Virus record (IMG/VR): IMGVR_UViG_2606217106_000005 | Coordinates: 1-11,921 of that record | Length of the DNA stretch: 11,921 nt | Direction: 5' to 3' (one strand) | DNA from: a virus | Lineage: Duplodnaviria > Heunggongvirae > Uroviricota > Caudoviricetes | Shown: positions 1 to 11,921 of the stretch, piece after piece | Numbering within the stretch: position 1 is the first letter of the stretch | How the letters are laid out: every line of letters starts with the position of its first letter | Made by a program: the position numbers and the translations under genes | The notes under the pieces: generated by a model | What the model was told of the DNA's origin: nothing | Databases searched by the model: none | Seen by the model: the letters and a program-made list of their open reading frames with translations, nothing else

Positions 1-60
1 CCTTCTTATTCATAAGGCGGGACACTTTCAGGATTTTGAATTTATTCAATTTTTTCCTTT

Positions 61-92
61 CTCCAAAATCTCTCCAAAACTTTTCCCCAAAA
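61..92. repeat. Three phased direct repeats CTCCAAAA (61-68), CTCCAAAA (72-79), CCCCAAAA (85-92) just beyond the int stop; candidate integrase arm-type sites
   Basis: Read directly; spacing 11 and 13 bp. In lambda attL the P' arm with three arm-type Int sites lies next to the int 3' end; the assignment here is by analogy only. Confidence 0.3.
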
Positions 93-156
93 CCAGGGCA
101 CGCATTTTACAACACTTTTTTCCTGAAATGGTGACGGATATTCCATATGATGTTTG

Positions 157-1275
157 TTAAATAACCAACTTAACCCATTCCTGACCTCGGGTATCGTTAT
201 AGCGATCGGTGGTAGCCTGGACTTTATGTCCCAGTAATGTTTTTGTATCGACACCCTGTGCGCGGTACAACCGTTCTGACAGGGAGCGTTGTTCATGAAA
301 TGTTGGCGGTGTTTTTCCTGCTGGTGGAATTATTCCAGCCAGATCTCGCGCTTTGGCGAAGTAATCGCTCAGGTTGTCTTTACTCATCGGTTTTGGTTGT
401 TTCTGGTGCCTACTATGGATTAGATATGGACTTAATATTCTGTCTCGGCACCCATCAATAACTTCTTTTAACGTTATCCCAATGGCATCACAGCGTAGTG
501 TAAGCGGTAACGCCAGGCGCATTCCGGTTTTTCCCTGGGTGATATGCAAGTGTTCGTTCCACACATCTGAAAAACGCATGTGGCAAATGTCATCACGGCG
601 CTGACCAGTAACAATCGCAAGAAGCATTGCGTTACGGATAAAGTGTTTTTCAGGCGTTGCGTTGTAAATTTTTTGCCAGTCTTCCAGGGTGAGTCTGGCT
701 CTGGTTACTTTAGGGATCGGTTTACGGGTAGCCTCCGGAGGATTCCATCCAGGAGGAACTTCTCCTGCATGCTGTGCTTCTTTATAAATATCAACCCATA
801 ATCCACGATTTACTCTCGCTGTGCTGACCATGTCTTTATCCAGCCAATCATCCAGTATTAATGCAAAGTCTCTTACTTCCAGTTCTTTCAATGGATGGTT
901 TCCCAGACGGGAAACCAGGTATGCAGCCATTCGGGCTTTTTCTTTGTGAGTTGTAGCTGCAATATCTCCATTTTTCAGTCGCGTGTCCTGTATTTTCAGA
1001 TATCGATCAACCCATGCCTTTAATCTGATACCCCGACGTTTTGTTGCTGACGGACTTTCATCAATTTTGCGCATGAAATATTCAGCTTCTGCTGCAGCTA
1101 TTCGCTGATTGGCTGTGGAAGCGATTTTTTCTGCCTTACCTTTGTCTGTTCCGAGTCCGTGAAATTTTCCAGTCACAGGATTTTTATACTGGTAGTAAAC
1201 TCTGCCAGTTCTGCGATCAAACTTTTCGTAAAGACCGGCTACGTCAGTGCTGTTTTTTCGTGGCCTCGGTGACAT
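157..1275 (-). CDS. int: Phage tyrosine integrase, lambda Int family
   Basis: 372-aa ORF. C-terminal motifs PPTFHEQRSLSERLY and LLGHKVQATTDRYNDTRGQEW align with the lambda Int catalytic HxxR box and the nucleophile Tyr region (DPPTFHELRSLSARLY / LLGHKSDTMASQYRDDRGREW). Start overlaps the 3' end of the xis-like gene, as in lambda. Confidence 0.93.
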   Translation of the reverse strand: MSPRPRKNSTDVAGLYEKFDRRTGRVYYQYKNPVTGKFHGLGTDKGKAEKIASTANQRIAAAEAEYFMRKIDESPSATKRRGIRLKAWVDRYLKIQDTRLKNGDIAATTHKEKARMAAYLVSRLGNHPLKELEVRDFALILDDWLDKDMVSTARVNRGLWVDIYKEAQHAGEVPPGWNPPEATRKPIPKVTRARLTLEDWQKIYNATPEKHFIRNAMLLAIVTGQRRDDICHMRFSDVWNEHLHITQGKTGMRLALPLTLRCDAIGITLKEVIDGCRDRILSPYLIHSRHQKQPKPMSKDNLSDYFAKARDLAGIIPPAGKTPPTFHEQRSLSERLYRAQGVDTKTLLGHKVQATTDRYNDTRGQEWVKLVI

Positions 1276-1522
1276 GAGTTAAAATCTCCTTCAGTGCATC
1301 ATCATCGCCAGTATGAATTTCCGGCGCAATTCCCGTTTCACCAGGCCCAACAAATACTGCTCGGCGATCTATCAGCCAACGCCCACGAATTTTTTGTGGC
1401 CTTGGAACGATGTATCCTAGTTTTCCGTATTTCACCAGGGTAGTGTTTGTTATTGGGAGACTGAACCGTTTTGGTTTCCACTCGTCGAGCGTTATCAGGT
1501 ACTGTTCGCTCATGGCTATCAC
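1244..1522 (-). CDS. xis: Excisionase, lambda Xis-like
   Basis: 92-aa ORF directly upstream of int and overlapping it by 32 bp. Motif YLITLDEW...GRWLI resembles lambda Xis YLTLQEW...REYLF. True start may be the internal Met (MSEQYL, codon at 1511-1513). Confidence 0.75.
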   Translation of the reverse strand: MIAMSEQYLITLDEWKPKRFSLPITNTTLVKYGKLGYIVPRPQKIRGRWLIDRRAVFVGPGETGIAPEIHTGDDDALKEILTHVTEATKKQH

Positions 1523-1574
1523 TCCGGAACGCGCCAGTTGCAGAATATCAACGACAACTGGCGACGGTTGAACA

Positions 1575-4046
1575 TTAAAAATCAGCCTGACTCGGGATCA
1601 GTTTTTGCCAGATAACTGAAACGTATTTTGCCTGGTAACGGGCGTCATCAAGTGCATTATGGCGCTCACCTTCGAATGGAATAGCCGTTCTGGCATCGAA
1701 GTCTATGGCTTTCCCCAGCTCAACGATTGTGCGTACATCGCGATCGTTGTAGTAACGCCACGGGCAGGGGATCCCCTGCCGTTCGTATGAACGGCGCAAA
1801 ATCGTGTTGTCGAAGTTGGCTCCATTTCCCCAGACCTGAACAAAAAATTCACCGGAGTTTTCGTCGATAAATTCCCGCAATTGTAACAGTGCATCATCTA
1901 ACGGGATTTCATCGGTCATAATGGCAGATTGCGCTTCGCGTGATTGCTTAAGCCACCATTTAATGGTGTCCCGATCAATGACTCCGCCAGCAGTTTCCAG
2001 ATCGATAGTCTTACTAAATTCCGGTCCCATATCTCCGGTTTGCGGATCGAAAAATATTGCACCTATTGAGATGATCGGGGCATCAGGATTTTTTCCCATG
2101 GTTTCAAGGTCGATCATTAGATGGTCACACGTCCTGCTGGTGGATGTGATTTCTTGATGACCGTTCACCTTAATTGAGTGATCTGCCGTCTCGCCAGTTT
2201 CATTATCGCTATCGTGATGCTGATTGCCGCCAGTGTTCTCTTTGTGTGGATGTTCAGCGCCTTCCATTTCCTCCGGATCATCTTCCTGAACTTCAACCTG
2301 ATACTCTTCATCGAATGTTTCCTGGTATGTTGCGTCGCCCATCACCGCGCCACAATCAGGGCAGTTGCCGCCGCCGGTCTGACCGCAGGCGGTGCAGATC
2401 TTTTCCGGTTCCTGTTGCACTACTGGTTCAGGTTGTTTCGTTTCTGGCTCGTTTTGTTGCGTACTTGGGCTGTTTTGTTCCGCTTTCTGGTCGTTCTGTT
2501 CCGTTTCTTGCTGGTTCTGGTTCACAGAATCGCGGGTCTGGATCCCATTAACCCATTTCGGATCATTCGGGTCGCTAATCCCTTCAACAAATTCACCACG
2601 TGATACTGCAAGCAGTTCATCGGCGTCAGGCTGGCTGATATTGGCTGCCTGCATAATTTTGTTTACTTCGTCAGCGGTAACTTTTACTGACCCTGGTTGT
2701 GCGGTCGTGTCAGATGCACCAGTATTTTGTTGTGAACCTGAGTATGTACCGTTTTTGCGGGCGAAATATTCTTCTTTCGTGATTTCAGTAGCCCCAGCAG
2801 ACAGCGCCTTATCCAGACCAGAAAGTTTGTTTGCGCGACCGTATTTTTCGCCATCCTTGTCGGTGAAGAGGAAGTAGAACGGCCCCTCACGTTCTACAGA
2901 TGGTTCGACTTCCACTTTGCATTCGGTTTTTTCGTTGTCTGGAATTGCCGTTTCCACTGCATCAGTTTCTGGTACTGGCGACGAGAGAGTATCAGTTGCG
3001 CTCTGATTTGTTCCTTCATCTTCAAACACGCCCTTTGTAGTCAGGTATTCAGTAATGTATTTGTTCAGTGCCACAGGGTCTTTGTGAATGTCGATCGGAC
3101 GTTCACGGACAAGGCCAAAAATAGTCTGGCGGTCGTAGCGAAGGGCATCAGGCTGTTTGCGCATTGATGCCGAGATACGCTTCCAGTCTTCGCGGTCGTT
3201 GTCGATAACTTCATTTTTTGCCCAGCGATGGATGCTGCCGTCAATGTTTCCGGCATCCACATCACCAGGCCAGAGAGCGTAGGCCAGTTCGTCATCCAGT
3301 GTTTTCCATGTCTGCTTGTATTCGCGATGAATGGCAGCAATGACCGGGCTGATTTTTCCTGTTGAATTTTCAGTGTGCTGTTGATTGGTTCTGGCGCGGG
3401 CGAGATCAACAACAGACGTGTATTTTCCGGTTTCCTTGCGTTCACCTTCGCGACGTTTTTTCCAGATGCGCATCTCTGCCTGAATTTCGGGCCATTTGGC
3501 ACCAGGCTTACATTTATGCTTAACGCACCCGATGGCATGCAGCTTAAGCTCCGGATACATGGCGTTAACTTCTGGCATTTTCATCAACGCTTCAACGATA
3601 TGTCCGTCGAATGTTGCCATGTCTTCCTGCAACAATTCCTGTGCGTTAATAACCATATCAACGGTGATGTTTTCACATGTGTCGAACTTAACCATGAGAG
3701 CGTTCTGTACTTCAGGGGCCAGCTTGTCAAAAGTGACGTTCATCAGATCGGATTCAGTCTCAACCGGGACAAAAGAAGCAGAATCCTCATCCCAGCGGTT
3801 TTCCTGCATATATTCAGCATCCCATGAATCGAGGGCAGGGCGGGGTATGCCAGGTTTATCCTCGCAGATAATAAATTTATAAGCGCAGTCCTGAGCAGCC
3901 GGATAATGTTCCAGGAACTGCCAGTGAAATTTTGCTCGAGCACGGCGTTCGTCGCCAGCTTCAATGGCTGTGGCTACAGCCACAGCGCCTTCTTCCCTTG
4001 TTGCCAGTTCGTCAGGAATGGCGGCGCAAATAAAGACTTTACTCAT
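1575..4046 (-). CDS. Large phage exonuclease with C-terminal DEDDh (DnaQ-like) 3'-5' exonuclease domain, Cys4 zinc ribbon and acidic low-complexity linker
   Basis: 823-aa ORF with GAGG SD. C-terminal motifs MIDLETMG (Exo I, D-x-E), GNGANFDNTIL (Exo II), HNALDDARYQ (Exo III, H...D) are visible. CTACGQTGGGNCPDCG is a C-x2-C-x8-C-x2-C ribbon. Sits where lambdoid phages carry exo/recombination genes; I recall similar proteins annotated exodeoxyribonuclease VIII-like, but cannot verify. Confidence 0.8.
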   Translation of the reverse strand: MSKVFICAAIPDELATREEGAVAVATAIEAGDERRARAKFHWQFLEHYPAAQDCAYKFIICEDKPGIPRPALDSWDAEYMQENRWDEDSASFVPVETESDLMNVTFDKLAPEVQNALMVKFDTCENITVDMVINAQELLQEDMATFDGHIVEALMKMPEVNAMYPELKLHAIGCVKHKCKPGAKWPEIQAEMRIWKKRREGERKETGKYTSVVDLARARTNQQHTENSTGKISPVIAAIHREYKQTWKTLDDELAYALWPGDVDAGNIDGSIHRWAKNEVIDNDREDWKRISASMRKQPDALRYDRQTIFGLVRERPIDIHKDPVALNKYITEYLTTKGVFEDEGTNQSATDTLSSPVPETDAVETAIPDNEKTECKVEVEPSVEREGPFYFLFTDKDGEKYGRANKLSGLDKALSAGATEITKEEYFARKNGTYSGSQQNTGASDTTAQPGSVKVTADEVNKIMQAANISQPDADELLAVSRGEFVEGISDPNDPKWVNGIQTRDSVNQNQQETEQNDQKAEQNSPSTQQNEPETKQPEPVVQQEPEKICTACGQTGGGNCPDCGAVMGDATYQETFDEEYQVEVQEDDPEEMEGAEHPHKENTGGNQHHDSDNETGETADHSIKVNGHQEITSTSRTCDHLMIDLETMGKNPDAPIISIGAIFFDPQTGDMGPEFSKTIDLETAGGVIDRDTIKWWLKQSREAQSAIMTDEIPLDDALLQLREFIDENSGEFFVQVWGNGANFDNTILRRSYERQGIPCPWRYYNDRDVRTIVELGKAIDFDARTAIPFEGERHNALDDARYQAKYVSVIWQKLIPSQADF

Positions 4047-4139
4047 TTTGTTTTAACCTCATGACAGATTTAAGGATGAACAAATCCCTGCCATTGCTGG
4101 CATATAAGAATGAAACCGGATATTTATTACGGAACTGTT

Positions 4140-4331
4140 TTAAAGACCTGCCGGGATTTCGATATTATCCTGGTGAATAACTTTATCGACCGGGTAACAG
4201 TTACCGGGAATTTTCTGTTCGGTTGCTGCAGTCATACACTCCTGCATTGTCCTGTGAACACTGACTGCAATATCAACTGGCTCTCCGGAAACAAGAAAAA
4301 CTGTCAGAACAAGTGCAAATGCTGTATTCAT
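4140..4331 (-). CDS. Small hypothetical protein (63 aa) with hydrophobic signal/TM-like N-terminus
   Basis: Start ATG overlaps the stop of the upstream small ORF (ATGA, translational coupling). N-terminus MNTAFALVLTVFLVSG is hydrophobic. Located in the early-left region where lambda has kil/cIII-type small genes. Confidence 0.5.
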   Translation of the reverse strand: MNTAFALVLTVFLVSGEPVDIAVSVHRTMQECMTAATEQKIPGNCYPVDKVIHQDNIEIPAGL

Positions 4332-4516
4332 TGCCAGCATCCTTTTTGTATCGGACGTAAACGGGCCAACATTGAAAGAATGCATATTTTATTTAATAGC
4401 TCCCGTTCGTGTTTTCTCTTGTTAATGGCATCTTCAGTAAATACAGGGTTACTGATAGTGACACCAATTTCAAAACAACCTTCAGACGTATTAACGTTTG
4501 GTAATAACGTTTTCAT
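4328..4516 (-). CDS. Small hypothetical protein (62 aa)
   Basis: Internal Met chosen over the 97-aa ORF-track start because it is preceded by GAGGG 7 nt upstream; stop overlaps the next gene start. Confidence 0.45.
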   Translation of the reverse strand: MKTLLPNVNTSEGCFEIGVTISNPVFTEDAINKRKHERELLNKICILSMLARLRPIQKGCWQ

Positions 4517-5005
4517 TATCGCGCCCTCAACAATGAGTTTTGTGATGCGGTGCCTGGTGCCTCCAGGTGACGTTAACCAGTTAACAATTAACGCCGGATA
4601 CAGAGAATCCAACCATAACACTGTTTTTGGTTTTAACTGTTCCGCGTGCGCTTAGCCGCATTCACCGCATCACAAAATTCACTTTAAAAAGGGCGGCAGA
4701 GCAGTCACGGAGTAAAACTGATACCGCCAAACGTCACCAGAAAATTGATAACAGAGGGCGTTGCAGCGGGGTTGTCACTTAAGCGTATGGTCAACCTGAC
4801 AACCCGGTGTCCTCAACGGGGGAAGGAATACCCCCGCCATACTTACCGCCGCGCCATTTCGCGGATTGCCACAACCAGAAGCGCACGGTCGAAGAAATTT
4901 AACGACAAGACTTATATGCAAAGGGATCTCGCCGTGCGCTTTCGTGTTATGCCCTGACTTTTCAGGGTAAATTAACCTGTGGAAACCTGTTTTTACTGGC
5001 GCTAA

Positions 5006-5245
5006 TCAGTTAGCGTTTCTGGCTAACCAGCGATGCGCGGCAGCTTCGGTTTTAAACGTTTTACTTTTGGTATACGTCATCGCGGTAAACGTGCCGTCCT
5101 GATTGGGAAACACGCCACATACCAGAGATTCGTTGTTGCCAAGCTCGATAGTATCCATGCTGACCTCATTTCCCCTTAACGCTGGGGTAGCGGAACTAAA
5201 AACCTGCTGCGCTGTTATACAAAGTGTTCCCGCCGTCATGTTCAT
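5006..5245 (-). CDS. Hypothetical first gene of the early-left operon (79 aa)
   Basis: First ORF downstream of the predicted leftward promoter; GAGG upstream of the MNM start cluster; no family recognised. Confidence 0.5.
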   Translation of the reverse strand: MNMTAGTLCITAQQVFSSATPALRGNEVSMDTIELGNNESLVCGVFPNQDGTFTAMTYTKSKTFKTEAAAHRWLARNAN

Positions 5246-5339
5246 ACGCCTCGGGCTGGCTACTTAATCCCTGACCACTGCCGGGTAACTCTAGGTATTG
5301 CCCTGTATTGTGTGGGACGGGATGGGTTGGTATGGGAAA

Positions 5340-5408
5340 ACTATAGGAAATGCCTAATTGCTTGTCAATAGGCTATGCCTAATGATTTGGGTGCGACCTA
5401 ATAGGTGA
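5340..5408 (-). promoter_or_regulatory. P_L-like early-left promoter with three operator sites (O_L)
   Basis: Minus-strand TTGACA (plus coords 5363-5368), 17-bp spacer, TATAGT (plus coords 5340-5345). Operator-like sites TAGG-N5-CCTA (5343-5355), TAGGC-tat-GCCTA (5369-5381) and CCTAATAGG (5397-5405), centres about 26 bp apart. Confidence 0.6.
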
Positions 5409-5476
5409 TGGTTTGTGGGAGAGGTAGTAGGAGTTAACTAACGGGAACTAGGAATTTCCCGTCGGACCATATAAGT

Positions 5477-5953
5477 TTAAGTTCCTGTCTTGGTGATGTT
5501 CTGGCTTTTCCGTTTTGATTCTTGATTTTTCAGATAGTTAGCTACCTTCATTTCCATTGCGGCAATGTAGGCGCGAACGTCATGATCAACCCAACTAGGC
5601 TCCGTAGCATTTCCAGATAAGAGGAAAGCCACAATTGCTCTTTTTTCATCAGAGGCGGCTTGATAAAGGCTGTTTATGTCTAAAAGTTCACTTTTTGTAT
5701 CTGAAGTGGATGGGGTTGGTATGGGGTATTCGTTAAGCCCCCAATGCTCTGGACCAACCACATCAGAAAAGAAACGCCATAGTTCTGGAAGTTTGTCTTT
5801 ACTTATCGAACCTTTCTTAATCCAGTCATGGATTGATGGTGGTTGGACTTTGAAATGACGTGCGATTTCCGCCTTTGATTTGACGGCTCCTGATGCAATT
5901 TTTTTGTTGATGGCCTGCTCTATCGCTCGGCCTAAGTCTTTACCACTAAGCAT
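5477..5953 (-). CDS. racR: Prophage repressor, RacR-like HTH protein
   Basis: 158-aa ORF between outward-facing promoters. HTH-like segment SKAEIARHFKVQPPSIHDWIKKGS. Length and N-terminus match my recollection of E. coli Rac prophage RacR; followed divergently by ydaS/ydaT-like genes, as in Rac. Confidence 0.8.
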   Translation of the reverse strand: MLSGKDLGRAIEQAINKKIASGAVKSKAEIARHFKVQPPSIHDWIKKGSISKDKLPELWRFFSDVVGPEHWGLNEYPIPTPSTSDTKSELLDINSLYQAASDEKRAIVAFLLSGNATEPSWVDHDVRAYIAAMEMKVANYLKNQESKRKSQNITKTGT

Positions 5954-5981
5954 TGCTTAATAGTCTCCTATGCGCATCGCG

Positions 5982-6050
5982 TTAGGCAATCCCTACTCTC
6001 GAAGCGTTAGGCATAGCCTATTGACAATCGCATTAGGCTAAGCCTAATAT
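5982..6050 (+). promoter_or_regulatory. P_R-like early-right promoter with three operator sites (O_R), including a perfect 17-bp palindrome
   Basis: TTGACA at 6021-6026, 18-bp spacer, TAATAT at 6045-6050. Perfect palindrome ATTAGGCTAAGCCTAAT at 6032-6048 overlaps spacer and -10; TTAGGC-ata-GCCTA at 6007-6020; TTAGGC half-site at 5982-5987. Confidence 0.65.
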
Positions 6051-6077
6051 TATTGTGTGTTTTTTGGAGTTCATTCG

Positions 6078-6401
6078 ATGAAAAAAGATAACTATTCATT
6101 CAAACGAGCTTGTGCTGTTGTCGGTGGGCAATCAGCAATGGCTAGGCTTTTAGGTGTATCTCCTCCAAGCGTAAATCAATGGATCAAAGGTGTACGTCAG
6201 TTGCCTGCTGAGAGATGTCCTGCGATTGAACGAGCAACAAAAGGTGGTGTCCTGTGTGAAGAACTTCGTCCTGATGTTGATTGGACATACTTACGACGCT
6301 CGTCATGTTATTCGCAGAATATGTCGATGAAGCAACCAAATGACGAAAACGATCATACCCGAAGCATCAAGAGGCAAATGATTCATGAAAATCAAACATG
6401 A
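6078..6401 (+). CDS. ydaS: Cro-like HTH protein, YdaS-like
   Basis: ATG at 6078 preceded by GGAG (6066-6069). Motif GGQSAMARLLGVSPPSVNQWIKGVRQLPAERCPAIERAT is typical of YdaS/Cro-like proteins. First gene after P_R. Confidence 0.8.
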   Translation: MKKDNYSFKRACAVVGGQSAMARLLGVSPPSVNQWIKGVRQLPAERCPAIERATKGGVLCEELRPDVDWTYLRRSSCYSQNMSMKQPNDENDHTRSIKRQMIHENQT

Positions 6402-6810
6402 GCACATCCGCATGGCGATGAATGCCTGGGCATATCCTGATGGTGAGAAAGTTCCAGCAGCTGGAATAACCCAGGCTTATTTTGAGTTGGGTATGACGTT
6501 CCCAGAACTGTATGACGACAGCCATCCGGAAGCCCTGGCTCGCAATACCCAGAAAATTTTCCGCTGGGTAGAGAAAGACACCCCTGATGCAGTTGAAAAA
6601 ATTCAGGCGTTGTTACCAGCGATCGAAAAGGCAATGCCACCTTTGCTGGTGGCCAGAATGCGCAGCCACAGTTCAGCTTATTTTCGGGAGCTGGTGGAGA
6701 CGCGGGAACGACTGGTGAGAGACGCTGATGATTTTGTCGCAGTGGCGATCGCTGGTTTCAACCAGATGAATCGTGGTGGCCCTGCAGGAAATATTGTGGC
6801 TGTGCATTGA
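6385..6810 (+). CDS. ydaT: YdaT-like protein, putative toxic partner of YdaS
   Basis: 141-aa ORF overlapping the ydaS stop by 17 bp; GAGG SD; same position and size as Rac prophage ydaT. Confidence 0.7.
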   Translation: MKIKHEHIRMAMNAWAYPDGEKVPAAGITQAYFELGMTFPELYDDSHPEALARNTQKIFRWVEKDTPDAVEKIQALLPAIEKAMPPLLVARMRSHSSAYFRELVETRERLVRDADDFVAVAIAGFNQMNRGGPAGNIVAVH

Positions 6811-6881
6811 CTCGCAATATTCATACCGGATCACTTCCGGCAATTTGTGAGTAAAAAGATTCGGTATCAAAAGAGGTGAGT

Positions 6882-7952
6882 ATGGCTAACGCCTGGCTCA
6901 GATTATGGCATGACATGCCAAATGACCCTAAGTGGCGAACAATTGCCAGGGTGTCAGGGCAGCCAATTGCAACAGTGATGGCAGTGTATATCCACCTCCT
7001 GGTGAGCGCGTCACGAAATGTCACGCGAGGTCACATTGATGTCACGACAGAAGATTTGGCAAGTGCGCTCGACGTGACAGAAGAGGTAATTGATTCAATT
7101 TTGCAGACGATGCAGGGGCGGGTACTTGATGGTGATTTAATCACTGGATGGGAAAAACGCCAGGTGCTTAAAGAGGACAACGGCAATATTTCGCAAACCG
7201 CAAAATCTCCTGCAGAGCGCAAGAGGGCGCAGCGAGAGAGGGAAAGAAAGCGGGAACAAAATGGCGATTGTCACGGCGCGTCACGAAATGTCACGCACAT
7301 GTCACGACGAGTCACGACAGATAAAGATACAGATAAAGATACAGATCAAGAAGATCAAAACACTATGGTCCATGGCGTAAAAAACGCCACGAACCAGGCA
7401 GGGGATGTTCAGACCGTCAATCTTGGTCAGCCAGCAGGCACGACACCGGAAGCCGATTCAGCGTATGCGCTGAAAGCCGATTCGGGCGCTGTGCAGCAGG
7501 TGATGACCGCAAGGCCGGAGCAATCACACCAACTGCAGCAGCCCGAAGCCGATTCCGCCATTCAGCGGGAAGCCGATCGGGTAGTCCCGGAAAACACCGG
7601 GCAGTCTGTGGGACGAGTGGATTATCCGGATGTGTTCGAACAGGTCTGGCGGGAGTACCCGTTGCGTGCTGGGGCAAACCCGAAGAAATCCGCTTTCAGT
7701 GCCTGGAAGGCCAGATTACGCGAGGGGGTGCCACCAGAGGCCATGCTGGATGGCGTGAGGCGTTACGCAAGATACTTGGCGGCTACCGGGAAAACGGGAA
7801 CGGAATTTGTTCAGCGAGCGACGACGTTTTTTGGACCGGACCGGAATTTTGAAAACCCCTGGTTGCTCCCGGTAAGCGGCACGAACAACCAGCGTTGTGT
7901 TAATCATATTTCTGAACCGGACACCGAAATTCCGCCGGGATTCAGAGGGTAA
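6882..7952 (+). CDS. Phage replication initiation protein (replisome organizer, O-like) containing the putative origin
   Basis: ATG at 6882 with GAGG SD. N-terminus AWLRLWHDMPNDPKWRTIARVSGQPIATVMAVYIHLL resembles phage replisome-organizer N-domains. C-terminal FEQVWREYPLRAGANPKKSAFSAWKAR...WLLP resembles the conserved C-domain of phage replication proteins. Iteron clusters lie inside the gene. Confidence 0.75.
   Translation: MANAWLRLWHDMPNDPKWRTIARVSGQPIATVMAVYIHLLVSASRNVTRGHIDVTTEDLASALDVTEEVIDSILQTMQGRVLDGDLITGWEKRQVLKEDNGNISQTAKSPAERKRAQRERERKREQNGDCHGASRNVTHMSRRVTTDKDTDKDTDQEDQNTMVHGVKNATNQAGDVQTVNLGQPAGTTPEADSAYALKADSGAVQQVMTARPEQSHQLQQPEADSAIQREADRVVPENTGQSVGRVDYPDVFEQVWREYPLRAGANPKKSAFSAWKARLREGVPPEAMLDGVRRYARYLAATGKTGTEFVQRATTFFGPDRNFENPWLLPVSGTNNQRCVNHISEPDTEIPPGFRG
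7006..7050 (+). repeat. Iteron cluster 1: four TCAC(G) repeats at one-helical-turn spacing
   Basis: TCACG at 7011, 7021, 7042 and TCACA at 7031; inverted copy CGTGAC at 7073-7078; a 21-bp block GCGCGTCACGAAATGTCACGC is repeated exactly at 7276-7296. Confidence 0.6.
7271..7342 (+). repeat. Iteron cluster 2 (five TCACG repeats) followed by a 12-bp tandem duplication AGATAAAGATAC x2
   Basis: TCACG at 7271, 7281, 7291, 7302, 7312 (spacing 10-11 bp); tandem 12-mers at 7319-7330 and 7331-7342, then degenerate AGATCAAG copies; A/T-rich flank consistent with a DNA-unwinding element. Confidence 0.6.
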
Positions 7953-7989
7953 CAGATTTCAGGTCATGGGGTAATTTTCAGGAGGGCTT

Positions 7990-8412
7990 GTGGCAAAAGT
8001 TTTTACACAAGAAGAGCGGGAAAAAATTAAAGGGCAGGTTGTTGAACTCGTACGCCAGAGTGGGCGCGAGACGTTACGACAACTGGAAACTAAAACTGGG
8101 GCAACAAGATATCTGATGAGCGTTCTGGCCAGAGAGCTGGTTGCCAGTGGCGATGTATACAATTCTGGCTACGGGTTATTCCCGTCTGAACAGGCTCGTA
8201 AAGACTGGCAAAATGCCCGCAAAAAACTCTCAAGGGCAAAGCTGAAGAAACCATCTGCGGTTGATCCGGACCTTATCTGGTCATTACCAGATGGCGAAAT
8301 ACGCCGCTACGACAGGCGTCTGAACATAATCTGTCTCGAGTGCCGGAAGAGCGAAGTTATGCAGCGCGTACTGGCGTTTTATCAGGGGAATTTTGAGGAG
8401 GTGGTGCGGTGA
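7990..8412 (+). CDS. Hypothetical protein (140 aa), first gene of a translationally coupled trio
   Basis: GTG start with GGAGGG SD (7981-7986); stop overlaps the next start (GTGA). Confidence 0.55.
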   Translation: MAKVFTQEEREKIKGQVVELVRQSGRETLRQLETKTGATRYLMSVLARELVASGDVYNSGYGLFPSEQARKDWQNARKKLSRAKLKKPSAVDPDLIWSLPDGEIRRYDRRLNIICLECRKSEVMQRVLAFYQGNFEEVVR

Positions 8413-8663
8413 GTGAATCAAAATGCCAGGTTAATGGCAACAAGATAGAACCATGTGCAGCACTGGCAAAGTCCCTTGAGCATGATGCTGAATACACGAT
8501 GCGAAAAGGTCTGCTGATATACAAAATCTGGAATGAGAGTTTAACTCGCGGTCCTGATTTTGTGATGTTGCGTTCCGGTGAATTTTCTAAATTACCAGTT
8601 CGGGTTTCATTTTGTCCGTTCTGTGGTGAAAGTCTGAAAACGTGGGAGAACAGAAATGAATGA
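8409..8663 (+). CDS. Hypothetical small Cys4 protein (84 aa), possible zinc ribbon
   Basis: GTG start after GAGGAGG; cysteines in CQVNGNKIEPC and CPFCGES suggest a metal-binding ribbon; overlaps both neighbours. Confidence 0.5.
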   Translation: MSESKCQVNGNKIEPCAALAKSLEHDAEYTMRKGLLIYKIWNESLTRGPDFVMLRSGEFSKLPVRVSFCPFCGESLKTWENRNE

Positions 8664-8967
8664 AATTAAAGAAATACCAGTAGTACGTGATGAATATGGC
8701 TGCTGGACGCATCCTGAATATGAAAAATTCTGTGACGGTCGGGAATATATTTCAACGGAAGAGTTTAACGCCTGGATGGAGGAAAATAATCTTCAATACG
8801 TCCTCTGCTTCAGAGATGAAGGATGTGCTGACCTTGATGCGTGTGATGCTGATATTTCTGCATGGGAACCGGAACGACCAGAGGGCAATGGATGGTTTAT
8901 TGGTTCAATACATGACACCGAAGATGGCCCGGTTTGTGTATGGCTGAGAAATAAGGCCGAAGCATAA
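8656..8967 (+). CDS. Hypothetical acidic Cys-rich protein (103 aa)
   Basis: ATG overlapping the upstream stop (ATGAATGA); GGGAGA SD; six cysteines; no family recognised. Confidence 0.55.
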   Translation: MNEIKEIPVVRDEYGCWTHPEYEKFCDGREYISTEEFNAWMEENNLQYVLCFRDEGCADLDACDADISAWEPERPEGNGWFIGSIHDTEDGPVCVWLRNKAEA

Positions 8968-9272
8968 AGGCTATAAACCGACTAACAACTAAATACTGAA
9001 GATTTAAATCAGAAACGATTTTTATTAAATCCTTAACCGGAGGGATTCTGCACCCTCAGAACATCAGGAGGCCGTCTGAAAGGGCGGAACAGATAATGCT
9101 TACGTTGAAACATTTTATCGACATACCAACATGGTTAGCCGTCATTGCTTTTGTTAAAATACACATCCACTTTTCTGTGCAATGTTTAACCACTGGTCAT
9201 ATCAAATGGCATTCATGCGAACCATGATATAGAATCATGGCTTGAGAGAGTCGATGAAAGCGCAACTATGGT

Positions 9273-9851
9273 ATGAGAGACATTGATGTAAGAAAGGCTG
9301 TGCATGCCAAGATTCTGAGAGATCATCATAAAGATCCTGACACCCTAATCATTGATGAGTTTACGATGAATCTAGGGGCTAGCAGAGCTGATATAGCAGT
9401 GATCAATGGGCTTATACATGGTTATGAGTTGAAGAGCAAGAGTGATAACTTGCTCAGATTACCAGCGCAGGTGCAACATTACTCATCAGTGATGGATAAA
9501 GTAACTTTGGTTGTCTCTGATTGCCATCTTTATGATGCTTTAAGCATAGTTCCATCATGGTGGGGGATAAAGCAAGTTACGCAAGGTGCACGGCAAGGTA
9601 TCCATTTAAAAACAATTCGAACTAGCAAGTTGAATCCACAAGTGGACAAACTTTCCTTAACAATGCTTCTTTGGAAAGATGAATTGCTTTCCCTATTAAG
9701 TGATGTAGGGGAGCTACAGAATTTGAAAAATAAACCTAAACGCGTCTTATGGTCAAAACTCGCCAATAGTATGGATGTTGGCGAGCTTCGTGAAGCTGTT
9801 CGAGTTAAACTTAAAGCCCGTAAAGAGTGGCGAGTTGCTCAACAACCTTAG
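9273..9851 (+). CDS. PD-(D/E)XK-type nuclease-fold protein (192 aa), sce7726-like by recollection
   Basis: Motif arrangement IIDEF (E29) ... RADIAVING (D40) ... GYELKSK (E52-x-K54) matches the restriction-endonuclease-like core. Putative extended -10 (TGaTATAGA, 9225-9233) upstream. Confidence 0.7.
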   Translation: MRDIDVRKAVHAKILRDHHKDPDTLIIDEFTMNLGASRADIAVINGLIHGYELKSKSDNLLRLPAQVQHYSSVMDKVTLVVSDCHLYDALSIVPSWWGIKQVTQGARQGIHLKTIRTSKLNPQVDKLSLTMLLWKDELLSLLSDVGELQNLKNKPKRVLWSKLANSMDVGELREAVRVKLKARKEWRVAQQP

Positions 9852-10908
9852 TTATGTGATGGTTTTGCCCAATCCTACGCCATACCTCTGGGCTACCAAA
9901 TTTATAGTTACCAGAGGGATTGGCTTTGTAGGCTTGATACTCGTTTGCATAATATTCTATGTCTCTATCTCCCGCACAGAATGTAGGCCCTGAATATTCT
10001 CGATGAGCAAGAATATCCTCACTATGTTTACCATATTGTTCATAACCAAAGCGATTAGCTACTCTTCCTCGAAATACCCAAAAGTCATTATCTCCAGAGT
10101 ATCTGACGCTGGCAGATACGCTAGGGAATCGCGTCGAAAGCCTATTAAAGTCGGGGTGCTGTACTCCATAATCACTATAAATCACATTTCTGGCAAGTTC
10201 TTTTCTATTCATTAAACTCTGCCATAAAATCCACTCGATTCGAGGTTGAGAATATAGACCAACAGAAATATCACTGAGATCTGTAGGAAATGAACCCCCA
10301 GAAAGAATCACTTTTCTGTATTCATTGAGGTGCGCCAGATTGTTTATCAATCCCATTGCCAAAGTATATAGTTCGCCGGAATTAATTTTATCCTCGGTTA
10401 ACTCATCTCTTAAGTCAATAATTATATCAATATTTGATAAAGGAATTCCCAGATGATTAATGTAATGCGTTATTAATTGTGGGTTAACCAGATCTAACGT
10501 GGTTAATCTCAAGCATATTTCATTCTGCATTAATTCATCAATCGCTCTTTTATAGTTAGATGGGCGAGTTGGTGAACTGACAGGAATAACTCTTATCCCC
10601 ATATCTCTAACTTGATTAACCGCATTTATTATAGGGTAATGATCTTCAGGAGAAATAAAATGCTCTTCAATTAATAATCCATCAATATAAACACCTTGCA
10701 TATCTGAGCAAGATTTTGAGACTTTCTTTCCGAACTCTATAAGAGTCTCGTTATAACTCTTTAAGGCAATACCTGAATCAGGGTCAATTGGCACTGGTTC
10801 AATTTCGAGTAATGGCAAAATTTTTGATTTCTTTTCAATGGATAGCTGCGATAAAGCTGATAACTCAGAACGTTTCGCTTTCAGAATAGGAATATATGAA
10901 ATTGTCAT
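9811..10908 (-). CDS. Beta-protein / sce7725-like family protein (365 aa), function unknown
   Basis: Long ORF with AAGG SD 8 nt upstream of ATG. N-terminal MTISYIPILKAKRSELSAL matches my memory of the conserved start of this family. No Walker or other catalytic motifs recognised. 3' end overlaps the convergent 192-aa gene by 41 bp. Confidence 0.7.
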   Translation of the reverse strand: MTISYIPILKAKRSELSALSQLSIEKKSKILPLLEIEPVPIDPDSGIALKSYNETLIEFGKKVSKSCSDMQGVYIDGLLIEEHFISPEDHYPIINAVNQVRDMGIRVIPVSSPTRPSNYKRAIDELMQNEICLRLTTLDLVNPQLITHYINHLGIPLSNIDIIIDLRDELTEDKINSGELYTLAMGLINNLAHLNEYRKVILSGGSFPTDLSDISVGLYSQPRIEWILWQSLMNRKELARNVIYSDYGVQHPDFNRLSTRFPSVSASVRYSGDNDFWVFRGRVANRFGYEQYGKHSEDILAHREYSGPTFCAGDRDIEYYANEYQAYKANPSGNYKFGSPEVWRRIGQNHHITKVVEQLATLYGL

Positions 10909-11339
10909 GTTAATACCTTATACAGAATCAATTAACAATTAATGGTTCTTCGGACATTGAAATTTATATCGCAAAAATTGGCAAACTCTCCTCGACTACT
11001 CACTTGTGGGTATCCTGGCGTAAAAGGAATGACTTGGCAATACCCGGTGTGATCATAAGTCATTGAAAATGATCATTTTTATCAGTCTTTCTTCCATGAT
11101 GAATGCTAATGCCATTTGATTTGTTGAGGTGAAAACTGTTAAAAATCAAAACGATGTAATTGAAATGAACGTTCGGTAGCATTCACGCTTTAAATGTTTC
11201 TTTTGTGCTGATTGGATGAATTTGGGTCACTTCTGATGAGAGATGTTGCAGGAAAAGAAGTTGGCATTGATCTATTGGATAGTTAGAATTACTGCGGGTG
11301 CTTGAGGCTATCTGCCTCAGGCATGAACACCAAAAGGCA

Positions 11340-11420
11340 GATAGAGAAAAGCCCCAGTTAACATTACGCGTCCGGCAAGACGCTTAACATTAATCTGAGG
11401 CCAATTTCATGCTTTGCACA
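11340..11420 (-). ncRNA. Candidate Sok-like antisense RNA of the hok locus (approximate)
   Basis: Inferred only from the canonical hok/sok organisation (antisense RNA opposite the hok mRNA leader/mok start); no clear promoter or terminator could be pinned down by eye. Confidence 0.25.
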
Positions 11421-11465
11421 TGTAGGTTAGCCTCTTACGTGCCGAAAGGCAAGGAGAAGCAGGCT

Positions 11466-11621
11466 ATGAAGCAGCAAAAGGCGATGTTAATCGCCCTGAT
11501 CGTCATCTGTTTAACCGTCATAGTGACGGCACTGGTAACGAGGAAAGACCTCTGCGAGGTACGAATCCGAACCGGCCAGACGGAGGTCGCTGTCTTCACA
11601 GCTTACGAACCTGAGGAGTAA
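11466..11621 (+). CDS. hokD: Hok-family type I toxin (HokD/RelF-like), 51 aa
   Basis: Translation MKQQKAMLIALIVICLTVIVTALVTRKDLCEVRIRTGQTEVAVFTAYEPEE has the Hok signature (single TM helix, LTRK..LCE.R) and matches my recollection of E. coli RelF/HokD. GGAG SD; in-frame upstream ATG at 11409 gives a 70-aa mok-like extension. A 9-bp inverted repeat (11308-11316 / 11336-11344) lies in the leader. Confidence 0.85.
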   Translation: MKQQKAMLIALIVICLTVIVTALVTRKDLCEVRIRTGQTEVAVFTAYEPEE

Positions 11622-11921
11622 GAGACCAGGCGGGGGAGAATCCCATAAGCGCTAACTTAAGGGTTGAACCATCTGAAGAATGCGACGCCTCGGTGCCTCG
11701 TTAAGACGATGCCTCGCGTTCTTCAATTGCGTTTTGTAGGCTGTCAGGGATACTGTCCCACGAATGGCCACCTGTAAGCTCCAGATGACCATTTTTGTTA
11801 TTCTCCACAACGAGTTAGTTCTTCTTTTCGGATCCGGCACTTCTGGGGGGGGAATCCAGCGATGGCTGGATTATGTCGTCAATTAAAAATGCGGCGAGTA
11901 GATTAGCAAATATCCACGCTT

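Follow-up and report, generated by a model that had tools for sequence, protein, structure and literature searches.

Full-length RecE makes linear-linear recombineering efficient (PMC11611040), so that its roughly 600 non-catalytic residues are in empirical use. These residues are an old functional gap on which the anatomy of the RecE family bears. Nuclease-less RecE relatives, termed RecE-2, have been reported, as have DnaQ-like nucleases encoded in lambdoid early-left operons, and the epsilon34 gene of this kind has likewise been placed in the Rec module, while DnaQ-type genes beside int are not counted as Rec-module genes (PMC12315714). 3'-5' ssDNA exonucleases usually inhibit homologous recombination rather than promote it (PMC12315714). 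T4 DexA and E. coli EcD are characterised DNA 3'-5' exonucleases (PMC12153337). EcD is reported to cut 5hmC DNA only and to protect against T4; D90 of DexA is required for the tetrameric form, which attacks DNA without modification, and a D90-to-A change is said to make EcD dimeric and modification-specific (PMC12153337).

The window, the whole 11,921-nucleotide stretch analysed here (positions 1 to 11,921 of IMG/VR record IMGVR_UViG_2606217106_000005, a virus of the Caudoviricetes), carries a gene in which features of both RecE and DexA are joined. A sequence-only reading had described it as a composite exonuclease of 823 aa, and the frame is present on the minus strand with an ATG start. Its layout is as follows.

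1575..4046, minus strand: whole gene, 823 aa, RecE-scaffold/DEDDh exonuclease (ORF list, translation; ATG start)
3756..4046, minus strand: domain 1, aa 1-97, small alpha/beta, N-terminal type A
3387..3746, minus strand: domain 2, aa 101-220, helical, N-terminal type A (AF2 pLDDT >90)
3012..3314, minus strand: domain 3, aa 245-345, helical core (NCBIfam PRK09709 match, BLASTP against RecE)
2742..2894, minus strand: domain 4, aa 385-435, small beta-beta-alpha-beta-alpha (AF2 pLDDT 94-97)
2172..2663, minus strand: RecE-identical segment, aa 462-625, a pair of helices and then a disordered linker, acidic and rich in Q
2352..2396, minus strand: Cys4 knuckle in the linker, C551-x2-C554-x7-C562-x2-C565 (sequence and RecE alignment)
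1608..2123, minus strand: DEDDh 3'-5' exonuclease domain, aa 642-813 (Pfam PF16473)

The C-terminal region bears out the proposal of a DEDDh 3'-5' exonuclease with Exo I, II and III motifs. Pfam PF16473 (Rv2179c-like 3'-5' exonuclease) aligns with aa 642-813 over profile positions 2-177 of 177 and scores 226.6 bits, the cut-off being 27 (E 2.2e-67). The Exo I (D-x-E), Exo II (D) and Exo III (H-x4-D) residues are all present: D646 and E648 (MIDLET), D746 (ANFDN), and H796 and D801 (HNALDD) fall in invariant columns of an alignment with T4 DexA, an EcD-like ORF and four phage homologues. AF2 gives pLDDT 70-93 for most of aa 640-820; a single loop, aa 687-712, is of low confidence. All 53 Foldseek matches in the PDB at E≤0.001 are DEDDh enzymes, DexA (8KEL) coming first (TMt 0.55-0.59) and RNase T, Orn, ERI1 and Cap18 appearing among the others. 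The domain should be a Mg2+-dependent exonuclease that takes nucleotides off 3' ends, a 3'-5' polarity that is predicted for the 823-aa protein from the DEDDh class.

If the nuclease is a DEDDh enzyme, what is its substrate? The Pfam family takes its name from an exoribonuclease, which keeps RNA among the possible substrates, and an RNA-directed 3'-5' exoribonuclease resembling M. tuberculosis Rv2179c could trim or degrade host or phage RNAs in lytic growth. Such a role would agree with the name of the top Pfam model (‘Rv2179c-like 3'-5' exoribonuclease’), with the frequent NCBI naming as ‘3'-5' exoribonuclease’ and with the presence of RNase T, oligoribonuclease and ERI1 among the structural neighbours. 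We nevertheless regard it as quite unlikely: both sequence and fold place the DNase T4 DexA nearest among solved and characterised relatives, EcD too degrades DNA, the scaffold derives from a DNA exonuclease, and close stand-alone homologues are flanked by ssb and abc2 within a module for DNA recombination. We infer DNA rather than RNA as the substrate.

T4 DexA (8KEL/8KEN) is the best solved-structure match (sequence E 1.5e-6, Foldseek E 4.6e-6) and all five DEDDh catalytic residues align, but it is only about 25% identical, is a stand-alone protein of 227 aa with extra loops, and comes from a virulent phage with modified DNA. W152 of DexA corresponds to Y766 of the 823-aa protein and D169 to A780, the alignment being uncertain around D169. 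The homology to DexA, together with the retention of D718 at the position of D90, could point to scavenging of host DNA as by T4 DexA, in which host fragments would be turned into nucleotides for phage replication. This is highly improbable, as an endonuclease partner is absent and phage and host DNA are of the same chemistry, so that there would be no discrimination between self and non-self. Lambdoid temperate phages are also not known to degrade the host chromosome, which counts against scavenging.

EcD is the second characterised comparator. The EcD forward primer finds its match in an ORF of 189 aa with the A78 described for EcD (PMC12153337), which is EcD or near-identical to it; this ORF is likewise prophage-borne, and its six copies are 37-39% identical to aa 644-816 (E 4e-37 to 5e-35; alignment over 183 aa). 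These comparisons show that EcD, which was reported as a bacterial anti-T4 nuclease, T4 DexA, the DnaQ-like nucleases of Rec modules and the 823-aa prophage protein form one clade. The precedent of EcD, with its reported 5hmC-only cutting and protection from T4 (PMC12153337), raises HREX-type inter-phage defence as an explanation: the protein would degrade the 5hmC-type DNA of superinfecting T-even phages and so shield the lysogen or the induced cell. The level of identity to the EcD-like ORF, the prophage location of that ORF and the occurrence of some close stand-alone homologues in accessory regions beside int are consistent with this. The diagnostic residues are not those of EcD, however. 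Y766, A780 and D718 occupy the aligned positions of DexA W152, D169 and D90, EcD keeps the Trp where Tyr is found here, and with D718 retained in place of A78 the D90-to-A change is absent. EcD stands alone, with no counterpart to the RecE scaffold; PADLOC returned no match for the exonuclease; and the gene belongs to an early-left operon, downstream of the candidate promoter on the repressor side and with no promoter-like site of its own. Defence of this type is consequently unlikely in our view.

The nuclease domain is most closely related (51-60% identity) to stand-alone phage genes. They include DnaQ-like nucleases of lambdoid and P22-like phages (epsilon34/g341c gene 29, Stx phage 1720a-02 and Salmonella phage F1055; 56-60% identity), which share the early-left operon location, inside the Rec module or beside xis-int, but are about 180-190 aa long and lack the RecE scaffold. 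In g341c the DEDDh gene is part of a recombination module, erf-ssb-DEDDh-abc2, with the annealase Erf and SSB adjacent, and the module of Vibrio phage H188 comprises a Sak4-like AAA_24 gene, DUF669, DEDDh and a Cas4-type exonuclease. Other close stand-alone homologues are found in the accessory ea region, outside Rec modules.

The N-terminal two thirds of the protein had been read as lacking obvious catalytic motifs, and indeed neither such motifs nor a nuclease or annealase fold was found there, nor was a Rad52/RecT/Erf-like or RecA-like fold found in aa 1-440. The region is not anonymous, however: aa 246-625 show homology to RecE outside its catalytic domain (NCBIfam PRK09709, model 271-602, E 9e-85; BLASTP against RecE, E 6e-65, 40% identity overall). 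Domain 3 corresponds to RecE about 278-375, while domain 4 falls in a gap of the BLASTP alignment with K-12 RecE. The similarity is highest in aa 462-625, comprising the linker and Cys4 knuckle, which share about 80% amino-acid identity with RecE 455-591. At the DNA level identity to recE is 78.6% over 443 bp, ending at aa 623 of the protein and aa 589 of RecE. The two helices of this segment give a weak DUF4072 match, and the linker is disordered (AF2 pLDDT <50 at aa 500-636) and strongly acidic (net charge -24 over aa 500-640). The knuckle, a putative zinc binder, is kept in RecE and left unmodelled by AF2.

Beyond this point the resemblance to RecE ceases. The RecE equivalog NF007259 scores 285.4 bits against a cut-off of 1269, with only model positions 271-602 of 877 aligned. 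Pfam finds no match in the 823-aa protein to the PD-(D/E)XK domain (RecE 564/606-866; PF12684), BLASTP gives no alignment past RecE aa 591, and phmmer with RecE 596-866 detects other family members and not this protein. Since homology ends just before the RecE PD-(D/E)XK domain, the protein is best described as a recE-type scaffold with the nuclease swapped. The Exonuc_VIII domain PF06630 is also without a match in the protein, and is present in sister architectures (P0244 and the 813-aa variant L004).

The gene is one member of a wider modular family. Its members join either of two N-terminal types to a conserved middle domain and end in DEDDh, PD-(D/E)XK or neither, all three endings occurring on the same scaffolds. 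Domain 2 of N-terminal type A is common to PHROG 2489, PHROG 26058 and family representatives with other C-termini, and domain 3 is common to nearly the whole family, being found in most long representatives. This diversity was seen through a search of representatives; a homologue search with aa 1-460 returned near-identical E. coli entries only. A RecT-family gene lies directly downstream of the PD-(D/E)XK versions examined (L125, L126 and K-12 recE), and its detection beside such versions served as a positive control for the annealase searches.

The operon around the 823-aa gene is set out below.

157..1275, minus strand: integrase gene, at the prophage end next to potC (ORF list, homologous-prophage annotation)
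1244..1522, minus strand: excisionase gene, directly downstream of the 823-aa gene (ORF list, homologous-prophage annotation)
2136..2143, plus strand: Chi site GCTGGTGG, antisense to the gene; falls at aa 635-638, past the RecE-like linker and ahead of the DEDDh domain
4691..4742, minus strand: DicF small RNA, in the same operon and upstream of the gene (Rfam RF00039, 76.7 bits; gathering threshold 48)
5340..5368, minus strand: near-consensus sigma-70 promoter, candidate early-left promoter (TTGACA, 17-nt spacer, TATAGT; 11/12 consensus)

The assignment to a recombination-gene position is sound: the gene follows kil and precedes xis-int, the slot in which Rac has recE-recT. It occupies this slot by descent from recE, RecE sequence making up its middle region and linker. 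Gene order is as in K-12 Qin (dicF, dicB, ydfD, ydfE), and DicF marks the operon as Qin-like. Between the gene and the repressor there are only ORFs of 79-97 aa and the DicF RNA. The candidate promoter would drive ydfC, DicF, dicB/kil, the 823-aa gene, xis and int; no strong terminator-like site was found between it and the 823-aa gene. Sharing an early operon with the host-directed kil, dicB and DicF could suit an anti-defence function, in which the nuclease would destroy a host immune nucleic acid (for instance retron msDNA, or an oligonucleotide used in signalling) or a DNA intermediate with a 3' tail on which a defence system depends, and the DEDDh class does include degraders of dinucleotides and oligonucleotides (Orn, and Cap18 among the fold matches). 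With no homology to known anti-defence proteins and a large RecE scaffold that would be hard to explain, this is very unlikely.

The absence of a RecT or Bet partner, claimed for the gene, extends well beyond the window. The excisionase gene immediately downstream leaves no room for a recT-like gene, and no homologues of RecT, Bet, lambda Exo or Gam were found among the window ORFs. An annealase gene nested within the large ORF was ruled out, as none of the 10 ORFs that lie inside or overlap it matches Pfam. RecT was not found by phmmer or a RecT HMM in the window or in 80 close and 36 distant DEDDh loci, so that the neighbour survey leaves RecT absent from 116 DEDDh loci, searched over 6-8 kb of flank and consisting mostly of close relatives. 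The HMM was built from three RecTs and searched against stop-to-stop ORFs of at least 80 aa; phmmer seeded with E. coli RecT and lambda Bet missed the divergent RecTs of L125 and L126, which Pfam detected. Among the 32 upstream ORF clusters of the 80 close relatives Pfam identified no annealase, this Pfam screen being also the scope of the search for the Erf, Sak and Sak4 families, and the whole genome of mEp460 has no annotated annealase. Both features of a two-component recombinase (Red-alpha/beta, RecET) are missing: no adjacent annealase gene was found, and in place of a 5'-3' dsDNA exonuclease that makes 3' tails the sole nuclease domain is of the DEDDh class, with predicted 3'-5' polarity.

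A wider survey shows the gene to be common. DNA coding for the DEDDh domain is present in 4069 of 5426 complete E. coli genomes (75%), mostly at DNA identity of at least 95%, which makes the gene commoner in E. coli than canonical recE. Aa 1-256 are 96% identical to K-12 ydfE, an N-terminus truncated by IS2, and the 823-aa gene is the intact form of this pseudogene. The family is already known and annotated, as PHROG 2082, whose match spans the full length of the protein, and under the NCBI name ‘3'-5' exonuclease’, often ‘3'-5' exoribonuclease’. No functional study was found in the literature for ydfE, nor for Rv2179c in connection with phage. The gene itself is therefore ordinary and catalogued, and the interest lies in its comparative anatomy.

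Could it be a decaying relic, a recE gene that has lost its nuclease and partner and drifts in defective prophages? Many copies do reside in defective prophages, K-12 ydfE is cut by IS2, and nuclease-less relatives exist. Yet the frame is full-length in 79 sequences, those of the window and mEp460 together with 77 from the 80 IMG/VR loci, with catalytic residues intact, and the gene is carried by the complete mEp460 genome as well as by most E. coli genomes. Overall dN/dS is 0.235, with values of 0.18 for domain 2, 0.16 for domain 3, 0.07 for domain 4, 0.18 for DEDDh and 0.45 for aa 462-625, or 0.07-0.20 across folded domains against 0.45-0.82 in linkers. The folded domains are under purifying selection. 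Selection and conservation largely refute decay, and this explanation is scarcely credible.

We tentatively favour, at somewhat less than even confidence, a recE-family gene with an exchanged nuclease, whose product would act as a scaffold-delivered 3'-5' exonuclease in a RecT-independent phage pathway. The non-catalytic multi-domain N-terminal scaffold is kept, and a DEDDh domain of the DexA/EcD type stands where RecE has its PD-(D/E)XK nuclease. As the last early-left operon gene before xis-int, it is expected to be expressed on induction or infection, probably from pL, and not in the quiescent lysogen. The scaffold may bring the exonuclease to phage DNA ends or to recombination or replication intermediates, where it would trim 3' tails or flaps, with host RecBCD and RecA, plus phage RusA, taking the place of RecT. 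Judged from the sequence, its most likely role would be to process the 3' ends of DNA in the lytic phase independently of RecT.

The partnership with RecBCD and RecA is suggested by the lack of a phage annealase and of Gam/Abc-type RecBCD inhibitors, together with co-oriented Chi sites. The window holds four of these, all in one orientation, where 0.27 are expected; that within the gene keeps its codon position in 77 of the 80 close relatives. In mEp460, a sequenced phage that carries both the gene and RusA, seven Chi sites are on the top strand and two on the bottom. Several points count against the favoured reading. A 3'-5' exonuclease should destroy the 3' tail, ending in Chi, that RecBCD makes, ssDNA exonucleases of this polarity usually inhibit homologous recombination (PMC12315714), and some close stand-alone homologues lie outside Rec modules.

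A broader and rather doubtful proposition is that the RecE N-terminal region is an autonomous, nuclease-agnostic targeting module. Its swappable C-termini would be a 5'-3' PD-(D/E)XK nuclease that needs RecT, a 3'-5' DEDDh nuclease that does not, or nothing, and the DEDDh version would represent a RecT-independent 3'-end pathway with RecBCD, Chi and RecA, forming the commoner E. coli allele in Chi-rich lambdoid phages that have no Rec module. Purifying selection maintains the same scaffold whichever polarity its nuclease has, and even where the nuclease is missing, which suggests that the scaffold has a function of its own. The DEDDh, PD-(D/E)XK and nuclease-less members of the family are natural domain-swap variants with which scaffold function could be tested.

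The nuclease-less RecE-2 relatives (P0126, P0129, P0132 and P0134) have the type A N-terminus and middle domain in common with the 823-aa protein but differ in a C-terminal 250-300 aa with no recognisable nuclease, for which P0126 and P0134 gave no PDB sequence match, and in neighbours that include Sipho_Gp157 genes. RecE of Rac occupies the same early-left operon slot, after kil and before xis-int, and is built to the same plan of a long non-catalytic N-terminus, an acidic disordered linker and a C-terminal nuclease. It differs in that aa 1-245 of the 823-aa protein are of the other N-terminal type, without PF06630, and aa 385-435 form an extra small domain; recT follows recE in Rac and does not follow the 823-aa gene; and the RecE nuclease is a PD-(D/E)XK enzyme of 5'-3' polarity, whereas that of the 823-aa protein is a DEDDh enzyme of predicted 3'-5' polarity.

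The gene at 1575-4046 on the minus strand (hereafter the exo gene) opens with ATG and encodes 823 amino acids according to the ORF list and its translation. It is a recE-family scaffold in which a DEDDh 3'-5' exonuclease replaces the PD-(D/E)XK domain. Pfam assigns residues 642-813 to PF16473 (Rv2179c-like 3'-5' exonuclease; 226.6 bits versus a threshold of 27, E 2.2e-67), while the general RNase_T model scores just under its own threshold. The five DEDDh positions, D646 and E648 (MIDLET), D746 (ANFDN), and H796 and D801 (HNALDD), do not vary in an alignment that also includes T4 exonuclease A (DexA), four stand-alone phage homologues and an EcD-like ORF of E. coli. The C-terminal DEDDh domain proposed in the sequence-only reading is therefore confirmed, with its catalytic residues intact. 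DexA provides the sole solved structures reached by sequence search (8KEL/8KEN, E 1.5e-6), and the PDB matches of the full-protein AlphaFold model are DEDDh enzymes only, with DexA ranked above RNase T, Orn, ERI1 and Cap18. RNA as the substrate of the exo protein is improbable.

The N-terminal two thirds had been described as lacking obvious catalytic motifs, and this stands, but the region is not anonymous. Residues 246-625 match positions 271-602 of the 877-position NCBIfam RecE equivalog model (E 9e-85), with a score of 285 bits that is far under the 1269-bit full-length cut-off. BLASTP aligns residues 262-625 to residues 278-591 of K-12 RecE, the exodeoxyribonuclease VIII of the Rac prophage, with approximately 80% identity from residue 462 on, a stretch containing a Cys4 knuckle (C551, C554, C562, and C565). 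At the DNA level the two genes share 78.6% identity over 443 bp. Homology ends at exo residue 623 and RecE residue 589, just ahead of the RecE nuclease domain, which has been assigned to residues 564-866 (PMC11611040).

Segments of the exo protein in AlphaFold models (62-sequence alignment; pLDDT 86.7 over residues 1-440), with mean pairwise dN/dS over 73 distinct full-length alleles, the pairs being non-independent and the alleles mosaic
1-97, domain 1, alpha/beta, confident; dN/dS 0.07
101-220, domain 2, helical, confident; dN/dS 0.18
245-345, domain 3, helical, core common to RecE, confident; dN/dS 0.16
346-384, disordered stretch; dN/dS 0.82
385-435, domain 4, small beta-beta-alpha-beta-alpha, confident; dN/dS 0.07
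458-482, two helices
500-640, disordered, strongly acidic linker (pLDDT <50 over 500-636; net charge -24 over 500-640); dN/dS 0.45
then the DEDDh domain; dN/dS 0.18

Nested within the gene in another frame is a 157-aa ORF (3065-3538, minus strand) that is also present in 75 of 80 relatives. Neither Pfam nor the RecT HMM described below matches it, and conservation of the exo gene is the simplest explanation for its recurrence.

An exhaustive search of 1.84 billion proteins with residues 1-460 yielded 185 representatives at 50% identity. Mapping of domain seeds onto the long representatives reveals two alternative N-termini (type A, as in the exo protein, and the RecE type, PF06630), a common middle domain and three alternative C-termini, and each N-terminal type is found with each nuclease type.

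C-termini and representative proteins
DEDDh: P0121, P0124, P0140, P0231, P0235, P0238, P0256, P0258
RecE-type PD-(D/E)XK: P0131, P0141, P0177, P0186, P0209, P0232
No recognisable nuclease (no Pfam or PDB match): P0126, P0129, P0132, P0134, P0147

The nuclease-less proteins (also comparison loci L127, L128, and L129) are the counterparts of "RecE-2" in PMC12315714. They have 700-790 residues with the same N-terminus and middle domain; their unmatched C-terminal 250-300 residues could be a third, novel module. Sipho_Gp157 (PF05565) genes come after the scaffold genes in L127 and L129.

The window is the left arm of a lambdoid prophage integrated beside potC, a site shared with phage vB_EcoS-813R8, which carries an 813-aa RecE-N plus DEDDh version.

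157-1275, minus strand, int
1244-1522, minus strand, xis
1575-4046, minus strand, exo gene
4140-4621, minus strand, kil- and dicB-like small genes
4691-4742, minus strand, DicF sRNA (Rfam RF00039, 76.7 bits)
5006-5245, minus strand, ydfC
5368-5340, minus strand, near-consensus promoter (11/12 positions) upstream of ydfC
5477-5953, minus strand, repressor
from 6057, plus strand, rightward cro-like, ydaT and replication genes

The position of DicF between ydfC and the dicB-like gene identifies an early-left operon of Qin type, and the order matches that of K-12 Qin (dicF, dicB, ydfD, ydfE, int). No strong terminator-like site was found ahead of the exo gene, which is probably expressed upon induction as the final early-left gene preceding xis-int. 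The equivalent place in Rac is occupied by recE-recT. Downstream of the replication genes, a sce7726-family gene (9273-9851, plus strand; NCBIfam E 1.7e-56; PADLOC "cll" E 2.4e-28) and a "beta family protein" gene (9811-10908, minus strand; PADLOC PD-Lambda-2_C, E 1.8e-41) are convergent and overlapping in a region of low GC (0.34-0.41); the pair is a candidate cassette for anti-phage defence. The right edge of the window has a type I toxin-antitoxin locus, in which a hokD-like toxin ORF (11409-11621, plus strand) is overlapped by a sok antitoxin RNA (11296-11471, plus strand; Rfam RF01794, 119.8 bits).

The K-12 pseudogene ydfE (7079-7999 of the Qin locus, L158), truncated by IS2E, is 96% identical to exo residues 1-256. 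Together with the gene order, this makes the exo gene the intact form of ydfE; K-12 is left with only the N-terminal remnant of a gene that most E. coli carry intact. Of 5426 complete E. coli genomes, 4069 contain DEDDh-coding DNA, with 8111 occurrences in all and as many as seven in one genome, and 1736 contain recE nuclease-coding DNA. The gene is clearly under selection and widespread, and the idea of a decaying relic is largely refuted. It is also an already catalogued, very common prophage gene: PHROG 2082 is labeled "exonuclease," NCBI names are "exonuclease" and "3'-5' exonuclease," and precomputed Pfam PF27430 and PF27432 cover the N-terminal region of all close homologues (P0001-P0120). 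PADLOC contains no model for the protein, and a literature search found no experimental work on the family or ydfE.

The lack of an annealase partner, also noted from the sequence, is firmly established. Searches with phmmer detected no RecT, Bet, lambda Exo or Gam in 80 IMG/VR loci with genes 94-97% identical to the exo gene, or in 36 loci with more distant RecE-N plus DEDDh genes. Upstream same-strand ORFs of at least 150 aa in the 80 close relatives gave 32 cluster representatives, among which Pfam found repressors, methyltransferases, AbiH and similar, and no annealase families. As divergent RecTs missed by the phmmer seeds were detected by Pfam, a RecT HMM was built, and over all 4825 stop-to-stop ORFs it recovered two control RecTs only. 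The complete 45.9-kb lambdoid genome mEp460_ev081 has a 94.6% identical exo gene, preceded by dicB and ydfD and followed by xis and int; its annotation includes RusA and no annealase anywhere. The type-A plus PD-(D/E)XK genes at L125 and L126 have a RecT-family gene directly downstream (PF03837, E 1e-39 and 9e-30), which in L125 overlaps the stop codon of the scaffold gene, and K-12 recE is likewise followed by recT. Within this sample of 6-8 kb flanks, many close relatives and just three positive controls, RecT accompanies the PD-(D/E)XK version and is missing beside the DEDDh version, in apparent exclusivity.

Four Chi sites are present in the window, all on the plus strand (320, 2136, 6645, and 6690), versus 0.27 expected, and none of 200 shuffles reached four. 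The mEp460 locus (L159) has seven top-strand and two bottom-strand sites, and the lambda segment examined has none. This content fits the "no Rec module, abundant Chi" lambdoid class of PMC12315714. The antisense site at 2136-2143 (plus strand) falls within codons 635-638 of the exo gene, at the junction of the RecE-like linker with the DEDDh domain; of 80 close relatives, 77 have Chi at the same codon position. Several distant DEDDh-type genes contain one antisense Chi in their 3' third; K-12 recE contains none. That Chi promoted module exchange is speculation.

The most likely role, though a tentative one, is in the lytic programme: the exo protein may process DNA 3' ends, with the scaffold delivering the nuclease to phage DNA ends or intermediates and with host recombination functions, instead of RecT, as its partners. 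The sequence-only reading had left recombination, anti-defence and host DNA processing side by side, and its caution was justified; of these, an anti-defence role appears very unlikely and host-DNA scavenging more remote still. What is added here is the descent from RecE, the exchange of nuclease modules, the apparent RecT exclusivity and the identity with K-12 ydfE.

The closest relatives of the DEDDh domain (51-60% identity) are stand-alone genes of approximately 180-190 aa in temperate phages. Salmonella phage g341c encodes one within a canonical module for recombination (erf, ssb, DEDDh, abc2), and the neighbours of the Vibrio phage H188 copy are a Sak4-like AAA_24 gene, DUF669 and a Cas4-type exonuclease. 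The copies of phages F1055 and 1720a-02 occupy an accessory region adjoining DUF551/EaA genes and int. The same division has been drawn before: DnaQ-like nucleases have been accepted as legitimate Rec-module members in epsilon34, with sporadic copies near int left out of the Rec genes, and they usually inhibit recombination (PMC12315714).

The characterised relatives are T4 DexA and the E. coli "HREX" exonuclease EcD, which reportedly cleaves 5hmC DNA only and protects against T4 (PMC12153337). An EcD-like inter-phage defence role for the exo protein is nevertheless unlikely: at residues deemed important in that study it has Y766 for W152, A780 for D169 and D718 for D90, so EcD-like specificity is not supported. 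The published EcD forward primer leads to an ORF of 189 aa whose residue 78 is Ala, as in PMC12153337, and the six recovered copies (L150 5679-6269, minus strand; also L132, L137, L147, L148, and L153) are 37-39% identical to exo residues 644-816. This ORF has a DNA methyltransferase, a repressor and an integrase as neighbours in an early operon of a prophage, which suggests that the "bacterial" defence nuclease described in PMC12153337 is a phage gene.

Follow-up and report, generated by a model that had tools for sequence, protein, structure and literature searches.

Two overlapping small genes of a lambdoid Escherichia coli prophage are very probably the dicB and ydfD genes of a Qin-type dicBF operon

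Introduction

The gene dicB has been known since the 1980s, and studies of 2016 and 2022 reportedly characterized its neighbor ydfD as a gene for a lysis protein. In the Qin cryptic prophage of E. coli K-12, transcription of the operon containing both genes begins at the dicBp promoter upstream of ydfA and is held in check by DicA, the repressor of the prophage; it is induced by the antirepressor Rem, by spontaneous switching, and by urea or heat, and both the processing of the DicF RNA and a ydfABC-dicFB-ydfD transcript have been described (PMC10448788). The K-12 DicB protein binds MinC and brings it to ZipA, a protein of the septum, where MinC dismantles the FtsZ ring, which accounts for DicB-induced filamentation (PMC6832061). 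Via the same interaction with MinC, DicB blocks ManYZ, with a consequent reduction of mannose uptake, and it stops the DNA entry of lambda and other ManYZ-dependent phages, i.e., it brings about superinfection exclusion (PMC6832061).

Expression of YdfD lyses dividing E. coli, and this lysis requires ongoing division, since co-expression of dicB or sulA prevents it (PMC8835842). The reported target is IspG, an enzyme of the MEP pathway: binding of YdfD to IspG has been described from pull-down, size-exclusion chromatography, FRET, and ITC, the last with a Kd of 18 µM; ispG overexpression, or HMBPP as the product of IspG, rescues YdfD-expressing cells; and the reported outcome is a shortage of the isoprenoid (undecaprenyl) carrier for wall synthesis (PMC8835842). 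We regard this target as the weak link of the published account, in that it comes from one laboratory and from binding and rescue data with tagged, overexpressed proteins of modest affinity. According to Lu et al., removal of a single N- or C-terminal residue of YdfD abolishes killing and one-residue changes at the N-terminus already weaken it, and the same authors cite Masuda et al. 2016 for the C-terminal domain alone having kept reduced killing (PMC8835842). As far as Masuda et al. 2016 is represented by that citation, the two reports differ on the need for the YdfD N-terminus.

Identity of the overlapping gene pair

The DNA considered here, hereafter the window, is the whole 11,921-nucleotide stretch of a tailed virus record (Caudoviricetes; IMG/VR IMGVR_UViG_2606217106_000005, positions 1 to 11,921). 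A sequence-only reading of it had drawn attention to two small ORFs overlapping by ATGA, and this description holds to the nucleotide, the outer limits of the pair being exactly 4140-4516. The features of the pair are the following:

4328..4516, minus strand: dicB, 62 aa, with its ATG at 4516 and TGA at 4330-4328
4140..4331, minus strand: ydfD, 63 aa, DUF1482 family, with its ATG at 4331-4329 and TAA at 4142-4140
4328..4331, minus strand: start/stop overlap of dicB and ydfD, ATGA, by direct reading of the sequence
4340..4344, minus strand: Shine-Dalgarno-like AAGGA of ydfD, sequence aaaggatgctggcaATG
4524..4528, minus strand: Shine-Dalgarno-like GAGGG of dicB, 7 nt ahead of the ATG, sequence TTGAGGGCGCGATAATG

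Translation of the minus strand gives MKTLLPNVNTSEGCFEIGVTISNPVFTEDAINKRKHERELLNKICILSMLARLRPIQKGCWQ as the 62-aa product of dicB and MNTAFALVLTVFLVSGEPVDIAVSVHRTMQECMTAATEQKIPGNCYPVDKVIHQDNIEIPAGL as the 63-aa product of ydfD. The window has TCAT at positions 4328-4331 and hence ATGA on the minus strand, so that the stop codon of the former gene and the start codon of the latter have four bases in common. The AAGGA motif of ydfD (4344-4340) lies 8 nt ahead of its ATG and within the final codons of dicB, where it encodes a conserved K-G. In a comparison of loci, AAAGGA is kept at the equivalent place in K-12, E. coli SK6988, and most of the Klebsiella phage copies, and the 4-nt overlap of the two genes likewise recurs in K-12, SK6988, and PPompW (GTGA there). 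Judged from its sequence, this overlap fits translational coupling of the two genes.

We identify the pair at 4140-4516 on the minus strand, with a probability of about 0.93, as dicB and ydfD, the final pair of small genes in the dicBF operon of a Qin-type lambdoid E. coli prophage. A homology search, which the sequence-only reading had suggested as a check, returns the DicB and YdfD families for the two products, with E-values that put both ORFs well outside chance. The first matches the Pfam DicB model end to end (PF05358, E 2.3e-37, 126.9 bits against a cut-off of 27, residues 1-62 of 62 on model positions 1-62) and the NCBIfam model CellDivInhibDicB (NF049927, 131.8 bits against a curated cut-off of 100). 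The second covers the complete DUF1482 model (PF07358, E 2.1e-26, 92 bits against a cut-off of 25, residues 4-61 on model positions 1-57 of 57) and is matched by phrog_1092 over all of its 63 residues (E 6.5e-37, residues 1-63). YebW is the name of a paralogue family of DUF1482. All of the sequence-level defining features that we examined for either family are present, and by these the window proteins are members of the DicB and YdfD/DUF1482 families, beyond mere similarity. Nothing that we found contradicts the identification. Neither protein has a match to the Kil family among the Pfam, NCBIfam, and PHROG profiles, a PDB sequence search with DicB gave a chance match only (E 0.2), and one with a YdfD profile gave no match.

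The alleles of the window are close to those of K-12 MG1655. Its DicB shares 56 of 62 residues (90%) with b1575 of the Qin prophage, which is likewise 62 aa long and a full-length match to the DicB model; the two differ by Q36H, V47L, L54P, M55I, P56Q, and A61W, five of these six substitutions falling within the C-terminal 16 residues. YdfD is identical to K-12 b1576 (annotated as ‘lysis protein’) at 61 of 63 residues (97%), and the K-12 protein is again 63 aa long, keeps both cysteines, and is encoded between dicB and the exonuclease gene. The two differences, S3T and V6A, are both within the hydrophobic N-terminus; this is also the segment on which the published reports on killing differ. 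At the DNA level, positions 4050-4750 (701 bp) have a 100% identical counterpart in E. coli EFF60, where RefSeq lists WP_001358566.1 as dicB and WP_001365098.1 as ‘lysis protein YdfD’, so the exact proteins of the window are already catalogued. The EFF60 prophage around the pair includes int, xis, an exonuclease gene, YdaT, a replisome organiser, and hokD.

Operon and prophage context

Around the pair, the window has the following features, the coordinates of genes and sites being those of the window:

4691..4742, minus strand: DicF small RNA, an antisense regulator of ftsZ and other mRNAs (Rfam RF00039)
5006..5161, minus strand: ydfA-like DUF1391 gene, the first gene of the operon (PF07151, E 1e-28)
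5340..5368, minus strand: candidate operon promoter (equivalent of dicBp/pL), TTGACA-17-TATAGT, called from 11 of 12 consensus matches only
4089..4102, minus strand: terminator-like hairpin in the ydfD-exonuclease interval, from a consensus scan only, with a 5-bp stem and then GGGATTTGTT
1575..4046, minus strand: gene for an 823-aa 3'-5' exonuclease (PF16473, Rv2179c-like domain, E 2.2e-67)
1522..1244, minus strand: excisionase gene (xis), intact
1275..157, minus strand: integrase gene (int), intact
5953..5477, minus strand: repressor candidate, with no Pfam match
Plus strand: divergent genes for a Cro/YdaS-like regulator, YdaT, a 358-aa ORF, DUF977, and further genes

The minus-strand order is thus repressor candidate, promoter-like site, ydfA, DicF, dicB, ydfD, exonuclease, xis, and int, which matches the layout of K-12 Qin (dicA, ydfABC, dicF, dicB, ydfD, ydfE, intQ) and bears out the earlier placement of the two genes in the early-left operon of a lambdoid prophage. 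DicF is recovered over its complete model (76.7 bits against a gathering score of 48, E 6.7e-16, model positions 1-52 of 52). In both K-12 and the window, dicB begins 174 nt 3' of an identical DicF RNA and overlaps ydfD by ATGA; the DicF-dicB spacer (174 nt) and the one between ydfD and the exonuclease gene (92/93 nt) are also identical between the two. The ydfA-like gene has 89.6% DNA identity to the ydfA region of K-12, and the place of the candidate promoter, 5' of this gene, agrees with that of dicBp in K-12 (PMC10448788). The hairpin at 4089..4102 might weakly suggest a terminator between ydfD and the exonuclease gene; the longest transcript detected in K-12 stops past ydfD (PMC10448788). 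On the plus strand, the 358-aa ORF carries the label ‘phage replisome organizer’ in the annotation of relatives.

The window operon differs from that of K-12 in being without ydfB and ydfC, so that the processing of its transcript could differ from that described for K-12, and its repressor gene is a different one as well. On the other hand, its prophage surroundings are more complete than those of Qin, with an intact 823-aa exonuclease gene, xis, and int; the exonuclease, whose EFF60 counterpart is also annotated as such, corresponds at full length to ydfE of K-12, a pseudogene disrupted by IS2E. In a close relative, E. coli ST866, a Rac-type kil gene is flanked by the exonuclease gene on one side and by a truncated dicB on the other, and ydfD is replaced. 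The slot is evidently one in which lambdoid phages swap division inhibitors.

Conservation and selection

Far from being absent from related prophages, an outcome that would have spoken against the sequence-only reading, the pair is widely conserved. The 701-bp stretch has a match in 4662 of 5426 complete E. coli genomes (~86%), with at least 80% of the query covered in 3778 of them and a median of two copies per genome, and the pair is found at 94-98% in sequenced phages such as mEp460, Tritos, HannyBb, and PhiR42_1, with 97-98% for these four. A protein homologue search had, among the best 120 matches listed, only close relatives from E. coli and Shigella; tblastn against phage records recovers homologues of YdfD at 36-48% identity in PPompW prophages and in phages of Citrobacter, Salmonella, and Klebsiella. 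The reading frames are intact down to copies that are 48% identical in protein. In comparisons of the window with K-12, SK6988, and PPompW, ydfD has dN/dS values of 0.24-0.59 and dicB has values of 0.36-0.49, dS reaching 0.95, and these ratios indicate that both frames are under purifying selection. The two cysteines of YdfD, C32 and C45, are respectively invariant and nearly invariant in an alignment of 28 sequences of close E. coli homologues, and both are kept in 9/9 homologues, including the copies from Klebsiella, Salmonella, and Citrobacter phages.

In all of the distant homologues that we examined, the start of ydfD overlaps the stop of a small upstream gene, by 4 nt in the Klebsiella phages and by 1 nt (TGATG) in the Salmonella and Citrobacter phages. 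These upstream partners are 37-66 aa long and belong to phrog_22279 and phrog_3722, and none of them matches DicB even at an E-value of 10. Diverged versions of DicB were considered as an explanation for them and rejected, given the lack of a DicB match and their membership in other PHROG families.

Alternative readings of the pair

Conservation by itself might be put down to the recency of the element, in which case dicB and ydfD would be decaying remnants of a cryptic prophage without a current function. In keeping with this, Qin is defective in K-12 and has the IS2E-disrupted pseudogene ydfE downstream, some relatives, e.g., ST866, have a truncated dicB and a replaced ydfD, and the operon is normally repressed (PMC10448788). 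However, the frames are intact not only in the window but also in copies at dS of 0.6-0.95, with the above dN/dS of 0.24-0.59; the pair is carried by sequenced phage genomes (mEp460, Tritos, and others), the K-12 alleles give strong and specific phenotypes, and the exonuclease, xis, and int genes downstream of the pair are intact in the window. This conservation pattern already largely refutes decay as an explanation, and we hold it to be very improbable. A different objection concerns the products themselves, as the list of ORFs mechanically contains longer frames, namely extensions of 81 aa (ATG at 4385) and 97 aa (GTG at 4621) and a 181-aa ORF on the plus strand (4110..4655), and some metagenome gene callers indeed give versions of YdfD with 81-97 aa. 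The Pfam models span the cores of 62 and 63 aa from one end to the other and nothing beyond them, the ATG at 4385 is not preceded by a Shine-Dalgarno-like motif (ATTAAATAAAAT), the extension of ydfD is a mere three residues in SK6988 and is absent from the homologues in Salmonella and Klebsiella phages, and RefSeq gives 62 and 63 aa in both EFF60 and K-12. The 181-aa ORF has no Pfam match, and no gene is annotated on the opposite strand at this place in EFF60 or K-12. We reject both the extensions and the antisense ORF on account of the fit to the family cores, the lack of conservation of the extension, and the missing Pfam match, and we accord them next to no probability.

The remaining alternative concerns the location of YdfD. 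The sequence-only reading had remarked on a hydrophobic N-terminus followed by a Cys-containing tail, and both are present: the N-terminus reads MNTAFALVLTVFLVSG, residues 4-14 (A4-V14, AFALVLTVFLV) give the best 11-residue Kyte-Doolittle mean of 2.95, and C32 and C45 follow. From these features, it had gone on to suggest an exported or membrane protein, in which case residues 1-16 would be a cleaved signal peptide for Sec export or an anchor, and the Cys tail, which might hold a disulfide between C32 and C45, would harm the envelope from the membrane or the periplasm. Along with the 11-residue value, the 19-residue mean of the window allele (1.87) exceeds the usual threshold of 1.6, G16 is nearly invariant, with V-S-G providing the small residues at -3/-1 after the h-region that would suit a signal-peptidase site, the conservation of both cysteines extends to distant homologues, and the phenotype of YdfD, lysis, is one of envelope failure. 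Nevertheless, a basic n-region is missing, there being no K/R in residues 1-5 of 9/9 YdfD homologues, the window protein included; the hydrophobic run has ~11-13 residues, which would seem short of the 18-20 or more uninterrupted ones of a standard membrane helix, and is succeeded by E17-P18-V19-D20; and the 19-residue mean is 0.77-1.44 in homologues, and just 0.77-1.29 in those from Salmonella, Citrobacter, and Klebsiella phages, which have T, N, and S inside the run. Moreover, the soluble fraction yielded purified YdfD with N-terminal His, GST, or MBP tags without the use of detergent, YdfD is reported to bind the cytoplasmic IspG, with a FRET signal between YdfD-CFP and IspG-YFP in cells, and Cys-less mutants retained this binding (PMC8835842). 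In the best AlphaFold2 model (pLDDT 83), residues 4-12 form not a helix but a β-strand that pairs with residues 18-26 in a hairpin and is followed by a helix (29-38) and three short strands; this is weak evidence, and the strand is not a strong argument against export, since the other four of the five models have pLDDT 52-62 and the alignment is shallow, with 28 sequences and every row at least 73% identical. Foldseek searches with this model returned nothing below an E-value of 0.001 in PDB or BFVD. The best viral matches of the model are uncharacterised small phage proteins. With the absence of a basic n-region, the solubility of the tagged protein, the cytoplasmic partner, and the β-strand model all speaking against it, export is unlikely in our view, and the hydrophobic N-terminus is less likely to be a cleaved signal peptide than to belong to the protein core or mediate an interaction, or at most a peripheral association with the membrane. 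Such a peripheral association is possible.

Functional implications

By analogy with the 90% identical K-12 allele, the DicB of the window would act via MinC and ZipA and mediate ManYZ-dependent exclusion, and its YdfD, given the 97% identity to that of K-12, would be expected to cause division-dependent lysis and to bind IspG. An earlier suggestion that the 63-aa product is a host-killing factor is consistent with the lysis of E. coli by the K-12 YdfD (PMC8835842). The accompanying suggestion of superinfection exclusion carries over to the pair but to its other member: exclusion has been published for the partner DicB (PMC6832061). The ATGA overlap, together with the presence of the ydfD ribosome-binding site inside dicB, would tie the synthesis of YdfD to the translation of DicB. 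Under such a coupling, we propose that the lysis protein YdfD would be made only alongside DicB, the division inhibitor that restrains it.

That the two genes are named and studied and are found in most E. coli genomes makes the finding an ordinary one, albeit real, and the pair is already known. As a discovery it is of small importance, both genes having been named and characterized before. The sequence-only reading reached the correct functional class by inference from position and composition; what it overlooked is that these are named, characterized genes present in ~86% of complete E. coli genomes. The one idea here that is still mildly novel is that of a two-gene module with varying partners. 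In its full form, it would have the N-terminus of YdfD as the first strand of a small, compact β-β-α-β domain and the ydfD-type genes as two-gene modules with restraining upstream partners, a combination that we consider speculative and rather improbable. If it were true, the DUF1482 family would comprise translationally coupled pairs of a killer and its restraint in lambdoid early-left operons, with the upstream product generally holding back or timing the lysis protein in the way that DicB does in E. coli.

Comparison with known systems

DicB and the Kil proteins of lambda and Rac are alike in occupying the early-left slot and in having host cell division as their target process. They differ in the point of attack: Kil targets FtsZ, with a dependence on ZipA, whereas DicB acts instead via MinC. 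A tailed temperate phage such as this one has a late holin-endolysin cassette of its own for lysis, and YdfD, as a product of the early operon, is hence not the lysis system of its phage.

Lu et al. liken YdfD to the single-gene lysis proteins, viz., phiX174 E, Qβ A2, and LysM, which act on MraY, MurA, and MurJ, respectively (PMC8835842). We found no relation of YdfD to these proteins in sequence or fold by PDB sequence search and Foldseek. The likeness is one of strategy, in that E, A2, and LysM, as YdfD reportedly does, block the supply of wall synthesis and do not degrade the wall. The differences lie in role and target: E, A2, and LysM are the actual lysis systems of their phages, whereas YdfD is an accessory of the early operon, and its reported target is another one, the soluble enzyme IspG of the cytoplasm, which acts upstream of the lipid carrier.

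The dicB-ydfD position and distant ydfD homologues

In the relative E. coli ST866 (L010), whose prophage is elsewhere 97% identical to that in the window, the dicB-ydfD slot (5670-6001 of that locus) is occupied by a Rac-type kil gene and an N-terminal fragment of dicB, which shows that one division inhibitor has been swapped for another at this position. Distant homologues of ydfD (36-45% identity) are found around position 1201 of the Citrobacter, Salmonella, and Klebsiella phage loci (L005-L009). These retain the start/stop overlap, of 4 nt or 1 nt, with a small upstream gene, the 37-66-aa product of which (phrog_22279 or phrog_3722) is unrelated to DicB. In E. coli and most of the Klebsiella copies, the C-terminal end of the upstream protein contains ...K-G..., encoded by AAAGGA, which is also the ribosome-binding site of ydfD.

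A shorter dicBF operon and its neighbors

The K-12 Qin prophage and EFF60, an E. coli with an identical 701-bp dicB-ydfD stretch, both carry ydfB and ydfC, whereas the window prophage lacks both genes between ydfA and DicF (4743-5005, minus strand), and the distance from the ydfA stop to DicF is 263 nt as against 718 nt in K-12; its dicBF operon is therefore a shorter variant. At the DNA level, homology to K-12 is lost at about window position 5015 and regained at about 4970, with an unmatched junction of roughly 45 nt between the homologous parts.

The window further encodes:

1575-4046, minus strand: intact gene for an 823-aa exonuclease
9273-9851, plus strand, and 9811-10908, minus strand: convergent gene pair between the replication genes and hok
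11296-11471 and 11409-11621, plus strand: hok/sok module, a type I toxin-antitoxin system (sok RNA and a Hok/Gef-family ORF)

The exonuclease combines a long, acidic, Q/E/T-rich middle region with a C-terminal Rv2179c-like 3'-5' exonuclease domain; its K-12 counterpart is the pseudogene ydfE, disrupted by IS2E. The members of the convergent pair are a protein of 365 aa that matches 'Beta protein' (PF14350) at E 3.8e-52 and a 192-aa ORF annotated in a relative as 'sce7726 family protein'; the pair looks like accessory cargo and may be related to defence. The sok RNA scores 119.8 bits (Rfam gathering score 59), and the ORF overlapping it matches the Hok/Gef family (E 2.7e-23), its counterpart in relatives being hokD.

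Immunity region and comparison with Qin

5477-5953, minus strand: repressor candidate, a 158-aa ORF with an HTH-like segment, adjoining the operon promoter
6057-6401, plus strand: YdaS/Cro-like gene, divergent from the repressor candidate and followed by YdaT

No Pfam family matches the repressor candidate, and its DNA shows no similarity to K-12 dicA. With a repressor candidate unlike dicA, and a YdaS/Cro-like gene plus YdaT on the divergent side, this prophage has an immunity region of another type than that of Qin. Despite this, the dicF-dicB-ydfD cargo is nearly identical to that of Qin, a combination that is typical lambdoid mosaicism.

Follow-up and report, generated by a model that had tools for sequence, protein, structure and literature searches.

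A mirrored operator-promoter module around racR in the predicted immunity switch of a mosaic lambdoid prophage

In the window, the whole 11,921-nucleotide stretch of viral DNA analysed here, the repressor gene racR lies between two copies of one operator-promoter module arranged in mirror orientation. The region very probably serves as the immunity switch in a lambdoid prophage of the Rac immunity type. This reading is favoured because all five operator sites fall within the two cassettes, their consensus is the motif footprinted in Escherichia coli K-12 and the right promoter is PydaST. It is favoured also because the left module is conserved across loci and stands at the PL position of CP-933P and at that of Qin dicBp. 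The right unit is known, having been mapped in K-12, while the left unit is new as far as the literature on RacR, Rac and CP-933P shows: no published account of it was found there, an earlier description being possible. The cassette architecture is ordinary and leaves the general picture of lambdoid switches unchanged.

In the proposed mechanism RacR dimers bound to 15-bp palindromes would occlude the -35 and -10 elements, and both early promoters would be kept silent in the lysogen. The right module (R1/R2 together with R3 and the site at the racR ATG) would act as PR/OR for ydaS, ydaT and the replication genes and would mediate racR autoregulation. The left module (L1/L2) would act as PL/OL for the leader, DUF1391, DicF sRNA, dicB, ydfD, the exonuclease, xis and int. 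RacR binding and repression are established at the right module of the K-12 orthologue (PMC9638921), where the PydaST start was mapped (PMC11879457); at the left module binding, repression and promoter activity are predicted, and so is cooperativity between sites.

Features of the racR region and the adjoining early operons (window coordinates)
Feature	Position	Strand	Evidence and remarks
Leftward early operon	4140..5158	-	Pfam, NCBIfam DicB, Rfam DicF 76.7 bits, annotation
ydfD	4140-4331	-	leftward operon member
dicB	4328-4516	-	NCBIfam DicB
DicF sRNA	4691-4742	-	Rfam, 76.7 bits
DUF1391 gene	5006-5158	-	Pfam
Leftward transcript leader, ~175 nt, C-rich, unstructured	5159..5335	-	matches, alignment, folding
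-10 TATAGT, leftward (PL-like) promoter	5340..5345	-	promoter scan; overlaps outer end of L1
Operator L1 ATAGGAAATGCCTAA, between left -35 and -10	5343..5357	.	1 mismatch; 18.6 bits
-35 TTGACA, leftward promoter	5363..5368	-	promoter scan; one base in common with L2
Operator L2 ATAGGCTATGCCTAA	5368..5382	.	0 mismatches; 22.1 bits; exact reverse complement of R2
Putative third left operator L3 TTGGGTGCGACCTAA, doubtful	5387..5401	.	3 mismatches; 5.3 bits
Invariant 16-mer ACCTAATAGGTGATGG, two back-to-back half-site-like elements	5396..5411	.	alignment
Hairpin directly 3' of racR stop (ACGGGAA…UUCCCGU, U/A-rich tail)	5441..5462	-	folding
racR, 158-aa repressor gene between both cassettes	5477..5953	-	NCBIfam, K-12 identity, annotation
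Weak operator over racR start codon CTAAGCATTGCTTAA	5946..5960	.	5.5 bits; = K-12 O3
Operator R3 TTAGGCAATCCCTAC	5982..5996	.	2 mismatches; 14.1 bits
Operator R2 TTAGGCATAGCCTAT, adjoining right -35	6007..6021	.	0 mismatches; 22.1 bits
-35 TTGACA, rightward promoter (PydaST / PR-like)	6021..6026	+	promoter scan
Operator R1 TTAGGCTAAGCCTAA, between right -35 and -10	6033..6047	.	0 mismatches; 23.1 bits
-10 TAATAT, rightward promoter	6045..6050	+	promoter scan
ydaS-like cro analogue, rightward operon gene 1	6078..6401	+	Pfam YdaS_toxin 4.6e-30, P22_Cro 1.2e-8
ydaT (cII analogue)	6385..6810	+	Pfam YdaT_toxin

Repressor, immunity genes and host element

The repressor, called RacR-like in an earlier sequence-only reading of this DNA, is assigned as a RacR orthologue by its match to the NCBIfam equivalog NF049929 (246.8 bits; cut-off 200) and its 92% identity to K-12 RacR over 158 aa. 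racR is annotated in at least 1086 E. coli genomes, and the immunity region is found in 1086 of 5426 complete E. coli genomes (about one fifth), including O157:H7, O103 and O111 strains and K-12. RacR matched no Pfam family at E <= 0.01, a Peptidase S24 self-cleavage domain was not found in it, and the fold of its C-terminal domain is unrelated to Peptidase S24 (PMC11014345); RecA-stimulated self-cleavage is therefore not expected. RacR is CI-like in function and does not belong to the LexA/CI (Peptidase S24) family, the HTH fold being its sole homology to lambda CI.

Divergently from racR are encoded the cro-like ydaS, whose start is taken as annotated in the closest genome, and the cII-like ydaT. 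The YdaT box ATGATTCATGAAAATCAA (6378-6395) overlaps the ydaT start codon and is exactly the sequence footprinted in K-12. The racR, ydaS-like and ydaT ORFs are full-length, and the region appears complete and not decayed, as had been predicted.

The K-12 Rac left arm ydaG-ydaF-sieB-kilR-racC-recET was not found in the window. DUF1391-DicF-dicB-ydfD and a Rv2179c-like 3'-5' exonuclease stand in its place, and this gene content therefore marks the element as an E. coli prophage of mosaic lambdoid type carrying Rac-type immunity, Rac itself being ruled out.

The hairpin that follows the racR stop codon has an 8-bp stem by folding, the z-score of the 91-nt segment around it being not significant. 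Its stem is retained with changes in K-12, and it is possibly a weak terminator dividing racR from the left promoter.

The mirror repeat, its promoters and its operators

The 21-nt sequence TTGTCAATAGGCTATGCCTAA at 5362-5382 is found a second time, as an exact reverse complement, at 6007-6027, as first noticed from the letters alone. By arithmetic about 1.6e-5 exact inverted repeats of this length are expected by chance in 11.9 kb; in the output of the repeat finder the two copies reach 26 nt at 92%. The TTGACA in each copy points away from racR, on the minus strand at 5368->5363 and on the plus strand at 6021-6026. The promoter scan completes them to a left promoter with a 17-nt spacer and TATAGT (11/12 match) and a right promoter with an 18-nt spacer and TAATAT (10/12). 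These were the only promoter-like matches within 5000-6400 and both sit exactly on the mirror repeat, their number being not enriched over shuffles (2 found vs 2.4 expected). Each cassette consists of operator A (…GCCTAT) fused to the -35 TTGACA, 5-6 bp, and operator B fused to the -10. The module occurs twice in mirror orientation with racR in between. A terminator-like match at 6032-6048 was discarded, being operator R1 read as a hairpin.

Operators were scanned with the 15-bp palindrome WTAGGC-N3-GCCTAW, the consensus that DNase I footprints gave for RacR in K-12 (PMC9638921), allowing up to two mismatches. Five sites were found in the window against 1.04 expected, a number reached in 0 of 200 shuffles, and all five lie inside the two cassettes (5343-57, 5368-82, 5982-96, 6007-21 and 6033-47). 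A family weight matrix returned the identical five at 14-23 bits. R1 is a perfect palindrome with the top matrix score of the window and corresponds to K-12 O1, which is protected at the lowest RacR concentration (PMC9638921). The outer arms of a 33-nt extended palindrome around R1 are not kept in K-12 and are probably coincidental. L1 is the mirror counterpart of R1 (K-12 version ATAGGTAATGCCTAA). In its left half-site, which reads TAGGA or TAGGT in the Escherichia group, position six is never the consensus C. L2 is identical in K-12 Rac.

Three sites spaced about 26 bp apart had been proposed for each side. This holds on the right, where the centre-to-centre distances are 25 and 26 bp and the racR ATG is covered by a weak fourth site (5946-60). 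It is not clearly borne out on the left, where two canonical sites stand 25 bp apart, no third operator was found 25-26 bp from L2, and the best candidate for a third, L3, has three mismatches, lies 19 bp from L2 and scores 5.3 bits, within the chance range of the family matrix. The L3 position has a two-mismatch version in E. ruysiae and phage 683R6 and is absent outside the Escherichia group. The left side counts two operators plus a degenerate third in that group only, the right side three plus the ATG site. The 16-mer at 5396..5411 is identical in all seven Escherichia-group sequences and has variable flanks.

The lambda-like OL/OR architecture suggested for the region is borne out in its layout. 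racR is flanked by consensus promoters running outwards (5368->5340 on the minus strand, 6021-6050 on the plus strand) that keep their register across the family, and the -10 and -35 elements on each side are overlapped by tandem operators of the same consensus (L1/L2 on the left, R1/R2 on the right).

The right cassette is identified, by comparison with the K-12 sequence, as the orthologue of the published PydaST/O1-O3 region. Its promoter is base-for-base the mapped K-12 PydaST, TTGACA, 18 nt and TAATAT (PMC11879457; -35 also PMC9638921). The sites at 6033-47, 6007-21, 5982-96 and 5946-60 are laid out as published for K-12, the last being the O3 or C-protein box (PMC9638921). The comparison with the Rac immunity region that had been suggested as a check accounts for the right cassette and reveals that K-12 Rac bears the left one too.

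The left cassette and the leftward operon

In K-12 Rac the left cassette lies upstream of ydaG. Among seven Escherichia-group sequences, 31/32 of the left half-site and hexamer columns show no variation vs 94/145 other non-coding columns (Fisher p = 7e-5), with 43/44 vs 53/80 on the right (p = 1.4e-5); both tests assume independence of alignment columns although the sequences are related. The substitutions are located in the N3 centres and the inter-site spacers. The left -10 TATAGT is invariant in these seven sequences, and other RacR loci have TA(A/T)TAT or TATAGT. In addition, 12 distinct RacR loci of other genomes and phages were compared (Mixta, Proteus, Achromobacter, a MAG, Klebsiella phage KpF5 and others; 58-92% aa identity). 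A two-site promoter module lies downstream of racR in 9 of them, always with TTGAC(A/T) fused to site A (9/9). It is placed +87 to +1435 nt from racR between flanks that are not alignable. The downstream pair is missing in 3/12 divergent loci within the 2.3-2.5 kb examined. In 8 non-Escherichia loci the racR ATG is overlapped by a site that departs from the consensus in no more than two positions. Among 120 viral contigs, 81 carry one cassette per strand, divergent and always with a RacR-like ORF between (69 distinct inner sequences). By these comparisons the left cassette is a real promoter module with two operators, conserved among RacR loci that have diverged widely.

It is very improbable that the left copy has no function and is a leftover of duplication or immunity-region recombination, its match to the right copy stemming from recent copying and not from selection. 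The exact 21-nt identity in the window could suggest such copying and the cassette does lie at a mosaic junction. However, the two copies in K-12 differ in the N3 centre (ATA vs ACA) with the half-sites kept, the pair is also kept in Achromobacter and Proteus, distant hosts in which the N3 centres differ and the flanks are unrelated, and half-sites and hexamers are more conserved than the neighbouring non-coding DNA.

The leftward operon begins behind a leader with 84-93% matches in >1000 further genomes that lack racR. A structured antitermination RNA was sought in this leader, which folds less structured than shuffles (z = +1.9) and has no Rfam match. Leader and DUF1391 gene are common to prophages with LexA-family or PaaR2-type repressors, and the homology ends at the left -10. 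In the alignment the left cassette is placed at a mosaic junction where other immunity types have PL. In CP-933P the PL reporter fusions are repressed by the PaaR2 repressor and by YdaS (PMC8630535). In Qin the DicA-repressed dicBp is the PL analogue and transcribes ydfA(DUF1391)-…-dicF-dicB-ydfD (PMC10448788). Two ORFs of the operon region were set aside: a 79-aa ORF (5245-5006) probably does no more than lengthen, spuriously, the 50-aa DUF1391 gene, which has a GAGG RBS before its ATG at 5158, and a 181-aa ORF (4110-4655, plus strand) antisense to dicB matches no family.

Expression of the K-12 leftward genes bears on the function of the cassette. When RacR is lowered, ydaG, ydaF, kilR, racC and recET rise 40- to >100-fold, while the mRNA of racR goes down as well or is held back by dCas9. 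This would require a separate RacR-repressed promoter between racR and ydaG. In one published model kilR silencing is ascribed to a Rho-dependent terminator inside racR acting on read-through from the racR promoter, with no PL invoked (PMC4150792). That model would suit a reading in which the left cassette is an auxiliary operator cluster, a looping anchor or roadblock with no real promoter, and the leftward genes are served by racR read-through; the promoter-like matches, not enriched in the region, speak for it as well. We consider this unlikely, for read-through predicts the opposite of the rise seen as racR transcription drops. Moreover, the left -35 and -10 are held in register with the operators across loci with non-alignable flanks, and the homologous position is a proven promoter in CP-933P and Qin. 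Most likely the left cassette is a RacR-repressed PL that would drive the DUF1391-DicF-dicB-ydfD operon, its promoter activity being predicted from the conserved elements. Literature searches for RacR ChIP or SELEX data returned nothing relevant, and one for KilS nothing.

How the two cassettes might act together is a further matter. A quite possible reading, if short of an even chance, is that both are real and serve chiefly at long range, RacR tetramers on L1/L2 and on R1/R2 joining into an octamer; to the same degree, a loop of ~640 bp holding racR might tighten repression and tune racR autoregulation, in the manner of lambda CI, which loops 2.3 kb. In size exclusion K-12 RacR behaves as an octamer (PMC11014345). 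Outside Escherichia 6 of the 7 loci with a downstream pair show a 2+2(+1) layout, with two promoter-overlapping sites per cassette and one at the racR ATG, which matches the lambda octamer logic. In the viral loci with both cassettes the inter-cassette gap is tightly clustered, 599-628 bp in 71 of the 81. [quoted passage not shown] We put forward only tentatively that the left cassette supplies the half so far missing from the RacR switch, RacR bridging two dimers on L1/L2 and two on R1/R2 and looping ~640 bp that include racR.

A RacR-repressed PL, if true, would provide K-12 with a direct switch for KilR, RecET and the excision genes xisR and intR and would explain the 40- to 100-fold jump of the leftward genes on RacR lowering. 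It would also offer a concrete mutable site for the study of Rac excision, zygotic induction and DicF-dependent phenotypes in pathogens. Were the left cassette the missing half of the switch, repression of the DicF/DicB arm (KilR/RecET in K-12) would be coupled to ydaST repression and racR autoregulation, and the RacR regulon as modelled in print and the read-through/Rho account of kilR silencing would both have to be revised.

Comparison with known switches

Among the closest known systems is the racR-ydaS region of K-12 Rac (PMC9638921, PMC5700373, PMC11879457), which shares the promoter, the operator consensus and the operator spacing, and also the weak site over the start codon of racR. 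The N3 centres (O1: TAA vs GTC) and inter-site spacers differ, and the window has a dicBF-type left arm with a 3'-5' exonuclease where K-12 has kilR/sieB/recET. Published K-12 work is limited to the racR-ydaS intergenic region, and the mirror cassette downstream of racR was not found described there.

PL933P/OL1-3 of CP-933P (PMC8630535) likewise lies downstream of the repressor operon and upstream of the same leader and DUF1391 gene. Its repressor PaaR2 is unrelated to RacR, its operators are repeats of the consensus GTTTAGTAA, and a toxin-antitoxin pair stands between repressor gene and PL. The operon of Qin dicBp (DicA/DicC; PMC10448788) has content of the same kind as the leftward operon of the window, which is shorter, but is controlled by DicA via DicA operators, and its induction needs the antirepressor Rem or bistability.

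Like lambda OL/PL-OR/PR, the region has a repressor gene between two outward early promoters, tandem palindromic operators ~2.4 helical turns apart and, divergently encoded, analogues of cro and cII; the K-12 orthologue further resembles lambda in that its repressor transcript is leaderless and its repressor forms an octamer in solution. Unlike lambda, RacR lacks Peptidase_S24, the operators are 15 bp with another consensus, the left side has two good sites, and OL and OR are ~0.64 kb apart against 2.3 kb. K-12 YdaS, moreover, is reported not to repress racR, which departs from the lambda pattern (PMC9638921).

Gene content around racR

Over 851 nt, the region matches prophages of E. coli O103, O111 and further strains at 99.9% identity and K-12 Rac at ~86%; it occurs in 1086 of 5426 complete E. 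coli genomes. Its RacR is 92% identical to K-12 RacR and has no Pfam family match. Since the left arm consists of DUF1391, DicF, dicB, ydfD, exonuclease, xis and int, the element is a mosaic lambdoid prophage with Rac-type immunity and not Rac itself. The operon behind the left promoter (4140-5158, minus strand), which comprises DicF, dicB and ydfD, is a Qin-type cell-division-inhibitor operon under RacR-type, not DicA-type, immunity.

Features of the immunity region and its surroundings
Feature	Position	Strand	Description
dicB, ydfD, 3'-5' exonuclease, xis, int	left of racR	minus	
DicF sRNA	4691-4742	minus	Rfam 76.7 bits
DUF1391 gene	5006-5158	minus	left of racR
Left promoter	-35 5368->5363; -10 5345->5340	minus	TTGACA, 17-nt spacer, TATAGT; 11/12 match
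Operator L1	5343-57		left cassette; <=2 mismatches to K-12 RacR pattern
Operator L2	5368-82		left cassette; <=2 mismatches to K-12 RacR pattern
racR	5477-5953	minus	between repeats; NCBIfam equivalog 246.8 bits (cut-off 200)
Operator R3	5982-96		right cassette; <=2 mismatches to K-12 RacR pattern
Operator R2	6007-21		right cassette; <=2 mismatches to K-12 RacR pattern
Operator R1	6033-47		right cassette; <=2 mismatches to K-12 RacR pattern
Right promoter	-35 6021-6026; -10 6045-6050	plus	TTGACA, 18-nt spacer, TAATAT; 10/12 match
ydaS-like cro analogue	6078-6401		right of racR
YdaT box ATGATTCATGAAAATCAA	6378-6395		overlaps ydaT start codon; identical to K-12 YdaT footprint sequence
ydaT	6385-6810		right of racR

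In the closest genome (E. coli O103 RM8385, 2300000-2347500) the element has int at one end and a Q-type antiterminator and tRNAs at the other. Directly next to it lies another lambdoid prophage, of the PaaR2-RelB-ParE immunity type, with a leader, DUF1391 and dicB arm of its own. A frameshift interrupts the exonuclease gene in that genome, in contrast to the intact 823-aa ORF of the window (1575-4046). The right end of the window holds sok, the antisense RNA of the hok/sok toxin-antitoxin locus (11296-11471, plus strand; Rfam 119.8 bits). The sequence-only reading had called the immunity region complete and not decayed; the term is justified for that region only, completeness of the whole prophage being beyond what the window can decide.

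Two mirror-image cassettes

The block TTGTCAATAGGCTATGCCTAA (5362-5382) recurs as its exact reverse complement at 6007-6027, each copy with a TTGACA -35 box reading outward from the repressor gene (minus strand on the left, plus strand on the right), as had been read from the sequence. A repeat finder reports the pair with 26-nt arms, 92% complementary and 614 nt apart. An exact 21-nt inverted repeat is not due to chance, its expectation by our own arithmetic being ~1.6e-5 in 11.9 kb. A consensus promoter scan of 5000-6400 gave two matches, both on the repeat; as their number does not exceed that in shuffles (2 vs 2.4), the weight of this evidence is in their position on the repeat. An exact 13-nt direct repeat, GGGTTGGTATGGG, found just downstream of the left -10 (5324-5336) and in codons of the Pro/Thr-rich linker of racR (5713-5725), may be fortuitous.

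DNase I footprints define the K-12 RacR operators as (T/A)TAGGC-N3-GCCTA(T/A), with O1 inside the ydaST promoter and O3 over the racR ATG (PMC9638921). With up to 2 mismatches this pattern occurs five times in the window, always inside the cassettes (1.04 expected; 0/200 shuffles reach five). A weight matrix from 68 distinct sites of related loci recovers the same five at 14-23 bits. Two further sites, one O3-like (5946-60; 5.5 bits) and one a candidate for a third on the left (5387-5401; 5.3 bits), score in the chance range (shuffle top score averages 8.5). The proposed arrangement of three sites about 26 bp apart at each end thus holds on the right (26 and 25 bp, centre to centre) but not on the left, where two sites are 25 bp apart and the doubtful third is only 19 bp from L2. 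In the same stretch, ACCTAATAGGTGATGG (5396-5411) is invariant in 7/7 Escherichia-group sequences amid variable flanks and contains two half-site-like elements back to back (CCTAA/TAGG); it could belong to a weak OL3 or be bound by some other protein.

Read outward from racR, both cassettes have one build. A first site ends in GCCTAT, whose final T is the first base of the -35; 5 or 6 bases further follows a second site whose last bases start the -10. A dimer on the first site would mask the -35; one on the second would occupy the spacer and mask the -10. In the comparison with Rac immunity that the sequence-only reading had suggested, the right cassette equals, base for base, K-12 PydaST, a promoter with a mapped start site and repressed by RacR in vitro and in vivo; the left cassette, too, recurs in K-12 Rac, where it lies upstream of ydaG.

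A hairpin 15 nt past the racR stop (5441-5462, minus strand; 8-bp stem, U/A-rich tail), whose stem persists in altered form in K-12, may act as a weak terminator and shield the left promoter from racR transcription.

Conservation of the left cassette

Among seven Escherichia-group sequences, half-sites and hexamers are invariant at 31/32 left-hand columns (other non-coding columns 94/145; Fisher p = 7e-5) and 43/44 right-hand columns (53/80; p = 1.4e-5), p-values that are generous because these sequences are related. Substitutions sit in the N3 centres and inter-site spacers. Divergent loci give stronger evidence for the left copy. Species-representative genomes and phages supplied 12 distinct RacR loci (Mixta, Proteus, Klebsiella phage KpF5, Achromobacter, MAGs; 58-92% identity). 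In 9 of them the two-site promoter module lies downstream of racR, 87-130 nt past the stop or, with intervening genes, 764-1435 nt, in flanks that cannot be aligned. A scan of viral contigs for the first site plus TTGAC found at least 120 loci. Of 120 listed, 81 have one cassette per strand, divergent, all with a RacR-like ORF between them (30-100% identity); among these 81 there are 69 different inner sequences. The cassettes are 599-628 bp apart in 71 loci and 908-2589 bp apart in 10. Many single-cassette loci among the matches listed are KpF5-like, and the right-hand -35 of KpF5 (TTGATT) is below the scan threshold. Such family-wide conservation makes it extremely improbable that the left cassette is a functionless relic.

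Two Achromobacter loci (L011, 2501-3601; L013, 2501-3589) encode 362-366-aa proteins 77-78% identical to RacR over the first ~77 residues only and retain the same operators and mirrored cassettes; it seems that the DNA-binding domain moves together with its operators and is joined to varying C-terminal domains. The RacR locus of Klebsiella sp. R390 (L010, 2430-2510) has lost the right-hand -35, which reads TTTTAT, and lacks a downstream cassette within 2.4 kb; in contrast to the window, this may be a decayed immunity region.

Probable control of both early operons, and known systems

The leader (5159-5335, 175 nt, minus strand) and the DUF1391 gene are found with 84-93% identity in more than 1000 further E. 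coli genomes lacking racR; of two examined, one has a LexA-family repressor and the other PaaR2-RelB-ParE (CP-933P type). In the alignment, the homology of other-immunity prophages ends exactly at the left -10, which makes the left cassette the left-hand boundary of an exchangeable immunity module. CP-933P has at the matching position a PL with the same -35 and -10 as its PR, repressed by PaaR2 and YdaS in reporter fusions (PMC8630535), and the homologous Qin operon, ydfABC-dicF-dicB-ydfD, is read from dicBp, a promoter repressed by DicA (PMC10448788). Rich in C and with less structure than shuffled sequence (z = +1.9), features that would be apt for Rho loading, the leader RNA has no Rfam match.

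When the C protein lowers RacR in K-12, racR mRNA falls, ydaF, ydaG, ydaE and racC rise ~40-fold and kilR >70-fold (PMC6765115). Targeting dCas9 to racR raises ydaG, kilR, recET, xisR and intR together with ydaST, itself up >100-fold (bioRxiv 2026.09.06.749655). As racR transcription falls meanwhile, read-through is excluded for genes downstream of and co-directional with racR. From these published data on the K-12 orthologue it can be inferred that a separate RacR-repressed promoter is needed between racR and ydaG, the left cassette being the evident candidate. The same data join its conservation and positional homology in making it very unlikely that it is an operator-only anchor, the leftward genes being expressed by read-through; the one argument for this is the K-12 trac model, in which Rho-dependent termination of racR read-through silences kilR (PMC4150792).

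Most probably, RacR dimers sit on L1/L2 and R1/R2 and block both early promoters; the right cassette would serve racR autoregulation as well, and the left one would act as PL/OL for the DicF/dicB arm. OL-OR looping by a RacR octamer would be a compatible, more tentative extension: K-12 RacR elutes as an octamer, and the usual layout outside Escherichia, with two sites per cassette and one at the ATG, fits a lambda-like 2+2 bridge, but the authors of that result explain the octamer by four intergenic sites.

The right cassette is already known as K-12 O1-O3/PydaST, and the two-cassette architecture is textbook lambdoid. For RacR-type immunity no description of the left cassette was found in the RacR, Rac and CP-933P literature searched. 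RacR resembles lambda CI in function but is not an S24-family member. Because the fold of its C-terminal domain is a different one, induction probably proceeds without RecA-stimulated cleavage.

Follow-up and report, generated by a model that had tools for sequence, protein, structure and literature searches.

RacR, YdaS and YdaT in the cI, cro and cII positions of a mosaic lambdoid prophage early region

Gene organization

The DNA analyzed here (the window) is 11,921 nucleotides in length, and carries the genes racR, ydaS and ydaT, all intact within positions 5477-6810, where the original prediction had placed them. The racR gene is transcribed divergently from ydaS and ydaT, and the 3′ end of ydaS overlaps ydaT by 17 nt; we take ATG 6078 rather than GTG 6057 as the ydaS start because of the alignment with K-12 YdaS. 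Exactly this combination of RacR, YdaS and YdaT is found in about 10% of complete E. coli genomes. The genes and their context are as follows.

157-1275, minus strand: lambda-type integrase (Pfam Arm-DNA-bind_1, Phage_integrase)
1244-1513, minus strand: excisionase (Pfam Exc)
4140-5158, minus strand: Qin-type dicBF segment of the PL operon (context; predicted RacR-repressed cargo)
4140-4331, minus strand: DUF1482 gene (Pfam DUF1482)
4328-4516, minus strand: dicB (within the dicBF segment; annotation of homologous loci)
4691-4742, minus strand: DicF sRNA (Rfam DicF, 76.7 bits)
5006-5158, minus strand: ydfA-like gene (Pfam DUF1391/DUF1482 matches in the segment and annotation of homologous loci)
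5477-5953, minus strand: racR, 158 aa, predicted prophage repressor (CI analogue)
6078-6401, plus strand: ydaS, 107 aa, Cro-like HTH regulator
6385-6810, plus strand: ydaT, 141 aa, CII-like activator, CP-933P/3C4R-type allele
6882-7952, plus strand: replication initiation or replisome-organizer gene in the O position (PHROG 3729 'replication initiation protein', 6.8e-258)

The int and xis genes form the potC-side end of the prophage, and potC adjoins the integrase gene in the nearest genomes. The Pfam matches confirm the integrase and excisionase that had been proposed upstream of the triad, and the PHROG 3729 match does the same for the downstream replication gene, whose product has a C-terminal PPGFRG motif in common with K-12 YdaU and is annotated as a 'phage replisome organizer' in ST866. 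The early genes of the window are all full length, including int, xis, an 823-aa exonuclease and the initiator. After the initiator gene the window lacks a helicase-loader gene, which RM8385 and 25-07338 do have in that position.

Relationships of the three proteins

The triad was originally proposed to be that of K-12 Rac, and protein alignment bears this out for RacR and YdaS but not for YdaT. RacR is identical to K-12 RacR at 145 of its 158 residues (92%, E=8e-112), scores 246.8 bits over the whole protein against the NCBIfam RacR equivalog NF049929 (cut-off 200 bits), and is 100% identical to WP_000948454.1 of strain RM8385; it is only 16-25% identical to the other repressors. RacR has no Pfam match at E<=0.01 and therefore no Peptidase_S24 domain, and this Pfam search detected no peptidase or LexA-type domain in it, i.e. 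nothing resembling the C-terminal S24 autocleavage domain of SOS-cleavable repressors. No relative was found among PDB sequences, the sole match (E=0.63) being one of chance, and the single-sequence AlphaFold2 model is all-helical and of low confidence (mean pLDDT 50.2, pTM 0.32), too poor in quality to be used for fold comparison. RacR and DicA have been placed among the approximately 150-aa non-cleavable GfoR/GtgR-type repressors that need an antirepressor (Lemire et al. 2011; PMC3121763), and this grouping, together with the lack of a peptidase or LexA-type domain, implies that any response to mitomycin C would need an antirepressor. No antirepressor is visible in the 11.9-kb window, and the LexA box CTGT-N8-ACAG has no match there.

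YdaS is identical to K-12 YdaS at 83 of 98 aligned residues (85%; 78% over the full length), and matches both Pfam YdaS_toxin (PF15943; 3.8e-30, 103.9 bits against a gathering threshold of 30) and Pfam P22_Cro (1e-8, 35.3 bits against a threshold of 30.2), as well as the solved PDB Cro proteins 3bd1 (2.8e-10) and 5w8y; it falls in PHROG 35. Both its scores and its position, as the first gene divergent from the repressor, assign it to the Cro-like family. The analogy with Cro is nonetheless incomplete, because, in contrast to lambda Cro, the K-12 YdaS reportedly leaves racR unrepressed (PMC9638921).

YdaT is the member that departs from K-12, with 33% identity to K-12 YdaT (E=7e-16), and is thus not a high-identity orthologue of it. 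Over its full length it is near-identical to PDB 3C4R (about 97%, 7.8e-90) and shares 86-89% identity with the CP-933P-type YdaT (PDB 8BT1; 1.1e-78); it also matches Pfam YdaT_toxin (PF06254; 39.6 bits against a cut-off of 21) and belongs to PHROG 163, 'CII-like transcriptional activator' (9.5e-45). The Arg-Trp pair of helix alpha3 that contacts DNA (R57/W58 in K-12; PMC11879457) is conserved, with 'F-RW' here aligned by BLAST to K-12 'YHRW', and K-12 H56 is not conserved in the same alignment.

Operators and promoters

The OL- and OR-like operators anticipated in the original prediction are readily recognized. The palindrome TTAGGC-N3-GCCTAA, with up to two mismatches, occurs five times in the 11.9-kb window, and all five sites flank racR (5343 and 5368 on one side; 5982, 6007 and 6033 on the other), against 0.29 expected by chance; none of 200 shuffles gave five. 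Matches with three mismatches are marginally enriched (10 against 3.96 expected, with 1 of 200 shuffles reaching 10). The palindromes are spaced 25-26 bp apart and overlap two divergent near-consensus promoters, their half-sites (TTAGGC and GCCTAA) are those of K-12 Rac with variable spacers, and the published RacR consensus is (T/A)TAGGC-n3-GCCTA(T/A) (PMC9638921). The arrangement is that of cognate RacR operators: three sites lie between racR and ydaS, another, weaker, covers the racR ATG, and a further pair is upstream of PL.

5340-5368, minus strand: PL-like early-left promoter, TTGACA-17 nt-TATAGT, 11/12 consensus matches
5343-5357: OL operator ATAGGAAATGCCTAA, 2 mismatches to TTAGGC-N3-GCCTAA; fits the published RacR consensus (PMC9638921)
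5368-5382: OL operator ATAGGCTATGCCTAA, 1 mismatch; 25 bp from the 5343 site; identical in K-12 Rac
5387-5401: possible weak third OL site, 3 mismatches; in partial overlap with the ACCTAATAGGT palindrome, K-12-conserved
5946-5960: weak operator CTAAGCATTGCTTAA across the racR ATG, 3 mismatches; corresponds to the published O3
5982-5996: OR operator TTAGGCAATCCCTAC, 2 mismatches; identical in K-12
6007-6021: OR operator TTAGGCATAGCCTAT, 1 mismatch; abuts the PR -35 box
6033-6047: OR operator TTAGGCTAAGCCTAA, perfect palindrome; between the PR -35 and -10 boxes
6021-6050, plus strand: PR-like promoter, PydaST equivalent, TTGACA-18 nt-TAATAT
6168-6200, minus strand: putative equivalent of K-12 PracR4 (reverse promoter, PRE analogue) inside ydaS, by alignment
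6378-6395: YdaT-box ATGATTCATGAAAATCAA, inverted repeat spanning the ydaT ATG

The PL-like promoter is conserved in K-12 Rac, is overlapped by both OL operators, and is directed towards the ydfA-like gene, DicF, dicB, and the exonuclease, xis and int genes. At the other side of racR, the -35 and -10 boxes are the same as those of PydaST verified experimentally in K-12 (PMC11879457), and the perfect palindrome TTAGGCTAAGCCTAA differs from its K-12 counterpart in the spacer alone. The spacer of O3 in K-12 falls on the racR start codon (PMC9638921).

At the ydaS/ydaT junction, the YdaT-box ATGATTCATGAAAATCAA provides the cognate inverted repeat (A/T)TGATT-N6-AATCAA; it has the same sequence as the K-12 box mapped by footprinting (PMC11879457) and differs by 1 nt from the CP-933P OM site (PMC9986795). 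It is the sole one-mismatch site in the window, and it is this site only that is meaningful; with up to three mismatches allowed, the pattern shows no enrichment (9 sites in the window against 11.5 expected). In vivo, CP-933P YdaT is able to activate the YdaT-box promoter of Rac (PMC11879457). In the putative PracR4 equivalent the -10 box TACGCT is conserved and the -35 is CTGACG rather than the TTGACG of K-12, a synonymous change; the deduced spacer between the boxes (as published for K-12; PMC11879457) is 21 nt, which is long for a sigma-70 promoter. K-12 YdaT reportedly binds the repressor-cro intergenic region of its own prophage and the CP-933P-type YdaT does not, so that this input may be missing from the hybrid circuit here.

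Mosaic structure

None of the complete E. coli genomes in the collection contains the whole window in one piece, and the best matches cover 85-86% of it at 97% identity. The window is a mosaic, with RM8385-like left and center parts (98.9% over 2609-7950) and an ST866-like right part (98.8% over 6379-11644). The homology breakpoints lie at 6379 and 6408, such that the YdaT-box is itself the junction between Rac-type and backbone-type sequence. Within the potC-prophage backbone ydaT is kept at 96-99% identity while the repressor/cro pair is swapped, and other repressor/cro pairs occupy the same slot in the same backbone. The window neatly illustrates the swapping of immunity modules at a cis element that is itself conserved.

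We speculate, tentatively, that the 30 bp common to all versions (6379-6408, comprising the YdaT-box and the first ydaT codons) might be a fixed recombination linker between potC-type lambdoid prophages. What would be exchanged, and this is equally conjectural, are whole repressor/cro cassettes (RacR/YdaS, PaaR2-TA/YdaS-like, or a 139-aa repressor) with one ydaT retained. If there is such a linker, a Qin-type DicF/dicB operon would come under RacR in this hybrid, homoimmunity with K-12-type Rac would be expected, with co-resident Rac-type prophages cross-silencing one another, and racR would remain essential here even without ydaST.

One record, vB_EcoS-683R6, was considered as a free phage with this immunity, being the sole RacR-bearing record in the phage collection searched, and was rejected; it is a predicted prophage, because host genes (abgAB, ttcA) are part of the record and the study behind it dealt with genome-located phages.

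Discussion

We conclude, with a probability of about 0.9, that the DNA around racR is the immunity region, or lysis/lysogeny switch, of a lambdoid E. coli prophage that has integrated beside potC, in which RacR, YdaS and YdaT are the analogues of CI, Cro and CII. The homology, the gene order, the anatomy of operators and promoters, the YdaT-box and the mosaic structure are read directly from the DNA. The placement of the triad in the cI/cro/cII positions of a lambdoid early region, as was first suggested for this DNA, agrees with the gene order, the operators and PHROG 163, and YdaS and YdaT have been assigned in this way before (Casjens 2003, Jobling 2018, Jurenas 2021, Prolic-Kalinsek 2023, Wons 2025; PMC5917428, PMC8630535, PMC9986795, PMC11879457).

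The activities of the components, namely DNA binding, repression, activation and toxicity, are extrapolated from experiments with K-12 Rac and CP-933P. RacR would bind the 15-bp TTAGGC-N3-GCCTAA palindromes on either side of racR, shutting off both a strong rightward PR/PydaST promoter serving ydaS, ydaT and the replication gene, and a strong leftward PL promoter serving the ydfA-like gene, DicF, dicB, exonuclease, xis and int, and would also autoregulate racR. In K-12 the RacR operators and racR autoregulation have been described (PMC9638921), as have the repression of ydaST by RacR and the essentiality of racR in the lysogen (PMC5700373, PMC5700377). YdaS, from the first gene of the rightward operon, would be the Cro analogue, and a YdaT tetramer, as the CII analogue, would bind the YdaT-box on its own start codon and activate the reverse promoter inside ydaS, giving more racR transcription and establishing or maintaining repression. 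Losing RacR alone should do harm through derepression of both early operons, but the same would be true of any prophage repressor, and this is no mark of a dedicated toxin-antitoxin system.

The significance of this assignment goes little beyond correct annotation, in that the Pfam and PGAP labels 'toxin YdaS/YdaT' are misleading for what are Cro- and CII-position regulators of a prophage switch. Cross-immunity with K-12 Rac is predicted, and RacR control of the division inhibitors DicF and DicB, as predicted here, could bear on filamentation phenotypes of carrier strains.

The chances are a little below even that the switch is intact in an element that is otherwise a defective (cryptic) prophage, with the module merely silencing leftover early genes and induction yielding no virions. 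Both K-12 Rac and CP-933P are cryptic, the near-identical prophage of RM8385 has a frameshifted exonuclease gene and is cut short by a second prophage, and the 25-07338 relative has IS3, IS4-like and IS66 insertions; the window itself has no helicase-loader gene after the initiator, no LexA box and no antirepressor, and its RacR has no autocleavage domain. However, the early genes of the window have all kept their full length, and the closest backbone, ST866, shares this replication region without a loader and is largely complete in its late genes (a Q-like antiterminator, lysis genes, large terminase, portal and capsid, with the small terminase subunit annotated as partial). Moreover, full-sized Rac-like prophages have been reported and zygotic induction shows that the Rac circuit works (PMC5917428).

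Far less probable, to the point of being improbable, is that RacR-YdaS-YdaT is mainly a toxin-repressor or addiction module with YdaS and YdaT as dedicated toxins stabilizing the element rather than phage regulators, since the family names YdaS_toxin and YdaT_toxin stem from a prediction tool and are disputed (PMC5917428), the CP-933P homologues have been shown to be regulators and not a TA pair (Jurenas 2021; PMC8630535), and ydaT is constant while the repressor/cro pair swaps, as in a regulatory cassette. It is the case that K-12 racR is essential unless ydaST or the entire prophage is removed, that ectopic YdaS/YdaT is toxic in K-12 (PMC5700373, PMC5700377), and that the locus stays unmutated (Wons 2025); however, there is no protein-protein neutralization, racR-silenced cells recover by losing Rac (bioRxiv 10.64898/2026.09.06.749655), and the original authors thought it likely that a toxin-repressor pair acting purely through transcription cannot bring about post-segregational killing (PMC5700373). 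With divergent transcription, no PADLOC match to the triad and the literature against a TA pair, the triad does not qualify as a type II toxin-antitoxin system. The further suggestion that it is addiction-like fares poorly, and is unsupported as regards post-segregational killing, given that K-12 tolerates deletion of the entire Rac prophage (PMC5700373).

Comparison with known systems

The immunity region proposed here resembles several known systems to different degrees. The Gifsy-type GfoR/GtgR repressors are similar in their small size (RacR here is 158 aa) and in RacR having no peptidase domain; they are served by LexA-controlled antirepressors, whereas this window has neither an antirepressor gene nor a LexA box. 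In lambda, CI and CII have no detectable sequence homology to RacR and YdaT, the S24 autocleavage domain of the CI class is not detected in RacR, there are three strong OL sites compared to two in the OL region here, the CII site is a direct repeat whereas YdaT recognizes an inverted repeat (PMC9986795), and there is an N/nut system, none being evident here. The order and orientation of the genes are nonetheless those of cI-cro-cII, and OL/PL and OR/PR with several palindromic operators likewise lie on either side of the repressor gene, with int/xis at the left end, an O-type replication gene to the right of cII and, here by analogy, a reverse promoter that a CII-like protein activates and that reads into the repressor gene.

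CP-933P/Sp12 of E. coli O157:H7 (paaR2-paaA2-parE2/ydaS/ydaT) belongs to the same lambdoid backbone family, has the same type of ydaT (86-89% identical, solved as 8BT1), and likewise has its YdaT operator where ydaS meets ydaT. It differs in that its repressor is PaaR2 with an embedded ParE2 toxin-antitoxin pair, as opposed to RacR and no TA pair; its cro-like gene is only about 23% identical to ydaS here, and its operators are of the GTTTAGTAA-type inverted repeat. Its YdaS and YdaT were shown by experiment to be Cro and CII analogues.

The DNA homology of K-12 Rac with the window is limited to 5171-6408. Its ydaT is a different allele (33% identity), its ydaS product is 9 residues shorter than that encoded here by the gene overlapping ydaT, its int/xis and replication genes differ, its attachment site is ttcA rather than potC, it has recE/recT in place of an Rv2179c-like exonuclease, and its PL cargo is other than the Qin-type DicF/dicB. 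Within the switch itself, however, the two have the same divergent layout, orthologous racR (92%) and ydaS (85%), the same operator half-sites and PydaST -35/-10 boxes, and an identical YdaT-box, ATGATTCATGAAAATCAA.

Identity and organization of racR, ydaS and ydaT

The original prediction placed a RacR-YdaS-YdaT module in the cI-cro slot, and the ORF list together with the raw sequence gives three intact genes exactly where predicted.

Genes of the module
5477–5953, minus strand: racR, 158 aa, intact
6078–6401, plus strand: ydaS, 107 aa, intact
6385–6810, plus strand: ydaT, 141 aa, intact, with a 17-nt overlap with ydaS

The ydaS start is the ATG at 6078, preceded by GGAG, as seen from the K-12 alignment; the GTG at 6057 appears only in the mechanical ORF list. 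Compared to translations from an MG1655 record, RacR shares 145/158 residues (92%) with K-12 RacR and YdaS 83/98 (85%), but YdaT only 48/144 (33%; E = 7e-16). The alignments support homology of all three proteins, and the observation of the module is correct and well above chance. However, the description as the 'same triad' as in K-12 holds strictly for RacR and YdaS, and for YdaT at the family level only; this ydaT allele is the one factual correction needed, in addition to two over-reaches concerning addiction and inducibility. RacR scores 246.8 bits against the NCBIfam RacR equivalog (cut-off 200), and YdaS matches Pfam YdaS_toxin (3.8e-30), P22_Cro (1e-8) and HTH_3, as well as several solved Cro proteins (e.g. 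3bd1, 2.8e-10). YdaT exceeds the Pfam YdaT_toxin threshold, has a near-identical match in 3C4R, an unpublished structure (7.8e-90), and a close one in 8BT1, the YdaT of prophage CP-933P (1.1e-78), and its family in PHROGs is described as a 'CII-like transcriptional activator' (9.5e-45).

The predicted placement of ydaS and ydaT in the cro position largely holds, but is already established. That they are cro-position genes rather than toxins was argued explicitly by Jobling 2018 (PMC5917428), citing Casjens 2003, demonstrated in CP-933P by Jurenas et al. 2021 (PMC8630535), given structural support by Prolic-Kalinsek et al. 2023 (PMC9986795), and shown in K-12 Rac by Wons et al. 2025 (PMC11879457).

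Operators, promoters and the proposed switch

A 15-bp palindrome, TTAGGC-N3-GCCTAA, is repeated at a spacing of 25–26 bp in both non-coding flanks of racR. There are five copies in the window with up to 2 mismatches, all beside racR and none elsewhere, against a mean of 0.29 in dinucleotide-preserving shuffles, of which 0/200 reached five.

Regulatory sites (OL and OR, operators left and right of racR; PL and PR, leftward and rightward early promoters)
5343 and 5368: OL palindromes, up to 2 mismatches
5387: weaker palindrome copy
5946: weaker palindrome copy, across the racR ATG
5982, 6007 and 6033: OR palindromes, up to 2 mismatches
5368..5340, minus strand: PL analogue, TTGACA-17-TATAGT
6021..6050, plus strand: PR analogue, TTGACA-18-TAATAT
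6378–6395: YdaT-box, ATGATTCATGAAAATCAA, inverted repeat across the ydaT start codon

No strong sigma-70 match occurs in 5200–6900 besides the PL and PR analogues, both of which overlap palindromes. Neither the half-sites nor the promoter hexamers differ from those of K-12 Rac in the alignment, while the 3-nt spacers and inter-site DNA do, as would be expected of operators that are functional and share one specificity. Both the motif and the three sites at OR agree with RacR operators O1–O3 as footprinted and defined in PMC9638921, and the TTGACA/TAATAT pair is that of PydaST, a promoter verified by experiment (PMC11879457). The predicted 'full OL/OR-like operators' are fairly described, with two strong sites rather than three at OL.

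The YdaT-box is identical to that footprinted in K-12 by Wons et al. (PMC11879457), differs at 1 base from the CP-933P OM operator TTGATT-N6-AATCAA (PMC9986795), and is invariant among K-12 Rac, the RM8385 Rac-like element and one CP-933P-like element. Through this box K-12 YdaT activates PracR4, a reverse promoter inside ydaS, up to 29-fold, leading to more racR expression, like lambda CII at PRE (PMC11879457). The published PracR4 −10 box is conserved in the window. The −35 box (6195–6200), TTGACG as published for K-12, is CTGACG in the window and RM8385, a difference that arises from a CAA-to-CAG change synonymous in ydaS. We note that the published −35/−10 spacing is 21 nt by our own count, an unusual distance for a sigma-70 promoter. 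Because the Rac YdaT-box promoter is activated in vivo equally well by the CP-933P and the Rac YdaT (PMC11879457), the hybrid circuit of RacR and YdaS with a CP-933P-type YdaT is functionally plausible.

The mechanism with the most support is a bistable switch of the lambda kind, whose anatomy is seen in the window and whose binding and regulatory steps we infer from published studies of K-12 Rac and CP-933P. RacR would turn off PR (ydaS, ydaT and replication) from OR and PL (DicF, dicB, exonuclease, xis and int) from OL, and would regulate its own gene. YdaS would work from the Cro position, and YdaT, from the PR transcript, would bind the YdaT-box and promote leftward transcription into racR.

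Neighbouring genes

An excisionase and a lambda-type integrase lie left of racR in the window, together with other features flanking the module.

Features flanking the module
1575–4046, minus strand: 'exonuclease', 823 aa, C-terminal Rv2179c-like 3'-5' exoribonuclease domain (Pfam, 2.2e-67)
4140–5158, minus strand: Qin-type dicBF segment (ydfA-like DUF1391 gene, DicF sRNA, dicB, DUF1482 gene), directly downstream of PL
4328–4516, minus strand: dicB
4691–4742, minus strand: DicF sRNA (Rfam, 76.7 bits)
6882–7952, plus strand: replication initiator, 357 aa, right of ydaT (PHROG 3729, 6.8e-258)
7990–8412: DUF977/'Ren-like exclusion protein' gene, directly after the initiator (PHROG 142, 3.8e-47)
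9273–9851, plus strand: sce7726-family gene (NCBIfam, 1.7e-56; PADLOC 'cll', 2.4e-28)
9811–10908, minus strand: 'beta family protein', 365 aa (PADLOC PD-Lambda-2_C, 1.8e-41)
11296–11621, plus strand: hok/sok type I toxin-antitoxin locus (Rfam sok, 119.8 bits over 11296–11471), the Hok-family ORF ending at 11621

The silencer of the DicF and dicB division inhibitors would be RacR rather than DicA. The exonuclease, with a long, acidic, low-complexity N-terminal part, is intact in the window and frameshifted in RM8385. Unlike in RM8385 and 25-07338, the initiator in the window is not followed by a distinct gene for a DnaC- or P-like helicase loader; the C-terminal half of the initiator matches 'DnaD-like helicase loader' PHROGs, and the protein terminates in PPGFRG, a motif common to YdaU and DnaT. 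The sce7726-family and 'beta family protein' genes overlap tail-to-tail where the GC content of the window is lowest (9273–10908, 35–41%), and look like a candidate anti-phage defence moron of the prophage.

Addiction and inducibility

The case for an 'addiction-like' module is weak. In K-12 racR alone is not deletable but the entire prophage is, and the authors of the 'toxin-repressor' description consider post-segregational killing probably impossible with purely transcriptional silencing (PMC5700373); loss of Rac is moreover an escape route of cells from racR silencing (bioRxiv 10.64898/2026.09.06.749655). Thus, by analogy, the module can protect the repressor gene from separate loss, as in any lysogen, but would not protect the element.

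Inducibility, also proposed, is favored by the full length of all early genes in the window and by the largely complete late region of ST866, the closest backbone, although the annotation there gives the small terminase subunit as partial. Counting against it, or complicating it, are the lack of a loader gene after the initiator and the interruption of close relatives by IS elements or a second prophage. A Pfam search found no peptidase domain in RacR, which has been grouped with small non-cleavable repressors needing a LexA-controlled antirepressor encoded elsewhere (PMC3121763), and there is neither a LexA box nor an antirepressor gene in the 11.9-kb window; mitomycin C would therefore report on such an antirepressor, not on RacR cleavage.

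Mosaic structure and relationship to Rac

The RacR/HTH/YdaT-family combination is common in E. coli, with at least 80% of a 1.6-kb query present in 529/5426 complete genomes, where PGAP labels the products RacR, HTH protein and 'toxin YdaT family protein'. BLAST against fetched loci matches RM8385 over 2609–7950 (98.9%) and ST866 over 1–4129 (96%) and 6379–11644 (98.8%), the stretch between being unmatched; homology to K-12 Rac is limited to 5171–6408 (86%). The backbone is shared with ST866, which has an unrelated repressor of 139 aa and its own cro-like gene, and with 25-07338, which has a PaaR2-RelB-ParE cassette with another different cro-like gene; depending on the strain, the same ydaT is thus linked to one of three different repressor/cro cassettes. 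Because ydaT remains 96–99% identical across these strains, the repressor/cro pair is an exchangeable cassette in the cI-cro slot, and ydaT belongs to the backbone. At the right-hand junction K-12 Rac homology stops at 6408 and ST866 homology restarts at 6379, and the 30-bp overlap (6379–6408) comprises the YdaT-box and the first ydaT codons.

In the nearest genomes the integrase adjoins potC, which makes the element a lambdoid prophage integrated next to potC, distinct from Rac itself. K-12 Rac, in contrast, is located at ttcA with intR, recE and recT, with recE/recT in the place held here by the 823-aa exonuclease.

Follow-up and report, generated by a model that had tools for sequence, protein, structure and literature searches.

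A perfect palindrome over the rightward early promoter of a Rac-like prophage is very probably the promoter-proximal operator of the repressor RacR

Does the perfect palindrome that separates a repressor gene from a divergent Cro-like gene in a Rac-like prophage serve as the site at which the repressor blocks the early promoter, or does it owe its presence to chance, to an RNA hairpin or to another binding protein? The palindrome lies in an IMG/VR virus sequence of 11,921 nucleotides, analysed here over its whole length and called the window. At positions 6032-6048 the sequence ATTAGGCTAAGCCTAAT is identical to its own reverse complement, with eight arm positions paired around A6040. A preliminary description made from the letters of the DNA had reported this repeat and had placed it between a TTGACA at 6021-6026 and the start of the ydaS-like gene, over the spacer and -10 of a rightward early promoter, P_R (PydaST in K-12); both the palindrome and its location were borne out by the sequence, a promoter consensus scan and the open reading frames. 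The scan assigned the plus-strand -35 hexamer to that TTGACA, which is invariant with respect to K-12, and the -10 hexamer TAATAT to 6045-6050 on the same strand, with a spacer of 18 nt. This pair matches the consensus at 10 of 12 positions and is the sole sigma-70-like site that the scan returned in 5850-6200. The palindrome covers the spacer from 6032 to 6044 and the first four bases of the -10, so that its right half-site merges with the hexamer (gccTAATat, GCCTAATAT), and it ends 30 nt upstream of the ydaS-like ATG (6078-6080). We refer to the element, which has no strand, as O_R1; its published name is O1, and its core dyad occupies 6033-6047.

The window belongs to a Rac-like lambdoid prophage of enterohaemorrhagic E. 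coli (EHEC). Its region 5250-6450 is 99.9% identical to O103 RM8385, 99.4% to O157:H7 EC4115, where the prophage integrase gene adjoins potC, and about 87% to K-12 Rac, and the matching E. coli Rac-like prophages carry racR/ydaS/ydaT annotations. On the minus strand, racR (5477-5953) encodes a 158-aa repressor, a functional analog of CI with the recognition-helix region PPSIHDWIKKGSISKDKLPELW. This product scores 246.8 bits against the RacR equivalog model NCBIfam NF049929, for which the cut-off is 200, and is 92% identical to K-12 RacR. It carries His42 (codon in the 5830 region) where K-12 has Tyr42, within the reported recognition helix, and His is the commoner of the two residues across RacR family loci. 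The operon on the plus strand begins with the ydaS-like gene (6078-6401), whose product is a YdaS/P22_Cro-type helix-turn-helix (HTH) protein of 107 aa, 85% identical to the 98-aa K-12 YdaS, and continues with a ydaT-family gene (6385-6810), a functional analog of CII. Farther left in the window lie genes for an integrase, an excisionase and an 823-aa exonuclease, together with DUF1482 and DUF1391 genes. The YdaS/YdaT literature led us also to consider the cryptic prophage CP-933P of E. coli O157:H7 as an identity for the window. It is likewise lambdoid and comes from the same host lineage, with genes for YdaS (Cro-like) and YdaT (CII-like) located downstream of its divergent repressor. However, the CP-933P repressor is PaaR2, with its own operators, whereas the window encodes RacR and TTAGGC dyads and thus represents a different immunity type; the identity was rejected.

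A palindrome of this length is not remarkable by statistics alone, and the idea that it is was rejected. In dinucleotide-preserving shuffles, 415 of 2000 windows (about 21%; mean 0.23 per window) held a perfect 8+1+8 palindrome somewhere in the 11.9 kb, and the bare hexamer TTAGGC is without significant window-wide enrichment (7 copies against 4.5 expected). Both observations would suit a chance palindrome in an AT-rich promoter region that is functionless by itself. The significance of the palindrome comes instead from its location, its motif family and its conservation. Within the pre-specified 125-bp racR-ydaS intergenic region, a perfect 8+1+8 palindrome arose in only 4 of 2000 shuffles. 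Five sites in the window match TAGGC-N3-GCCTA with at most one mismatch, against 0.18 expected, a count that none of 200 shuffles reached, and all five fall in two clusters that flank racR. All seven copies of the hexamer likewise sit between 5352 and 6047.

Alignment with K-12 places the palindrome column for column on the operator O1 (GTTAGGCgtcGCCTAAT). Half-sites, -35 and -10 are identical between the two, which differ at the centre (taa here, gtc in K-12) and at the outermost base (A here, G in K-12). The shared layout extends to the TTGACA/TAATAT promoter with its 18-nt spacer, to the TTAGGC/GCCTAA half-sites and to the O2, O3 and start-codon sites at 25/26-bp spacing. Where the copies differ is in the extent of pairing: only two 7-nt arms pair in K-12 O1 (TTAGGCg/cGCCTAA), whereas the window copy is a perfect 17-bp palindrome. 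At 6033-6047 the window matches the published inverted repeat (T/A)TAGGC-n3-GCCTA(T/A) with zero mismatches, inside the divergent racR-ydaS intergenic region and coinciding with the ydaST promoter.

For the K-12 ortholog, binding and repression are documented in detail. Krishnamurthi and colleagues described in 2017 three variant GCCTAA/TTAGGC repeats in the 123-bp intergenic region, three RacR-DNA complexes in EMSA, a single complex on a 49-bp one-repeat fragment upstream of ydaS, ChIP enrichment of RacR at the intergenic region and repression of a reporter (PMC5700373). Wisniewska and colleagues, in 2022, mapped a single ydaS start by primer extension, with -35 TTGACA and -10 TAATAT, and abolished promoter activity by changing the latter to CCCGGG; in DNase I footprints the ydaST promoter region was protected at the lowest RacR concentration, and repression was demonstrated both by in vitro transcription and in vivo (PMC9638921). 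The same authors arrived at ATTAGGC for the site of a monomer and gave the (T/A)TAGGC-n3-GCCTA(T/A) dyads the names O1-O3, with O1 on PydaST (PMC9638921). The TTAGGC motif was reused in 2019 to locate a RacR target in phi80 (PMC6715736), and an 18-bp -35/-10 spacing of PydaST has been stated (PMC11879457). A 2023 study counted four inverted repeats and reported that RacR forms an octamer, which it ascribed to the four O_R dyads of the racR-ydaS interval; the protein combines a lambda-CI-like HTH at the N-terminus, in which residues 38-47 are given as the recognition helix, with an unrelated domain for oligomerisation at the C-terminus (PMC11014345). When RacR is lowered in K-12, ydaS/ydaT are derepressed more than 100-fold (bioRxiv 10.64898/2026.09.06.749655), and in the K-12 model loss of RacR derepresses the toxic ydaS/ydaT and drives prophage excision. 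The preliminary description had read the palindrome as a repressor operator over P_R; orthology to K-12 O1 and the RacR equivalog encoded next door uphold that reading, and its observation and mechanism are both correct and already established for the K-12 ortholog.

To define the conserved element, relatives were collected by a RacR protein search of one genome per species and of a phage collection, which returned loci with RacR at 52-92% identity from Escherichia, Mixta, Proteus, Klebsiella, Achromobacter, Nitrosomonas, Aeromonas, an unclassified Pseudomonadota MAG, Klebsiella phage KpF5 and Pseudomonas phages. Conservation of O_R1 was measured over 11 non-redundant loci with RacR down to about 58% identity, spanning Escherichia, Mixta, Proteus, Klebsiella, Achromobacter, a Nitrosomonas MAG and phage KpF5. 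In these loci each column of TAGG and of GCCTAA carries 2.0 bits and the C of TAGGC 1.6 bits, while the central three columns carry 0.7-1.1, the outer left base 1.0 and the left flank 0.3-0.5. The conserved core is accordingly the dyad TTAGGC-taa-GCCTAA at 6033-6047. Because the half-site columns are conserved while the centre and the outermost base vary, the predicted functional unit is this 15-bp dyad, TTAGGC-N3-GCCTAA, and not the 17-bp repeat; the perfection of the latter would be partly incidental, its extra inner T:A and outer A:T pairs being without visible constraint. The half-site TTAGGC that had been proposed for the repressor family therefore stands, in agreement with the published GCCTAA/TTAGGC repeats and with the conservation, and the unit to which it belongs is trimmed from 17 to 15 bp.

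The wider arrangement is conserved as well. A cassette composed of a dyad, TTGAC(A), 5-7 nt, TAGGC-nnn-GCCTA and AT(A/..)T was present at every locus from Escherichia to Nitrosomonas except that of Klebsiella sp. L010, which is without a clear TTGAC -35. In about 60 kb of sequence from related loci, a single site with no more than one mismatch falls outside two clusters that flank racR, one in the repressor-Cro intergenic region and the other a pair downstream of the repressor gene. RacR shows almost no variation across the 11 loci in the segment PPSI(H/Y)DWI(K/N)KGSISKDKLPELW, of which the reported recognition helix is part. The helix of Pseudomonas phage D14H differs, and there the sole site found with at most one mismatch is at the repressor start codon. 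With half-sites at 2.0 bits across genera while the flanks diverge, and with experimental binding data for the K-12 site, the chance reading is left with a vanishingly small probability, and we regard it as effectively refuted by the conservation data and the published K-12 footprint.

The same comparison bears on whether the palindrome works as a nucleic-acid hairpin, for instance an intrinsic terminator or an RNA stem-loop, instead of binding a protein. A consensus scan flags 6032-6048 and the following ATTATTGTGT as terminator-like, and the RNA of the palindrome folds into a 7-bp stem. The fold energy of -8 kcal/mol is nevertheless unexceptional (z = -0.86), being equalled or bettered by 42 of 200 shuffles, only three pairs of the stem are G-C, and the element lies upstream of the predicted ydaS start and therefore outside the P_R transcript. 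Relatives keep the sequence of the half-sites and not merely their pairing, with variable loop bases, and the dyad recurs at five other positions without T-tracts. An intrinsic terminator, for which a stable G+C-rich hairpin followed by a U-tract within a transcript would be expected, was rejected as a class for this element, and a hairpin function of any kind is extremely improbable.

A host factor such as OxyR could also be the principal protein at the dyad in place of RacR. Pull-down on the K-12 intergenic region recovered OxyR, and deletion of oxyR raises PydaST activity 2.5-fold, but the authors of that work did not find an OxyR site there (PMC11879457). The dyad, moreover, accompanies the phage repressor even in hosts as remote as Achromobacter and Nitrosomonas, and it is RacR that footprints the K-12 site (PMC9638921). 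We consider this explanation very unlikely.

These findings argue that the palindrome is, with high probability, the promoter-proximal operator O_R1 of RacR, at which the repressor would shut off the rightward early promoter. In the mechanism that we propose, a RacR dimer would set one HTH on each half-site of TTAGGC-N3-GCCTAA. Since this dyad takes up the space between -35 and -10 and reaches into the -10, bound RacR would sterically exclude RNA polymerase from the spacer and -10 of P_R, a strong promoter whose TAATAT resembles TATAAT, and the occlusion would keep the early operon of ydaS (Cro-like) and ydaT (CII-like), with the genes downstream of it, silent. We infer that the window allele would behave like that of K-12, also with His42 in place of Tyr42. 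Occlusion by RacR at O1 is not the only control of PydaST. Work published in 2025 lists as further controls autorepression by YdaS, a reverse promoter within ydaS, sites for YdaT, and OxyR; owing to the autorepression, the reverse promoter and OxyR, the K-12 promoter stays weak even when RacR is absent (PMC11879457).

One of these further controls bears directly on the dyad, which could mainly or additionally be an operator of the Cro-like YdaS, autoregulating P_R and competing with RacR. A Cro/P22_Cro-type HTH protein is, after all, encoded just downstream, and the K-12 papers describe RacR and YdaS as operator competitors, with a modest YdaS autorepression (to about 80% of activity) and a 16-fold rise of PydaST on inactivation of ydaS. 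Against a leading role for YdaS, the operator half-sites co-vary with the RacR recognition helix across loci, racR is not repressed by YdaS in K-12, and the K-12 Rac literature that was searched reports no YdaS footprint on the dyad. A YdaS function at the dyad is a genuine possibility that we hold tentatively, and it is compatible with O_R1 being a RacR operator.

O_R1 does not stand alone. Three direct 20-nt units, spaced 25 and 26 bp apart, carry one dyad each, at 5983-5995, 6008-6020 and 6034-6046, the dyad of the third unit being TAGGCtaaGCCTA. The middle one, O_R2 (6008-6020, TAGGCataGCCTA), has a perfect core, abuts the -35 (GCCTATTGACA) and is centred 26 bp from O_R1; O_R3 (5983-5995, TAGGCaatCCCTA) has one mismatch and is centred 25 bp from O_R2. 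A weak fourth dyad with two mismatches, O_R4 (5947-5959, TAAGCattGCTTA), has the racR start codon (5951-5953, minus strand) at its centre; at loci that are more distantly related its leader-side half is perfect (TAGGC/GCCTA), with one mismatch remaining. This start-codon site was named O3 in the 2022 paper, which likewise mentions for K-12 a lone half-site inside racR (PMC9638921); in the window such a TTAGGC lies within the racR coding sequence at 5930-5935 on the minus strand. The array of similar dyads about 25 bp apart has the same layout in 11 loci. O_R2, against the -35, probably adds cooperative help to O_R1, and O_R2, O_R3 and the weak start-codon site would act with O_R1 and probably set racR autoregulation. 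The preliminary description had taken the palindrome for the primary operator; its position and orthology support this role, with the refinement that it is one of four O_R and two O_L dyads and not a lone site. The -10 of the leaderless racR promoter PracR3 (5960-5968) reads GAGACT in the window and GAGAAT in K-12.

The two O_L dyads form a second operator-promoter cassette to the left of racR, about 690 bp from O_R. A candidate leftward promoter (P_L-like) on the minus strand at 5340-5368 consists of TTGACA (5368-5363), a 17-nt spacer and TATAGT (5345-5340), with 11 of 12 consensus matches. O_L2 (5369-5381, TAGGCtatGCCTA) has a perfect core and abuts the -35 of this promoter, while O_L1 (5344-5356, TAGGAaatGCCTA), with one mismatch, is situated in the spacer and extends into the -10. 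The two are 25 bp apart, and their layout is that of P_R, with O2 at the -35 and O1 in the spacer and -10. The cassette is conserved in K-12, Mixta, Proteus, the unclassified MAG and Klebsiella phage KpF5. By its sequence and arrangement it is a likely O_L/P_L for RacR in the style of lambda, as a lambdoid immunity region would be expected to have, and it most likely serves to repress the leftward early operon. A fall in RacR raises the leftward genes of K-12, among them ydaG, ydaF, kilR, ydaE, racC, recET, ralR and xis/int, by 40- to 70-fold or more (bioRxiv 10.64898/2026.09.06.749655), which the O_L/P_L cassette would account for. Together with the RacR octamer, O_L may, on a tentative view, support a lambda-style O_L-O_R loop that represses both early operons through an oligomerisation domain unrelated to that of CI. 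Neither a Rac O_L/P_L nor a loop is described in the RacR literature searched, the coverage of which did not extend to older subscription-journal work.

Two further elements were noted in the leftward region. About 25 bp beyond O_L2, a block at 5396-5409 (ACCTAATAGGTGAT) is conserved among the window, EC4115 and K-12 while its flanks diverge, and it contains operator-like halves in the opposite, tail-to-tail order. A third O_L site at about 5396-5407 (ACCTAATAGGT) was considered and rejected: it is conserved with respect to K-12, but the halves are reversed and do not fit the dyad. In the leftward operon, downstream of the P_L candidate, a full-length DicF sRNA lies at 4691-4742 on the minus strand (Rfam RF00039, 76.7 bits); from this position it would be RacR-controlled here, as against control by DicA in Qin.

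The resulting immunity region resembles that of lambda in its architecture. O_R (5947-6048) and O_L (5344-5381) flank racR, each over a predicted early promoter. As at lambda O_R1/O_R2/O_R3, divergent repressor and Cro-like genes are separated by several imperfect dyads about 2.4 helical turns apart, and the promoter-proximal, best-matching dyad overlaps the lytic promoter. Also shared are a second operator cluster with a leftward promoter across the repressor gene and the report of a repressor octamer. The components themselves differ. The operators are unrelated, 15-bp TTAGGC-N3-GCCTAA sites here against 17-bp sites in lambda; O_R comprises four dyads, of which one covers the start codon of the repressor; and K-12 YdaS does not repress racR. 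In lambda the distance between O_L and O_R is about 2.3 kb, and the corresponding distance here is shorter. An S24 peptidase domain, characteristic of lambda CI-type repressors, was not detected in RacR, which gave no Pfam match at all, and its C-terminal domain has been reported to adopt another fold (PMC11014345). The RacR system thus works like lambda, while RacR is not a member of the lambda CI family.

The region can therefore be confidently annotated as O_R1/P_R of an EHEC prophage with RacR immunity. The operator is real and very probably functional but ordinary, already known from K-12, and leaves current understanding unchanged. What the comparative data add is a cleaner definition of it, as a dyad of 15 bp whose 3-nt centre is free and whose right half-site is fused to the -10, and the recognition that the operator-promoter cassette is duplicated at the leftward promoter and conserved from Escherichia to Achromobacter and Nitrosomonas. 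The O_L/P_L cassette and a possible octamer-formed O_L-O_R loop are the sole modestly new leads; the duplication could guide work on long-range repression by the RacR octamer and on the control of leftward genes, the DicF sRNA included.

Several other features of the window were recorded outside the immunity region proper. At 6378-6395, spanning the end of ydaS and the ydaT start codon, ATGATTCATGAAAATCAA matches the published YdaT box TTGATT-N6-AATCAA with one mismatch. The search gave this one match in the window against about 1.4 expected by chance, so that the match is not interpretable from counts and its position alone is suggestive. The 823-aa protein encoded at 1575-4046 on the minus strand, in the recombination-gene position, has at its C-terminus an Rv2179c-like domain of the 3'-5' exonuclease type (226.6 bits); this place is taken by recE (and recT) in K-12 Rac, and the EC4115 counterpart is a truncated pseudogene. 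A convergent, non-lambdoid pair of genes with overlapping 3' ends occupies 9273-10908 and encodes a 365-aa Beta_protein (PF14350, 178 bits) on the minus strand and, on the plus strand, a 192-aa protein with zero Pfam matches; the pair resembles a moron and is possibly a defence cassette. Finally, a hok/sok-type toxin-antitoxin locus lies at 11296-11621, with an Rfam sok match at 11296-11471 (119.8 bits) and a HokD-like open reading frame ending at 11621, and hokD is annotated at the corresponding position in EC4115.

Follow-up and report, generated by a model that had tools for sequence, protein, structure and literature searches.

The locus analysed here raises the question of whether a prophage may carry its replication origin within the gene of its own replication initiator, and what two arrays of short direct repeats in that gene are for. 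The stretch of DNA under study (11,921 nucleotides, IMG/VR record IMGVR_UViG_2606217106_000005; hereafter the window) is, by its gene content, the early part of a lambdoid prophage of E. coli that resembles Rac (Table 1). An earlier note, made from the sequence alone, had read the repeats as iterons of a putative origin inside the initiator gene.

The open reading frame that harbours the repeats is identified as a phage replication initiator gene by comparison of its product with known families. An AAGAGG Shine-Dalgarno sequence is located 5 nt upstream of the ATG (6882). The 356-aa protein displays a full-length match to PHROG 3729 'replication initiation protein' (E 7e-258) and weaker matches to 'replisome organizer' families of PHROG (E 4e-6 and 2e-4). 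NCBI and phage records, among them those of seven phages with a 96-98.5% identical protein, name it 'phage replisome organizer' or 'replication protein O'. In its position downstream of cro- and cII-like genes the gene is syntenic with lambda O. The complete genome of phage Tritos (46,360 bp) contains the initiator as its sole recognisable replication gene, and no helicase, loader or primase gene was found in it. A helicase-loader gene (G39P or DnaC-like) directly 3' of the initiator is likewise absent from the window, where a DUF977/Ren-like gene takes this place; a DnaC-like gene is present in the related loci L002 to L004. With a required coverage of at least 80%, 1,647 of the 5,426 complete E. 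coli genomes (about 30%) contain the initiator. A search of PLSDB returned large records or mislabelled chromosomes and no natural mini-replicon, and a scan of genome contigs with the C-terminal domain added one locus, from Shigella.

Table 1. Coordinates of genes and sequence features in the window (position 1 is its first nucleotide)
Feature	Position	Strand	Basis
Integrase	157-1275	-	
RecE-like exonuclease VIII	1575-4046	-	
DicF RNA	4691-4742		
RacR-like repressor	5477-5953	-	
YdaS/Cro-like gene	6057-6401		
YdaT/cII-like gene	6385-6810		
Replication initiator gene, 356 aa, 'replisome organizer'/O-like	6882-7952	+	ORF list, translation, PHROG 3729, phage-record names
N-terminal winged-helix domain coding sequence, aa 1-97	6882-7172	+	AlphaFold2 model
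Iteron cluster 1, four direct repeats (GTCACG at 7010, 7020, 7041; GTCACA at 7030)	7010-7046	+	
Single inverted iteron, minus-strand GTCACG, 27 bp past cluster 1	7073-7078	-	
Iteron cluster 2, five direct GTCACG (7270, 7280, 7290, 7301, 7311)	7270-7316	+	
Purine-rich, A/T-rich tract, (GATAMA)n array, predicted DNA unwinding element	7317-7365	+	
C-terminal module coding sequence, aa 159-356	about 7356-7949	+	Mosaic junction, domain combinations
Hyphenated palindrome TGGTCCATGGCGT-AAAAA-ACGCCACGAACCA, 31 bp, 13-bp arms	7366-7396	-	
DUF977/Ren-like gene, directly 3' of the initiator gene	7990-8412		

The repeats of cluster 1 are spaced by 10, 10 and 11 bp, and those of cluster 2 by 10, 10, 11 and 10 bp. 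Because this period of 10-11 bp is combined with a shared orientation, the repeats of a cluster come to lie on one face of the helix. The nine TCAC(G) repeats described in the earlier note were all located (eight GTCACG, one GTCACA), and so were the two identical elements that it had listed as shared by the clusters: a 21-bp block, GCGCGTCACGAAATGTCACGC, at 7006-7026 and 7276-7296, and a 10-bp tail, GTCACGACAG, at 7041-7050 and 7311-7320, with the copies of both offset by 270 bp, i.e. 90 codons. Nine of the ten GTCACG sites of the 11.9-kb window sit inside 307 bp, and among the 25 sites of the 46-kb Tritos genome these two arrays are the only clusters. Cluster 1 is located about 130 bp into the initiator coding sequence, where it codes for aa 43-55 (the last part of helix 1 together with the loop between helices 1 and 2, H1-H2), and cluster 2, about 220 bp away, codes for aa 130-145 of the linker between the winged-helix domain and the C-module. 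The single inverted iteron is kept as GACGTGACAG in L086 (an AT-rich metagenomic phage), in L088 (a GC-rich P. aeruginosa prophage) and in many other loci. Three features of this layout were absent from the earlier note: the inverted copy, the palindrome 3' of the A/T-rich tract, and the location of cluster 1 inside the coding sequence of the DNA-binding domain.

Repeats within a coding sequence may also arise without any role at the DNA level, through internal duplication or through a peptide of low complexity. ASRNVT is encoded in both clusters by the in-frame copies of the 21-bp block, and the 12-mer that follows cluster 2 encodes DKDT repeats, possibly a flexible acidic linker; both would be in line with such an explanation of the repeats. 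The suggestion that the repeats are in frame and encode repeated peptides holds between the clusters, which are mutually in frame, with ASRNVT occurring twice, but fails within a cluster, where the hexamer is read in all three frames (Ser-Arg, Val-Thr, Gly-His, Val-Thr). The encoded peptide is not a simple repeat, because the period of 10-11 bp cycles the hexamer through the three frames. Synonymous recoding, in which the protein is fixed and codons are resampled, yields 1.7 +/- 1.2 copies of GTCAC compared with the 9 observed, and none of 20,000 trials reached this number.

Comparison among phages and among near-identical copies gives the same picture. In the window, L086 and L088, whose proteins are 58-67% identical, the codons of conserved amino acids are identical in all three sequences at 13 of 15 iteron positions, compared with 9 of 44 elsewhere (Fisher p=8.6e-6); synonymous sites are thus frozen across hosts of differing GC content. 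Among 84 near-identical E. coli copies, 2 of 60 sites segregate in the repeat cores, both as singletons, whereas 7 of 30 segregate in the spacers (p=0.006 vs cores) and 19 of 115 at other third codon positions (p=0.013 vs cores). An initial viral scan with the N-domain, which returned 80 loci with identical protein, served the polymorphism analysis alone. Furthermore, the O104:H4 prophage L003 has its two clusters in opposite orientation, the downstream one being inverted (arms of 23 nt with 87% complementarity) and so encoding a different peptide, and the A/T-rich GATAAAGATA is maintained even in GC-rich hosts. The repeats are under selection at the level of the DNA and not of the peptide. 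Repeats as a mere by-product of duplication or of peptide composition appear most improbable on this evidence, and the peptide-repeat reading is largely refuted by the data on frame, recoding, codons, inversion and polymorphism.

Cluster 2 directly adjoins the least stable DNA of the gene. The 12-mer ACAGATAAAGAT occurs twice at 7317-7340, with a degenerate third copy at 7341-7352, and by direct count the tract at 7317-7365 is about 29% GC and 71% purine on the top strand. The GC content falls to 35-37% at 7300-7380, compared with 55-63% in the flanks, and the least stable 40-mer of the initiator gene is found at 7321-7360 (-43.4 kcal/mol vs a window mean of -53.5, sd 4.0). The tandem 12-mer and the A/T-rich stretch that had been noted behind the repeats are therefore borne out by the doubled ACAGATAAAGAT, the trough in GC content and the minimum of stability. 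Two GATC sites (7344 and 7353) are located in the tract, and the number of 12-mer units is polymorphic among E. coli copies, ranging from one to more than six. A search for DnaA boxes and for the IHF consensus in 6700-7600 returned none.

The palindrome that follows the tract pairs fully on the minus strand only, with two G.T pairs (z -4.8 vs -2.9). It is kept in L002 (an O157 prophage) and in L003, where a T:A pair is replaced by A:T, a compensatory change by which two amino acids are altered. Conceivable roles of the palindrome are a hairpin signal in single-stranded DNA and a terminator of antisense transcription. The region matches no Rfam family.

The N-domain is widespread. Its 100 N-terminal residues retrieve 1,990 clusters at 50% identity from public data (E<=1e-3). 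DNA was collected for 87 diverse members (6 by exact-protein look-up, 80 from IMG/VR, and the window), of which 71 are non-redundant. Both clusters were scored as present if two or more copies of one hexamer, spaced by 10-11 bp, occur in the segment coding for aa 33-76 and two or more further copies in the linker, 200-280 bp downstream. The comparison with homologous replication genes, which the earlier note had proposed as a check, displays the two-cluster layout in about 65 of the 71 non-redundant relatives, and the hexamer occurs almost never in control zones of equal size. The repeats fall into the classes GTCACG, CGAACGC, GTAACGC and GTGACGC, in which the half ACG(C) is common and the 5' half varies. 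Within a locus both clusters are always of one class, and class switches are joint: the 16 loci with GTCAC upstream all have GTCAC or TCACG downstream. Under the strict criterion the classes are concordant in 51 of 71 relatives, as compared with a mean of 25.6 and a maximum of 40 in permuted pairings. The spacing between clusters ranges from 221 to 281 bp with no consistent value of helical phasing among the relatives. A purine-rich tract lies 3' of cluster 2 in most of them, with at least two GATAMA units in 37 of 70, and is kept as GATAAAGATACAGAAGAAGAG in a Pseudomonas prophage.

Repeat class tracks the N-domain variant and not the neighbouring genes. For cluster 1, some co-variation with the protein is to be expected in any case, as this cluster is itself coding sequence of the protein. 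This bears on the possibility that the repeats are recognised by another protein or in another process, such as the cII-like YdaT, the repressor, a host factor, recombination or packaging. The CII protein of lambda binds direct tetramer repeats that are 10 bp apart inside coding regions; in the window a cII-like gene is located just 5' of the initiator gene, and one weak antisense promoter-like match is found at 7294-7267. However, promoter- or terminator-like sites are not in excess in 6700-7600, where the count of promoter-like sites equals the shuffled expectation, and the repeats travel with the N-domain into phages with different regulators and hosts, e.g. Pseudomonas prophages in which N-domain and repeats are found beside a Cro/CII set or beside a primase-helicase module. 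Given this co-travel and the dependence of class on the N-domain variant, recognition by another factor is highly unlikely, and sites of a neighbouring regulator were rejected as a candidate. N-domain and repeats also occur as a stand-alone protein of 160-220 aa, located 5' of primase-helicase or DnaB-like genes. Because the module also stands alone and its layout recurs, the unit that is conserved consists of two repeat arrays and a tract of low stability, together with the DNA-binding domain.

The C-module, on the other hand, is common to initiators with unrelated N-terminal halves, and these contain repeats of their own in the same layout. L002 has two clusters of AAGGGGCTTC at a distance of 256 bp; (GAACAG)n comes next, and after it the same junction sequence as in the window. 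L003, with its inverted second cluster, is likewise an initiator locus of this group. The ydaU gene of the K-12 Rac prophage, with an N-domain of a third type (DUF1376), contains its own repeat, GATGTTCAAACA, at 33-bp spacing, followed by AAAGATACAGATAAAGAT with a GATACAGATAAAGAT element that is the same as in the window.

An AlphaFold2 model of aa 1-165 predicts a winged-helix domain with helices at 16-25, 29-45, 56-63 and 67-77, a loop at 46-55 and a beta-hairpin at 78-87 (pLDDT >90 for aa 11-95), followed by a linker that is predicted to be disordered except for a basic helix at 110-126. Within the domain, only the H1-H2 loop region encoded by cluster 1 is hypervariable. Acidic residues prevail in the predicted recognition helix (aa 67-77), so that the model does not point to a clear DNA-binding surface. 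Foldseek against PDB returned only weak matches to the N-domain model (E>0.3), all of them generic winged-helix regulators, so that the domain is not assigned to a specific fold family. The Pfam profile PF09681 (Phage_rep_org_N) aligns with aa 5-123 over profile positions 1-119 of 121, with a score of 15.6 bits below the gathering cut-off of 23.3 (E 0.017), and it matches 7 of 45 N-domain relatives (best E 3e-4). The N-domain may thus at best be a remote, sub-threshold member of the replisome-organizer N-domain family. Phage_rep_O of Pfam matched neither the whole protein (E<=0.01) nor the 45 N-domain relatives (E<=0.1), and Rep_3 was matched by neither of them.

For the C-module a three-helix core is predicted with confidence. 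Its C-terminal tail, VNHISEPDTEIPPGFRG, is almost the same as that of DnaT from E. coli (chains 2ru8, 6aep and 9zbt), a likeness that is restricted to the last 24 or so residues (SEPDxxIPPGFRG; E 0.005-0.07). Foldseek against PDB gave nothing significant for the C-domain model and did not retrieve the DnaT structures; a DnaT-like core of the C-domain was accordingly dropped, and the tail motif alone was retained. A recent paper on the DnaT structure does not discuss the C-terminal tail.

Based on this dataset, we consider it likely that the interval 7010-7396 is the replication origin of the prophage, of lambda type and embedded in its own initiator gene. The corresponding proposal of the earlier note thus gains computational support from the identity of the gene, its synteny, the DNA-level selection on the repeats, their co-travel with the N-domain, the uniqueness of the clusters in a complete phage genome and the predicted melting of the tract, and it has precedents in experimentally proven origins within the initiator genes of other phages. 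Points against it are the acidic recognition helix, the fold searches without a significant match for either domain, the sub-threshold Pfam score and the absence of DnaA boxes and IHF sites. We hypothesize that the N-terminal domain occupies the repeats as monomers arranged head to tail, and that the array at 7270-7316 would drive melting of the (GATAMA)n tract at 7317-7365. The C-module with its DnaT-like tail may then recruit host DnaB-DnaC, as the phage encodes neither a helicase nor a loader. Cluster 1 and the inverted copy may cooperate with the downstream array by looping or wrapping of the intervening 220 bp or so, or may tune initiation; looping gains no direct support from the spacing of the clusters, which varies in its number of helical turns.

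This lack of helical phasing, and the location of cluster 1 at 130 bp into the coding sequence and far from the melted tract, would also suit repeats that bind the initiator but serve regulation (autorepression, a roadblock in its own gene, or copy control by handcuffing), with the origin located elsewhere. In plasmids, for instance with P1 incA/incC, control is exerted through additional arrays of iterons. A weaker form of this explanation would assign a regulatory role to cluster 1 alone. For the repeats as a whole, however, a purely regulatory role is unlikely, as cluster 2 adjoins the least stable DNA of the gene, a purine-rich tract comes next in most relatives, the complete 46-kb genome of Tritos contains no further GTCACG cluster, and the layout fits experimentally proven origins inside initiator genes.

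Cluster 1 may in addition be a self-referential specificity cassette, in which some 40 bp would be both bound by the initiator and code for its hypervariable loop (aa 43-56). We regard this as a rather improbable idea. The H1-H2 loop would help to read the variable 5' half of the repeat, and the invariant PNDPKWRT surface would read the ACG(C) half. A single conversion between the clusters could then change the specificity of origin and initiator together and give rise to a new specificity type. If true, this would explain both the joint switching of classes and the recurrence of the layout with unrelated N-domains.

An origin inside an initiator gene is of a known kind and part of textbook lambda biology. 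Distinctive of the present locus are the short repeats phased at 10-11 bp, an additional array within the DNA that encodes the DNA-binding domain, the switching of both arrays from class to class in concert, the wide conservation of the (GATAMA)n tract, and a DnaT-like tail combined with the lack of a loader gene. No description of this origin was found in the open-access literature; most of the older literature on phage replication was beyond the reach of this search. The origin is not annotated, despite the presence of the module in about 30% of complete E. coli genomes. Knowledge of origin and repeat classes may offer a way to predict the replication-specificity (incompatibility) types of lambdoid prophages. 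A compact one-gene replicon, consisting of an initiator with internal origin and no loader, could be of use in the building of vectors and in studies on the recruitment of host DnaB-DnaC, and the matched variants of protein and site that occur in nature (GTCACG, CGAACGC, GTAACGC) may be of use in studying the co-evolution of specificity with overlapping sites.

Among known replicons, two separated arrays of one initiator-binding repeat are found in the bipartite iteron origins of plasmids and satellite phages, such as P1 (incC/incA) and P4 (ori/crr). In the window, by contrast, both arrays are located inside the initiator coding sequence, about 220 bp apart, and the initiator belongs to an unrelated family. 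The plasmid iteron replicons of the Rep_3/RepA kind have iterons of 17-22 bp and so differ from the window, with its period of 10-11 bp and a protein without a Rep_3 match.

Closer in arrangement are the replisome organizers of Gram-positive phages. The SPP1 protein gp38 binds direct repeats of oriL within gene 38 (PMC6316719), and ORF13 of TP901-1 and Rep2009 of Tuc2009 bind repeats in their own genes which serve as ori (PMC8965321). In all three systems, as in the window, the repeats are located within the initiator's own gene; they lie next to an AT-rich unwinding element there and next to a predicted one here. A further trait of this group, direct repeats 3' of the N-domain coding sequence that show up as low-complexity peptide, is seen in the window as well, where cluster 2 and the 12-mer encode CHGASRNVTHMSRRVTTDKDTDKDTD. 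The end-to-end alignment with PF09681 and the name 'phage replisome organizer' are further points of likeness. The window-type initiators differ in their proteobacterial hosts, in their C-terminal module and in the sub-threshold Pfam score, and the window has no partner loader gene (G39P or DnaC-like) immediately 3' of the initiator.

The K-12 Rac prophage, for which an active origin, oriJ, has been reported, displays the same early synteny of racR, ydaS and ydaT, followed by the initiator gene. Its YdaU protein ends in the same IPPGFRG tail, and its own repeats are followed by GATACAGATAAAGAT. It differs from the window in the DUF1376 N-domain, in the repeat GATGTTCAAACA and in the presence of the DnaC-like loader YdaV, which the window lacks.

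In lambda, the origin is located inside O and consists of four 18-bp iterons and a 38-bp AT-rich region at 39034-39160 (PMC3349717). The window protein displays no detectable sequence relation to lambda O and, given this lack of a match, is not a member of the lambda O family. The repeats also differ, with direct 6-7-bp cores phased at 10-11 bp in place of units of 18-19 bp, and the window contains a second, upstream array with an inverted copy. The window phage is without a P-like or DnaC-like loader gene, and its initiator carries a DnaT-like C-terminal tail. In their architecture, on the other hand, the two systems are alike: the initiator gene follows cro and cII, the N-terminal halves can be exchanged and are specific to type, in contrast to a common C-terminal half, and the origin, as predicted here, lies inside the initiator gene at the junction of a DNA-binding N-domain and a C-terminal recruitment domain, where the repeat array is directly followed by an A/T-rich, strand-asymmetric tract. 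The resemblance to lambda, with iterons inside O, that was first seen in the sequence is thus found again in an array near the domain junction with an A/T-rich tract adjacent to it.

At its C-terminus the initiator ends in the tail VNHISEPDTEIPPGFRG (aa 340–356), which differs little from the end of E. coli DnaT, INSVSEPDNHIPPGFRG, and is common to Rac YdaU and to initiators with other N-terminal domains (N-domains). This near-identity, together with the presence of the tail in these other initiators, suggests that it mimics a host primosome contact. A PDB fold search with the predicted core of the C-terminal domain did not retrieve DnaT.

Within the putative unwinding element, the number of copies of the 12-mer ACAGATAAAGAT ranges from roughly one to over six across otherwise near-identical E. 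coli prophages (loci L005–L084), and GATACA/GATAAA variants occur among their units. These microsatellite-like differences lengthen or shorten both the putative unwinding element and the DKDT linker while keeping the reading frame. The same element carries two GATC (Dam) sites, as does the equivalent place in K-12 Rac (L090); the pair may reflect methylation or SeqA control, or chance.

The right end of the A/T-rich tract is directly adjoined by a palindrome, whose minus strand folds as DNA at -10.9 kcal/mol (z -4.8) and whose plus strand at -8.7 kcal/mol (z -2.9). Read on the minus strand, it resembles a terminator whose T tail is weak. The palindrome is kept in the O157 (L002) and O104:H4 (L003) prophages; in the latter a T:A pair has become A:T, a compensatory change by which two amino acids are altered. 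In many family members a G/C-rich palindrome or C-run lies just past the purine tract (such as CCCCCTGAGGGGG, CCCACCTCACTACGTTCGGTGGG and ATCCCCCCCGGGGGAAT), and the peptide that it encodes is recurrent and NPPxPLRG-like.

Coordinates of the features discussed (window unless a locus is named)
Feature	Location	Strand	Remark
DnaT-like tail	7899-7949		
12-mer array	7317-7352		
GATC (Dam) sites, two	7344-7347; 7353-7356		within putative unwinding element
GATC sites, two, K-12 Rac	L090 2618-2634		equivalent place
Palindrome TGGTCCATGGCGT-AAAAA-ACGCCACGAACCA	7366-7396		full pairing on minus strand only
G/C-rich palindrome or C-run	L088 (P. aeruginosa prophage) 3458-3482; L090 2630-2660; L147, L152, L153, L158		
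DicF antisense RNA	4691-4742	minus	Rfam match above threshold, 76.7 bits
sok antitoxin RNA of hok/sok module	11296-11471	plus	Rfam match above threshold, 119.8 bits
DnaC-like region compared	L002 3079-4617		

The N-domain has a second lineage in E. coli (IMG/VR loci L159–L173; proteins P0016 and P0017), in which iteron cluster 1 contains a 21-bp insertion that encodes the peptide TCHGVSL and brings two extra iterons, giving six in that cluster; the C-terminal part of this lineage is a different one. In some metagenomic homologues an HNH endonuclease domain (PF01844/PF14279) is fused directly to the iteron-associated N-domain, replacing the replication C-module (proteins P0042, P0060, P0073, P0099, P0101 and P0109). 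Such fusions may represent a sequence-directed nuclease built on a putative origin-binding domain.

The DicF and sok RNAs matched elsewhere in the window are both usual cargo of Rac/Qin-like prophages. The window prophage and the complete phage Tritos (L174, whole genome) lack a DnaC-like loader, a helicase and a primase; a DUF977/Ren-like gene comes directly after the initiator (window 7952–8412). The relatives L002–L004 and K-12 Rac, which have the same C-terminal module, carry a DnaC-like ATP-binding protein between the initiator and the DUF977/Ren-like gene, accompanied in some, though not all, of them by DUF1627.

Follow-up and report, generated by a model that had tools for sequence, protein, structure and literature searches.

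In the classical lambda-O-type replication module, the initiator gene is followed directly by the gene of a cognate helicase loader or helicase. Phage lambda carries O-P (then ren) and the Rac prophage of E. coli K-12 carries ydaU-ydaV-ydaW with the DnaC-like ydaV in second place; both operons had been quoted correctly in the initial annotation of the locus described here. Iteron plasmid initiators such as pSC101 RepA, R6K pi, and RK2 TrfA have no loader of their own and use the host DnaB-DnaC, usually together with DnaA boxes. On the E. coli chromosome, dnaT is located directly upstream of dnaC. In Alteromonadales, the DopC/DopE system comprises an O-like HTH protein with a DnaT C-terminal motif, adjoining a loader-type gene (Brezellec et al. 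2017, PMC5509034). Lambdoid phages possessing O only, LLS and 33 others, have already been noted, with their replication being “not yet understood” (PMC12315714, Genome Res 2025). The recruitment of DnaB-DnaC by the PriA-PriB-DnaT preprimosome is described as unknown as well, the N-terminal domain of DnaT rather than its tail having been proposed to recruit DnaB/DnaC (PMC13377028).

The window, i.e., the whole stretch of 11,921 nucleotides analyzed here, belongs to a Rac-like prophage and hosts a 356-aa initiator followed by three overlapping small genes of 140, 84, and 103 aa (Table 1). The ORF coordinates confirmed these sizes and their order, and both previously reported overlaps, GTGA at 8409-8412 and ATGAATGA at 8656-8663, are present in the sequence. 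The initiator ORF spans 6876/6882-7952; the ATG at 6882 is preceded by an AAGAGG ribosome-binding site, and the resulting 356-aa start choice agrees with the NCBI annotation of its relatives. In comparison to lambda, the locus shares the position between cII-like and Ren-like genes, internal iterons followed by an A/T-rich stretch within the initiator gene, and the succession of a DNA-binding domain at the N-terminus, a flexible linker, and a part for partner binding at the C-terminus; in contrast, a P gene is missing, neither the N- nor the C-domain is related in sequence to lambda O, and lambda O ends in ...LDLTNTDWIYGVDL instead of IPPGFRG. With Rac it has in common the racR-ydaS-ydaT immunity context, a following DUF977-type gene, and the initiator tail (YdaU, RQVNTVSLPDSAIPPGFRG), whereas YdaU has a DUF1376 N-domain and precedes the DnaC-like YdaV. 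The internal iterons, the DnaT-type tail, and the existence of near-identical initiators directly followed by a DnaC-like gene had all been missed by the initial annotation.

Table 1. Features of the replication region, in window coordinates.
Feature	Coordinates	Strand	Evidence or remark
racR-type prophage repressor in the immunity region that precedes the replication operon	5477..5953	-	NCBIfam TransRepsrRacR, E = 8.8e-74, above curated cut-off
ydaS/cro-like HTH regulator, with which the rightward operon begins	6078..6401	+	Pfam YdaS_toxin, E = 4.6e-30; P22_Cro; coordinates as NCBI annotates the L005 locus (99% identical)
ydaT/cII-like gene	6385..6810	+	Pfam YdaT_toxin, E = 7.5e-10; phrog_163 “CII-like transcriptional activator”, E = 9.5e-45
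Replication initiator (“phage replisome organizer”, 356 aa)	6882..7952	+	phrog_3729 “replication initiation protein”, E = 6.8e-258
Iteron cluster 1: four GTCAC[G/A], 10/10/11-bp spacing	7010..7046	+	a further copy, inverted, at 7073-7078
Iteron cluster 2: five GTCACG, 10/10/11/10-bp spacing	7270..7316	+	
A/T-rich, A-skewed stretch, tandem repeat ACAGATAAAGAT x2; candidate DNA-unwinding element	7317..7374	+	
Initiator C-domain, residues 245-333	7614..7880	+	helical bundle, confident model (pLDDT 80-94), without Pfam family
Initiator C-terminal tail GTNNQRCVNHISEPDTEIPPGFRG	7884..7949	+	matches E. coli DnaT tail (RDVNTVSEPDSQIPPGFRG)
Intergenic spacer and mosaic junction	7953..7989	.	relatives have a DnaC-like gene and DUF1627 here
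DUF977/Ren-like winged-helix protein, 140 aa	7990..8412	+	Pfam PF06163, E = 1.2e-29; phrog_142 “Ren-like exclusion protein”, E = 3.8e-47
84-aa protein, 4 Cys (Cx9C ... CxxC), variable cargo	8409..8663	+	phrog_4030, unknown function
103-aa protein, 6 Cys, variable cargo	8656..8967	+	phrog_1372, unknown function

The proposal that this module lacks a helicase-loader gene was borne out by profile searches and tblastn in the window and its relatives. None of the window ORFs tested against Pfam, PHROGs, and NCBIfam matched a loader or helicase, the gene next to the initiator encoding a DUF977 protein. Queries with E. coli DnaC, Rac YdaV, a phage DnaC-like protein, DnaB, lambda P, and a P-like protein (tblastn) gave no match at E < 0.01 in the window, phage Tritos (complete genome), or a related 21.7-kb prophage segment of E. 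coli E203449 (L002), and none at E < 0.2 in LLS, mEp460, or 50 kb of an E. coli ST866 prophage. Congruently, the closest annotated prophage revealed no DnaC-, lambda-P-, or DnaB-like gene. A loader encoded just outside the window had been named as a finding that would overturn the proposal; the ST866 prophage, identical in gene order to the window, has none within 31 kb reaching from the integrase through the capsid genes. The window itself was read over 11.9 kb, and the genome-wide absence of a loader refers to the complete Tritos genome and these 31 kb. The three small proteins likewise contain no known helicase-loader domain (DnaC/DnaI AAA+, lambda P, DnaD-type, or DciA) according to Pfam, PHROGs, NCBIfam, PADLOC, and PDB sequences.

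This loader-less arrangement is common in E. coli prophages, is found in phages that grow, and is thus no oddity. Of 5,426 complete E. coli genomes, 1,544 (~28%) contain the junction of initiator and DUF977, making it 2.6 times as frequent as the junction with a DnaC-like gene (589 of the same 5,426). An initiator identical at 354 of 356 positions exists with an IstB/DnaC-type AAA+ protein encoded 7 bp downstream, and the phage DnaC-like protein, a DnaC paralogue, is 48% identical to host DnaC. The two forms differ right behind the initiator, with a spacer of 37-40 nt compared with a 1,560-nt insert (DnaC-like/DUF1627) in relatives. The mosaic break is located exactly at the initiator stop, the window and the L005 locus being 99% identical up to 7950 and diverging thereafter. 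A simple deletion scar was considered and rejected, as the 37-40-nt spacer holds no obvious relic of the 1,560-nt segment. Among loader-less phages, Tritos has an initiator 99.2% identical to that of the window (TRITO_36), followed by a 140-aa ORF ~95% identical in DNA to the DUF977 gene of the window; without a loader in its 46 kb it yields encapsidated genomes, and plaques on MG1655 served for its purification. Also propagated as phages are LLS and mEp460, which have the initiator alone.

The initiator additionally matches phrog_1408 and phrog_4880 (“replication initiation / replisome organizer”), with its score for TIGR01714 being under the cut-off of that model. AlphaFold2 predicted an N-terminal DNA-binding domain, a disordered linker, a helical C-domain, and a DnaT-type tail. 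The N-domain is helical in the model and putatively binds DNA in a sequence-specific manner, judged by its co-variation with the iterons: the position of the iteron clusters is kept in every gene with this N-domain, and the clusters are absent where the N-domain differs. Nine GTCAC[G/A] iterons with ~10-bp spacing lie inside the initiator gene in two helically phased clusters, followed by the A/T-rich stretch, and the region 7010-7316 holds 10 of the 14 GTCACR sites of the window. The GC content of the A/T-rich stretch is 0.34-0.38 compared with 0.54-0.64 in the flanking gene parts, and its AT skew amounts to +0.45 to +0.48. A DnaA-box-assisted origin was rejected, with one match to TTWTNCACA against 1.4 expected. 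The likeness to iteron plasmid initiators would lie in the mode, an iteron-binding initiator that depends on host helicase loading; DnaA boxes are not enriched in the window. The DopC pair differs from the window in being a domesticated chromosomal one without detectable iterons.

The C-terminal end of the protein probably provides the connection to the host. Of the terminal 19 residues (RCVNHISEPDTEIPPGFRG), 16 are identical to those of the E. coli DnaT tail at its C-terminus (tblastn, E = 1e-5), and the conserved DnaT tail motif SEPDxxIPPGFRG is present; DnaT chains 6aep, 2ru8, and 9zbt of the PDB are matched as well. The tail is without secondary structure in the model and predicted to be disordered. 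The NCBIfam DnaT model matched the initiator at positions 156-179 only (18 bits compared with a cut-off of 201 bits), and with this model neither the DnaT N-terminal oligomerization domain nor the acidic PriB-binding linker was found. The three-helix-bundle ssDNA-binding domain of DnaT (PF17948) was not found in the initiator by Pfam search, hhalign, or Foldseek against the PDB; it does occur in some relatives sharing the N-domain. We also considered the C-domain as a diverged DnaT bundle. MAFFT aligned both side by side, but the hhalign probability was 1%, and Foldseek against the PDB gave no match at E < 1, leaving only the tail DnaT-like. DnaT in turn has no origin-binding domain. A partner of the DnaT tail was not found in the literature.

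Comparison across prophages showed that the tail type tracks the loader type. Initiators with an IPxGFRG tail in IMG/VR, representing 35 distinct domain/tail combinations and at least four N-domain classes, adjoin a DnaC-like gene in 46 cases and no loader in 56, while P-like and DnaB-like genes were found in none. GTDB genomes hosted 13 such initiators with a DnaC-type gene and 13 without loader, plus 77 chromosomal dnaT-dnaC pairs, all of them in Enterobacterales; tailed phage initiators are placed upstream of DnaC paralogues as DnaT is upstream of DnaC. In the sampled initiators with an acidic ...LDC.DW.DD tail, retrieved by a narrow search pattern, a lambda-P-like gene adjoins in 120 of 120. 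The E. coli prophages behind these counts are mosaic and closely related to each other, and the counts lack independence. Yersinia P0113 combines N- and C-domains as in the window initiator with an acidic tail, followed by a P-like gene. Conversely, the IPxGFRG tail is joined to at least four unrelated C-domains. LLS, in whose genome there is no helicase or loader gene, has an O protein that consists of an HTH_36-type N-domain and a Phg_2220_C C-domain of the lambda O type, not matched by the window initiator, and ends in ...IPEGFRG; it is followed by a methyltransferase gene and not by DUF977. The second plaque-forming loader-less phage, mEp460, shares this type of tail. Loader-less tailed initiators were detected in many Enterobacterales genera, in single representative genomes, and the intact maintenance of the tail in these lineages therefore implies a host partner.

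Based on these data, we consider it fairly probable that the locus is a working lambda-O-type module without a phage loader that recruits the host DnaB-DnaC, probably via the DnaT-type tail. The N-domain would bind the iterons and open the A/T-rich stretch, whereas the C-terminal module, specifically the IPxGFRG tail, would link the initiator with a DnaC-family loader to which host DnaB is bound; with the phage DnaC paralogue missing, host DnaC-DnaB would be recruited directly. We thus infer that the tail probably lets the initiator borrow the helicase-loading machinery of the host. The initial annotation had left the choice between a replication-defective element and reliance on host DnaC; the latter fits much better than the former, since loader-less phages grow. 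More tentatively, and with somewhat less than even confidence, we propose that the motif [S/P]-x-[P/V]-D-x-x-I-P-x-G-F-R-G, common to host DnaT and many enterobacterial phage initiators, docks DnaC-family loaders or the DnaB-DnaC complex.

Two other readings of the C-terminal half deserve attention, although we regard each as unlikely. Through its tail, the initiator could imitate DnaT and thereby enter the PriA-PriB restart primosome, with the host restart pathway instead of a direct contact between initiator and DnaC leading to helicase loading. DnaT has this tail as well, its C-terminal domain docking on PriA and assembling filaments on ssDNA, and some initiators pair a true DnaT bundle (PF17948) with an IPPGFRG tail and no loader. 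The window protein, however, has neither this bundle nor the acidic PriB-binding linker, and mimicry alone would account neither for the pairing of IPxGFRG tails with phage DnaC paralogues nor for the absence of P-like loaders beside them.

Alternatively, and also with low probability, the folded C-domain might recruit host DnaB (and DnaC) in the manner of a plasmid Rep, the tail serving ssDNA binding, oligomerization, or stability. Helices are predicted at residues 250-258, 268-281, and 285-302 of this confidently folded and widely conserved domain, which matches phrog_1701 and phrog_9327, is shared by initiators with other N-domains, and is present in Burkholderia and Vibrio phage initiators devoid of the tail. 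In DnaT, the tail is said to improve ssDNA binding and cooperativity, both the affinity for ssDNA and the cooperativity dropping upon loss of residues 154-179 (PMC4132743); its target could thus be DNA instead of a loader. Against this stands the comparison of P0113 with the window protein, in which the loader type follows the tail despite the same C-domain, as well as the presence of the tail on at least four unrelated C-domains.

A loader supplied in trans by the DnaC-like gene of another resident prophage, e.g., Rac ydaV, would render the module non-autonomous. DnaC-like genes adjoin such initiators in at least 589 genomes, and the K-12 hosts of Tritos, LLS, and mEp460 carry ydaV; the plaque isolation of Tritos succeeded once only, on such a K-12 host, and may have involved complementation or recombination. 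Nevertheless, early genes of resident prophages are normally repressed, and tailed loader-less initiators are spread over many Enterobacterales genera, so that we judge this source of the loader very improbable. Just as implausibly, the module could be what a loss of 1.5 kb left of a rep-dnaC-DUF1627-DUF977 operon, no longer able to replicate: loci of the order rep-DnaC-like-DUF1627-DUF977 do exist and differ from the loader-less form by the 1,560-nt segment, but that form is present in functional phages, outnumbers the loader-bearing one 2.6 times, and has initiator ORF, iterons, and tail all intact, even though the prophage of the window could be defective for other reasons.

The three small genes downstream are not part of the loading machinery. 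Their earlier interpretation as nin-like accessory factors or cargo is supported by the Ren-like DUF977 protein at the ren position and by the variability of the other two. The DUF977 protein (103.5 bits against PF06163, gathering score 22.1 bits) is of the kind that normally comes after the replication genes; its gene occupies the position of lambda ren and Rac ydaW, and the protein has a C-terminal motif in common with lambda Ren. Its model is a wHTH fold with Foldseek matches to MarR/GntR-type regulators; as the homologue search gave only proteins at least 88% identical, this model rests on a shallow alignment. DUF977 was also considered as a hidden loader and rejected as one of any known type, because in loader-bearing relatives it is found together with DnaC-like and DUF1627 genes, downstream of them, and because LLS and mEp460 have loader-less modules without it; the predicted winged-helix fold points the same way. 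The other two genes, of 84 and 103 aa, represent exchangeable cargo. The former protein has no match in Pfam, NCBIfam, PADLOC, or the PDB, and its gene is absent from Tritos and most relatives; the latter has none in the same resources beyond phrog_1372, and its gene occurs without DUF977 or the 84-aa gene, as in L005. With Cys counts of 2, 4, and 6 in the 140-, 84-, and 103-aa proteins, the 84- and 103-aa proteins represent the pair previously described as Cys-rich. The suggestion that the tight coupling implies a fixed stoichiometry with the initiator found no support: DUF977 together with the 84- and 103-aa genes was found in only one of 80 IMG/VR loci sharing the initiator C-terminus, and synteny comparison showed DUF977 only in Tritos and DUF4406, DUF4752, or Ea22-like genes in other relatives.

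The loader-less junction is common and present in growing phages; the ~28% of complete E. coli genomes carrying it should therefore not be taken to harbor a replication-defective module on gene content alone. The relation between tail and loader links two questions, the helicase loading of O-only phages and the recruitment of DnaB-DnaC by the DnaT preprimosome, and provides a testable hypothesis, namely that a ~12-residue peptide is the loader-coupling element. If the docking reading is true, loader-less lambdoid phages would hijack host helicase loading by mimicry of the DnaT tail, while acidic/aromatic ...LDxxxDW tails would specify lambda-P-type loaders. The DnaT tail, not the N-terminal domain, would then be the missing link from PriA-PriB-DnaT to DnaB-DnaC, and the dnaT-dnaC operon would resemble a domesticated phage initiator-loader pair.

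Profile searches of all relevant ORFs of the window detected no DnaC/IstB, lambda P, DnaB or other loader or helicase domain, and tblastn of the window with E. coli DnaC, Rac YdaV, a phage DnaC paralogue, DnaB, lambda P and a P-like protein gave no match. Thus, the replication module contains no helicase-loader gene, as proposed in the initial annotation. Neither a loader domain among the small proteins nor a loader gene just outside was found, since the window, the closest fully annotated prophage of the same gene order (E. coli ST866, inserted beside potC; integrase to capsid genes) and the 46-kb genome of phage Tritos are all devoid of a loader or helicase gene. The Tritos initiator is 99.2% identical to that of the window, with 95% DNA identity from ydaT through the 140-aa gene, present there as a close copy. 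No loader or helicase homologue was found in the propagated phages LLS and mEp460 either. The loader absence is therefore real, yet loader-less lambdoid phages have been described before as a class, and this exact module is common and present in a published phage genome.

The same initiator also occurs with a loader. E. coli 2014C-3011 encodes a 354/356-identical initiator, followed after a 7 bp gap by a 248-aa IstB/DnaC-type AAA+ protein and then DUF1627; both loci share 99% identity up to the initiator stop codon and diverge beyond. Host DnaC and the phage DnaC paralogue share 48% identity. Of 5,426 complete E. coli genomes, 1,544 contain the initiator-to-DUF977 junction and 589 the initiator-to-DnaC-like one, while 70 out of 80 IMG/VR loci with this initiator C-terminus were loader-less and nine carried a DnaC-like gene.

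The three small ORFs and their GTGA and ATGAATGA overlaps are present as described, including two Cys-rich proteins (84 aa with four and 103 aa with six Cys). The 140-aa DUF977 protein, 'Ren-like' in PHROGs, has a C-terminal motif in common with lambda Ren, and ren occupies the corresponding position in lambda. Its model shows a confident N-terminal winged helix with weak best structural matches to MarR/GntR-type regulators. In loader-bearing relatives the gene order is loader, DUF1627, DUF977, identifying DUF977 as a companion of loaders and not their replacement; in the loader-less arrangement DUF1627 is gone together with the loader. The DUF1627 protein (N-terminal wHTH-like) stands downstream of DnaC-like as well as P-like loaders (4828-5544 in L005, a 99% identical locus with a DnaC-like gene; 5026-5742 in L209, a locus with the P-like variant). 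For the 84-aa and 103-aa proteins, PHROGs, PADLOC and PDB searches gave no function-assigning match. Tritos is devoid of both genes, other relatives have different genes at that place, and the 103-aa gene also occurs without DUF977 and without the 84-aa gene. A fixed stoichiometry, previously deduced from the tight coupling, found no support, as the two genes are not constant partners; the overlaps are ordinary translational coupling of a phage early operon and do not argue for a complex in which they and the initiator have set proportions.

The window is the left portion of a Rac-like lambdoid prophage. In the 823-aa 'exonuclease', only the C-terminal residues 642-813 gave a confident domain, an Rv2179c-like 3'-5' exoribonuclease fold; N-terminal to it lies a long stretch of acidic, low-complexity sequence that carries a CxxC...CxxC motif. 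Tritos carries the same gene, and its recombination module was classed as a nuclease without annealing protein (PMC12315714). DicF and hok/sok are likewise shared with Qin/Rac-type prophages and Tritos. The interval from the nin-like genes to hok, a moron position, is occupied by a convergent, overlapping gene pair. One member belongs to the sce7726 family (NCBIfam E = 1.7e-56; PADLOC 'cll'), the other, of 365 aa, to the Beta-protein family (PADLOC PD-Lambda-2_C, E = 1.8e-41); together they probably form a prophage-borne anti-phage defence pair.

Features of the window, with leftward genes followed by rightward genes in order
Feature	Position	Strand or direction	Remark
integrase	157-1275	leftward	
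excisionase		leftward	
823-aa 'exonuclease'	1575-4046	(-)	
DicF antisense RNA	4691-4742	(-)	76.7 bits
RacR-type repressor		leftward	
ydaS/cro-like		rightward	
ydaT/cII-like		rightward	
initiator	6882-7952	rightward	356 aa
iteron cluster 1	7010-7046		four GTCAC[G/A] repeats, 10-11-bp spacing, inside initiator gene
iteron cluster 2	7270-7316		five GTCAC[G/A] repeats, 10-11-bp spacing, inside initiator gene
DUF977 gene	7990-8412	rightward	140 aa
small gene	8409-8663	rightward	84 aa
small gene	8656-8967	rightward	103 aa
sce7726/Beta-protein pair	9273-10908	both strands	
hok/sok module	11296-11621	(+)	sok 119.8 bits; Hok ORF inside 11409-11621

The AlphaFold2 model of the initiator consists of a helical N-domain, a long disordered linker (residues 128-243), a confident helical C-domain (245-333) and an unstructured tail. 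Ten of the 14 GTCACR sites of the window lie within 307 bp spanning both iteron clusters, an A-rich stretch with GC down to 0.34-0.38 follows directly, and DnaA boxes were not enriched at the window. Lambda ori has the same layout of iterons and A/T-rich stretch inside the initiator gene. Both clusters are conserved in position in every gene with this N-domain, including a Yersinia gene and the variant linked to a P-like loader, and initiator genes carrying a different N-domain lack them, a co-variation suggesting that the N-domain binds the iterons. Within 7010-7046 and 7270-7340, translation of the iterons yields recurring N-V-T / R-V-T tripeptides, and that of the A/T-rich repeat yields DKDTDKDTD; as relatives have the same peptide repeats (e.g., NVTEHNVTVT in the relative protein P0072), DNA-level constraints shape the protein there.

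The initiator ends in RCVNHISEPDTEIPPGFRG, a match to RDVNTVSEPDSQIPPGFRG, the tail with which E. coli DnaT terminates. Outside this tail no likeness to DnaT was detected (no PF17948 match, hhalign probability of 1%, no Foldseek match). The tail is a separable module, terminating also Rac YdaU, SfV/mEp460-type initiators, LLS O and initiators with a true DnaT bundle; an O-like protein with the DnaT C-terminal motif, DopC, was noted previously (PMC5509034). In GTDB genomes, genuine matches were confined to Enterobacterales, bacteria possessing DnaT and DnaC. The tail-coding ~60 nt at the initiator 3' end (7890-7952) recur with 90-96% identity beside initiator genes that show no other relatedness and are annotated as 'helix-turn-helix domain-containing protein' or 'phage O protein family'; the gene downstream is DUF977 in some cases and DnaC-like in others. 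The segment seems to be a conserved recombination joint of the prophage mosaic.

Tail type and loader type proved to be linked, an association, extending to the loader-less state, that was not found in the literature searched. Scanning IMG/VR yielded 102 IPxGFRG initiators with sufficient downstream sequence. In 46 of them the next gene is DnaC-like, 56 have no loader (instead DUF977, methyltransferases, a RuvC-like gene and others), and none has a P-like or DnaB-like gene next. Collapsed to distinct domain/tail combinations, 16 DnaC-like and 19 loader-less types remained, covering several N- and C-domain classes; GTDB genomes held 13 tailed initiators of each kind besides 77 chromosomal dnaT-dnaC pairs. 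In contrast, initiators ending in FEALDC[PT]DWxDD had a lambda-P-like gene next in 120/120 cases. Loader-anchored scans gave the mirror image (78/79 for P-like, 72/73 for DnaC-like). The contrast of 120:0 versus 46:56 has a formal P = 1e-24, a value that overstates independence given the relatedness and mosaicism of the loci. Tail and preceding domain come apart in two natural swaps: Yersinia P0113 combines the N- and C-domains of the window with an acidic tail and a P-like partner gene, while LLS O shares the C-domain Phg_2220_C with lambda O, ends in IPEGFRG and is loader-less, whereas lambda O ends in ...LDLTNTDWIYGVDL and pairs with P. In the acidic-tail variant (L209, 3501-4992), the called P-like ORF overlaps the initiator 3' end by ~90 nt. 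Database entries with fused initiator and P-like protein (P0100, P0106; PF17948 + PF06992) may be frameshifted copies, or the loader gene may truly start within the tail-coding region. Within IPxGFRG, E at position x occurred in 7/56 loader-less and 0/46 DnaC-like-linked IMG/VR loci, the latter being nearly always IPPGFRG, same as DnaT; E, A and Q were over-represented among the 13 loader-less GTDB initiators. This bias, from small numbers and related loci, might stem from adaptation of the tail to either host or phage DnaC.

That loader-less lineages from many genera keep the tail suggests a host partner, and the exclusive pairing of the tail with DnaC-family loaders together with dnaT standing upstream of dnaC makes DnaC or DnaB-DnaC the most likely one. 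Since DnaC is available from the host, a phage-encoded paralogue would not be needed; P-type loaders have no host equivalent, and were missing in 0/120 sampled acidic-tail initiators. Structural work tentatively gave DnaB/DnaC recruitment to the DnaT N-terminal domain and stated the mechanism as unknown (PMC13377028). Docking of the initiator onto the PriA/PriB restart primosome, compatible with a DnaT-type tail, is unlikely beside the exclusive loader pairing. Equally doubtful is a DNA-binding role with the folded C-domain recruiting host DnaB: the DnaT tail was reported as an aid to ssDNA binding (PMC4132743), which speaks for this role, but the natural swaps uncouple loader type from the C-domain. 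A loader provided in trans by another resident prophage is very improbable across so many genera; K-12 hosts carry Rac ydaV, thus complementation or recombination may contribute to loader-less phage growth. A replication-defective remnant is just as hard to credit: Tritos genomes were encapsidated out of strain LF82, and the phage was plaque-purified and imaged after growth on MG1655, with a plaque obtained a single time (PMC9928086). A 2025 study found the O homologue alone in LLS and in 34/314 lambdoid phages overall, whose replication 'is not yet understood' (PMC12315714). The module of the window is best read as a functional O-type replicon using the helicase-loading system of its host.

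Follow-up and report, generated by a model that had tools for sequence, protein, structure and literature searches.

Among described anti-phage systems, two lie closest to the locus reported here. The gop-beta-cII genes of P4 protect against lambda and P1 according to PMC9122126 (Rousset 2022, citing Ghisotti 1990), which also describes gop as a small membrane toxin neutralised by beta and the P4 region as non-essential. A phage gene, orf184, triggers gop-beta-cII and leads to cell death (bioRxiv 10.1101/2023.04.06.535777). PD-lambda-2, validated as an anti-phage system, is made up of a HigB-like component A, an Xre-M78 peptidase B and a beta-like component C (Vassallo et al. 2022, PMC9519451). 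Our literature search found no mechanistic paper on the pairing of beta with a nuclease. The prophage cassette described here amounts to the smallest core found both in the gop-beta-cII family of P4 and in most loci of PD-lambda-2 type; by analogy with them, it is most probably a reduced version of a defence family that is already known.

The window, that is the whole stretch of 11,921 nucleotides that was analysed, belongs to a Rac/Qin-type (E. coli lambdoid) prophage. Its relevant features are as follows.

9088..11280, no strand: cargo (moron-like) segment with the two-gene cassette, 2193 bp, 37.8% GC, edges from BLASTN
9088..9272, plus strand: region 5' of the nuclease gene; its single sigma-70-like site, ATGGCA-18-TAGAAT (9206-9235), is a candidate promoter only
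9198..9213, plus strand: 16-nt motif CATATCAAATGGCATT, copy 1 of a pair, 5' of the nuclease gene; inverted repeat I3, 15/16 match
9273..9851, plus strand: nuclease gene, sce7726 / Phage_P4_cII family, 192 aa, PD-(D/E)XK fold in about residues 1-116 and a C-terminal helical domain
9811..9851, no strand: tail-to-tail overlap of 41 bp that codes for both proteins, from ORF coordinates
9811..10908, minus strand: beta gene, Beta_protein (PF14350), 365 aa, (beta/alpha)8 TIM barrel and a C-terminal helical bundle
10909..11280, minus strand: region 5' of beta, AT-rich (35.5% GC), lacking both a gop-like gene and any small ORF that is conserved
11108..11123, minus strand: 16-nt motif copy 2, which reads CAAATCAAATGGCATT along the beta strand and lies some 200 nt 5' of beta

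Both reading frames are exactly as the preliminary description had them, convergent and overlapping. When compared with P4, the resemblance extends to both genes and to their arrangement. The beta proteins are homologous at 23% identity over the full length (E 1e-8) and the cII/sce7726 proteins at 28% identity, the genes converge in the order beta -> <- cII, and in both cases they are non-essential cargo of a mobile element. There are also differences: the nuclease has 192 aa here and 264 aa in P4, the two genes share 41 bp at their 3' ends where those of P4 are separated by a 27-bp gap with a terminator, and the carrier is a lambdoid prophage slot instead of the cos-proximal hotspot of P4. 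Of the parts of the P4 system, beta (PF14350) and a convergent cII are present in the window, whereas gop, which in P4 is encoded directly upstream of beta, is found nowhere in it. When P4 gop was compared by tblastn with the window and some 150 loci, P4 alone matched. A gop remnant upstream of beta was also considered and rejected, as tblastn and PADLOC were negative and the two small ORFs there (10932-11063 and 11060-11182) have no PADLOC match and no counterpart in other genera.

The preliminary description had drawn a compositionally foreign segment at 8970-11200, between the replication/small-gene block and a hok locus. The two base counts behind it, 13/60 G+C at 10381-10440 and 38/60 at 7441-7500, are both exact; the cassette as a whole has 37.8% GC against 47.6% in the rest of the window, and GC3 is 0.36 and 0.30 in its two genes, compared with 0.38-0.54 in other genes of the prophage. 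The site was likewise confirmed, with small early genes on one side and hok/sok adjoining on the other (sok at 11296-11471, Rfam). The cargo segment is thus real, with edges slightly narrower than drawn: homology to two cassette-less prophages (L149 and L150) stops at 9087 and restarts at 11277-11284 in BLASTN, and their slot is occupied instead by DUF4014/DUF551 genes, which supports its being prophage cargo. Of 5426 complete E. coli genomes, 93 contain the cassette at a coverage of at least 80% and with 99-100% identity. It is facultative cargo, and most related prophages are without it. Flanking repeats that could serve as an insertion signature were not found at its edges. In phage Rac-SA53, an IS1 lies at the position matching about 9108-9115.

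Regarding expression signals, an AAGG resembling a Shine-Dalgarno sequence lies 7-10 nt ahead of the beta ATG. In consensus scans neither sigma-70-like promoter sites in the region nor terminators were more numerous than expected by chance, and no intrinsic terminator was found near the overlap. The 16-nt inverted repeat I3, which lies 5' of both genes, beats 30 of 30 shuffles within the window and was considered as a shared operator; it has no equivalent in the cassettes of other genera and is therefore not a feature of the family.

The 192-aa protein matches the NCBIfam family sce7726 (NF033832) over residues 1-184 with 191.1 bits against a cut-off of 70, and the PADLOC cll model at 2.4e-28; its homologues carry a precomputed assignment to PF26915 (Phage_P4_cII). 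The restriction-endonuclease-like motif noticed earlier (D40/E52/K54) is genuine, as these residues together with E29 are invariant across 55 homologues, P4 cII among them. The protein has the restriction-endonuclease-like alpha/beta core of the PD-(D/E)XK superfamily, with the D...(D/E)xK motif and the upstream E. We are confident of the PD-(D/E)XK fold, in which the catalytic motif is intact, and metal-dependent nuclease activity is predicted. In the literature we found no report of nucleic-acid cleavage or toxicity for cII/sce7726.

The 365-aa protein had been described as Beta-protein/sce7725-like, of which the first half holds and the second does not. It scores 178 bits against Pfam PF14350 (cut-off 27), whereas against the sce7725 family (NF033831) it reaches 12.3 bits where 60 are needed, over the N-terminal 35 residues only, and six other beta proteins, one of them from Sorangium, gave no match; membership of sce7725 was accordingly rejected. 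Amongst PADLOC models, it scores 18 bits on 'beta' and 140 bits on PD-Lambda-2_C (PDLC03983), the latter match covering residues 4-362 at 1.8e-41. Beta carries invariant polar residues (acidic, basic and His) where the barrel strands end C-terminally, on the catalytic face of the fold. Searches by sequence detected no relatives of known structure for the beta family, and none for the nuclease family. No methyltransferase similarity was found in beta, and no methyltransferase in the cassette.

On one strand the overlap encodes K181, R183, W186 and the tail of the nuclease; on the other it encodes residues 353-365 of beta, among them the conserved L359 and L362, together with the stop codon of beta. 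Its length equals 2 modulo 3 in all 91 non-identical pairs (11-158 bp, median 44) and in all 37 further, metagenomic pairs, and other overlap phases are not barred by stop codons. This invariant phase points to an ancestral overlap. The preliminary description regarded the convergent, overlapping layout as unusual for a two-gene cassette; it is instead the ancestral architecture of the whole family, and the P4 genes are convergent too. The phase offers a clean case of how convergent overlapping genes can record that the partners never separated. We found no earlier description of such a phase-locked overlap with near-obligate pairing.

That the pairing is recurrent, as had been suggested, is borne out. 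Of 80 genomic loci seeded from the nuclease, 77 have a convergent beta directly downstream, and two of the remaining three lie at contig ends; in viral contigs the nuclease accompanies every intact beta that has room downstream. Across phyla the two genes are almost never split, and they are found outside any phage context in chromosomes, plasmids and satellites of many phyla. The neighbouring genes are those of mobile elements and defence (integrases, P4-type primases, HsdR/ResIII and BrxL). The partner-free two-gene form is seen in several Enterobacterales genera, and between Rz and Nu1, in another lambdoid moron slot, there is a second subtype. Purifying selection acts on both genes, with pN/pS at 0.23-0.36 and saturation at synonymous sites. 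A decayed remnant is ruled out by this selection and by the intact ORFs.

Since the closest relatives are part of validated anti-phage systems (PMC9122126, PMC9519451), a role in defence or abortive infection is the best inference for the cassette. To this extent the earlier proposal of an uncharacterised defence or abortive-infection pair stands by analogy; the pair is not wholly uncharacterised, as beta and cII belong to P4 gop-beta-cII and beta corresponds to component C of PD-lambda-2. The leading reading, at about even odds, is that the two genes act autonomously against phages, the nuclease being the effector and beta a sensor or regulator. On this proposal the cassette would be a self-contained superinfection-exclusion or abortive-infection unit carried as prophage cargo. 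The sce7726/cII-like protein would act as a metal-dependent PD-(D/E)XK nuclease, and beta, an enzyme-like TIM barrel and the faster-evolving partner, would sense infection or a phage protein and either restrain or license the nuclease. Convergent genes with a common last 41 bp would give transcripts complementary at their 3' ends, through which expression may be coupled by transcriptional interference or antisense pairing, and the overlap would hinder the inheritance of either gene by itself.

Against autonomy stands the absence here of both toxic parts of the characterised relatives, namely P4 gop and, from PD-lambda-2, component B with its Xre-M78 peptidase. Component C is a close match to the window beta, near full length, whereas the HigB-like A and the Xre HTH-M78 peptidase B are absent; A was not found upstream of the window beta, in contrast to the related locus L021, where it is detected at 9.6e-41. 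PD-lambda-2 A/B immediately precede beta in 13 of 80 related loci, and at others this position is taken by a different HTH-M78 or S24 protein. The pair might thus be a sensor or regulator sub-module of an incomplete system, requiring a separate toxin (gop-like, or HigB with an Xre-M78 peptidase) and being inert alone or served by an effector encoded elsewhere. We regard this as unlikely, considering that the toxin-less form is conserved with intact ORFs under purifying selection in several genera, that it is nearly uniform in the 93 E. coli genomes, that a second prophage slot has acquired it independently, and that no conserved third gene occurs in the flanks of the window clade.

The autonomous reading also gains context from the PD-lambda-2-type loci themselves. 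A convergent sce7726 nuclease is found in all four of the sampled loci of this type, and in 37 of 49 B+C loci with room downstream (about three quarters); its absence from the other 12 counts against the reading. Where it is lacking, a different predicted nuclease follows beta in some cases (pP_pnuc twice, PIN_8 once), as would suit a slot for an effector. The sce7726 nuclease is the fourth, convergent gene of most PD-lambda-2-type loci, one that the published three-gene definition omits and for which we found no earlier description. Also against the reading, only 396 bp follow gene C in the published clone, so that beta can contribute to defence when this nuclease is absent, in the PD-lambda-2 context at any rate. 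No enterobacterial example of PD-lambda-2 was found in the plasmid or phage collection, and the E. coli protein of the original ECOR42 PD-lambda-2 locus was not among the homologues listed.

An addiction or stabilisation module, with the nuclease as toxin and beta as antitoxin, would mainly retain the prophage or island instead of defending against phages. The relatives do resemble toxin-antitoxin systems, as beta neutralises gop and PD-lambda-2 is classed as TA-like; moreover, the pair rides on mobile elements and here adjoins hok/sok, and a convergent overlap would hinder the loss of one partner. However, the relatives give measurable protection against phages and toxicity of cII/sce7726 is unreported, and stabilisation and defence can coexist. 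As an account of what the cassette is mainly for, this too has only a small chance of being correct.

It is improbable that the two genes constitute a restriction-modification-like pair of a new kind, in which the TIM-barrel beta would chemically modify nucleic acid, or mark self otherwise, and the PD-(D/E)XK protein would restrict unmodified DNA; a type II system calls for a cognate DNA methyltransferase or a demonstrated modification enzyme, and the cassette contains neither. A phage-regulatory or housekeeping role such as lysogeny control or recombination, outside inter-phage conflict, is suggested by the P4 name cII, by 'regulatory protein' labels on some homologues and by the C-terminal helical domain of the nuclease, which could bind DNA, but is very doubtful given that the P4 region is dispensable, that most related prophages lack the cassette and that the pair occurs across many phyla without any phage context.

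A broader and more tentative view, which we consider possible but not the probable one, is that the convergent phase-locked pair is an ancestral autonomous immune module, with a TIM-barrel sensor or regulator, a nuclease effector and antisense coupling of dosage. In that case gop and HigB/Xre-peptidase would be later additions, both systems would have been defined around accessory toxins, and PD-lambda-2 would have missed its nuclease.

If the pair works alone, it would be the simplest experimental handle on the family, with two genes in 2.2 kb native to E. coli lambdoid prophages. The DefenseFinder and PADLOC rules would then need revision, as they would miss loci without gop or without A/B, and a TIM-barrel protein would join the short list of defence sensors or regulators.

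Placed beside other known systems, the 192-aa protein shares its core fold and E...D...ExK constellation with MmcB-like, Can2-Card1, NucS and type II restriction endonucleases, although no relation to any solved structure is detectable by sequence. Unlike PD-(D/E)XK systems with a CARF/SAVED sensor domain or a methyltransferase, the cassette has neither and its partner protein is a TIM barrel. Convergent, 3'-overlapping type II toxin-antitoxin and type II restriction-modification systems resemble it in having two small genes on mobile DNA, arranged tail to tail and likely under reciprocal expression control; they differ in that the cassette has no HTH antitoxin and no methyltransferase, and its toxicity and modification are putative only. 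Current tools define gop-beta-cII and PD-lambda-2 each by toxin-like genes. The element common to the two is beta, usually locked tail to tail with a PD-(D/E)XK nuclease across bacterial phyla, and the cassette is that core alone.

As a whole, the window is an E. coli lambdoid prophage of the Rac/Qin type, with the AT-rich two-gene cassette as cargo; its DicF antisense RNA is the mark of a Qin/Rac-type dicB cell-division-inhibitor region. In two related cassette-less prophages which retain both flanks (L149 and L150), DUF4014/DUF551 genes occupy the slot; homology with them stops at 9087 and restarts at 11277-11284, and the cargo unit is therefore placed at ~9088-11280. The preliminary description had recognised a real unit, although its bounds of 8970-11200 are slightly too wide by this comparison. 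G+C content of the segment is 37.8 % as against 47.6 % in the remainder of the window, its third-position GC is 0.30-0.36, and the counts reported earlier (13/60 and 38/60) are exact on recount. Window 8900-11300 shows 100 % identity to the STEC chromosome NZ_CP027355 and 99.6 % to phage Rac-SA53. Of 5426 complete E. coli genomes, 93 have the cassette at coverage of at least 80 %; its flanks occur in thousands. The ORF listing agrees with the two convergent ORFs proposed from the sequence, of 192 and 365 aa with 41 bp in common:

9273-9851, plus strand: nuclease ORF, 192 aa (ORF listing)
9811-10908, minus strand: beta ORF, 365 aa (ORF listing)
41 bp, convergent: overlap of the 3' ends of the nuclease and beta genes (ORF listing)
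11296-11471: sok RNA, directly right of the cassette boundary (Rfam, 120 bits)
11409-11621: mok/hok ORF, with sok a complete hok/sok type I toxin-antitoxin locus (11296-11621)
4691-4742, minus strand: DicF antisense RNA (Rfam RF00039, 76.7 bits)

Homology with Rac-SA53 ends at 11644. In many E. coli records the rest (11642-11921) matches the end of the IS4-like IS421; immediately beyond hok, then, the window appears to enter an insertion sequence. In the replication region, a 358-aa ORF (6876-7952, plus strand) includes a 58-60 % GC stretch, especially at 7350-7800, which is the window maximum; here the STEC prophage, identical otherwise, is organised differently, with an IS3 and with DnaT-like and P-like genes that are separate. 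An 823-aa 'exonuclease' ORF (1575-4046, minus strand) is of unusual size for an exonuclease of the lambdoid early region; its middle section is long, acidic, of low complexity and rich in Q, E and T, and it also has a Cys-rich motif and, at the C-terminus, an exonuclease-like domain.

By family, fold and conserved catalytic residues, the 192-aa protein is a predicted PD-(D/E)XK nuclease of the sce7726/cII type. It scores 191 bits against the NCBIfam sce7726 model (cut-off 70), matches the PADLOC model 'cll' (2.4e-28) and phrog_984, and shares 28 % identity with P4 cII in alignment (E 2e-17); Pfam PF26915 (Phage_P4_cII) is assigned to its homologues. The restriction-endonuclease-like motif noticed in the preliminary description corresponds to an E...D...ExK signature, with E29, R38, D40, E52 and K54 invariant across 55 homologues including P4 cII. 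The 365-aa protein had been called Beta-protein/sce7725-like; it is indeed a Pfam Beta_protein (3.8e-52), but neither this protein nor six other beta proteins tested qualified under the sce7725 model. It also matches PADLOC PD-Lambda-2_C (1.8e-41) and phrog_9159, and aligns with P4 beta over its full length at 23 % identity. For either family, no solved structure was detectable by sequence. The invariant residues of beta (K12, E15, D76, R115, R134, D165, R223, D246, R269, R344 and H351) sit for the most part where the strands of the barrel have their C-terminal ends and, since TIM-barrel enzymes have their active sites there, beta looks like an enzyme.

Pairing of the two genes is near-obligate. 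A nuclease-seeded search with one genome per species gave 448 loci, and the best 80 of these span Proteobacteria, Firmicutes, Actinobacteria, Acidobacteria, Chloroflexi, CPR (candidate phyla radiation) lineages and Melainabacteria. Beta lies directly downstream on the opposite strand in 77 of these 80, bearing out the recurrence given in the preliminary description; two of the three exceptions lie at contig ends and one is a true absence. This last, in Xenorhabdus koppenhoeferi (L012, 6001-6567), is an intact sce7726 gene and the only beta-less locus with room downstream, where tblastn with the closest beta found no match in the next 2.8 kb. In beta-seeded viral contigs, a convergent nuclease adjoins every intact beta with room downstream. 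Genes beside the pair elsewhere are mostly those of mobile elements (integrases, P4-type primases, a resolvase), with some defence genes (HsdR/ResIII, BrxL). A second E. coli subtype on prophage contigs (L084-L086) is also a bare pair, a 206-aa nuclease (~53 % identity to that of the window) and a 355-aa beta overlapping by 59 bp, located in other lambdoid prophages and in a different moron slot, with Rz-type lysis genes on one side and terminase Nu1 on the other.

The tail-to-tail overlap is itself conserved. It is present in 91 of 94 non-identical pairs (11-158 bp, median 44), always with a length of 2 mod 3, as an independent recount agrees, and the phase departs only in the three non-overlapping pairs, P4 (gap 27), L013 (gap 39) and L014 (gap 14); all 37 further metagenome pairs again overlap by 2 mod 3. 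The two alternative antisense phases have mean open lengths of 30-48 nt and are not closed by stop codons, so that the observed phase is not one imposed by codon statistics. Neither stop-codon shifts nor in-frame indels can change the phase of an overlap; an ancestral overlap, with both genes passed on as a single undivided unit, is the most economical reading. Between the two proteins, pairwise identities are correlated (Pearson 0.80), and in the window the overlap codes for the conserved nuclease residues K181, R183 and W186 on one strand and, facing them, for the conserved C-terminal beta helix. Purifying selection acts on both genes (pN/pS 0.23-0.36, synonymous sites being saturated), beta diverging faster (mean identity 31 % versus 43 % for the nuclease). 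When near-identical copies from E. coli and viruses (L087-L116) are compared with the window, nonsynonymous to synonymous counts are 19:7 for beta and 1:9 for the nuclease; these counts, small and non-independent, hint at relaxed or diversifying selection on beta.

Promoter and terminator scans of the cassette gave nothing above chance; one sigma-70-like candidate site is 38 nt ahead of the nuclease ATG. Each gene is preceded by a copy of a 16-nt motif, oriented the same way with respect to both (9198-9213 and 11108-11123, 15/16 match), a pair exceeding 30 of 30 shuffles. Cassettes in other genera lack it, and it may be a regulatory site that the two genes share in this lineage or a product of chance. 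In Rac-SA53, an IS1 (L002, 6218-6983) lies in the left intergenic region of the cassette (equivalent to window ~9108-9115), which puts it ~160 bp before the nuclease start and on the far side of the candidate promoter, and it may alter nuclease expression in that phage.

The family assignments in the preliminary description were essentially right, but the pair is not an orphan, its kin being the P4 satellite defence system gop-beta-cII and PD-lambda-2. Gop-beta-cII gives protection from lambda and P1, and gop is reportedly toxic without beta (PMC9122126); orf184, a phage accessory gene, sets off cell death via the system (bioRxiv 10.1101/2023.04.06.535777). In PD-lambda-2, the HigB-like A neutralises the toxic Xre-M78 peptidase B, and the beta-like C is needed for defence (PMC9519451). 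By analogy with these validated relatives, a defence role is suggested, and we give an even chance to the cassette being a two-gene anti-phage module that acts autonomously. Its effector would be the PD-(D/E)XK protein; beta, the enzyme-like, faster-evolving partner, would sense infection and restrain or license the nuclease; and convergent overlapping transcription would couple the dosage of both genes, presumably through antisense effects. The main weakness of this reading is that the toxic proteins of both characterised relatives are precisely those missing here. Tblastn with gop matched P4 only and was negative in the window, PD-lambda-2 A and B are absent from it, PADLOC models found no match among small ORFs around the cassette, and no ORF upstream of beta is kept in other genera; the cassette is therefore the beta/cII pair alone. 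The missing toxins would suit a sub-module dependent on a separate toxin, which we think unlikely, nothing being conserved upstream of beta in the Enterobacterales clade of the window. A second weak point of the autonomous module is that, in some PD-lambda-2 contexts, beta can do without the nuclease. A toxin-antitoxin pair for stabilisation would fit the reported toxicity of gop without beta, and appears similarly unlikely beside the defence activity of the relatives. A restriction-modification-like pair, with beta as modifying enzyme, and a role in phage regulation are both very improbable.

The literature searched yielded no mechanistic paper on the beta/cII pair, and the cassette offers a minimal model of the family that is native to E. 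coli. Its interest rests on this value as a model, on the phase-locked ancestral overlap and on the overlooked nuclease of PD-lambda-2-type loci. In P4, gop and beta share a strand and cII converges on beta, as in the window pair; RefSeq labels P4 beta as 'beta family' and P4 cII as 'sce7726 family'. PD-lambda-2 B is directly upstream of beta in 13 of the best 80 of 448 loci, usually preceded by A, and elsewhere among those 80 different HTH-M78 or S24 proteins are found upstream. All four sampled loci seeded with PD-lambda-2 B read HigB, M78 peptidase and beta, with cII convergent and overlapping. In a larger metagenome sample, the convergent nuclease is present in 37 of 49 loci with B, beta and room downstream; in the other 12, what follows beta is sometimes a gene for a different predicted nuclease (pP_pnuc in two, PIN_8 in one) or for a protein with an FRG domain. 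On these counts, a sce7726/cII nuclease is the fourth gene in most PD-lambda-2-type loci, and the published three-gene definition leaves it out. The published clone has only 396 bp beyond gene C, which would cut short a convergent nuclease gene if ECOR42 carries one. The cassette is the toxin-less two-gene core that most PD-lambda-2-type loci have in common with the gop-beta-cII family.

Follow-up and report, generated by a model that had tools for sequence, protein, structure and literature searches.

The gop-beta-cII locus of the satellite P4, reportedly described by Ghisotti and colleagues in 1990, carries beta (P4 positions 651-1718, plus strand) and cII (1746-2540, minus strand), both downstream of gop. 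This locus confers protection from lambda and P1 (Rousset et al. 2022, PMC9122126), and phage protection is known for the three-gene form of P4 only (PMC9122126). A second described system, PD-Lambda-2, is composed of a HigB-like A and an Xre-peptidase B component and has no cII-like nuclease (Vassallo et al. 2022, PMC9519451). In the literature on PF14350 and on the sce7726 family we found no functional study of the two-gene form, which is the form present in the DNA analysed here.

As judged from its sequence, the cargo block described in this work is related to the gop-beta-cII defence system of P4 but lacks gop. P4 and the window (by which we mean the whole stretch of DNA analysed, 11,921 nucleotides) have in common a PF14350 beta-family protein and a cII/sce7726-family protein encoded by convergent genes, a cII promoter of the extended -10 type (TTGCTATAAT in P4), and the location of this cargo in the variable hotspot of a temperate element. 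The differences are also evident: the window has no gop, protein identity is 23-28%, the cII-like protein has 192 amino acids against 264 in P4, the two genes overlap by 41 nt whereas a terminator separates beta and cII in P4, and the host element is a lambdoid prophage and not a satellite. The likeness to PD-Lambda-2 is in the beta-family protein, which matches the PADLOC PD-Lambda-2_C models (1.8e-41); neither the A nor the B component is present in the window.

Two further groups of elements are relevant to a short motif which is found twice, in inverted orientation, around these genes. Sigma-70 promoters of the extended -10 (TGn) type with operator palindromes occur in phage morons and in toxin-antitoxin or defence cassettes. 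Like these, the window has a TGnTATA(A/G)AAT element with a weak -35, 40-50 nt upstream of a start codon and placed within a palindrome with 7-bp arms, for which an operator role is putative. The terminal repeats of IS elements and MITEs resemble the window in having short inverted copies which bracket a gene-bearing segment; unlike them, the arms in the window lie inside the mobile unit and not at its ends, and a target duplication, a transposase and further genomic copies are all lacking.

The cargo block and its prophage

The DNA surrounding the block is that of a Rac-like lambdoid prophage of E. coli, with genes for an integrase, an exonuclease, DicF, YdaS/YdaT, replication proteins and hok/sok. 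In relatives carrying a different cargo the common flanks stop at 9087 and resume at 11284, and the sequence in between is a discrete cargo block (Table 1); it occupies a lambdoid hotspot bounded by a conserved junction element on the left and by hok/sok on the right. The junction element is common to a prophage with a different cargo (L003), is found in diverged form in L034, and has no unusual RNA fold.

Table 1. Position of the features of the cargo block and its flanks in the window.
Feature	Position	Strand	Evidence or remark
Conserved junction element, prophage backbone left of the cargo slot	9024..9087	+	94% identity to L003
Cargo block, 2,196 bp, with both genes and both motif copies	9088..11283		exchanged as a unit
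Left motif copy ATCAAATGGCATT, -35 region and adjacent upstream bases of the predicted cII-like promoter	9201..9213	+	promoter scan, conservation
Palindrome CCATGAT-ATAGA-ATCATGG (CCATGATATAGAATCATGG) enclosing the extended -10	9222..9240	+	
cII-like gene, 192 aa, sce7726 / phage P4 cII family	9273..9851	+	NCBIfam NF033832 1.7e-56; PADLOC 'cll' model 2.4e-28
beta-family gene, 365 aa, PF14350	9811..10908	-	Pfam 3.8e-52; PADLOC PD-Lambda-2_C 1.8e-41
Right motif copy ATCAAATGGCATT, 200-212 nt upstream of the beta start	11108..11120	-	
hok/sok module, right backbone flank of the cargo slot	11296..11471	+	Rfam sok 119.8 bits
Hok/Gef ORF	11409-11621		

Matches to the block were found in 93 of the 5,426 E. 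coli genomes, all 93 with a place covering at least 80% of 9088-11283; coverage is 99-100% in the E. coli matches listed. Identity is at least 99% in 92 of these genomes and 96.9% in the remaining one. The prophage is found, for instance, in E. coli 2013C-4991 and O111 strain 11128. The block is also present in a single plasmid record and a single phage record, Rac-SA53. Other copies of either spacer, meaning the intergenic sequences upstream of the two genes, were found neither in the 5,426 E. coli genomes nor in the PLSDB plasmids or the 50,697 phage records.

The insertion sequence events seen in the cassette are IS1 insertions and one inversion by an IS1 pair, none of them at the motif arms. 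In Rac-SA53 an IS1 has inserted in the cassette with an 8-bp duplication (AAACATTT) at 9108-9115. The single rearranged locus (L028) was inverted by the IS1 pair and not at the motif arms, and recombination between the arms was rejected on the basis of this locus.

The genes between the motif copies

The block contains the beta-family and the cII-like genes only. Within the block there is no gene for a DNA-binding regulator; there is no gop upstream of beta, and between beta and hok no ORF exceeds 43 aa and none is conserved. Orthologous cassettes are likewise composed of two genes without gop, and the convergent arrangement of the pair is found in 199 of 201 loci.

The cII-like protein has 28% identity to P4 cII. 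The family alignment shows no variation at D40, E52 and K54, which fits its prediction as a PD-(D/E)xK-type nuclease. Its structure model is poor (pLDDT 62.5) and gives weak matches to the FAN1 nuclease and, for the C-terminal half of the protein, to SAP domains. The beta-family protein has 23% identity to P4 beta; its confident structure model (pLDDT 93) has a TIM-barrel-like fold with no close solved relative. Searches of the PDB with the sequences of both proteins gave nothing significant.

The inverted motif pair and its chance expectation

The initial annotation had drawn attention to a 13-mer upstream of the 192-aa gene and its exact reverse complement upstream of the 365-aa gene, and both positions (9201-9213 and 11108-11120) were borne out. 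So was the distance of 60-72 bp between the left copy and the 192-aa gene, whose ATG is at 9273; the right copy is 200-212 nt upstream of the beta ATG at 10908. Each copy has the same orientation relative to its own downstream gene. No further copy of ATCAAATGGCATT with up to two mismatches was found in the whole window.

Without gaps the pair can be extended to 15 matches in 16 nt (9198-9213 against 11108-11123), in agreement with the annotation. A further homology, said to continue across a 6-bp AGCATT insertion in the right copy, was rejected, as the flanks beyond the 16-nt core score like shuffled sequence (downstream p=0.33, upstream p=0.60). The sole downstream element common to both copies is the 7-mer ATCATGG, which occurs four times in the window against 2.2 expected and is not over-represented. 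On the left it forms one arm of the inverted repeat CCATGAT-N5-ATCATGG, present as the annotation had it.

How unusual the pair is depends on the sequence considered. For the whole 11.9-kb window, 88% of dinucleotide shuffles hold at least one exact 13-nt inverted repeat, and the window itself has others, evidently fortuitous, at 671/8201 and 1844/8574. For the two intergenic regions alone a 13-mer is found in only 0.26% of shuffles, and local alignment of the two cassette-specific spacers gives p=0.0085. The repeat is locally unusual, yet this rarity is not compelling after allowing for the look-elsewhere effect, since the match was drawn from a larger search space.

The left copy is probably part of the cII-like promoter

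Upstream of the cII-like gene a promoter scan recognised a promoter-like site, ATGGCA-18-TAGAAT, at 9206-9235. A more natural reading of it would be an extended -10 promoter (TGATATAGAAT) with TG-A-TATAGA-AT at 9225-9235, TG being at 9225-9226 and the hexamer either TATAGA (9228-9233) or TAGAAT (9230-9235). TATAGA lies 40 nt before the cII-like ATG, so that TGn and a TATAAT-like hexamer at a plausible distance, as in sigma-70 extended -10 promoters, are all present. The element TGnTATA(A/G)AAT is common to cII-like orthologs and P4 cII, while the palindrome around it is specific to the E. coli alleles.

Conservation of the left copy could be followed in related cassettes. It reads ATCACATGGCTTT in an Enterobacter locus (L053) and a metagenome locus (L032), with 81% and 79% protein identity, and ATCACATGGTATT in L052, with 78%; in all three it is 11-12 nt upstream of TGCTATAA. 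Thus two diverged lineages (78-81% protein identity) retain 11 of the 13 positions and the spacing to within 1 nt, while the spacer bases match at 4 of 11 positions only and the flanks are not alignable. In the 96.9% E. coli allele the left copy has no change in 13 positions and the -10 palindrome is unchanged, and of the eight bases between them four are substituted (9214, 9217, 9220 and 9221), as one would expect if a -35 and a -10 element flanked a free spacer. In more distant orthologs, which are found in hotspots of the P2-like, P4-like and other kinds, an A-tract stands where the motif would be.

From its position and its conservation the left copy is best interpreted as a predicted promoter element of the cII-like gene. 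We know of no regulator consensus that fits ATCA(A/C)ATGG(C/T)(A/T)TT among those compared by eye (IHF, CRP, sigma-54 and lambda CII). The IHF core WATCAA does fit the motif, but TTR stands at the wrong spacing; for sigma-54 the GG/GC spacing is wrong, and a lambda CII site, TTGC-N6-TTGC, is absent.

The right copy varies between alleles

Promoter scan and inspection found no -10 at promoter spacing after the right copy. In the 96.9% allele the copy is degraded to ATTAAATAGCATT by two changes (11113C>T and 11118G>A), and the neighbouring positions 11099 and 11124 are also changed. The right spacer of this allele has about 22 changes in 375 nt (~6%), against which 2/13 in the motif is not significantly raised, only two alignable alleles being compared. 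Nearly all 93 E. coli genomes have the major allele, in which both copies are perfect.

Motif states were scored in 64 fetched loci with at least 96% identity, some contigs being fetched twice. Both copies are perfect in 53 of these; seven have a perfect left and a degraded right copy (ATTAAATAGCATT), in three the left copy is perfect and the right was not recovered, and a single locus has the left copy changed to ATCAAATGGTATT (C>T) with the right one perfect. Strain C311 has the ATTAAATAGCATT allele, and APEC-O117H42 has ATCAAATGGTATT. Beyond these alleles, the 72% lineage (L053/L032) has no such right copy upstream of beta, and in the other distinct variants whose two upstream regions were both available the longest string common to the two regions is 7-11 nt, which is the background level. 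In many orthologs beta is preceded by a canonical promoter of their own, TTGACA-N17-TAnAAT. As a pair, therefore, the motif is not conserved in orthologous islands, where the right copy is missing.

The right copy appears to be a match peculiar to one allele lineage, free of detectable constraint and presumably without function. The proposal that the copies are promoter elements consequently divides: it holds for the left copy, which is in the -35 region and conserved in diverged lineages, and fails for the right copy, which has no -10 and is not conserved.

Other readings of the sequence around the copies were examined as well. Near the right copy there is a Fur-like box that fits well (15/19), but it is not conserved across orthologs. 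Small ORFs over or near the copies (9096-9227, 43 aa; 11060-11182, 40 aa; 10932-11063, 43 aa) were rejected: the two which cover the motif copies read the motif in different frames, and in the 96.9% allele the start codon at 9096 is lost (9098G>T) and the ORF 10932-11063 has a 2-nt deletion. A role at the RNA level was also rejected, as the Rfam matches in the whole window are sok and DicF only and the folds of the cII-like leader (z = -0.67) and of the junction element are ordinary.

Discussion

The explanation to which we give reasonable, though far from full, confidence is that the two copies are not equivalent, the left one being part of the cII-like promoter and the right one an unconstrained match found in one lineage. 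The left copy would fill the -35 position, 11 nt upstream of the extended -10, and the palindrome around the -10 may act as an operator. The right copy, lying in a long AT-rich spacer 200 nt upstream of beta, would be either a fortuitous match or a short sequence of recent origin in the major E. coli allele. Since related cassettes have the right copy in mutated form or not at all, it is probable that the pair neither serves both genes as a common control site nor marks the termini of a mobile element, the two functions proposed for it in the initial annotation.

Of the alternatives, the one that survives best, and which we still regard as rather unlikely, is that one regulator, encoded by the host, the prophage or the cassette, binds both copies in the major E. 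coli allele and coordinates the two genes. The local statistics of the pair are unusual, both copies are similarly oriented to their genes and both are perfect in the 53 major-allele loci; moreover, the left copy is conserved although ATGGCA makes a poor sigma-70 -35, which would suit a site where an activator or repressor binds over the -35. It is on account of the local rarity (~0.3%) that we leave some probability to a site shared in the major allele alone. Co-control of both genes by one site is however not supported by the comparison of alleles, since the right copy has two of 13 positions changed in the 96.9% allele, the left copy has one change in another allele, and the 72% lineage lacks the right copy, with no shared motif in the other distinct upstream variants. 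In addition, the distances to the start codons are very unequal (72 against 212 nt), the right copy is without a -10, and the block is without a gene for a DNA-binding regulator. If this reading were nevertheless true, a toxic nuclease, for example, could be balanced against its partner.

In a related and improbable version, the 13-16-bp copies of the major allele would be paired sites for a single factor, perhaps the cII-like protein itself with its weak SAP-like matches, which bridges or jointly gates both promoters of a gop-less beta/cII defence pair; the left site would then also serve as the -35 element.

We consider it quite improbable that the right region arose as an inverted duplicate of the cII-like promoter and has since decayed, with an ancestral divergent gene upstream of beta as one conceivable source. 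The 15/16 match of the core would agree with such an origin, as would an ATCATGG half-site 7 nt after the right core and an TGATAAAAAT element further on. Set against this, the flanks are no better than shuffles, the 7-mer is not over-represented, and no remnant ORF is present, the 43-aa ORF at 10932-11063 carrying its 2-nt deletion in the 96.9% allele.

It is highly improbable that the arms are what remains of the terminal inverted repeats of a small mobile cassette which brought both genes: the sole support is the geometry of inverted copies bracketing the genes, and this reading was ruled out because the exchanged unit extends 113 and 164 nt beyond the arms, the bases outside them (CTGGTCAT and TTGTTGAG) share no direct repeat and thus no target duplication, and the block has no transposase or recombinase, to which are added the lack of any other copy of the spacers in E. 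coli genomes, plasmids and phages, the lack of such arms in orthologous cassettes of P2-like, P4-like and other phage hotspots, and the retention of the left arm with its gene as a putative promoter element.

With the inequivalence of the two copies as the preferred explanation, the motif pair itself is of little importance, as it fails as a paired element when related cassettes are compared. The left copy and the palindrome mark the predicted promoter of the cII-like gene and are of use for its annotation. In the hotspots of lambdoid, P2-like and P4-like elements the beta/cII-like pair, convergent and overlapping at the 3' ends, is widespread as a two-gene module.

Gene orientation and IS1 insertions in the cassette

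In 199 of the 201 fetched loci carrying both the cII-like gene and beta, the two are convergent, at identities down to 37%. As judged from the ends of the tblastn alignments, the two genes overlap at their 3' ends in most of the 201 loci, the overlap in the window being 9811-9851, and in the clade with 51-56% cII identity the overlap is replaced by a small gap. The pair is found in lambdoid, P2-like (gpA-portal) and P4-like hotspots.

The cassette has been hit repeatedly by IS1. In addition to the insertion in Rac-SA53 (Table), one IMG/VR contig (L028) carries an inverted pair of IS1 copies (4695-5464 and 6907-7676), by which the segment equivalent to window 8778-10223 has been inverted and beta split.

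Table. Features located in the window and in the compared locus L002 (Rac-SA53)
Feature	Position	Remarks
Fur-box-like site	window 11065-11083	157-175 nt upstream of beta; consensus match 15/19
Perfect 14-bp palindrome	window 11066-11079	AAAATGATCATTTT; within the Fur-box-like site
Second TGATCAT	window 11045-11051	
IS1	L002 2018-2783	8-bp duplication AAACATTT, equal to window 9108-9115, just 5' of the left motif copy
YdaS/Cro-like gene	window 6057-6401	adjoins the repressor-like ORF
DicF RNA	window 4691-4742	minus strand

Probable prophage immunity region and right end of the window

The repressor-like ORF (5477-5953, minus strand) is flanked by the arms of a 21-nt inverted repeat (5362-5382 and 6007-6027), composed of TAGGC...GCCTA units around TTGACA. 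These arms look like operators of the OL/OR type belonging to the prophage immunity region. At its right end (11630-11921) the window shows a match to the region of IS421, an IS4-like element, in strain 2013C-4991, and therefore prophage homology ends at 11644.

Upstream regions of beta and of the cII-like gene

The Fur-box-like site upstream of beta is the sole one of its kind in the window, and a comparable site arose in about 0.5% of shuffles of the spacer upstream of beta. It is identical in the E. coli allele with 96.9% identity to the window, and contains one of two GATC sites lying 25 nt apart. Among orthologs Fur-like matches are inconsistent, with 16/19 in Dickeya, 14/19 in two others and background values in the remainder.

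A 12/13 match to the 13-mer motif of the window, ATCAAATGGCATA, occurs within the adjacent HEPN (RiboL-PSP-like) gene of the Enterobacter locus L053 (2255-2267), 670 nt upstream of the locus' own promoter copy, and also in the metagenomic locus L032; it is probably due to chance.

Proximal to the promoter of the cII-like gene, window 9231-9251 (AGAATCATGGCTTGAGAGAGT) is similar to the P4 gop leader (NC_001609, 219-240; AGAATTCGTGGCATGAGAGAGT), with p of about 0.002 in local alignment. This sequence similarity hints at a common ancestry of the regulatory DNA of P4 gop and of the window cassette, which is devoid of gop. A 5' leader, absent from the window allele of the cII-like gene, is conserved among its orthologs on P2-like and P4-like elements (L045, L046, L080, L082, L140 and others), where it spans approximately -75 to -1 and reads GATTTAAAGTYYRCGRCYTCAAAAA...GGATAAAAAACGACCAA, 3' of TGCTATAA; this leader could be an RNA or a regulatory element.

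Follow-up and report, generated by a model that had tools for sequence, protein, structure and literature searches.

The window analysed here, a stretch of 11,921 nucleotides, comes from a lambdoid prophage of Shiga-toxin-type E. coli. It carries a gene for a 192-aa protein, and the 3' end of this gene overlaps that of an oppositely oriented neighbour (Table 1). The locus raises the question of whether this protein is a nuclease and, if so, what it does together with the product of the neighbouring gene. A preliminary description had read it as a compact PD-(D/E)XK nuclease, with E29, D40, E52 and K54 lying in the segments TLIIDEF, RADIAVING and HGYELKSK, followed by a basic C-terminal half. 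The open reading frame was present as described, and the three segments and four residues were found where they had been placed.

Table 1. Coordinates of the features of the nuclease–beta locus (nucleotide positions in the window unless residues are given)
Feature	Position	Strand	Remarks
Variable cargo site	~8413-11465		Between the DUF977 gene (7990-8412) and hokD (11466-11621)
Upstream intergenic region, AT-rich, putative nuclease promoter region	8968-9272	+	
Nuclease gene, sce7726 / P4-cII family	9273-9851	+	ATG start, 192 aa plus stop
Predicted PD-(D/E)XK nuclease domain, N-terminal	residues ~1-120		E29, D40, E52-x-K54, Q66xxxY70
Predicted basic four-helix SAP-like domain, C-terminal	residues ~125-185		Of the 192-aa nuclease
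Antisense overlap of both 3' ends, 41 nt	9811-9851	.	Nuclease and beta genes
Beta gene, 365-aa Beta_protein family TIM barrel	9811-10908	-	Convergent with the nuclease gene
Region upstream of the beta gene	10909-11295	-	ORF list and tblastn

Family, conserved residues and predicted fold of the putative nuclease

The protein corresponds to WP_001204666.1, named 'sce7726 family protein' in E. coli genome annotation, and its gene is 100% identical to that of 'Escherichia phage Rac-SA53'. It scored 191.1 bits against NCBIfam NF033832 (cutoff 70), with residues 1-184 covering the 184-position model, and matched PHROG 984 as well as the PADLOC model 'cll' (2.4e-28), whose name DefenseFinder shares. 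The latter is built on cII of phage P4, which itself scores 3.2e-113 against the model and is also named a sce7726 family protein in RefSeq; when P4 cII was compared with the window by tblastn, a match of 3.6e-15 over residues 25-183 was obtained. A Pfam scan with a model set that did not contain PF26915 ('Phage_P4_cII') returned 0 families for the nuclease and none for 54 members of the family; PF26915 is annotated on a 99%-identical homologue and on all 120 among the matches listed. Judged by these matches, the nuclease is a member of the sce7726/phage P4 cII family and not an orphan. The family is large: a profile search yielded 5,473 clusters at 50% identity with E <= 0.001 (1,297 with E <= 1e-30), most of them stand-alone proteins of ~190-250 aa, and genome matches came from Proteobacteria, Myxococcota, Acidobacteriota, Firmicutes, Actinobacteria, Chloroflexota, candidate-phyla-radiation (CPR) lineages and others. 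A search of the literature on sce7726, PF26915, PF14350 and Gop_beta_cll found nothing on mechanism.

For the analysis of conserved residues, 189 distinct homologues with 25-99% identity to the 192-aa nuclease, including phage P4 cII and Gordonia phage proteins, were aligned with hmmalign. D40, E52 and K54 were invariant (189 of 189 homologues), position 29 was a glutamate in all 185 homologues covering that column, and N45, S55, D58, R62, Q66 and G98 were further invariant positions. The four putative catalytic residues were also invariant across a 54-sequence alignment (46-80% identity). The E29/D40/E52-x-K54 motif is thus far beyond a chance pattern. Q66 and the nearly invariant Y70 form a QxxxY pattern on the helix after the ExK strand, which resembles that of RecB/Cas4-type nucleases and is taken here as a lead. 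An inactive nuclease fold used for binding alone was considered as well and appears unlikely, since E29, D40, E52 and K54 are all invariant. The proposed basic character of the C-terminal part was borne out (residues 121-192 contain 14 K+R and 9 D+E, pI 9.9), and the N-terminal part is likewise basic (pI 9.1).

The AlphaFold2 model of the protein (mean pLDDT 94.7, pTM 0.89) comprises a helix (residues 3-20), three strands (25-32, 37-44 and 48-54), a helix (63-73) and a strand (76-82), followed by a helix (83-92), two further strands and a four-helix C-terminal domain (126-181). The alpha-beta-beta-beta-alpha-beta core, which the preliminary description had named as the feature that structure prediction should reveal, is therefore present in the model. 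E29 lies in the first of the three strands, D40 in the second and E52 and K54 in the third, so that strand 2 bears the acidic residue (D40) and strand 3 the (D/E)xK motif (E52-L-K54), the arrangement that defines PD-(D/E)XK membership. From the hairpin centres we infer a register of the antiparallel strands in which D40 is paired with E29 on one side and with E52 on the other, so that E29, D40, E52 and K54 should form one patch. The predicted core and the invariant residues together support the original reading, and we regard a restriction-endonuclease-type PD-(D/E)XK fold as well supported by the model.

An HMM search of PDB sequences with the nuclease gave no meaningful match, and Foldseek hits were weak (best, SfsA, E = 0.012). 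The same predicted fold, with catalytic residues on strands 2 and 3, is found in Hjc and Hje, NucS, the VRR-nuc domain of FAN1 and type II restriction endonucleases. The closest solved structure is that of a member of DUF1052/COG5321 (PF06319; PDB 3dnx, SPO1766), a PD-(D/E)XK group without assigned function, which modelling work places together with Hjc and Hje, the Holliday-junction resolvases of archaea (PMC4838377). The nuclease differs from DUF1052 in several respects: HMMER detects no sequence-level match between the two, 3dnx consists of one domain of 146 residues and lacks the helical domain at the C-terminus, and a pairing with a beta TIM barrel is not reported for DUF1052 in the PD-(D/E)XK census.

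The convergent beta gene and the prophage cargo site

The neighbouring gene encodes a protein of the Pfam family Beta_protein (PF14350, 3.8e-52). In PADLOC it was closest to PD-Lambda-2_C, which it matched over its full length (1.8e-41), and weakly matched the P4-type 'beta' model (2e-4); P4 beta itself found the window by tblastn at 2.7e-7. On one strand, the shared segment encodes residues 180-192 of the cII-type nuclease, including the conserved K181, R183 and W186, and on the opposite strand the C-terminal 12 residues and the stop codon of beta.

This arrangement recurs. Among 84 loci seeded by nuclease similarity, 81 had a beta gene directly downstream and convergent, and of the three exceptions two lie at a contig edge. 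The third, in Xenorhabdus koppenhoeferi (L012, 6001-7810), is the sole locus with downstream room yet without beta; downstream of its cII gene come genes for a truncated Ser/Thr kinase and for a PP2C phosphatase, for which reason the locus has probably been rearranged. The 3' ends overlapped in 77 of the 80 pairs that were measured (median 53 nt; the extremes are an overlap of 158 nt and a gap of 39 nt). When beta was used as the seed, nearly all of 52 viral contigs carried a convergent overlapping nuclease gene; two of these loci stop at the edge of their contig, and an inversion has split another, leaving the overlap in place. The convergent pairing of nuclease and beta is thus close to universal. 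For 99 distinct loci, the pairwise distances among the nucleases and among the beta proteins were correlated with r = 0.87, a value reached by none of 999 permutations in a Mantel test, which shows that nuclease and beta co-evolve. The pair is also present in actinobacteriophages: genes 32 and 33 of Gordonia phage Powerball (L003, 3872-5684) are convergent and overlapping and lie near the integrase and a HicAB module, with 'exonuclease' as the annotation of gene 32 and hypothetical as that of gene 33, the beta homologue.

Long convergent overlaps are rare in bacteria. Where the genes overlap, one DNA stretch encodes conserved residues of the nuclease on one strand and of beta on the other, and the recurrence of such an overlap in spite of its rarity suggests antisense coupling of expression. 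A terminator scan stayed at chance level and gave no terminator between the nuclease and beta genes. In the intergenic region upstream of the nuclease gene, a sigma-70-like match (9206-9235, ATGGCA-18-TAGAAT) is situated 38 nt before the ATG; promoter-like matches in this region were as frequent as expected by chance, and the match is listed as a candidate promoter.

In the prophage, the pair is situated after the replication module and before sok/hokD. The GC content of the pair region is 34-42%, compared with ~48% for the rest of the window, and among 5,426 complete E. coli genomes only 71-93 have the pair at this site. In other E. coli prophages, these flanks enclose genes for RelA/SpoT-domain, QueH, HNH endonuclease, SAM-methyltransferase, KilA-N or DUF7167 proteins instead. 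Still other prophages, from E. coli and enterobacteria, have a related two-gene pair at a second place, with lysis genes on one side and terminase genes on the other. Given its deviating GC content, the small number of genomes carrying it, the alternative genes that fill the site and the existence of a second site, the pair behaves as mobile cargo (a 'moron') or a defence module.

Several other features of the window were recorded. The sok antitoxin RNA (11296-11471, plus strand; Rfam, 119.8 bits) lies upstream of hokD and overlaps its start, and with hokD (plus strand) forms a type I toxin-antitoxin locus adjoining the pair. A DicF small RNA is encoded at 4691-4742 (minus strand; Rfam, 76.7 bits) and belongs, in the matching annotated genome, to a dicB/ydfC region typical of Qin/Rac-like prophages. 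Positions ~11630-11921 match the IS4-like element IS421, found on many plasmids and chromosomes, with 97-99.6% identity, and an IS therefore interrupts or borders the prophage at this end. Finally, an 823-aa 'exonuclease' ORF (1575-4046, minus strand) is unusual in architecture: its middle is a long low-complexity section that is acidic and rich in Q, E and T, and a Cys-rich CxxC...CxxC stretch precedes the C-terminal exonuclease-like part.

Relation to Gop-beta-cII and PD-lambda-2

The pair has counterparts in two published systems. The gop-beta-cII locus of phage P4, a non-essential locus in the P4 defence hotspot, gives protection from lambda and P1, with Gop being toxic when beta is missing (PMC9122126); programmed cell death by gop-beta-cII is triggered by the phage accessory gene orf184 (bioRxiv 10.1101/2023.04.06.535777). 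As in P4, the window encodes a cII of the same family with the E-D-ExK tetrad conserved, the cII gene is convergent on beta, and the locus sits in a variable cargo site of a mobile element of E. coli. The two loci differ in that the nuclease is only 25-28% identical to P4 cII and shorter (192 aa versus 264 aa), the window's beta is nearer to PD-lambda-2C than to P4 beta (1.8e-41 versus 2e-4), the genes overlap by 41 nt where P4 has a 27-nt terminator gap, and the host element is a lambdoid prophage and not a P4-type satellite. Moreover, in P4 gop, which encodes a small membrane toxin, is located upstream of beta, whereas the window has no gop at this place. Of the components of Gop-beta-cII, cII and beta (the latter weak to the P4-type model) are therefore present and gop is absent.

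PD-lambda-2 (Vassallo et al. 2022) is composed of a HigB-like protein (A), an Xre-HTH/M78-peptidase protein (B) and a beta-like protein (C), and defends against lambda-vir with component C being required (PMC9519451). The beta of the window is a PD-lambda-2C homologue, and the window shares the convergent overlapping cII gene with natural PD-lambda-2-type operons, of which 12 were among the nuclease-seeded loci, but A and B are absent. Upstream of beta, the ORF list contained no ORF of at least 50 aa between 10909 and 11408, and no HigB-like or Xre-peptidase ORF was found in the list for the entire window. In tblastn searches of the window, P4 gop gave a best E of 6.2, located elsewhere, and the A-like and B-like proteins of another locus (L021, see below) gave E > 1. 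In further loci, the place upstream of beta is taken by a gene for an S24/LexA-like repressor or an FRG-domain protein, or is empty, and the window falls into the last class. As there is no gop, HigB-like or Xre-peptidase gene beside beta, the locus is a gop-less two-gene version consisting of nuclease and beta.

The published definition of PD-lambda-2 has three genes and makes no mention of a cII-type nuclease. In ~25 of the nuclease-seeded loci, however, a ~400-aa protein is encoded directly upstream of beta; the four of these proteins that were scanned are Xre-HTH/M78 peptidases, with matches to PD-Lambda-2_B of up to 1.8e-150, and 9-12 nuclease-seeded loci have a HigB-like A gene as well. 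In L021 (6001-9122), genes for a HigB-like protein, an Xre-HTH/M78 peptidase and beta are followed by a convergent overlapping gene for a cII-type nuclease. Independently of this, a convergent overlapping cII gene was present in all four loci seeded from PD-lambda-2B homologues (L145-L148), in one of which (L147) it had been missed by the gene caller. PD-lambda-2-type loci as they occur in nature therefore comprise four genes. In the clone published for PD-lambda-2, which came from ECOR42, gene C is followed by a further 396 bp, roughly the length that an intact cII needs. These data indicate that the pair of beta and cII is the element common to Gop-beta-cII and PD-lambda-2-type loci.

Proposed function and alternative explanations

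The reading that we favour, and to which we give slightly more than an even chance, is that the nuclease is the DNA-cleaving effector of a two-gene prophage anti-phage module in which beta controls it or cooperates with it. The 192-aa protein would be a metal-dependent PD-(D/E)XK endonuclease that carries a small, basic, SAP-like domain for DNA binding, this domain holding the DNA and the E29/D40/E52/K54 centre cutting it, and the pair would be a self-contained cargo module guarding the lysogen against other phages. Beta may be a sensor or regulator that restrains or licenses the nuclease, as it neutralises gop in P4, or alternatively a partner enzyme giving a cooperating step; an infecting phage would release the nuclease activity, and the antisense 3' overlap may couple or balance the expression of both genes. 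Structure-specific cutting of phage replication or recombination intermediates is an attractive sub-hypothesis because of the fold-level kinship to DUF1052 and Hjc-type proteins. We infer the nuclease activity, the DNA target, the effector role, the control by beta and the regulatory role of the overlap, and a defence role of the window's pair is suggested by analogy, the data on phage protection coming from related three-gene systems.

The main evidence against an effector nuclease is that the experimentally toxic parts of the related systems are gop and the Xre-peptidase and not cII. The protein could accordingly be accessory or regulatory, either a Hjc-like structure-specific nuclease or DNA-binding protein sensing intermediates of phage replication or recombination, or a tuner of beta expression, with beta or a host factor as the effector. 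The grouping of 3dnx, the closest solved structure, with Hjc and Hje would fit such a role, and the PD-lambda-2 clone, with its 396 bp past gene C, may defend without an intact cII. Two-gene loci without another toxin are common, however, and the pair must therefore supply its own output; moreover, the strictly invariant catalytic residues argue for catalysis and not mere binding. We consider an accessory role unlikely, and we regard it as doubtful to a greater degree that the pair resembles a restriction-modification system, in which beta would be a nucleic-acid-modifying TIM barrel (a TGT- or DpdA-like transglycosylase) and the nuclease would cut according to the mark: beta could mark self, with unmarked DNA being cut, or sense marked phage DNA, with marked DNA being cut. 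Least probable is that the pair serves prophage DNA metabolism (repair, recombination or lysogeny control) without immunity, as the historic name 'regulatory protein cII', the naming of homologues as 'regulatory protein', 'DNA repair protein MmcB-like' or 'exonuclease' in some sources and the position of the nuclease gene behind the replication module might suggest, given that the pair fills interchangeable cargo sites at two places in lambdoid prophages and in the P4 defence hotspot, that it occurs in chromosomes of many phyla beside HigB/Xre-peptidase, Fic and similar conflict genes, and that P4 can do without its locus, which protects against lambda and P1 (PMC9122126).

Returning to the effector reading, a broader version of it can be put forward as a tentative and rather speculative proposal: beta and cII could constitute an autonomous, very widespread immune core (~5,500 clusters, from CPR to E. 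coli) to which front ends such as gop, HigB plus the Xre-M78 peptidase, S24 repressor-like proteins or FRG-domain proteins would be plugged in. Gop-beta-cII and PD-lambda-2 would then be one system class, in which the nuclease effector, or fourth gene, has been overlooked; beta would make or remove a nucleotide or nucleic-acid mark that gates the nuclease, and the antisense overlap would set the ratio of beta to nuclease.

The protein belongs to a named, mechanistically uncharacterised family that participates in a known defence system; new here are the predicted fold with its invariant catalytic residues, the near-universal convergent overlap and the core common to both systems. Gop-beta-cII and PD-lambda-2 have been catalogued separately and are now linked by this shared core, which occurs alone in many prophages, including this one of Shiga-toxin-type E. 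coli, suggesting that the minimal form escapes current detection rules, in which gop or A and B are required. The nuclease is a concrete effector candidate, with D40 and K54 as test residues, and the two-gene locus offers a simple model for what beta does.

Follow-up and report, generated by a model that had tools for sequence, protein, structure and literature searches.

A beta family gene for a predicted TIM barrel and its overlapping cII-like partner, a candidate two-gene anti-phage module in a Rac-like E. coli prophage

The DNA analysed here is a stretch of 11,921 nucleotides (positions 1 to 11,921 of IMG/VR record IMGVR_UViG_2606217106_000005), hereafter called the window. It belongs to a Rac-like E. 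coli prophage and carries a beta family gene in an AT-rich cassette of approximately 2.2 kb (Table 1). The GC content is 0.34–0.42 over approximately positions 9000–11250 compared with 0.45–0.57 in the rest of the prophage, and the beta gene is the largest gene of this AT-rich island, as an earlier sequence-only reading had recognised. A cII-like gene runs convergently towards the beta gene, and the two genes overlap at their 3' ends. In the RefSeq annotation of an identical cassette, only hokD adjoins. A third gene of the cassette was also sought, and neither a 43-aa open reading frame (ORF) at 9096–9227 nor the two intergenic regions were conserved outside E. coli; no ORF longer than 43 aa was found 5' of beta (10909–11408).

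Table 1. Features of the cassette and its two genes, in window coordinates
Feature	Position	Strand	Description and basis
AT-rich cargo cassette (approximate limits)	9089–11284		Slot between replication-module genes and hokD/sok; flanks and GC profile
Promoter-like site ATGGCA-18-TAGAAT	9206–9235	plus	9/12 matches, 38 nt 5' of the cII-like start; weak, site count equal to chance expectation
sce7726 / P4 cII-like gene	9273–9851	plus	192 aa; predicted PD-(D/E)xK nuclease with C-terminal helical domain
Antiparallel dual-coding overlap of both 3' ends	9811–9851	both	41 nt; stop-to-stop coordinates
Beta family gene	9811–10908	minus	365 aa, ATG to TAA; predicted TIM barrel
Shine-Dalgarno-like TAAGG	10916–10920	minus	7 nt 5' of the beta ATG; read from the sequence
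TATAAAT hexamer	10962–10968	minus	54 nt 5' of the beta start; read from the sequence

The RefSeq coding sequence with limits identical to those of the beta gene is already annotated as WP_000156213.1, 'beta family protein'. The length and N-terminus of the protein are kept in homologues from other genera (47–73% identity), thereby supporting the assigned start codon. The Shine-Dalgarno sequence that had been called strong is present, but it is acceptable only. A promoter-like region had also been proposed for beta. The TATAAAT hexamer lacks a correctly spaced −35 element, the closest candidate (TTGCCA) being just 10 nt away, and it was not flagged in a promoter scan; furthermore, the region contains 8 promoter-like sites compared with 7.6 ± 2.5 in shuffled sequence. 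The promoter claim therefore does not rise above chance.

Membership of the Beta protein family, which the earlier reading had suggested from the N-terminus, was directly observed by profile searching over the full length of the protein. Pfam PF14350 (Beta_protein; gathering score 27 bits) matched residues 5–356 on profile positions 1–341 of 342 with 178.3 bits (E = 3.8e-52), and PHROG 9159, whose function is unassigned, matched residues 1–364 on positions 2–355 of 356 (E = 5.5e-145). The description of the protein as sce7725-like did not hold, because NCBIfam NF033831 (sce7725_fam) reached only 12.3 bits on residues 5–39 against a curated cut-off of 60 bits. None of 10 other beta proteins, one of them from Sorangium, matched this model either. 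Membership of sce7725_fam is thus ruled out, and sce7725 is no more than a distant sister of PF14350.

The AlphaFold2 model of beta is a confident TIM barrel (pLDDT 92) with alternating strands and helices in a (beta/alpha)8 arrangement, and it superposes on solved TIM barrels. Sequence searches of the PDB with single proteins and with profiles, for beta and the cII-like protein alike, returned no match, and the predicted barrel has no close solved relative. Conservation was evaluated in 81 beta proteins from many phyla. The N-terminal signature YIPILKAKRSEL that had drawn attention to the gene is a real motif and the best-conserved stretch of the family, with Y5, P7, L9, K10, K12 and E15 conserved in at least 95% of the set. 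Near-universal residues across the family are K10, K12, E15, D76, R134, D165, R223, D246, Y270, W343, H350 and H351, and the beta of the window retains every residue that reaches 95% conservation or more in the 81 proteins. The polar ones (K10, K12, E15, D76, R134, D165, R223, D246 and H351) are placed at the C-termini of the strands of the predicted barrel, and the C-terminal strand ends are the usual active or ligand site of TIM barrels. The statement that beta has no recognisable catalytic motif is accordingly right in that no named motif is present, but it overlooked the near-universal charged residues at the strand ends.

The cII-like protein is a full-length member of NCBIfam NF033832 (sce7726_fam; cut-off 70 bits), with 191.1 bits over residues 1–184 on profile positions 1–183 of 184. 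Its homologues carry Pfam PF26915 (Phage_P4_cII), and the PADLOC 'cll' model matches it with 97.7 bits. The protein has a predicted restriction-endonuclease-like PD-(D/E)xK fold, and its invariant residues E29, D40, E52-x-K54 and Q66 leave the E/D/ExK motif intact. From fold and motif, we infer that it is probably a nuclease.

The overlap encodes residues 353–365 of beta and residues 180–192 of the cII-like protein; within it, TGGCGA/TCGCCA codes for W186-R187 of the latter and A360-L359 of beta. A convergent, overlapping cII gene adjoined beta in 78 of 79 genomic loci, the lone exception ending at a contig edge, and a convergent cII gene adjoined intact beta in all 54 viral loci. Of the resulting 132 related loci, 78 are genomic and come from many phyla, and 54 are viral; the same relative frame, with an overlap length of 2 modulo 3, was observed in 131 (77/78 genomic and 54/54 viral), and the overlap is 41, 47 and 59 nt long in examples annotated by RefSeq. 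The pair therefore represents a rare and unusually clean conserved antiparallel gene overlap. The earlier suggestion that beta is the partner of the adjacent nuclease gained support, since the two genes co-occur in every usable related locus examined and the neighbour in the window is an sce7726/P4-cII protein of predicted PD-(D/E)xK fold. The overlap may keep beta and cII inherited together and, since transcription of either gene has to run into its partner, may also couple their expression. No significant RNA structure was found at this site (z-scores −0.5 and −1.2) and the promoter and terminator scan found nothing there, so antisense coupling is speculative.

The mobile-cargo context of the pair is likewise directly observed. 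The cassette was found in 93 of 5426 E. coli genomes, while its flanks are common to more than 4000 E. coli genomes, and the same variable slot in other prophages holds different cargo. Another beta/cII pair lies between Rz and Nu1 of a second lambdoid prophage, a third inside an integrase/resolvase island, and the cassette of the window itself was also found by tblastn on an E. coli plasmid record. In other phyla, neighbours of the pair include genes for recombinases, type I restriction–modification (R-M), SNF2 and PLD proteins. This distribution bears on a possible role of the pair in the lysogeny/lysis decision or the DNA processing of the prophage itself. The cassette does lie beside the replication and nin regions, the name of P4 cII comes from a clear-plaque phenotype, and some database names read 'regulatory protein'. 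However, most otherwise similar prophages lack the cassette, the pair also occurs in non-phage islands, in many phyla and fused into PD-lambda-2-type operons, and gop, beta and cII of P4 are dispensable (PMC9122126), so that a life-cycle role is highly improbable.

An addiction or stabilisation function is unlikely too. The pair would then be a toxin–antitoxin (TA)-like unit whose main role, as with the adjacent hok/sok, is to prevent loss of the prophage or island, with no meaningful anti-phage effect. The two validated relatives have each been called TA-like, the pair adjoins hokD/sok and is always on mobile elements, and the overlapping antisense layout may resemble antisense-controlled TA loci. 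These relatives nevertheless do protect against phage (PMC9519451 and PMC9122126), and neither cII nor beta alone has been reported as toxic. Since many TA modules combine both functions, the two explanations are not truly exclusive.

We propose that beta is the TIM-barrel half of an ancient two-gene beta/cII module, carried alone as cargo in a Rac-like prophage, which is most likely a minimal abortive-infection or superinfection-exclusion system protecting the lysogen (probability roughly 0.6). The effector would be the cII-like predicted nuclease. The conserved pocket at the C-terminal face of the beta barrel may act on a ligand or on a trigger from the phage, by binding or processing it, and thereby gate the effector. 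Anti-phage activity and toxin control are attributed to the window pair by analogy, from the literature on its relatives. In the literature searched, no experiment was found on a beta/cII pair lacking both gop and HigB/Xre-peptidase, and no mechanistic study of sce7725, sce7726, PF14350, PF26915 or orf184. No paper addressing the role of beta was found there either, and the minimal beta/cII pair is the simplest place to learn that role.

Several known systems are comparable with the window. In the sce7725/sce7726 pair defined by NCBIfam, the sce7726 half corresponds to the full-length neighbour in the window (191 bits), but only the first 35 residues of beta resemble the sce7725 profile and the full model fails, as it does for the 10 other beta proteins paired with sce7726 genes. 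P4 Gop-beta-cII (PADLOC gop_beta_cll) resembles the window in having a PF14350 beta and an sce7726/PF26915 cII, convergent and on an E. coli mobile element; identity is 28% for cII (E = 2e-17) and 23% for beta (E = 1e-8). The PADLOC P4-type 'beta' model PDLC02985 matches the window beta weakly (18.2 bits, N-terminal residues 4–40). In P4, a 27-nt gap with a terminator lies between beta and cII, whereas the genes of the window overlap, and P4 cII has 264 aa compared with 192 aa. Unlike P4, the window has no gop homologue (phmmer, E up to 10); in a search of the window and 85 other loci, gop was found in P4 itself only. In P4, gop-beta-cII confers protection from lambda and P1, and Gop is toxic without beta (PMC9122126, citing Ghisotti 1990); the three genes are non-essential (PMC9122126). 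Killing by the P4 system is triggered by the phage gene orf184 (bioRxiv 10.1101/2023.04.06.535777).

PD-lambda-2 is an anti-phage system of a HigB-like A, an Xre-peptidase B and a beta-like C protein (Vassallo et al. 2022, PMC9519451), and C is needed for defence and not for toxin neutralisation (PMC9519451). The window beta matches the PADLOC PD-Lambda-2_C models PDLC03983 (140.4 bits, 1.8e-41) and PDLC03984 (130.7 bits), and is closer to the PD-Lambda-2_C model than to the P4-type beta model. The window contains neither PD-lambda-2 A (HigB_toxin) nor B (HTH and Peptidase_M78) 5' of beta. In other phyla, PD-lambda-2-type operons combine A (125–129 bits) and B (approximately 470 bits) with a convergent cII gene, which is outside the published three-gene definition. 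None of the best 120 matches in a profile search based on PD-lambda-2-type beta proteins was an E. coli protein, and tblastn of plasmids yielded HigB/ImmA-IrrE pairs without beta. The original locus is that of ECOR42 (QOYB01000002). Its clone reaches only 387–396 bp past the three genes, a flank that could not accommodate a convergent cII in full; should the native locus contain cII, it was dispensable for defence against lambda-vir. Toxicity is reported for PD-lambda-2B in this system (PMC9519451) and for Gop in P4 (PMC9122126). In both validated relatives, the toxic component is thus not cII, which counts against our main reading.

Type II R-M systems with convergent genes also resemble the window, being mobile defence cargo in which a PD-(D/E)xK nuclease gene lies tail-to-tail with the gene of a partner enzyme. 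In the window, the partner is a predicted TIM barrel and not a methyltransferase. By the same logic, beta would be a nucleic-acid-modifying or base-exchanging TIM barrel that marks self DNA, and cII would cut unmarked incoming DNA. This explanation appears quite unlikely. The TGT and DpdA scores of beta were no better than those of dozens of unrelated TIM barrels, and no sequence-level kinship of beta to any solved enzyme was found. The protect-and-restrict logic is also at odds with the genetics of the relatives: loss of beta in P4 is lethal through Gop, not cII (PMC9122126, citing Ghisotti 1990), and the beta of PD-lambda-2 is required for defence in a clone too small for full cII.

Two known E. 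coli anti-phage systems, P4 Gop-beta-cII and PD-lambda-2, have the window pair as their common core. A broader reading, which we consider possible but doubtful, is that beta/cII works autonomously as an immune module of two components, is ancient and forms the true conserved core of both systems. A TIM-barrel enzyme or ligand sensor would control a PD-(D/E)xK nuclease, the frames would have been locked in antiparallel overlap since before many bacterial phyla diverged, with the overlap serving as an antisense expression switch, and Gop and HigB/Xre-peptidase would be interchangeable add-on effectors. If so, work on PD-lambda-2 to date has left out a fourth gene of the system. Catalogues list Gop-beta-cII and PD-lambda-2 as unrelated systems of three genes each, yet they share a two-gene core that is also found alone in prophages. 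Defence-annotation tools that require gop, or HigB and Xre-peptidase, will miss such two-gene loci, and the three-gene definition of PD-lambda-2 omits the cII-like gene present with every PD-lambda-2-type operon examined.

The beta gene flagged in the sequence-only reading was confirmed exactly in its position, from ATG to TAA, as was its AT-rich setting (GC content of 0.34-0.42 at approximately 9000-11250 vs 0.45-0.57 elsewhere in the window). RefSeq holds the identical coding sequence as WP_000156213.1, 'beta family protein', with a neighbour named 'sce7726 family protein'. Homologues with 58-73% identity in Enterobacter, Serratia, Dickeya, Photorhabdus, Xenorhabdus, Yersinia and other genera match it in length and N-terminus, which establishes both gene and start codon as real. 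A TAAGG stands 7 nt ahead of the ATG. The TATAAAT described upstream is present; as a promoter it fared less well, lacking a properly spaced -35 element and being missed by the promoter scan, in which promoter-like sites of the region were no commoner than in shuffled sequence.

Coordinates of features in the window and in loci gathered from genomes for comparison (L numbers)
Feature	Source	Position	Strand	Remark
beta gene	window	9811-10908	-	365 aa
cII-like ORF	window	9273-9851	+	192 aa
TATAAAT	window	10962-10968	-	
hokD/sok type I toxin-antitoxin locus	window	11296-11621		complete; mok/hok ORFs end at 11621
sok	window	11296-11471		Rfam 119.8 bits
DicF antisense sRNA	window	4691-4742	-	Rfam 76.7 bits; dicB/ydfC region
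'exonuclease' (RefSeq name)	window	1575-4046	-	823 aa; very large ORF
Second E. coli beta/cII pair	L081 (GCA_023722765.1)	3134-4763		beta 355 aa, cII 206 aa
Overlap with frame exception	L008 (Bacteroidota MAG)	7059-7095		37 nt (1 mod 3)
Four-gene operon	L025	4468-7645		
~200-240-aa protein	L040	5375-5977		
~200-240-aa protein	L066	5372-5980		
HigB + ImmA/IrrE	L085 (Acinetobacter plasmid NZ_CP032281.1)	13095-14582		PD-lambda-2 A/B-like; no beta/cII

Profile searches upheld one half of the proposed label 'Beta-protein/sce7725-like'. The protein matched Pfam PF14350 Beta_protein end to end (178 bits, cut-off 27), PHROG 9159, to which no function is assigned (E 5.5e-145), PADLOC PD-Lambda-2_C (1.8e-41) and, limited to the N-terminus, the P4-type PADLOC 'beta' (2e-4). 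The sce7725 identity was rejected: NCBIfam sce7725_fam scored 12.3 bits against a cut-off of 60 and matched none of 10 other beta proteins, one from a Sorangium genome included. Clustered at 50% identity, the family has approximately 4,300 representatives, and virtually all are single-domain proteins 340-420 aa long. An AlphaFold2 model built with 25 homologues (pLDDT 92.3, pTM 0.92) alternates strands and helices in a predicted TIM barrel; the PDB searched with the beta sequence and profile gave no match. Nineteen positions were near-universal in 81 beta proteins from many phyla (Y5, P7, L9, K/R10, K/R12, E15, P32, D76, P109, R134, D165, P208, R223, D246, Y270, G338, W343, H350 and H351), and K10/K12/E15, D76, R134, D165 and D246 lie at or just past strand C-terminal ends, as mapped from the secondary-structure string rather than from coordinates. 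TIM barrels bind their substrates at strand C-terminal ends; because the conserved polar residues map to these positions, beta, as modelled, looks more like an enzyme or ligand-binding barrel than an inert adaptor. The earlier remark that it has no recognisable catalytic motif is correct for named motifs and overlooks these polar residues of a confidently predicted barrel.

The convergent neighbour is a full-length sce7726 family member (191 bits vs a cut-off of 70) that matches PADLOC 'cll' (2.4e-28) and whose homologues bear Pfam PF26915 Phage_P4_cII. Residues E29, R38, D40, E52, K54, S55, D58, R62 and Q66 were invariant or nearly so in alignments of 26 and 79 sequences, and the suggestion of an adjacent nuclease is well supported by fold and motif as a prediction. 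A genome scan with one genome per species yielded 78 beta loci from Enterobacterales, Aeromonas, Bacillota, Bacteroidota, Myxococcota, Acidobacteriota, Planctomycetota, Chloroflexota, Nitrospirota, Patescibacteria and others. Single-sequence phmmer with the window cII as query found a cII homologue in 78 of 79 loci (the scan plus the E. coli reference locus L001), bearing out co-occurrence with a sce7726-like gene; in the sole remaining locus, L015, the contig edge comes directly after beta.

In all 78 loci with cII, this gene is found downstream of beta and on the other strand, and the two overlap by 8-140 nt at the 3' end of beta (mode 50 nt; 41 nt in the window; 41, 47 and 59 nt in RefSeq-annotated pairs), extents that are set by stop codons and hence independent of start-codon choice. 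The overlap length was 2 mod 3, a single register of antiparallel frames, in 77 of 78 genome loci; a sequencing error or a frameshift in the C-terminal part of cII might account for the exception, L008. IMG/VR viral contigs, scanned independently, gave 58 beta loci, four of them with a truncated beta, and the 54 intact ones all showed convergent overlap in the same 2 mod 3 register. A conserved core, CAG(C/A)TCGCCAA, encodes Q-L-A-(N/T) of beta on one strand and the conserved W-R of cII on the other. Since the register recurs across genome and viral loci and the core is conserved, sequence comparison indicates that the overlap is ancestral, not a recurrent accident. P4 is the known exception: its beta and cII are convergent too, yet stand 27 nt apart with a terminator between. 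RNA fold and terminator predictions gave nothing significant at the window overlap; therefore, each transcript must run on into the opposing gene, and regulation by antisense would be possible.

Upstream of this pair, architectures varied. HigB_toxin and HTH/Peptidase_M78 genes preceded beta and convergent cII in 32 of the 78 genome loci (PADLOC PD-Lambda-2_A 125-129 bits, PD-Lambda-2_B approximately 470 bits), and nine had HTH/Peptidase_M78 with no HigB called. Another nine carried an Xre-peptidase-like gene and an unannotatable protein of approximately 200 aa, four had the Xre-peptidase elsewhere in the locus, and three contigs were too short upstream to be assigned. Beta and cII stood alone in 21 loci, including every Enterobacterales locus, the Bacillota loci and Sorangium. 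The protein of approximately 200-240 aa (L040, L058, L066, L071, L074, L076, L078 and L079 among others) is encoded between the Xre-peptidase-like gene and beta; neither Pfam nor PADLOC has a model that matches it, and it may be a further interchangeable accessory component. L085 has HigB and ImmA/IrrE alone, which suggests that PD-lambda-2 is made up of two separable halves.

The window represents a Rac-like lambdoid prophage of mosaic make-up, from E. coli of the Shiga-toxigenic type, with integrase, excisionase, a large exonuclease, DicF, a cI/cro-like pair, replication genes and hokD/sok. The exonuclease combines an extended acidic, Q-rich central stretch with a DEDD-type 3'-5' exonuclease segment at its C-terminus. 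Of the complete E. coli genomes in the collection searched, none covered above 86% of the window at a single location, and the immunity and replication region of the window is unlike that of genomes with the identical cassette. Thousands of E. coli genomes have the cassette flanks (left to ~9088; right from ~11285, the sok/hokD region), and 93 of 5,426 complete ones have the cassette itself; other small genes fill the same slot in related prophages. With hokD/sok directly to its right, two killer-type modules stand side by side. A second E. coli pair (L081, also L082 and L083; two genes only) is flanked by Rz (lysis) and Nu1 (terminase) in a different lambdoid prophage, with a cII 53% identical to that of the window and a convergent overlap of 59 nt, and a third (beta 66% identical) lies within an integrase/resolvase island. 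The Pfam families seen most often in 100 ORFs near beta/cII in other phyla were serine recombinases, Toprim/DUF927 primases, type I R-M specificity subunits, and SNF2, ResIII and PLD proteins. Taken together, this context looks typical of mobile defence cargo.

We consider it somewhat probable (about 0.6) that the cassette serves in defence or abortive infection. In P4, the set gop (133 aa), beta and cII protects against lambda and P1 (Rousset et al., PMC9122126), and the coliphage accessory gene orf184 triggers killing by the system (2023 preprint, bioRxiv 10.1101/2023.04.06.535777). From its sequence, with hydrophobic N-terminal stretches, Gop may be membrane-associated; no gop homologue was found outside P4 in the window and 85 other loci. 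PD-lambda-2 consists of HigB-like A, a toxic Xre-HTH-peptidase B that A neutralises, and C, 'related to a P4 phage antitoxin', which is needed for lambda-vir defence and dispensable for neutralisation (Vassallo et al., PMC9519451); C is a PF14350 protein. The PD-lambda-2 clone reaches only 387-396 bp beyond its three genes and cannot hold a complete overlapping cII, which needs at least approximately 530 bp; cII is thus either absent from ECOR42, the source of PD-lambda-2, or was not required for lambda-vir defence.

The cassette would then be a minimal abortive-infection or exclusion module, with the cII-like PD-(D/E)xK protein as putative nuclease effector and beta as candidate sensor or gate, contacting cII and recognising a ligand or trigger through its conserved barrel pocket, their expression perhaps coupled by antisense transcription. 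This division of labour is tentative, and we rate it below even odds. By analogy, the sensor or gate role of beta is suggested by the restraint of Gop by beta in P4 and by the requirement for beta in defence, not neutralisation, in PD-lambda-2, and also by the constant pairing of beta with effectors of three different types. Alternatively, beta could be a simple cII antitoxin, or the two an R-M-like pair; against this, Gop is toxic without beta according to PMC9122126, which cites Ghisotti 1990, and that second-hand account ascribes P4 lethality on beta loss to Gop rather than cII.

Already known are the gene family and its name, its connection with two defence systems, and the RefSeq annotation of this gene. 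In the literature searched, we found no description of the accessory-free beta/cII pair as a widespread stand-alone prophage unit, of its phase-locked antiparallel overlap kept across phyla, of the predicted TIM-barrel fold of beta with a conserved polar site, of beta/cII as the common core of Gop-beta-cII and PD-lambda-2, or of a cII-like fourth gene with every PD-lambda-2-type operon examined. In many phyla, such operons (L016, L018, L020-L025, L028-L033 and others) hold, beyond the published three genes, this predicted cII/sce7726 PD-(D/E)xK nuclease gene, convergent with C and usually overlapping it by 50 nt. The picture is one of a constant beta/cII core joined by interchangeable accessory modules, of which the window carries the bare core.
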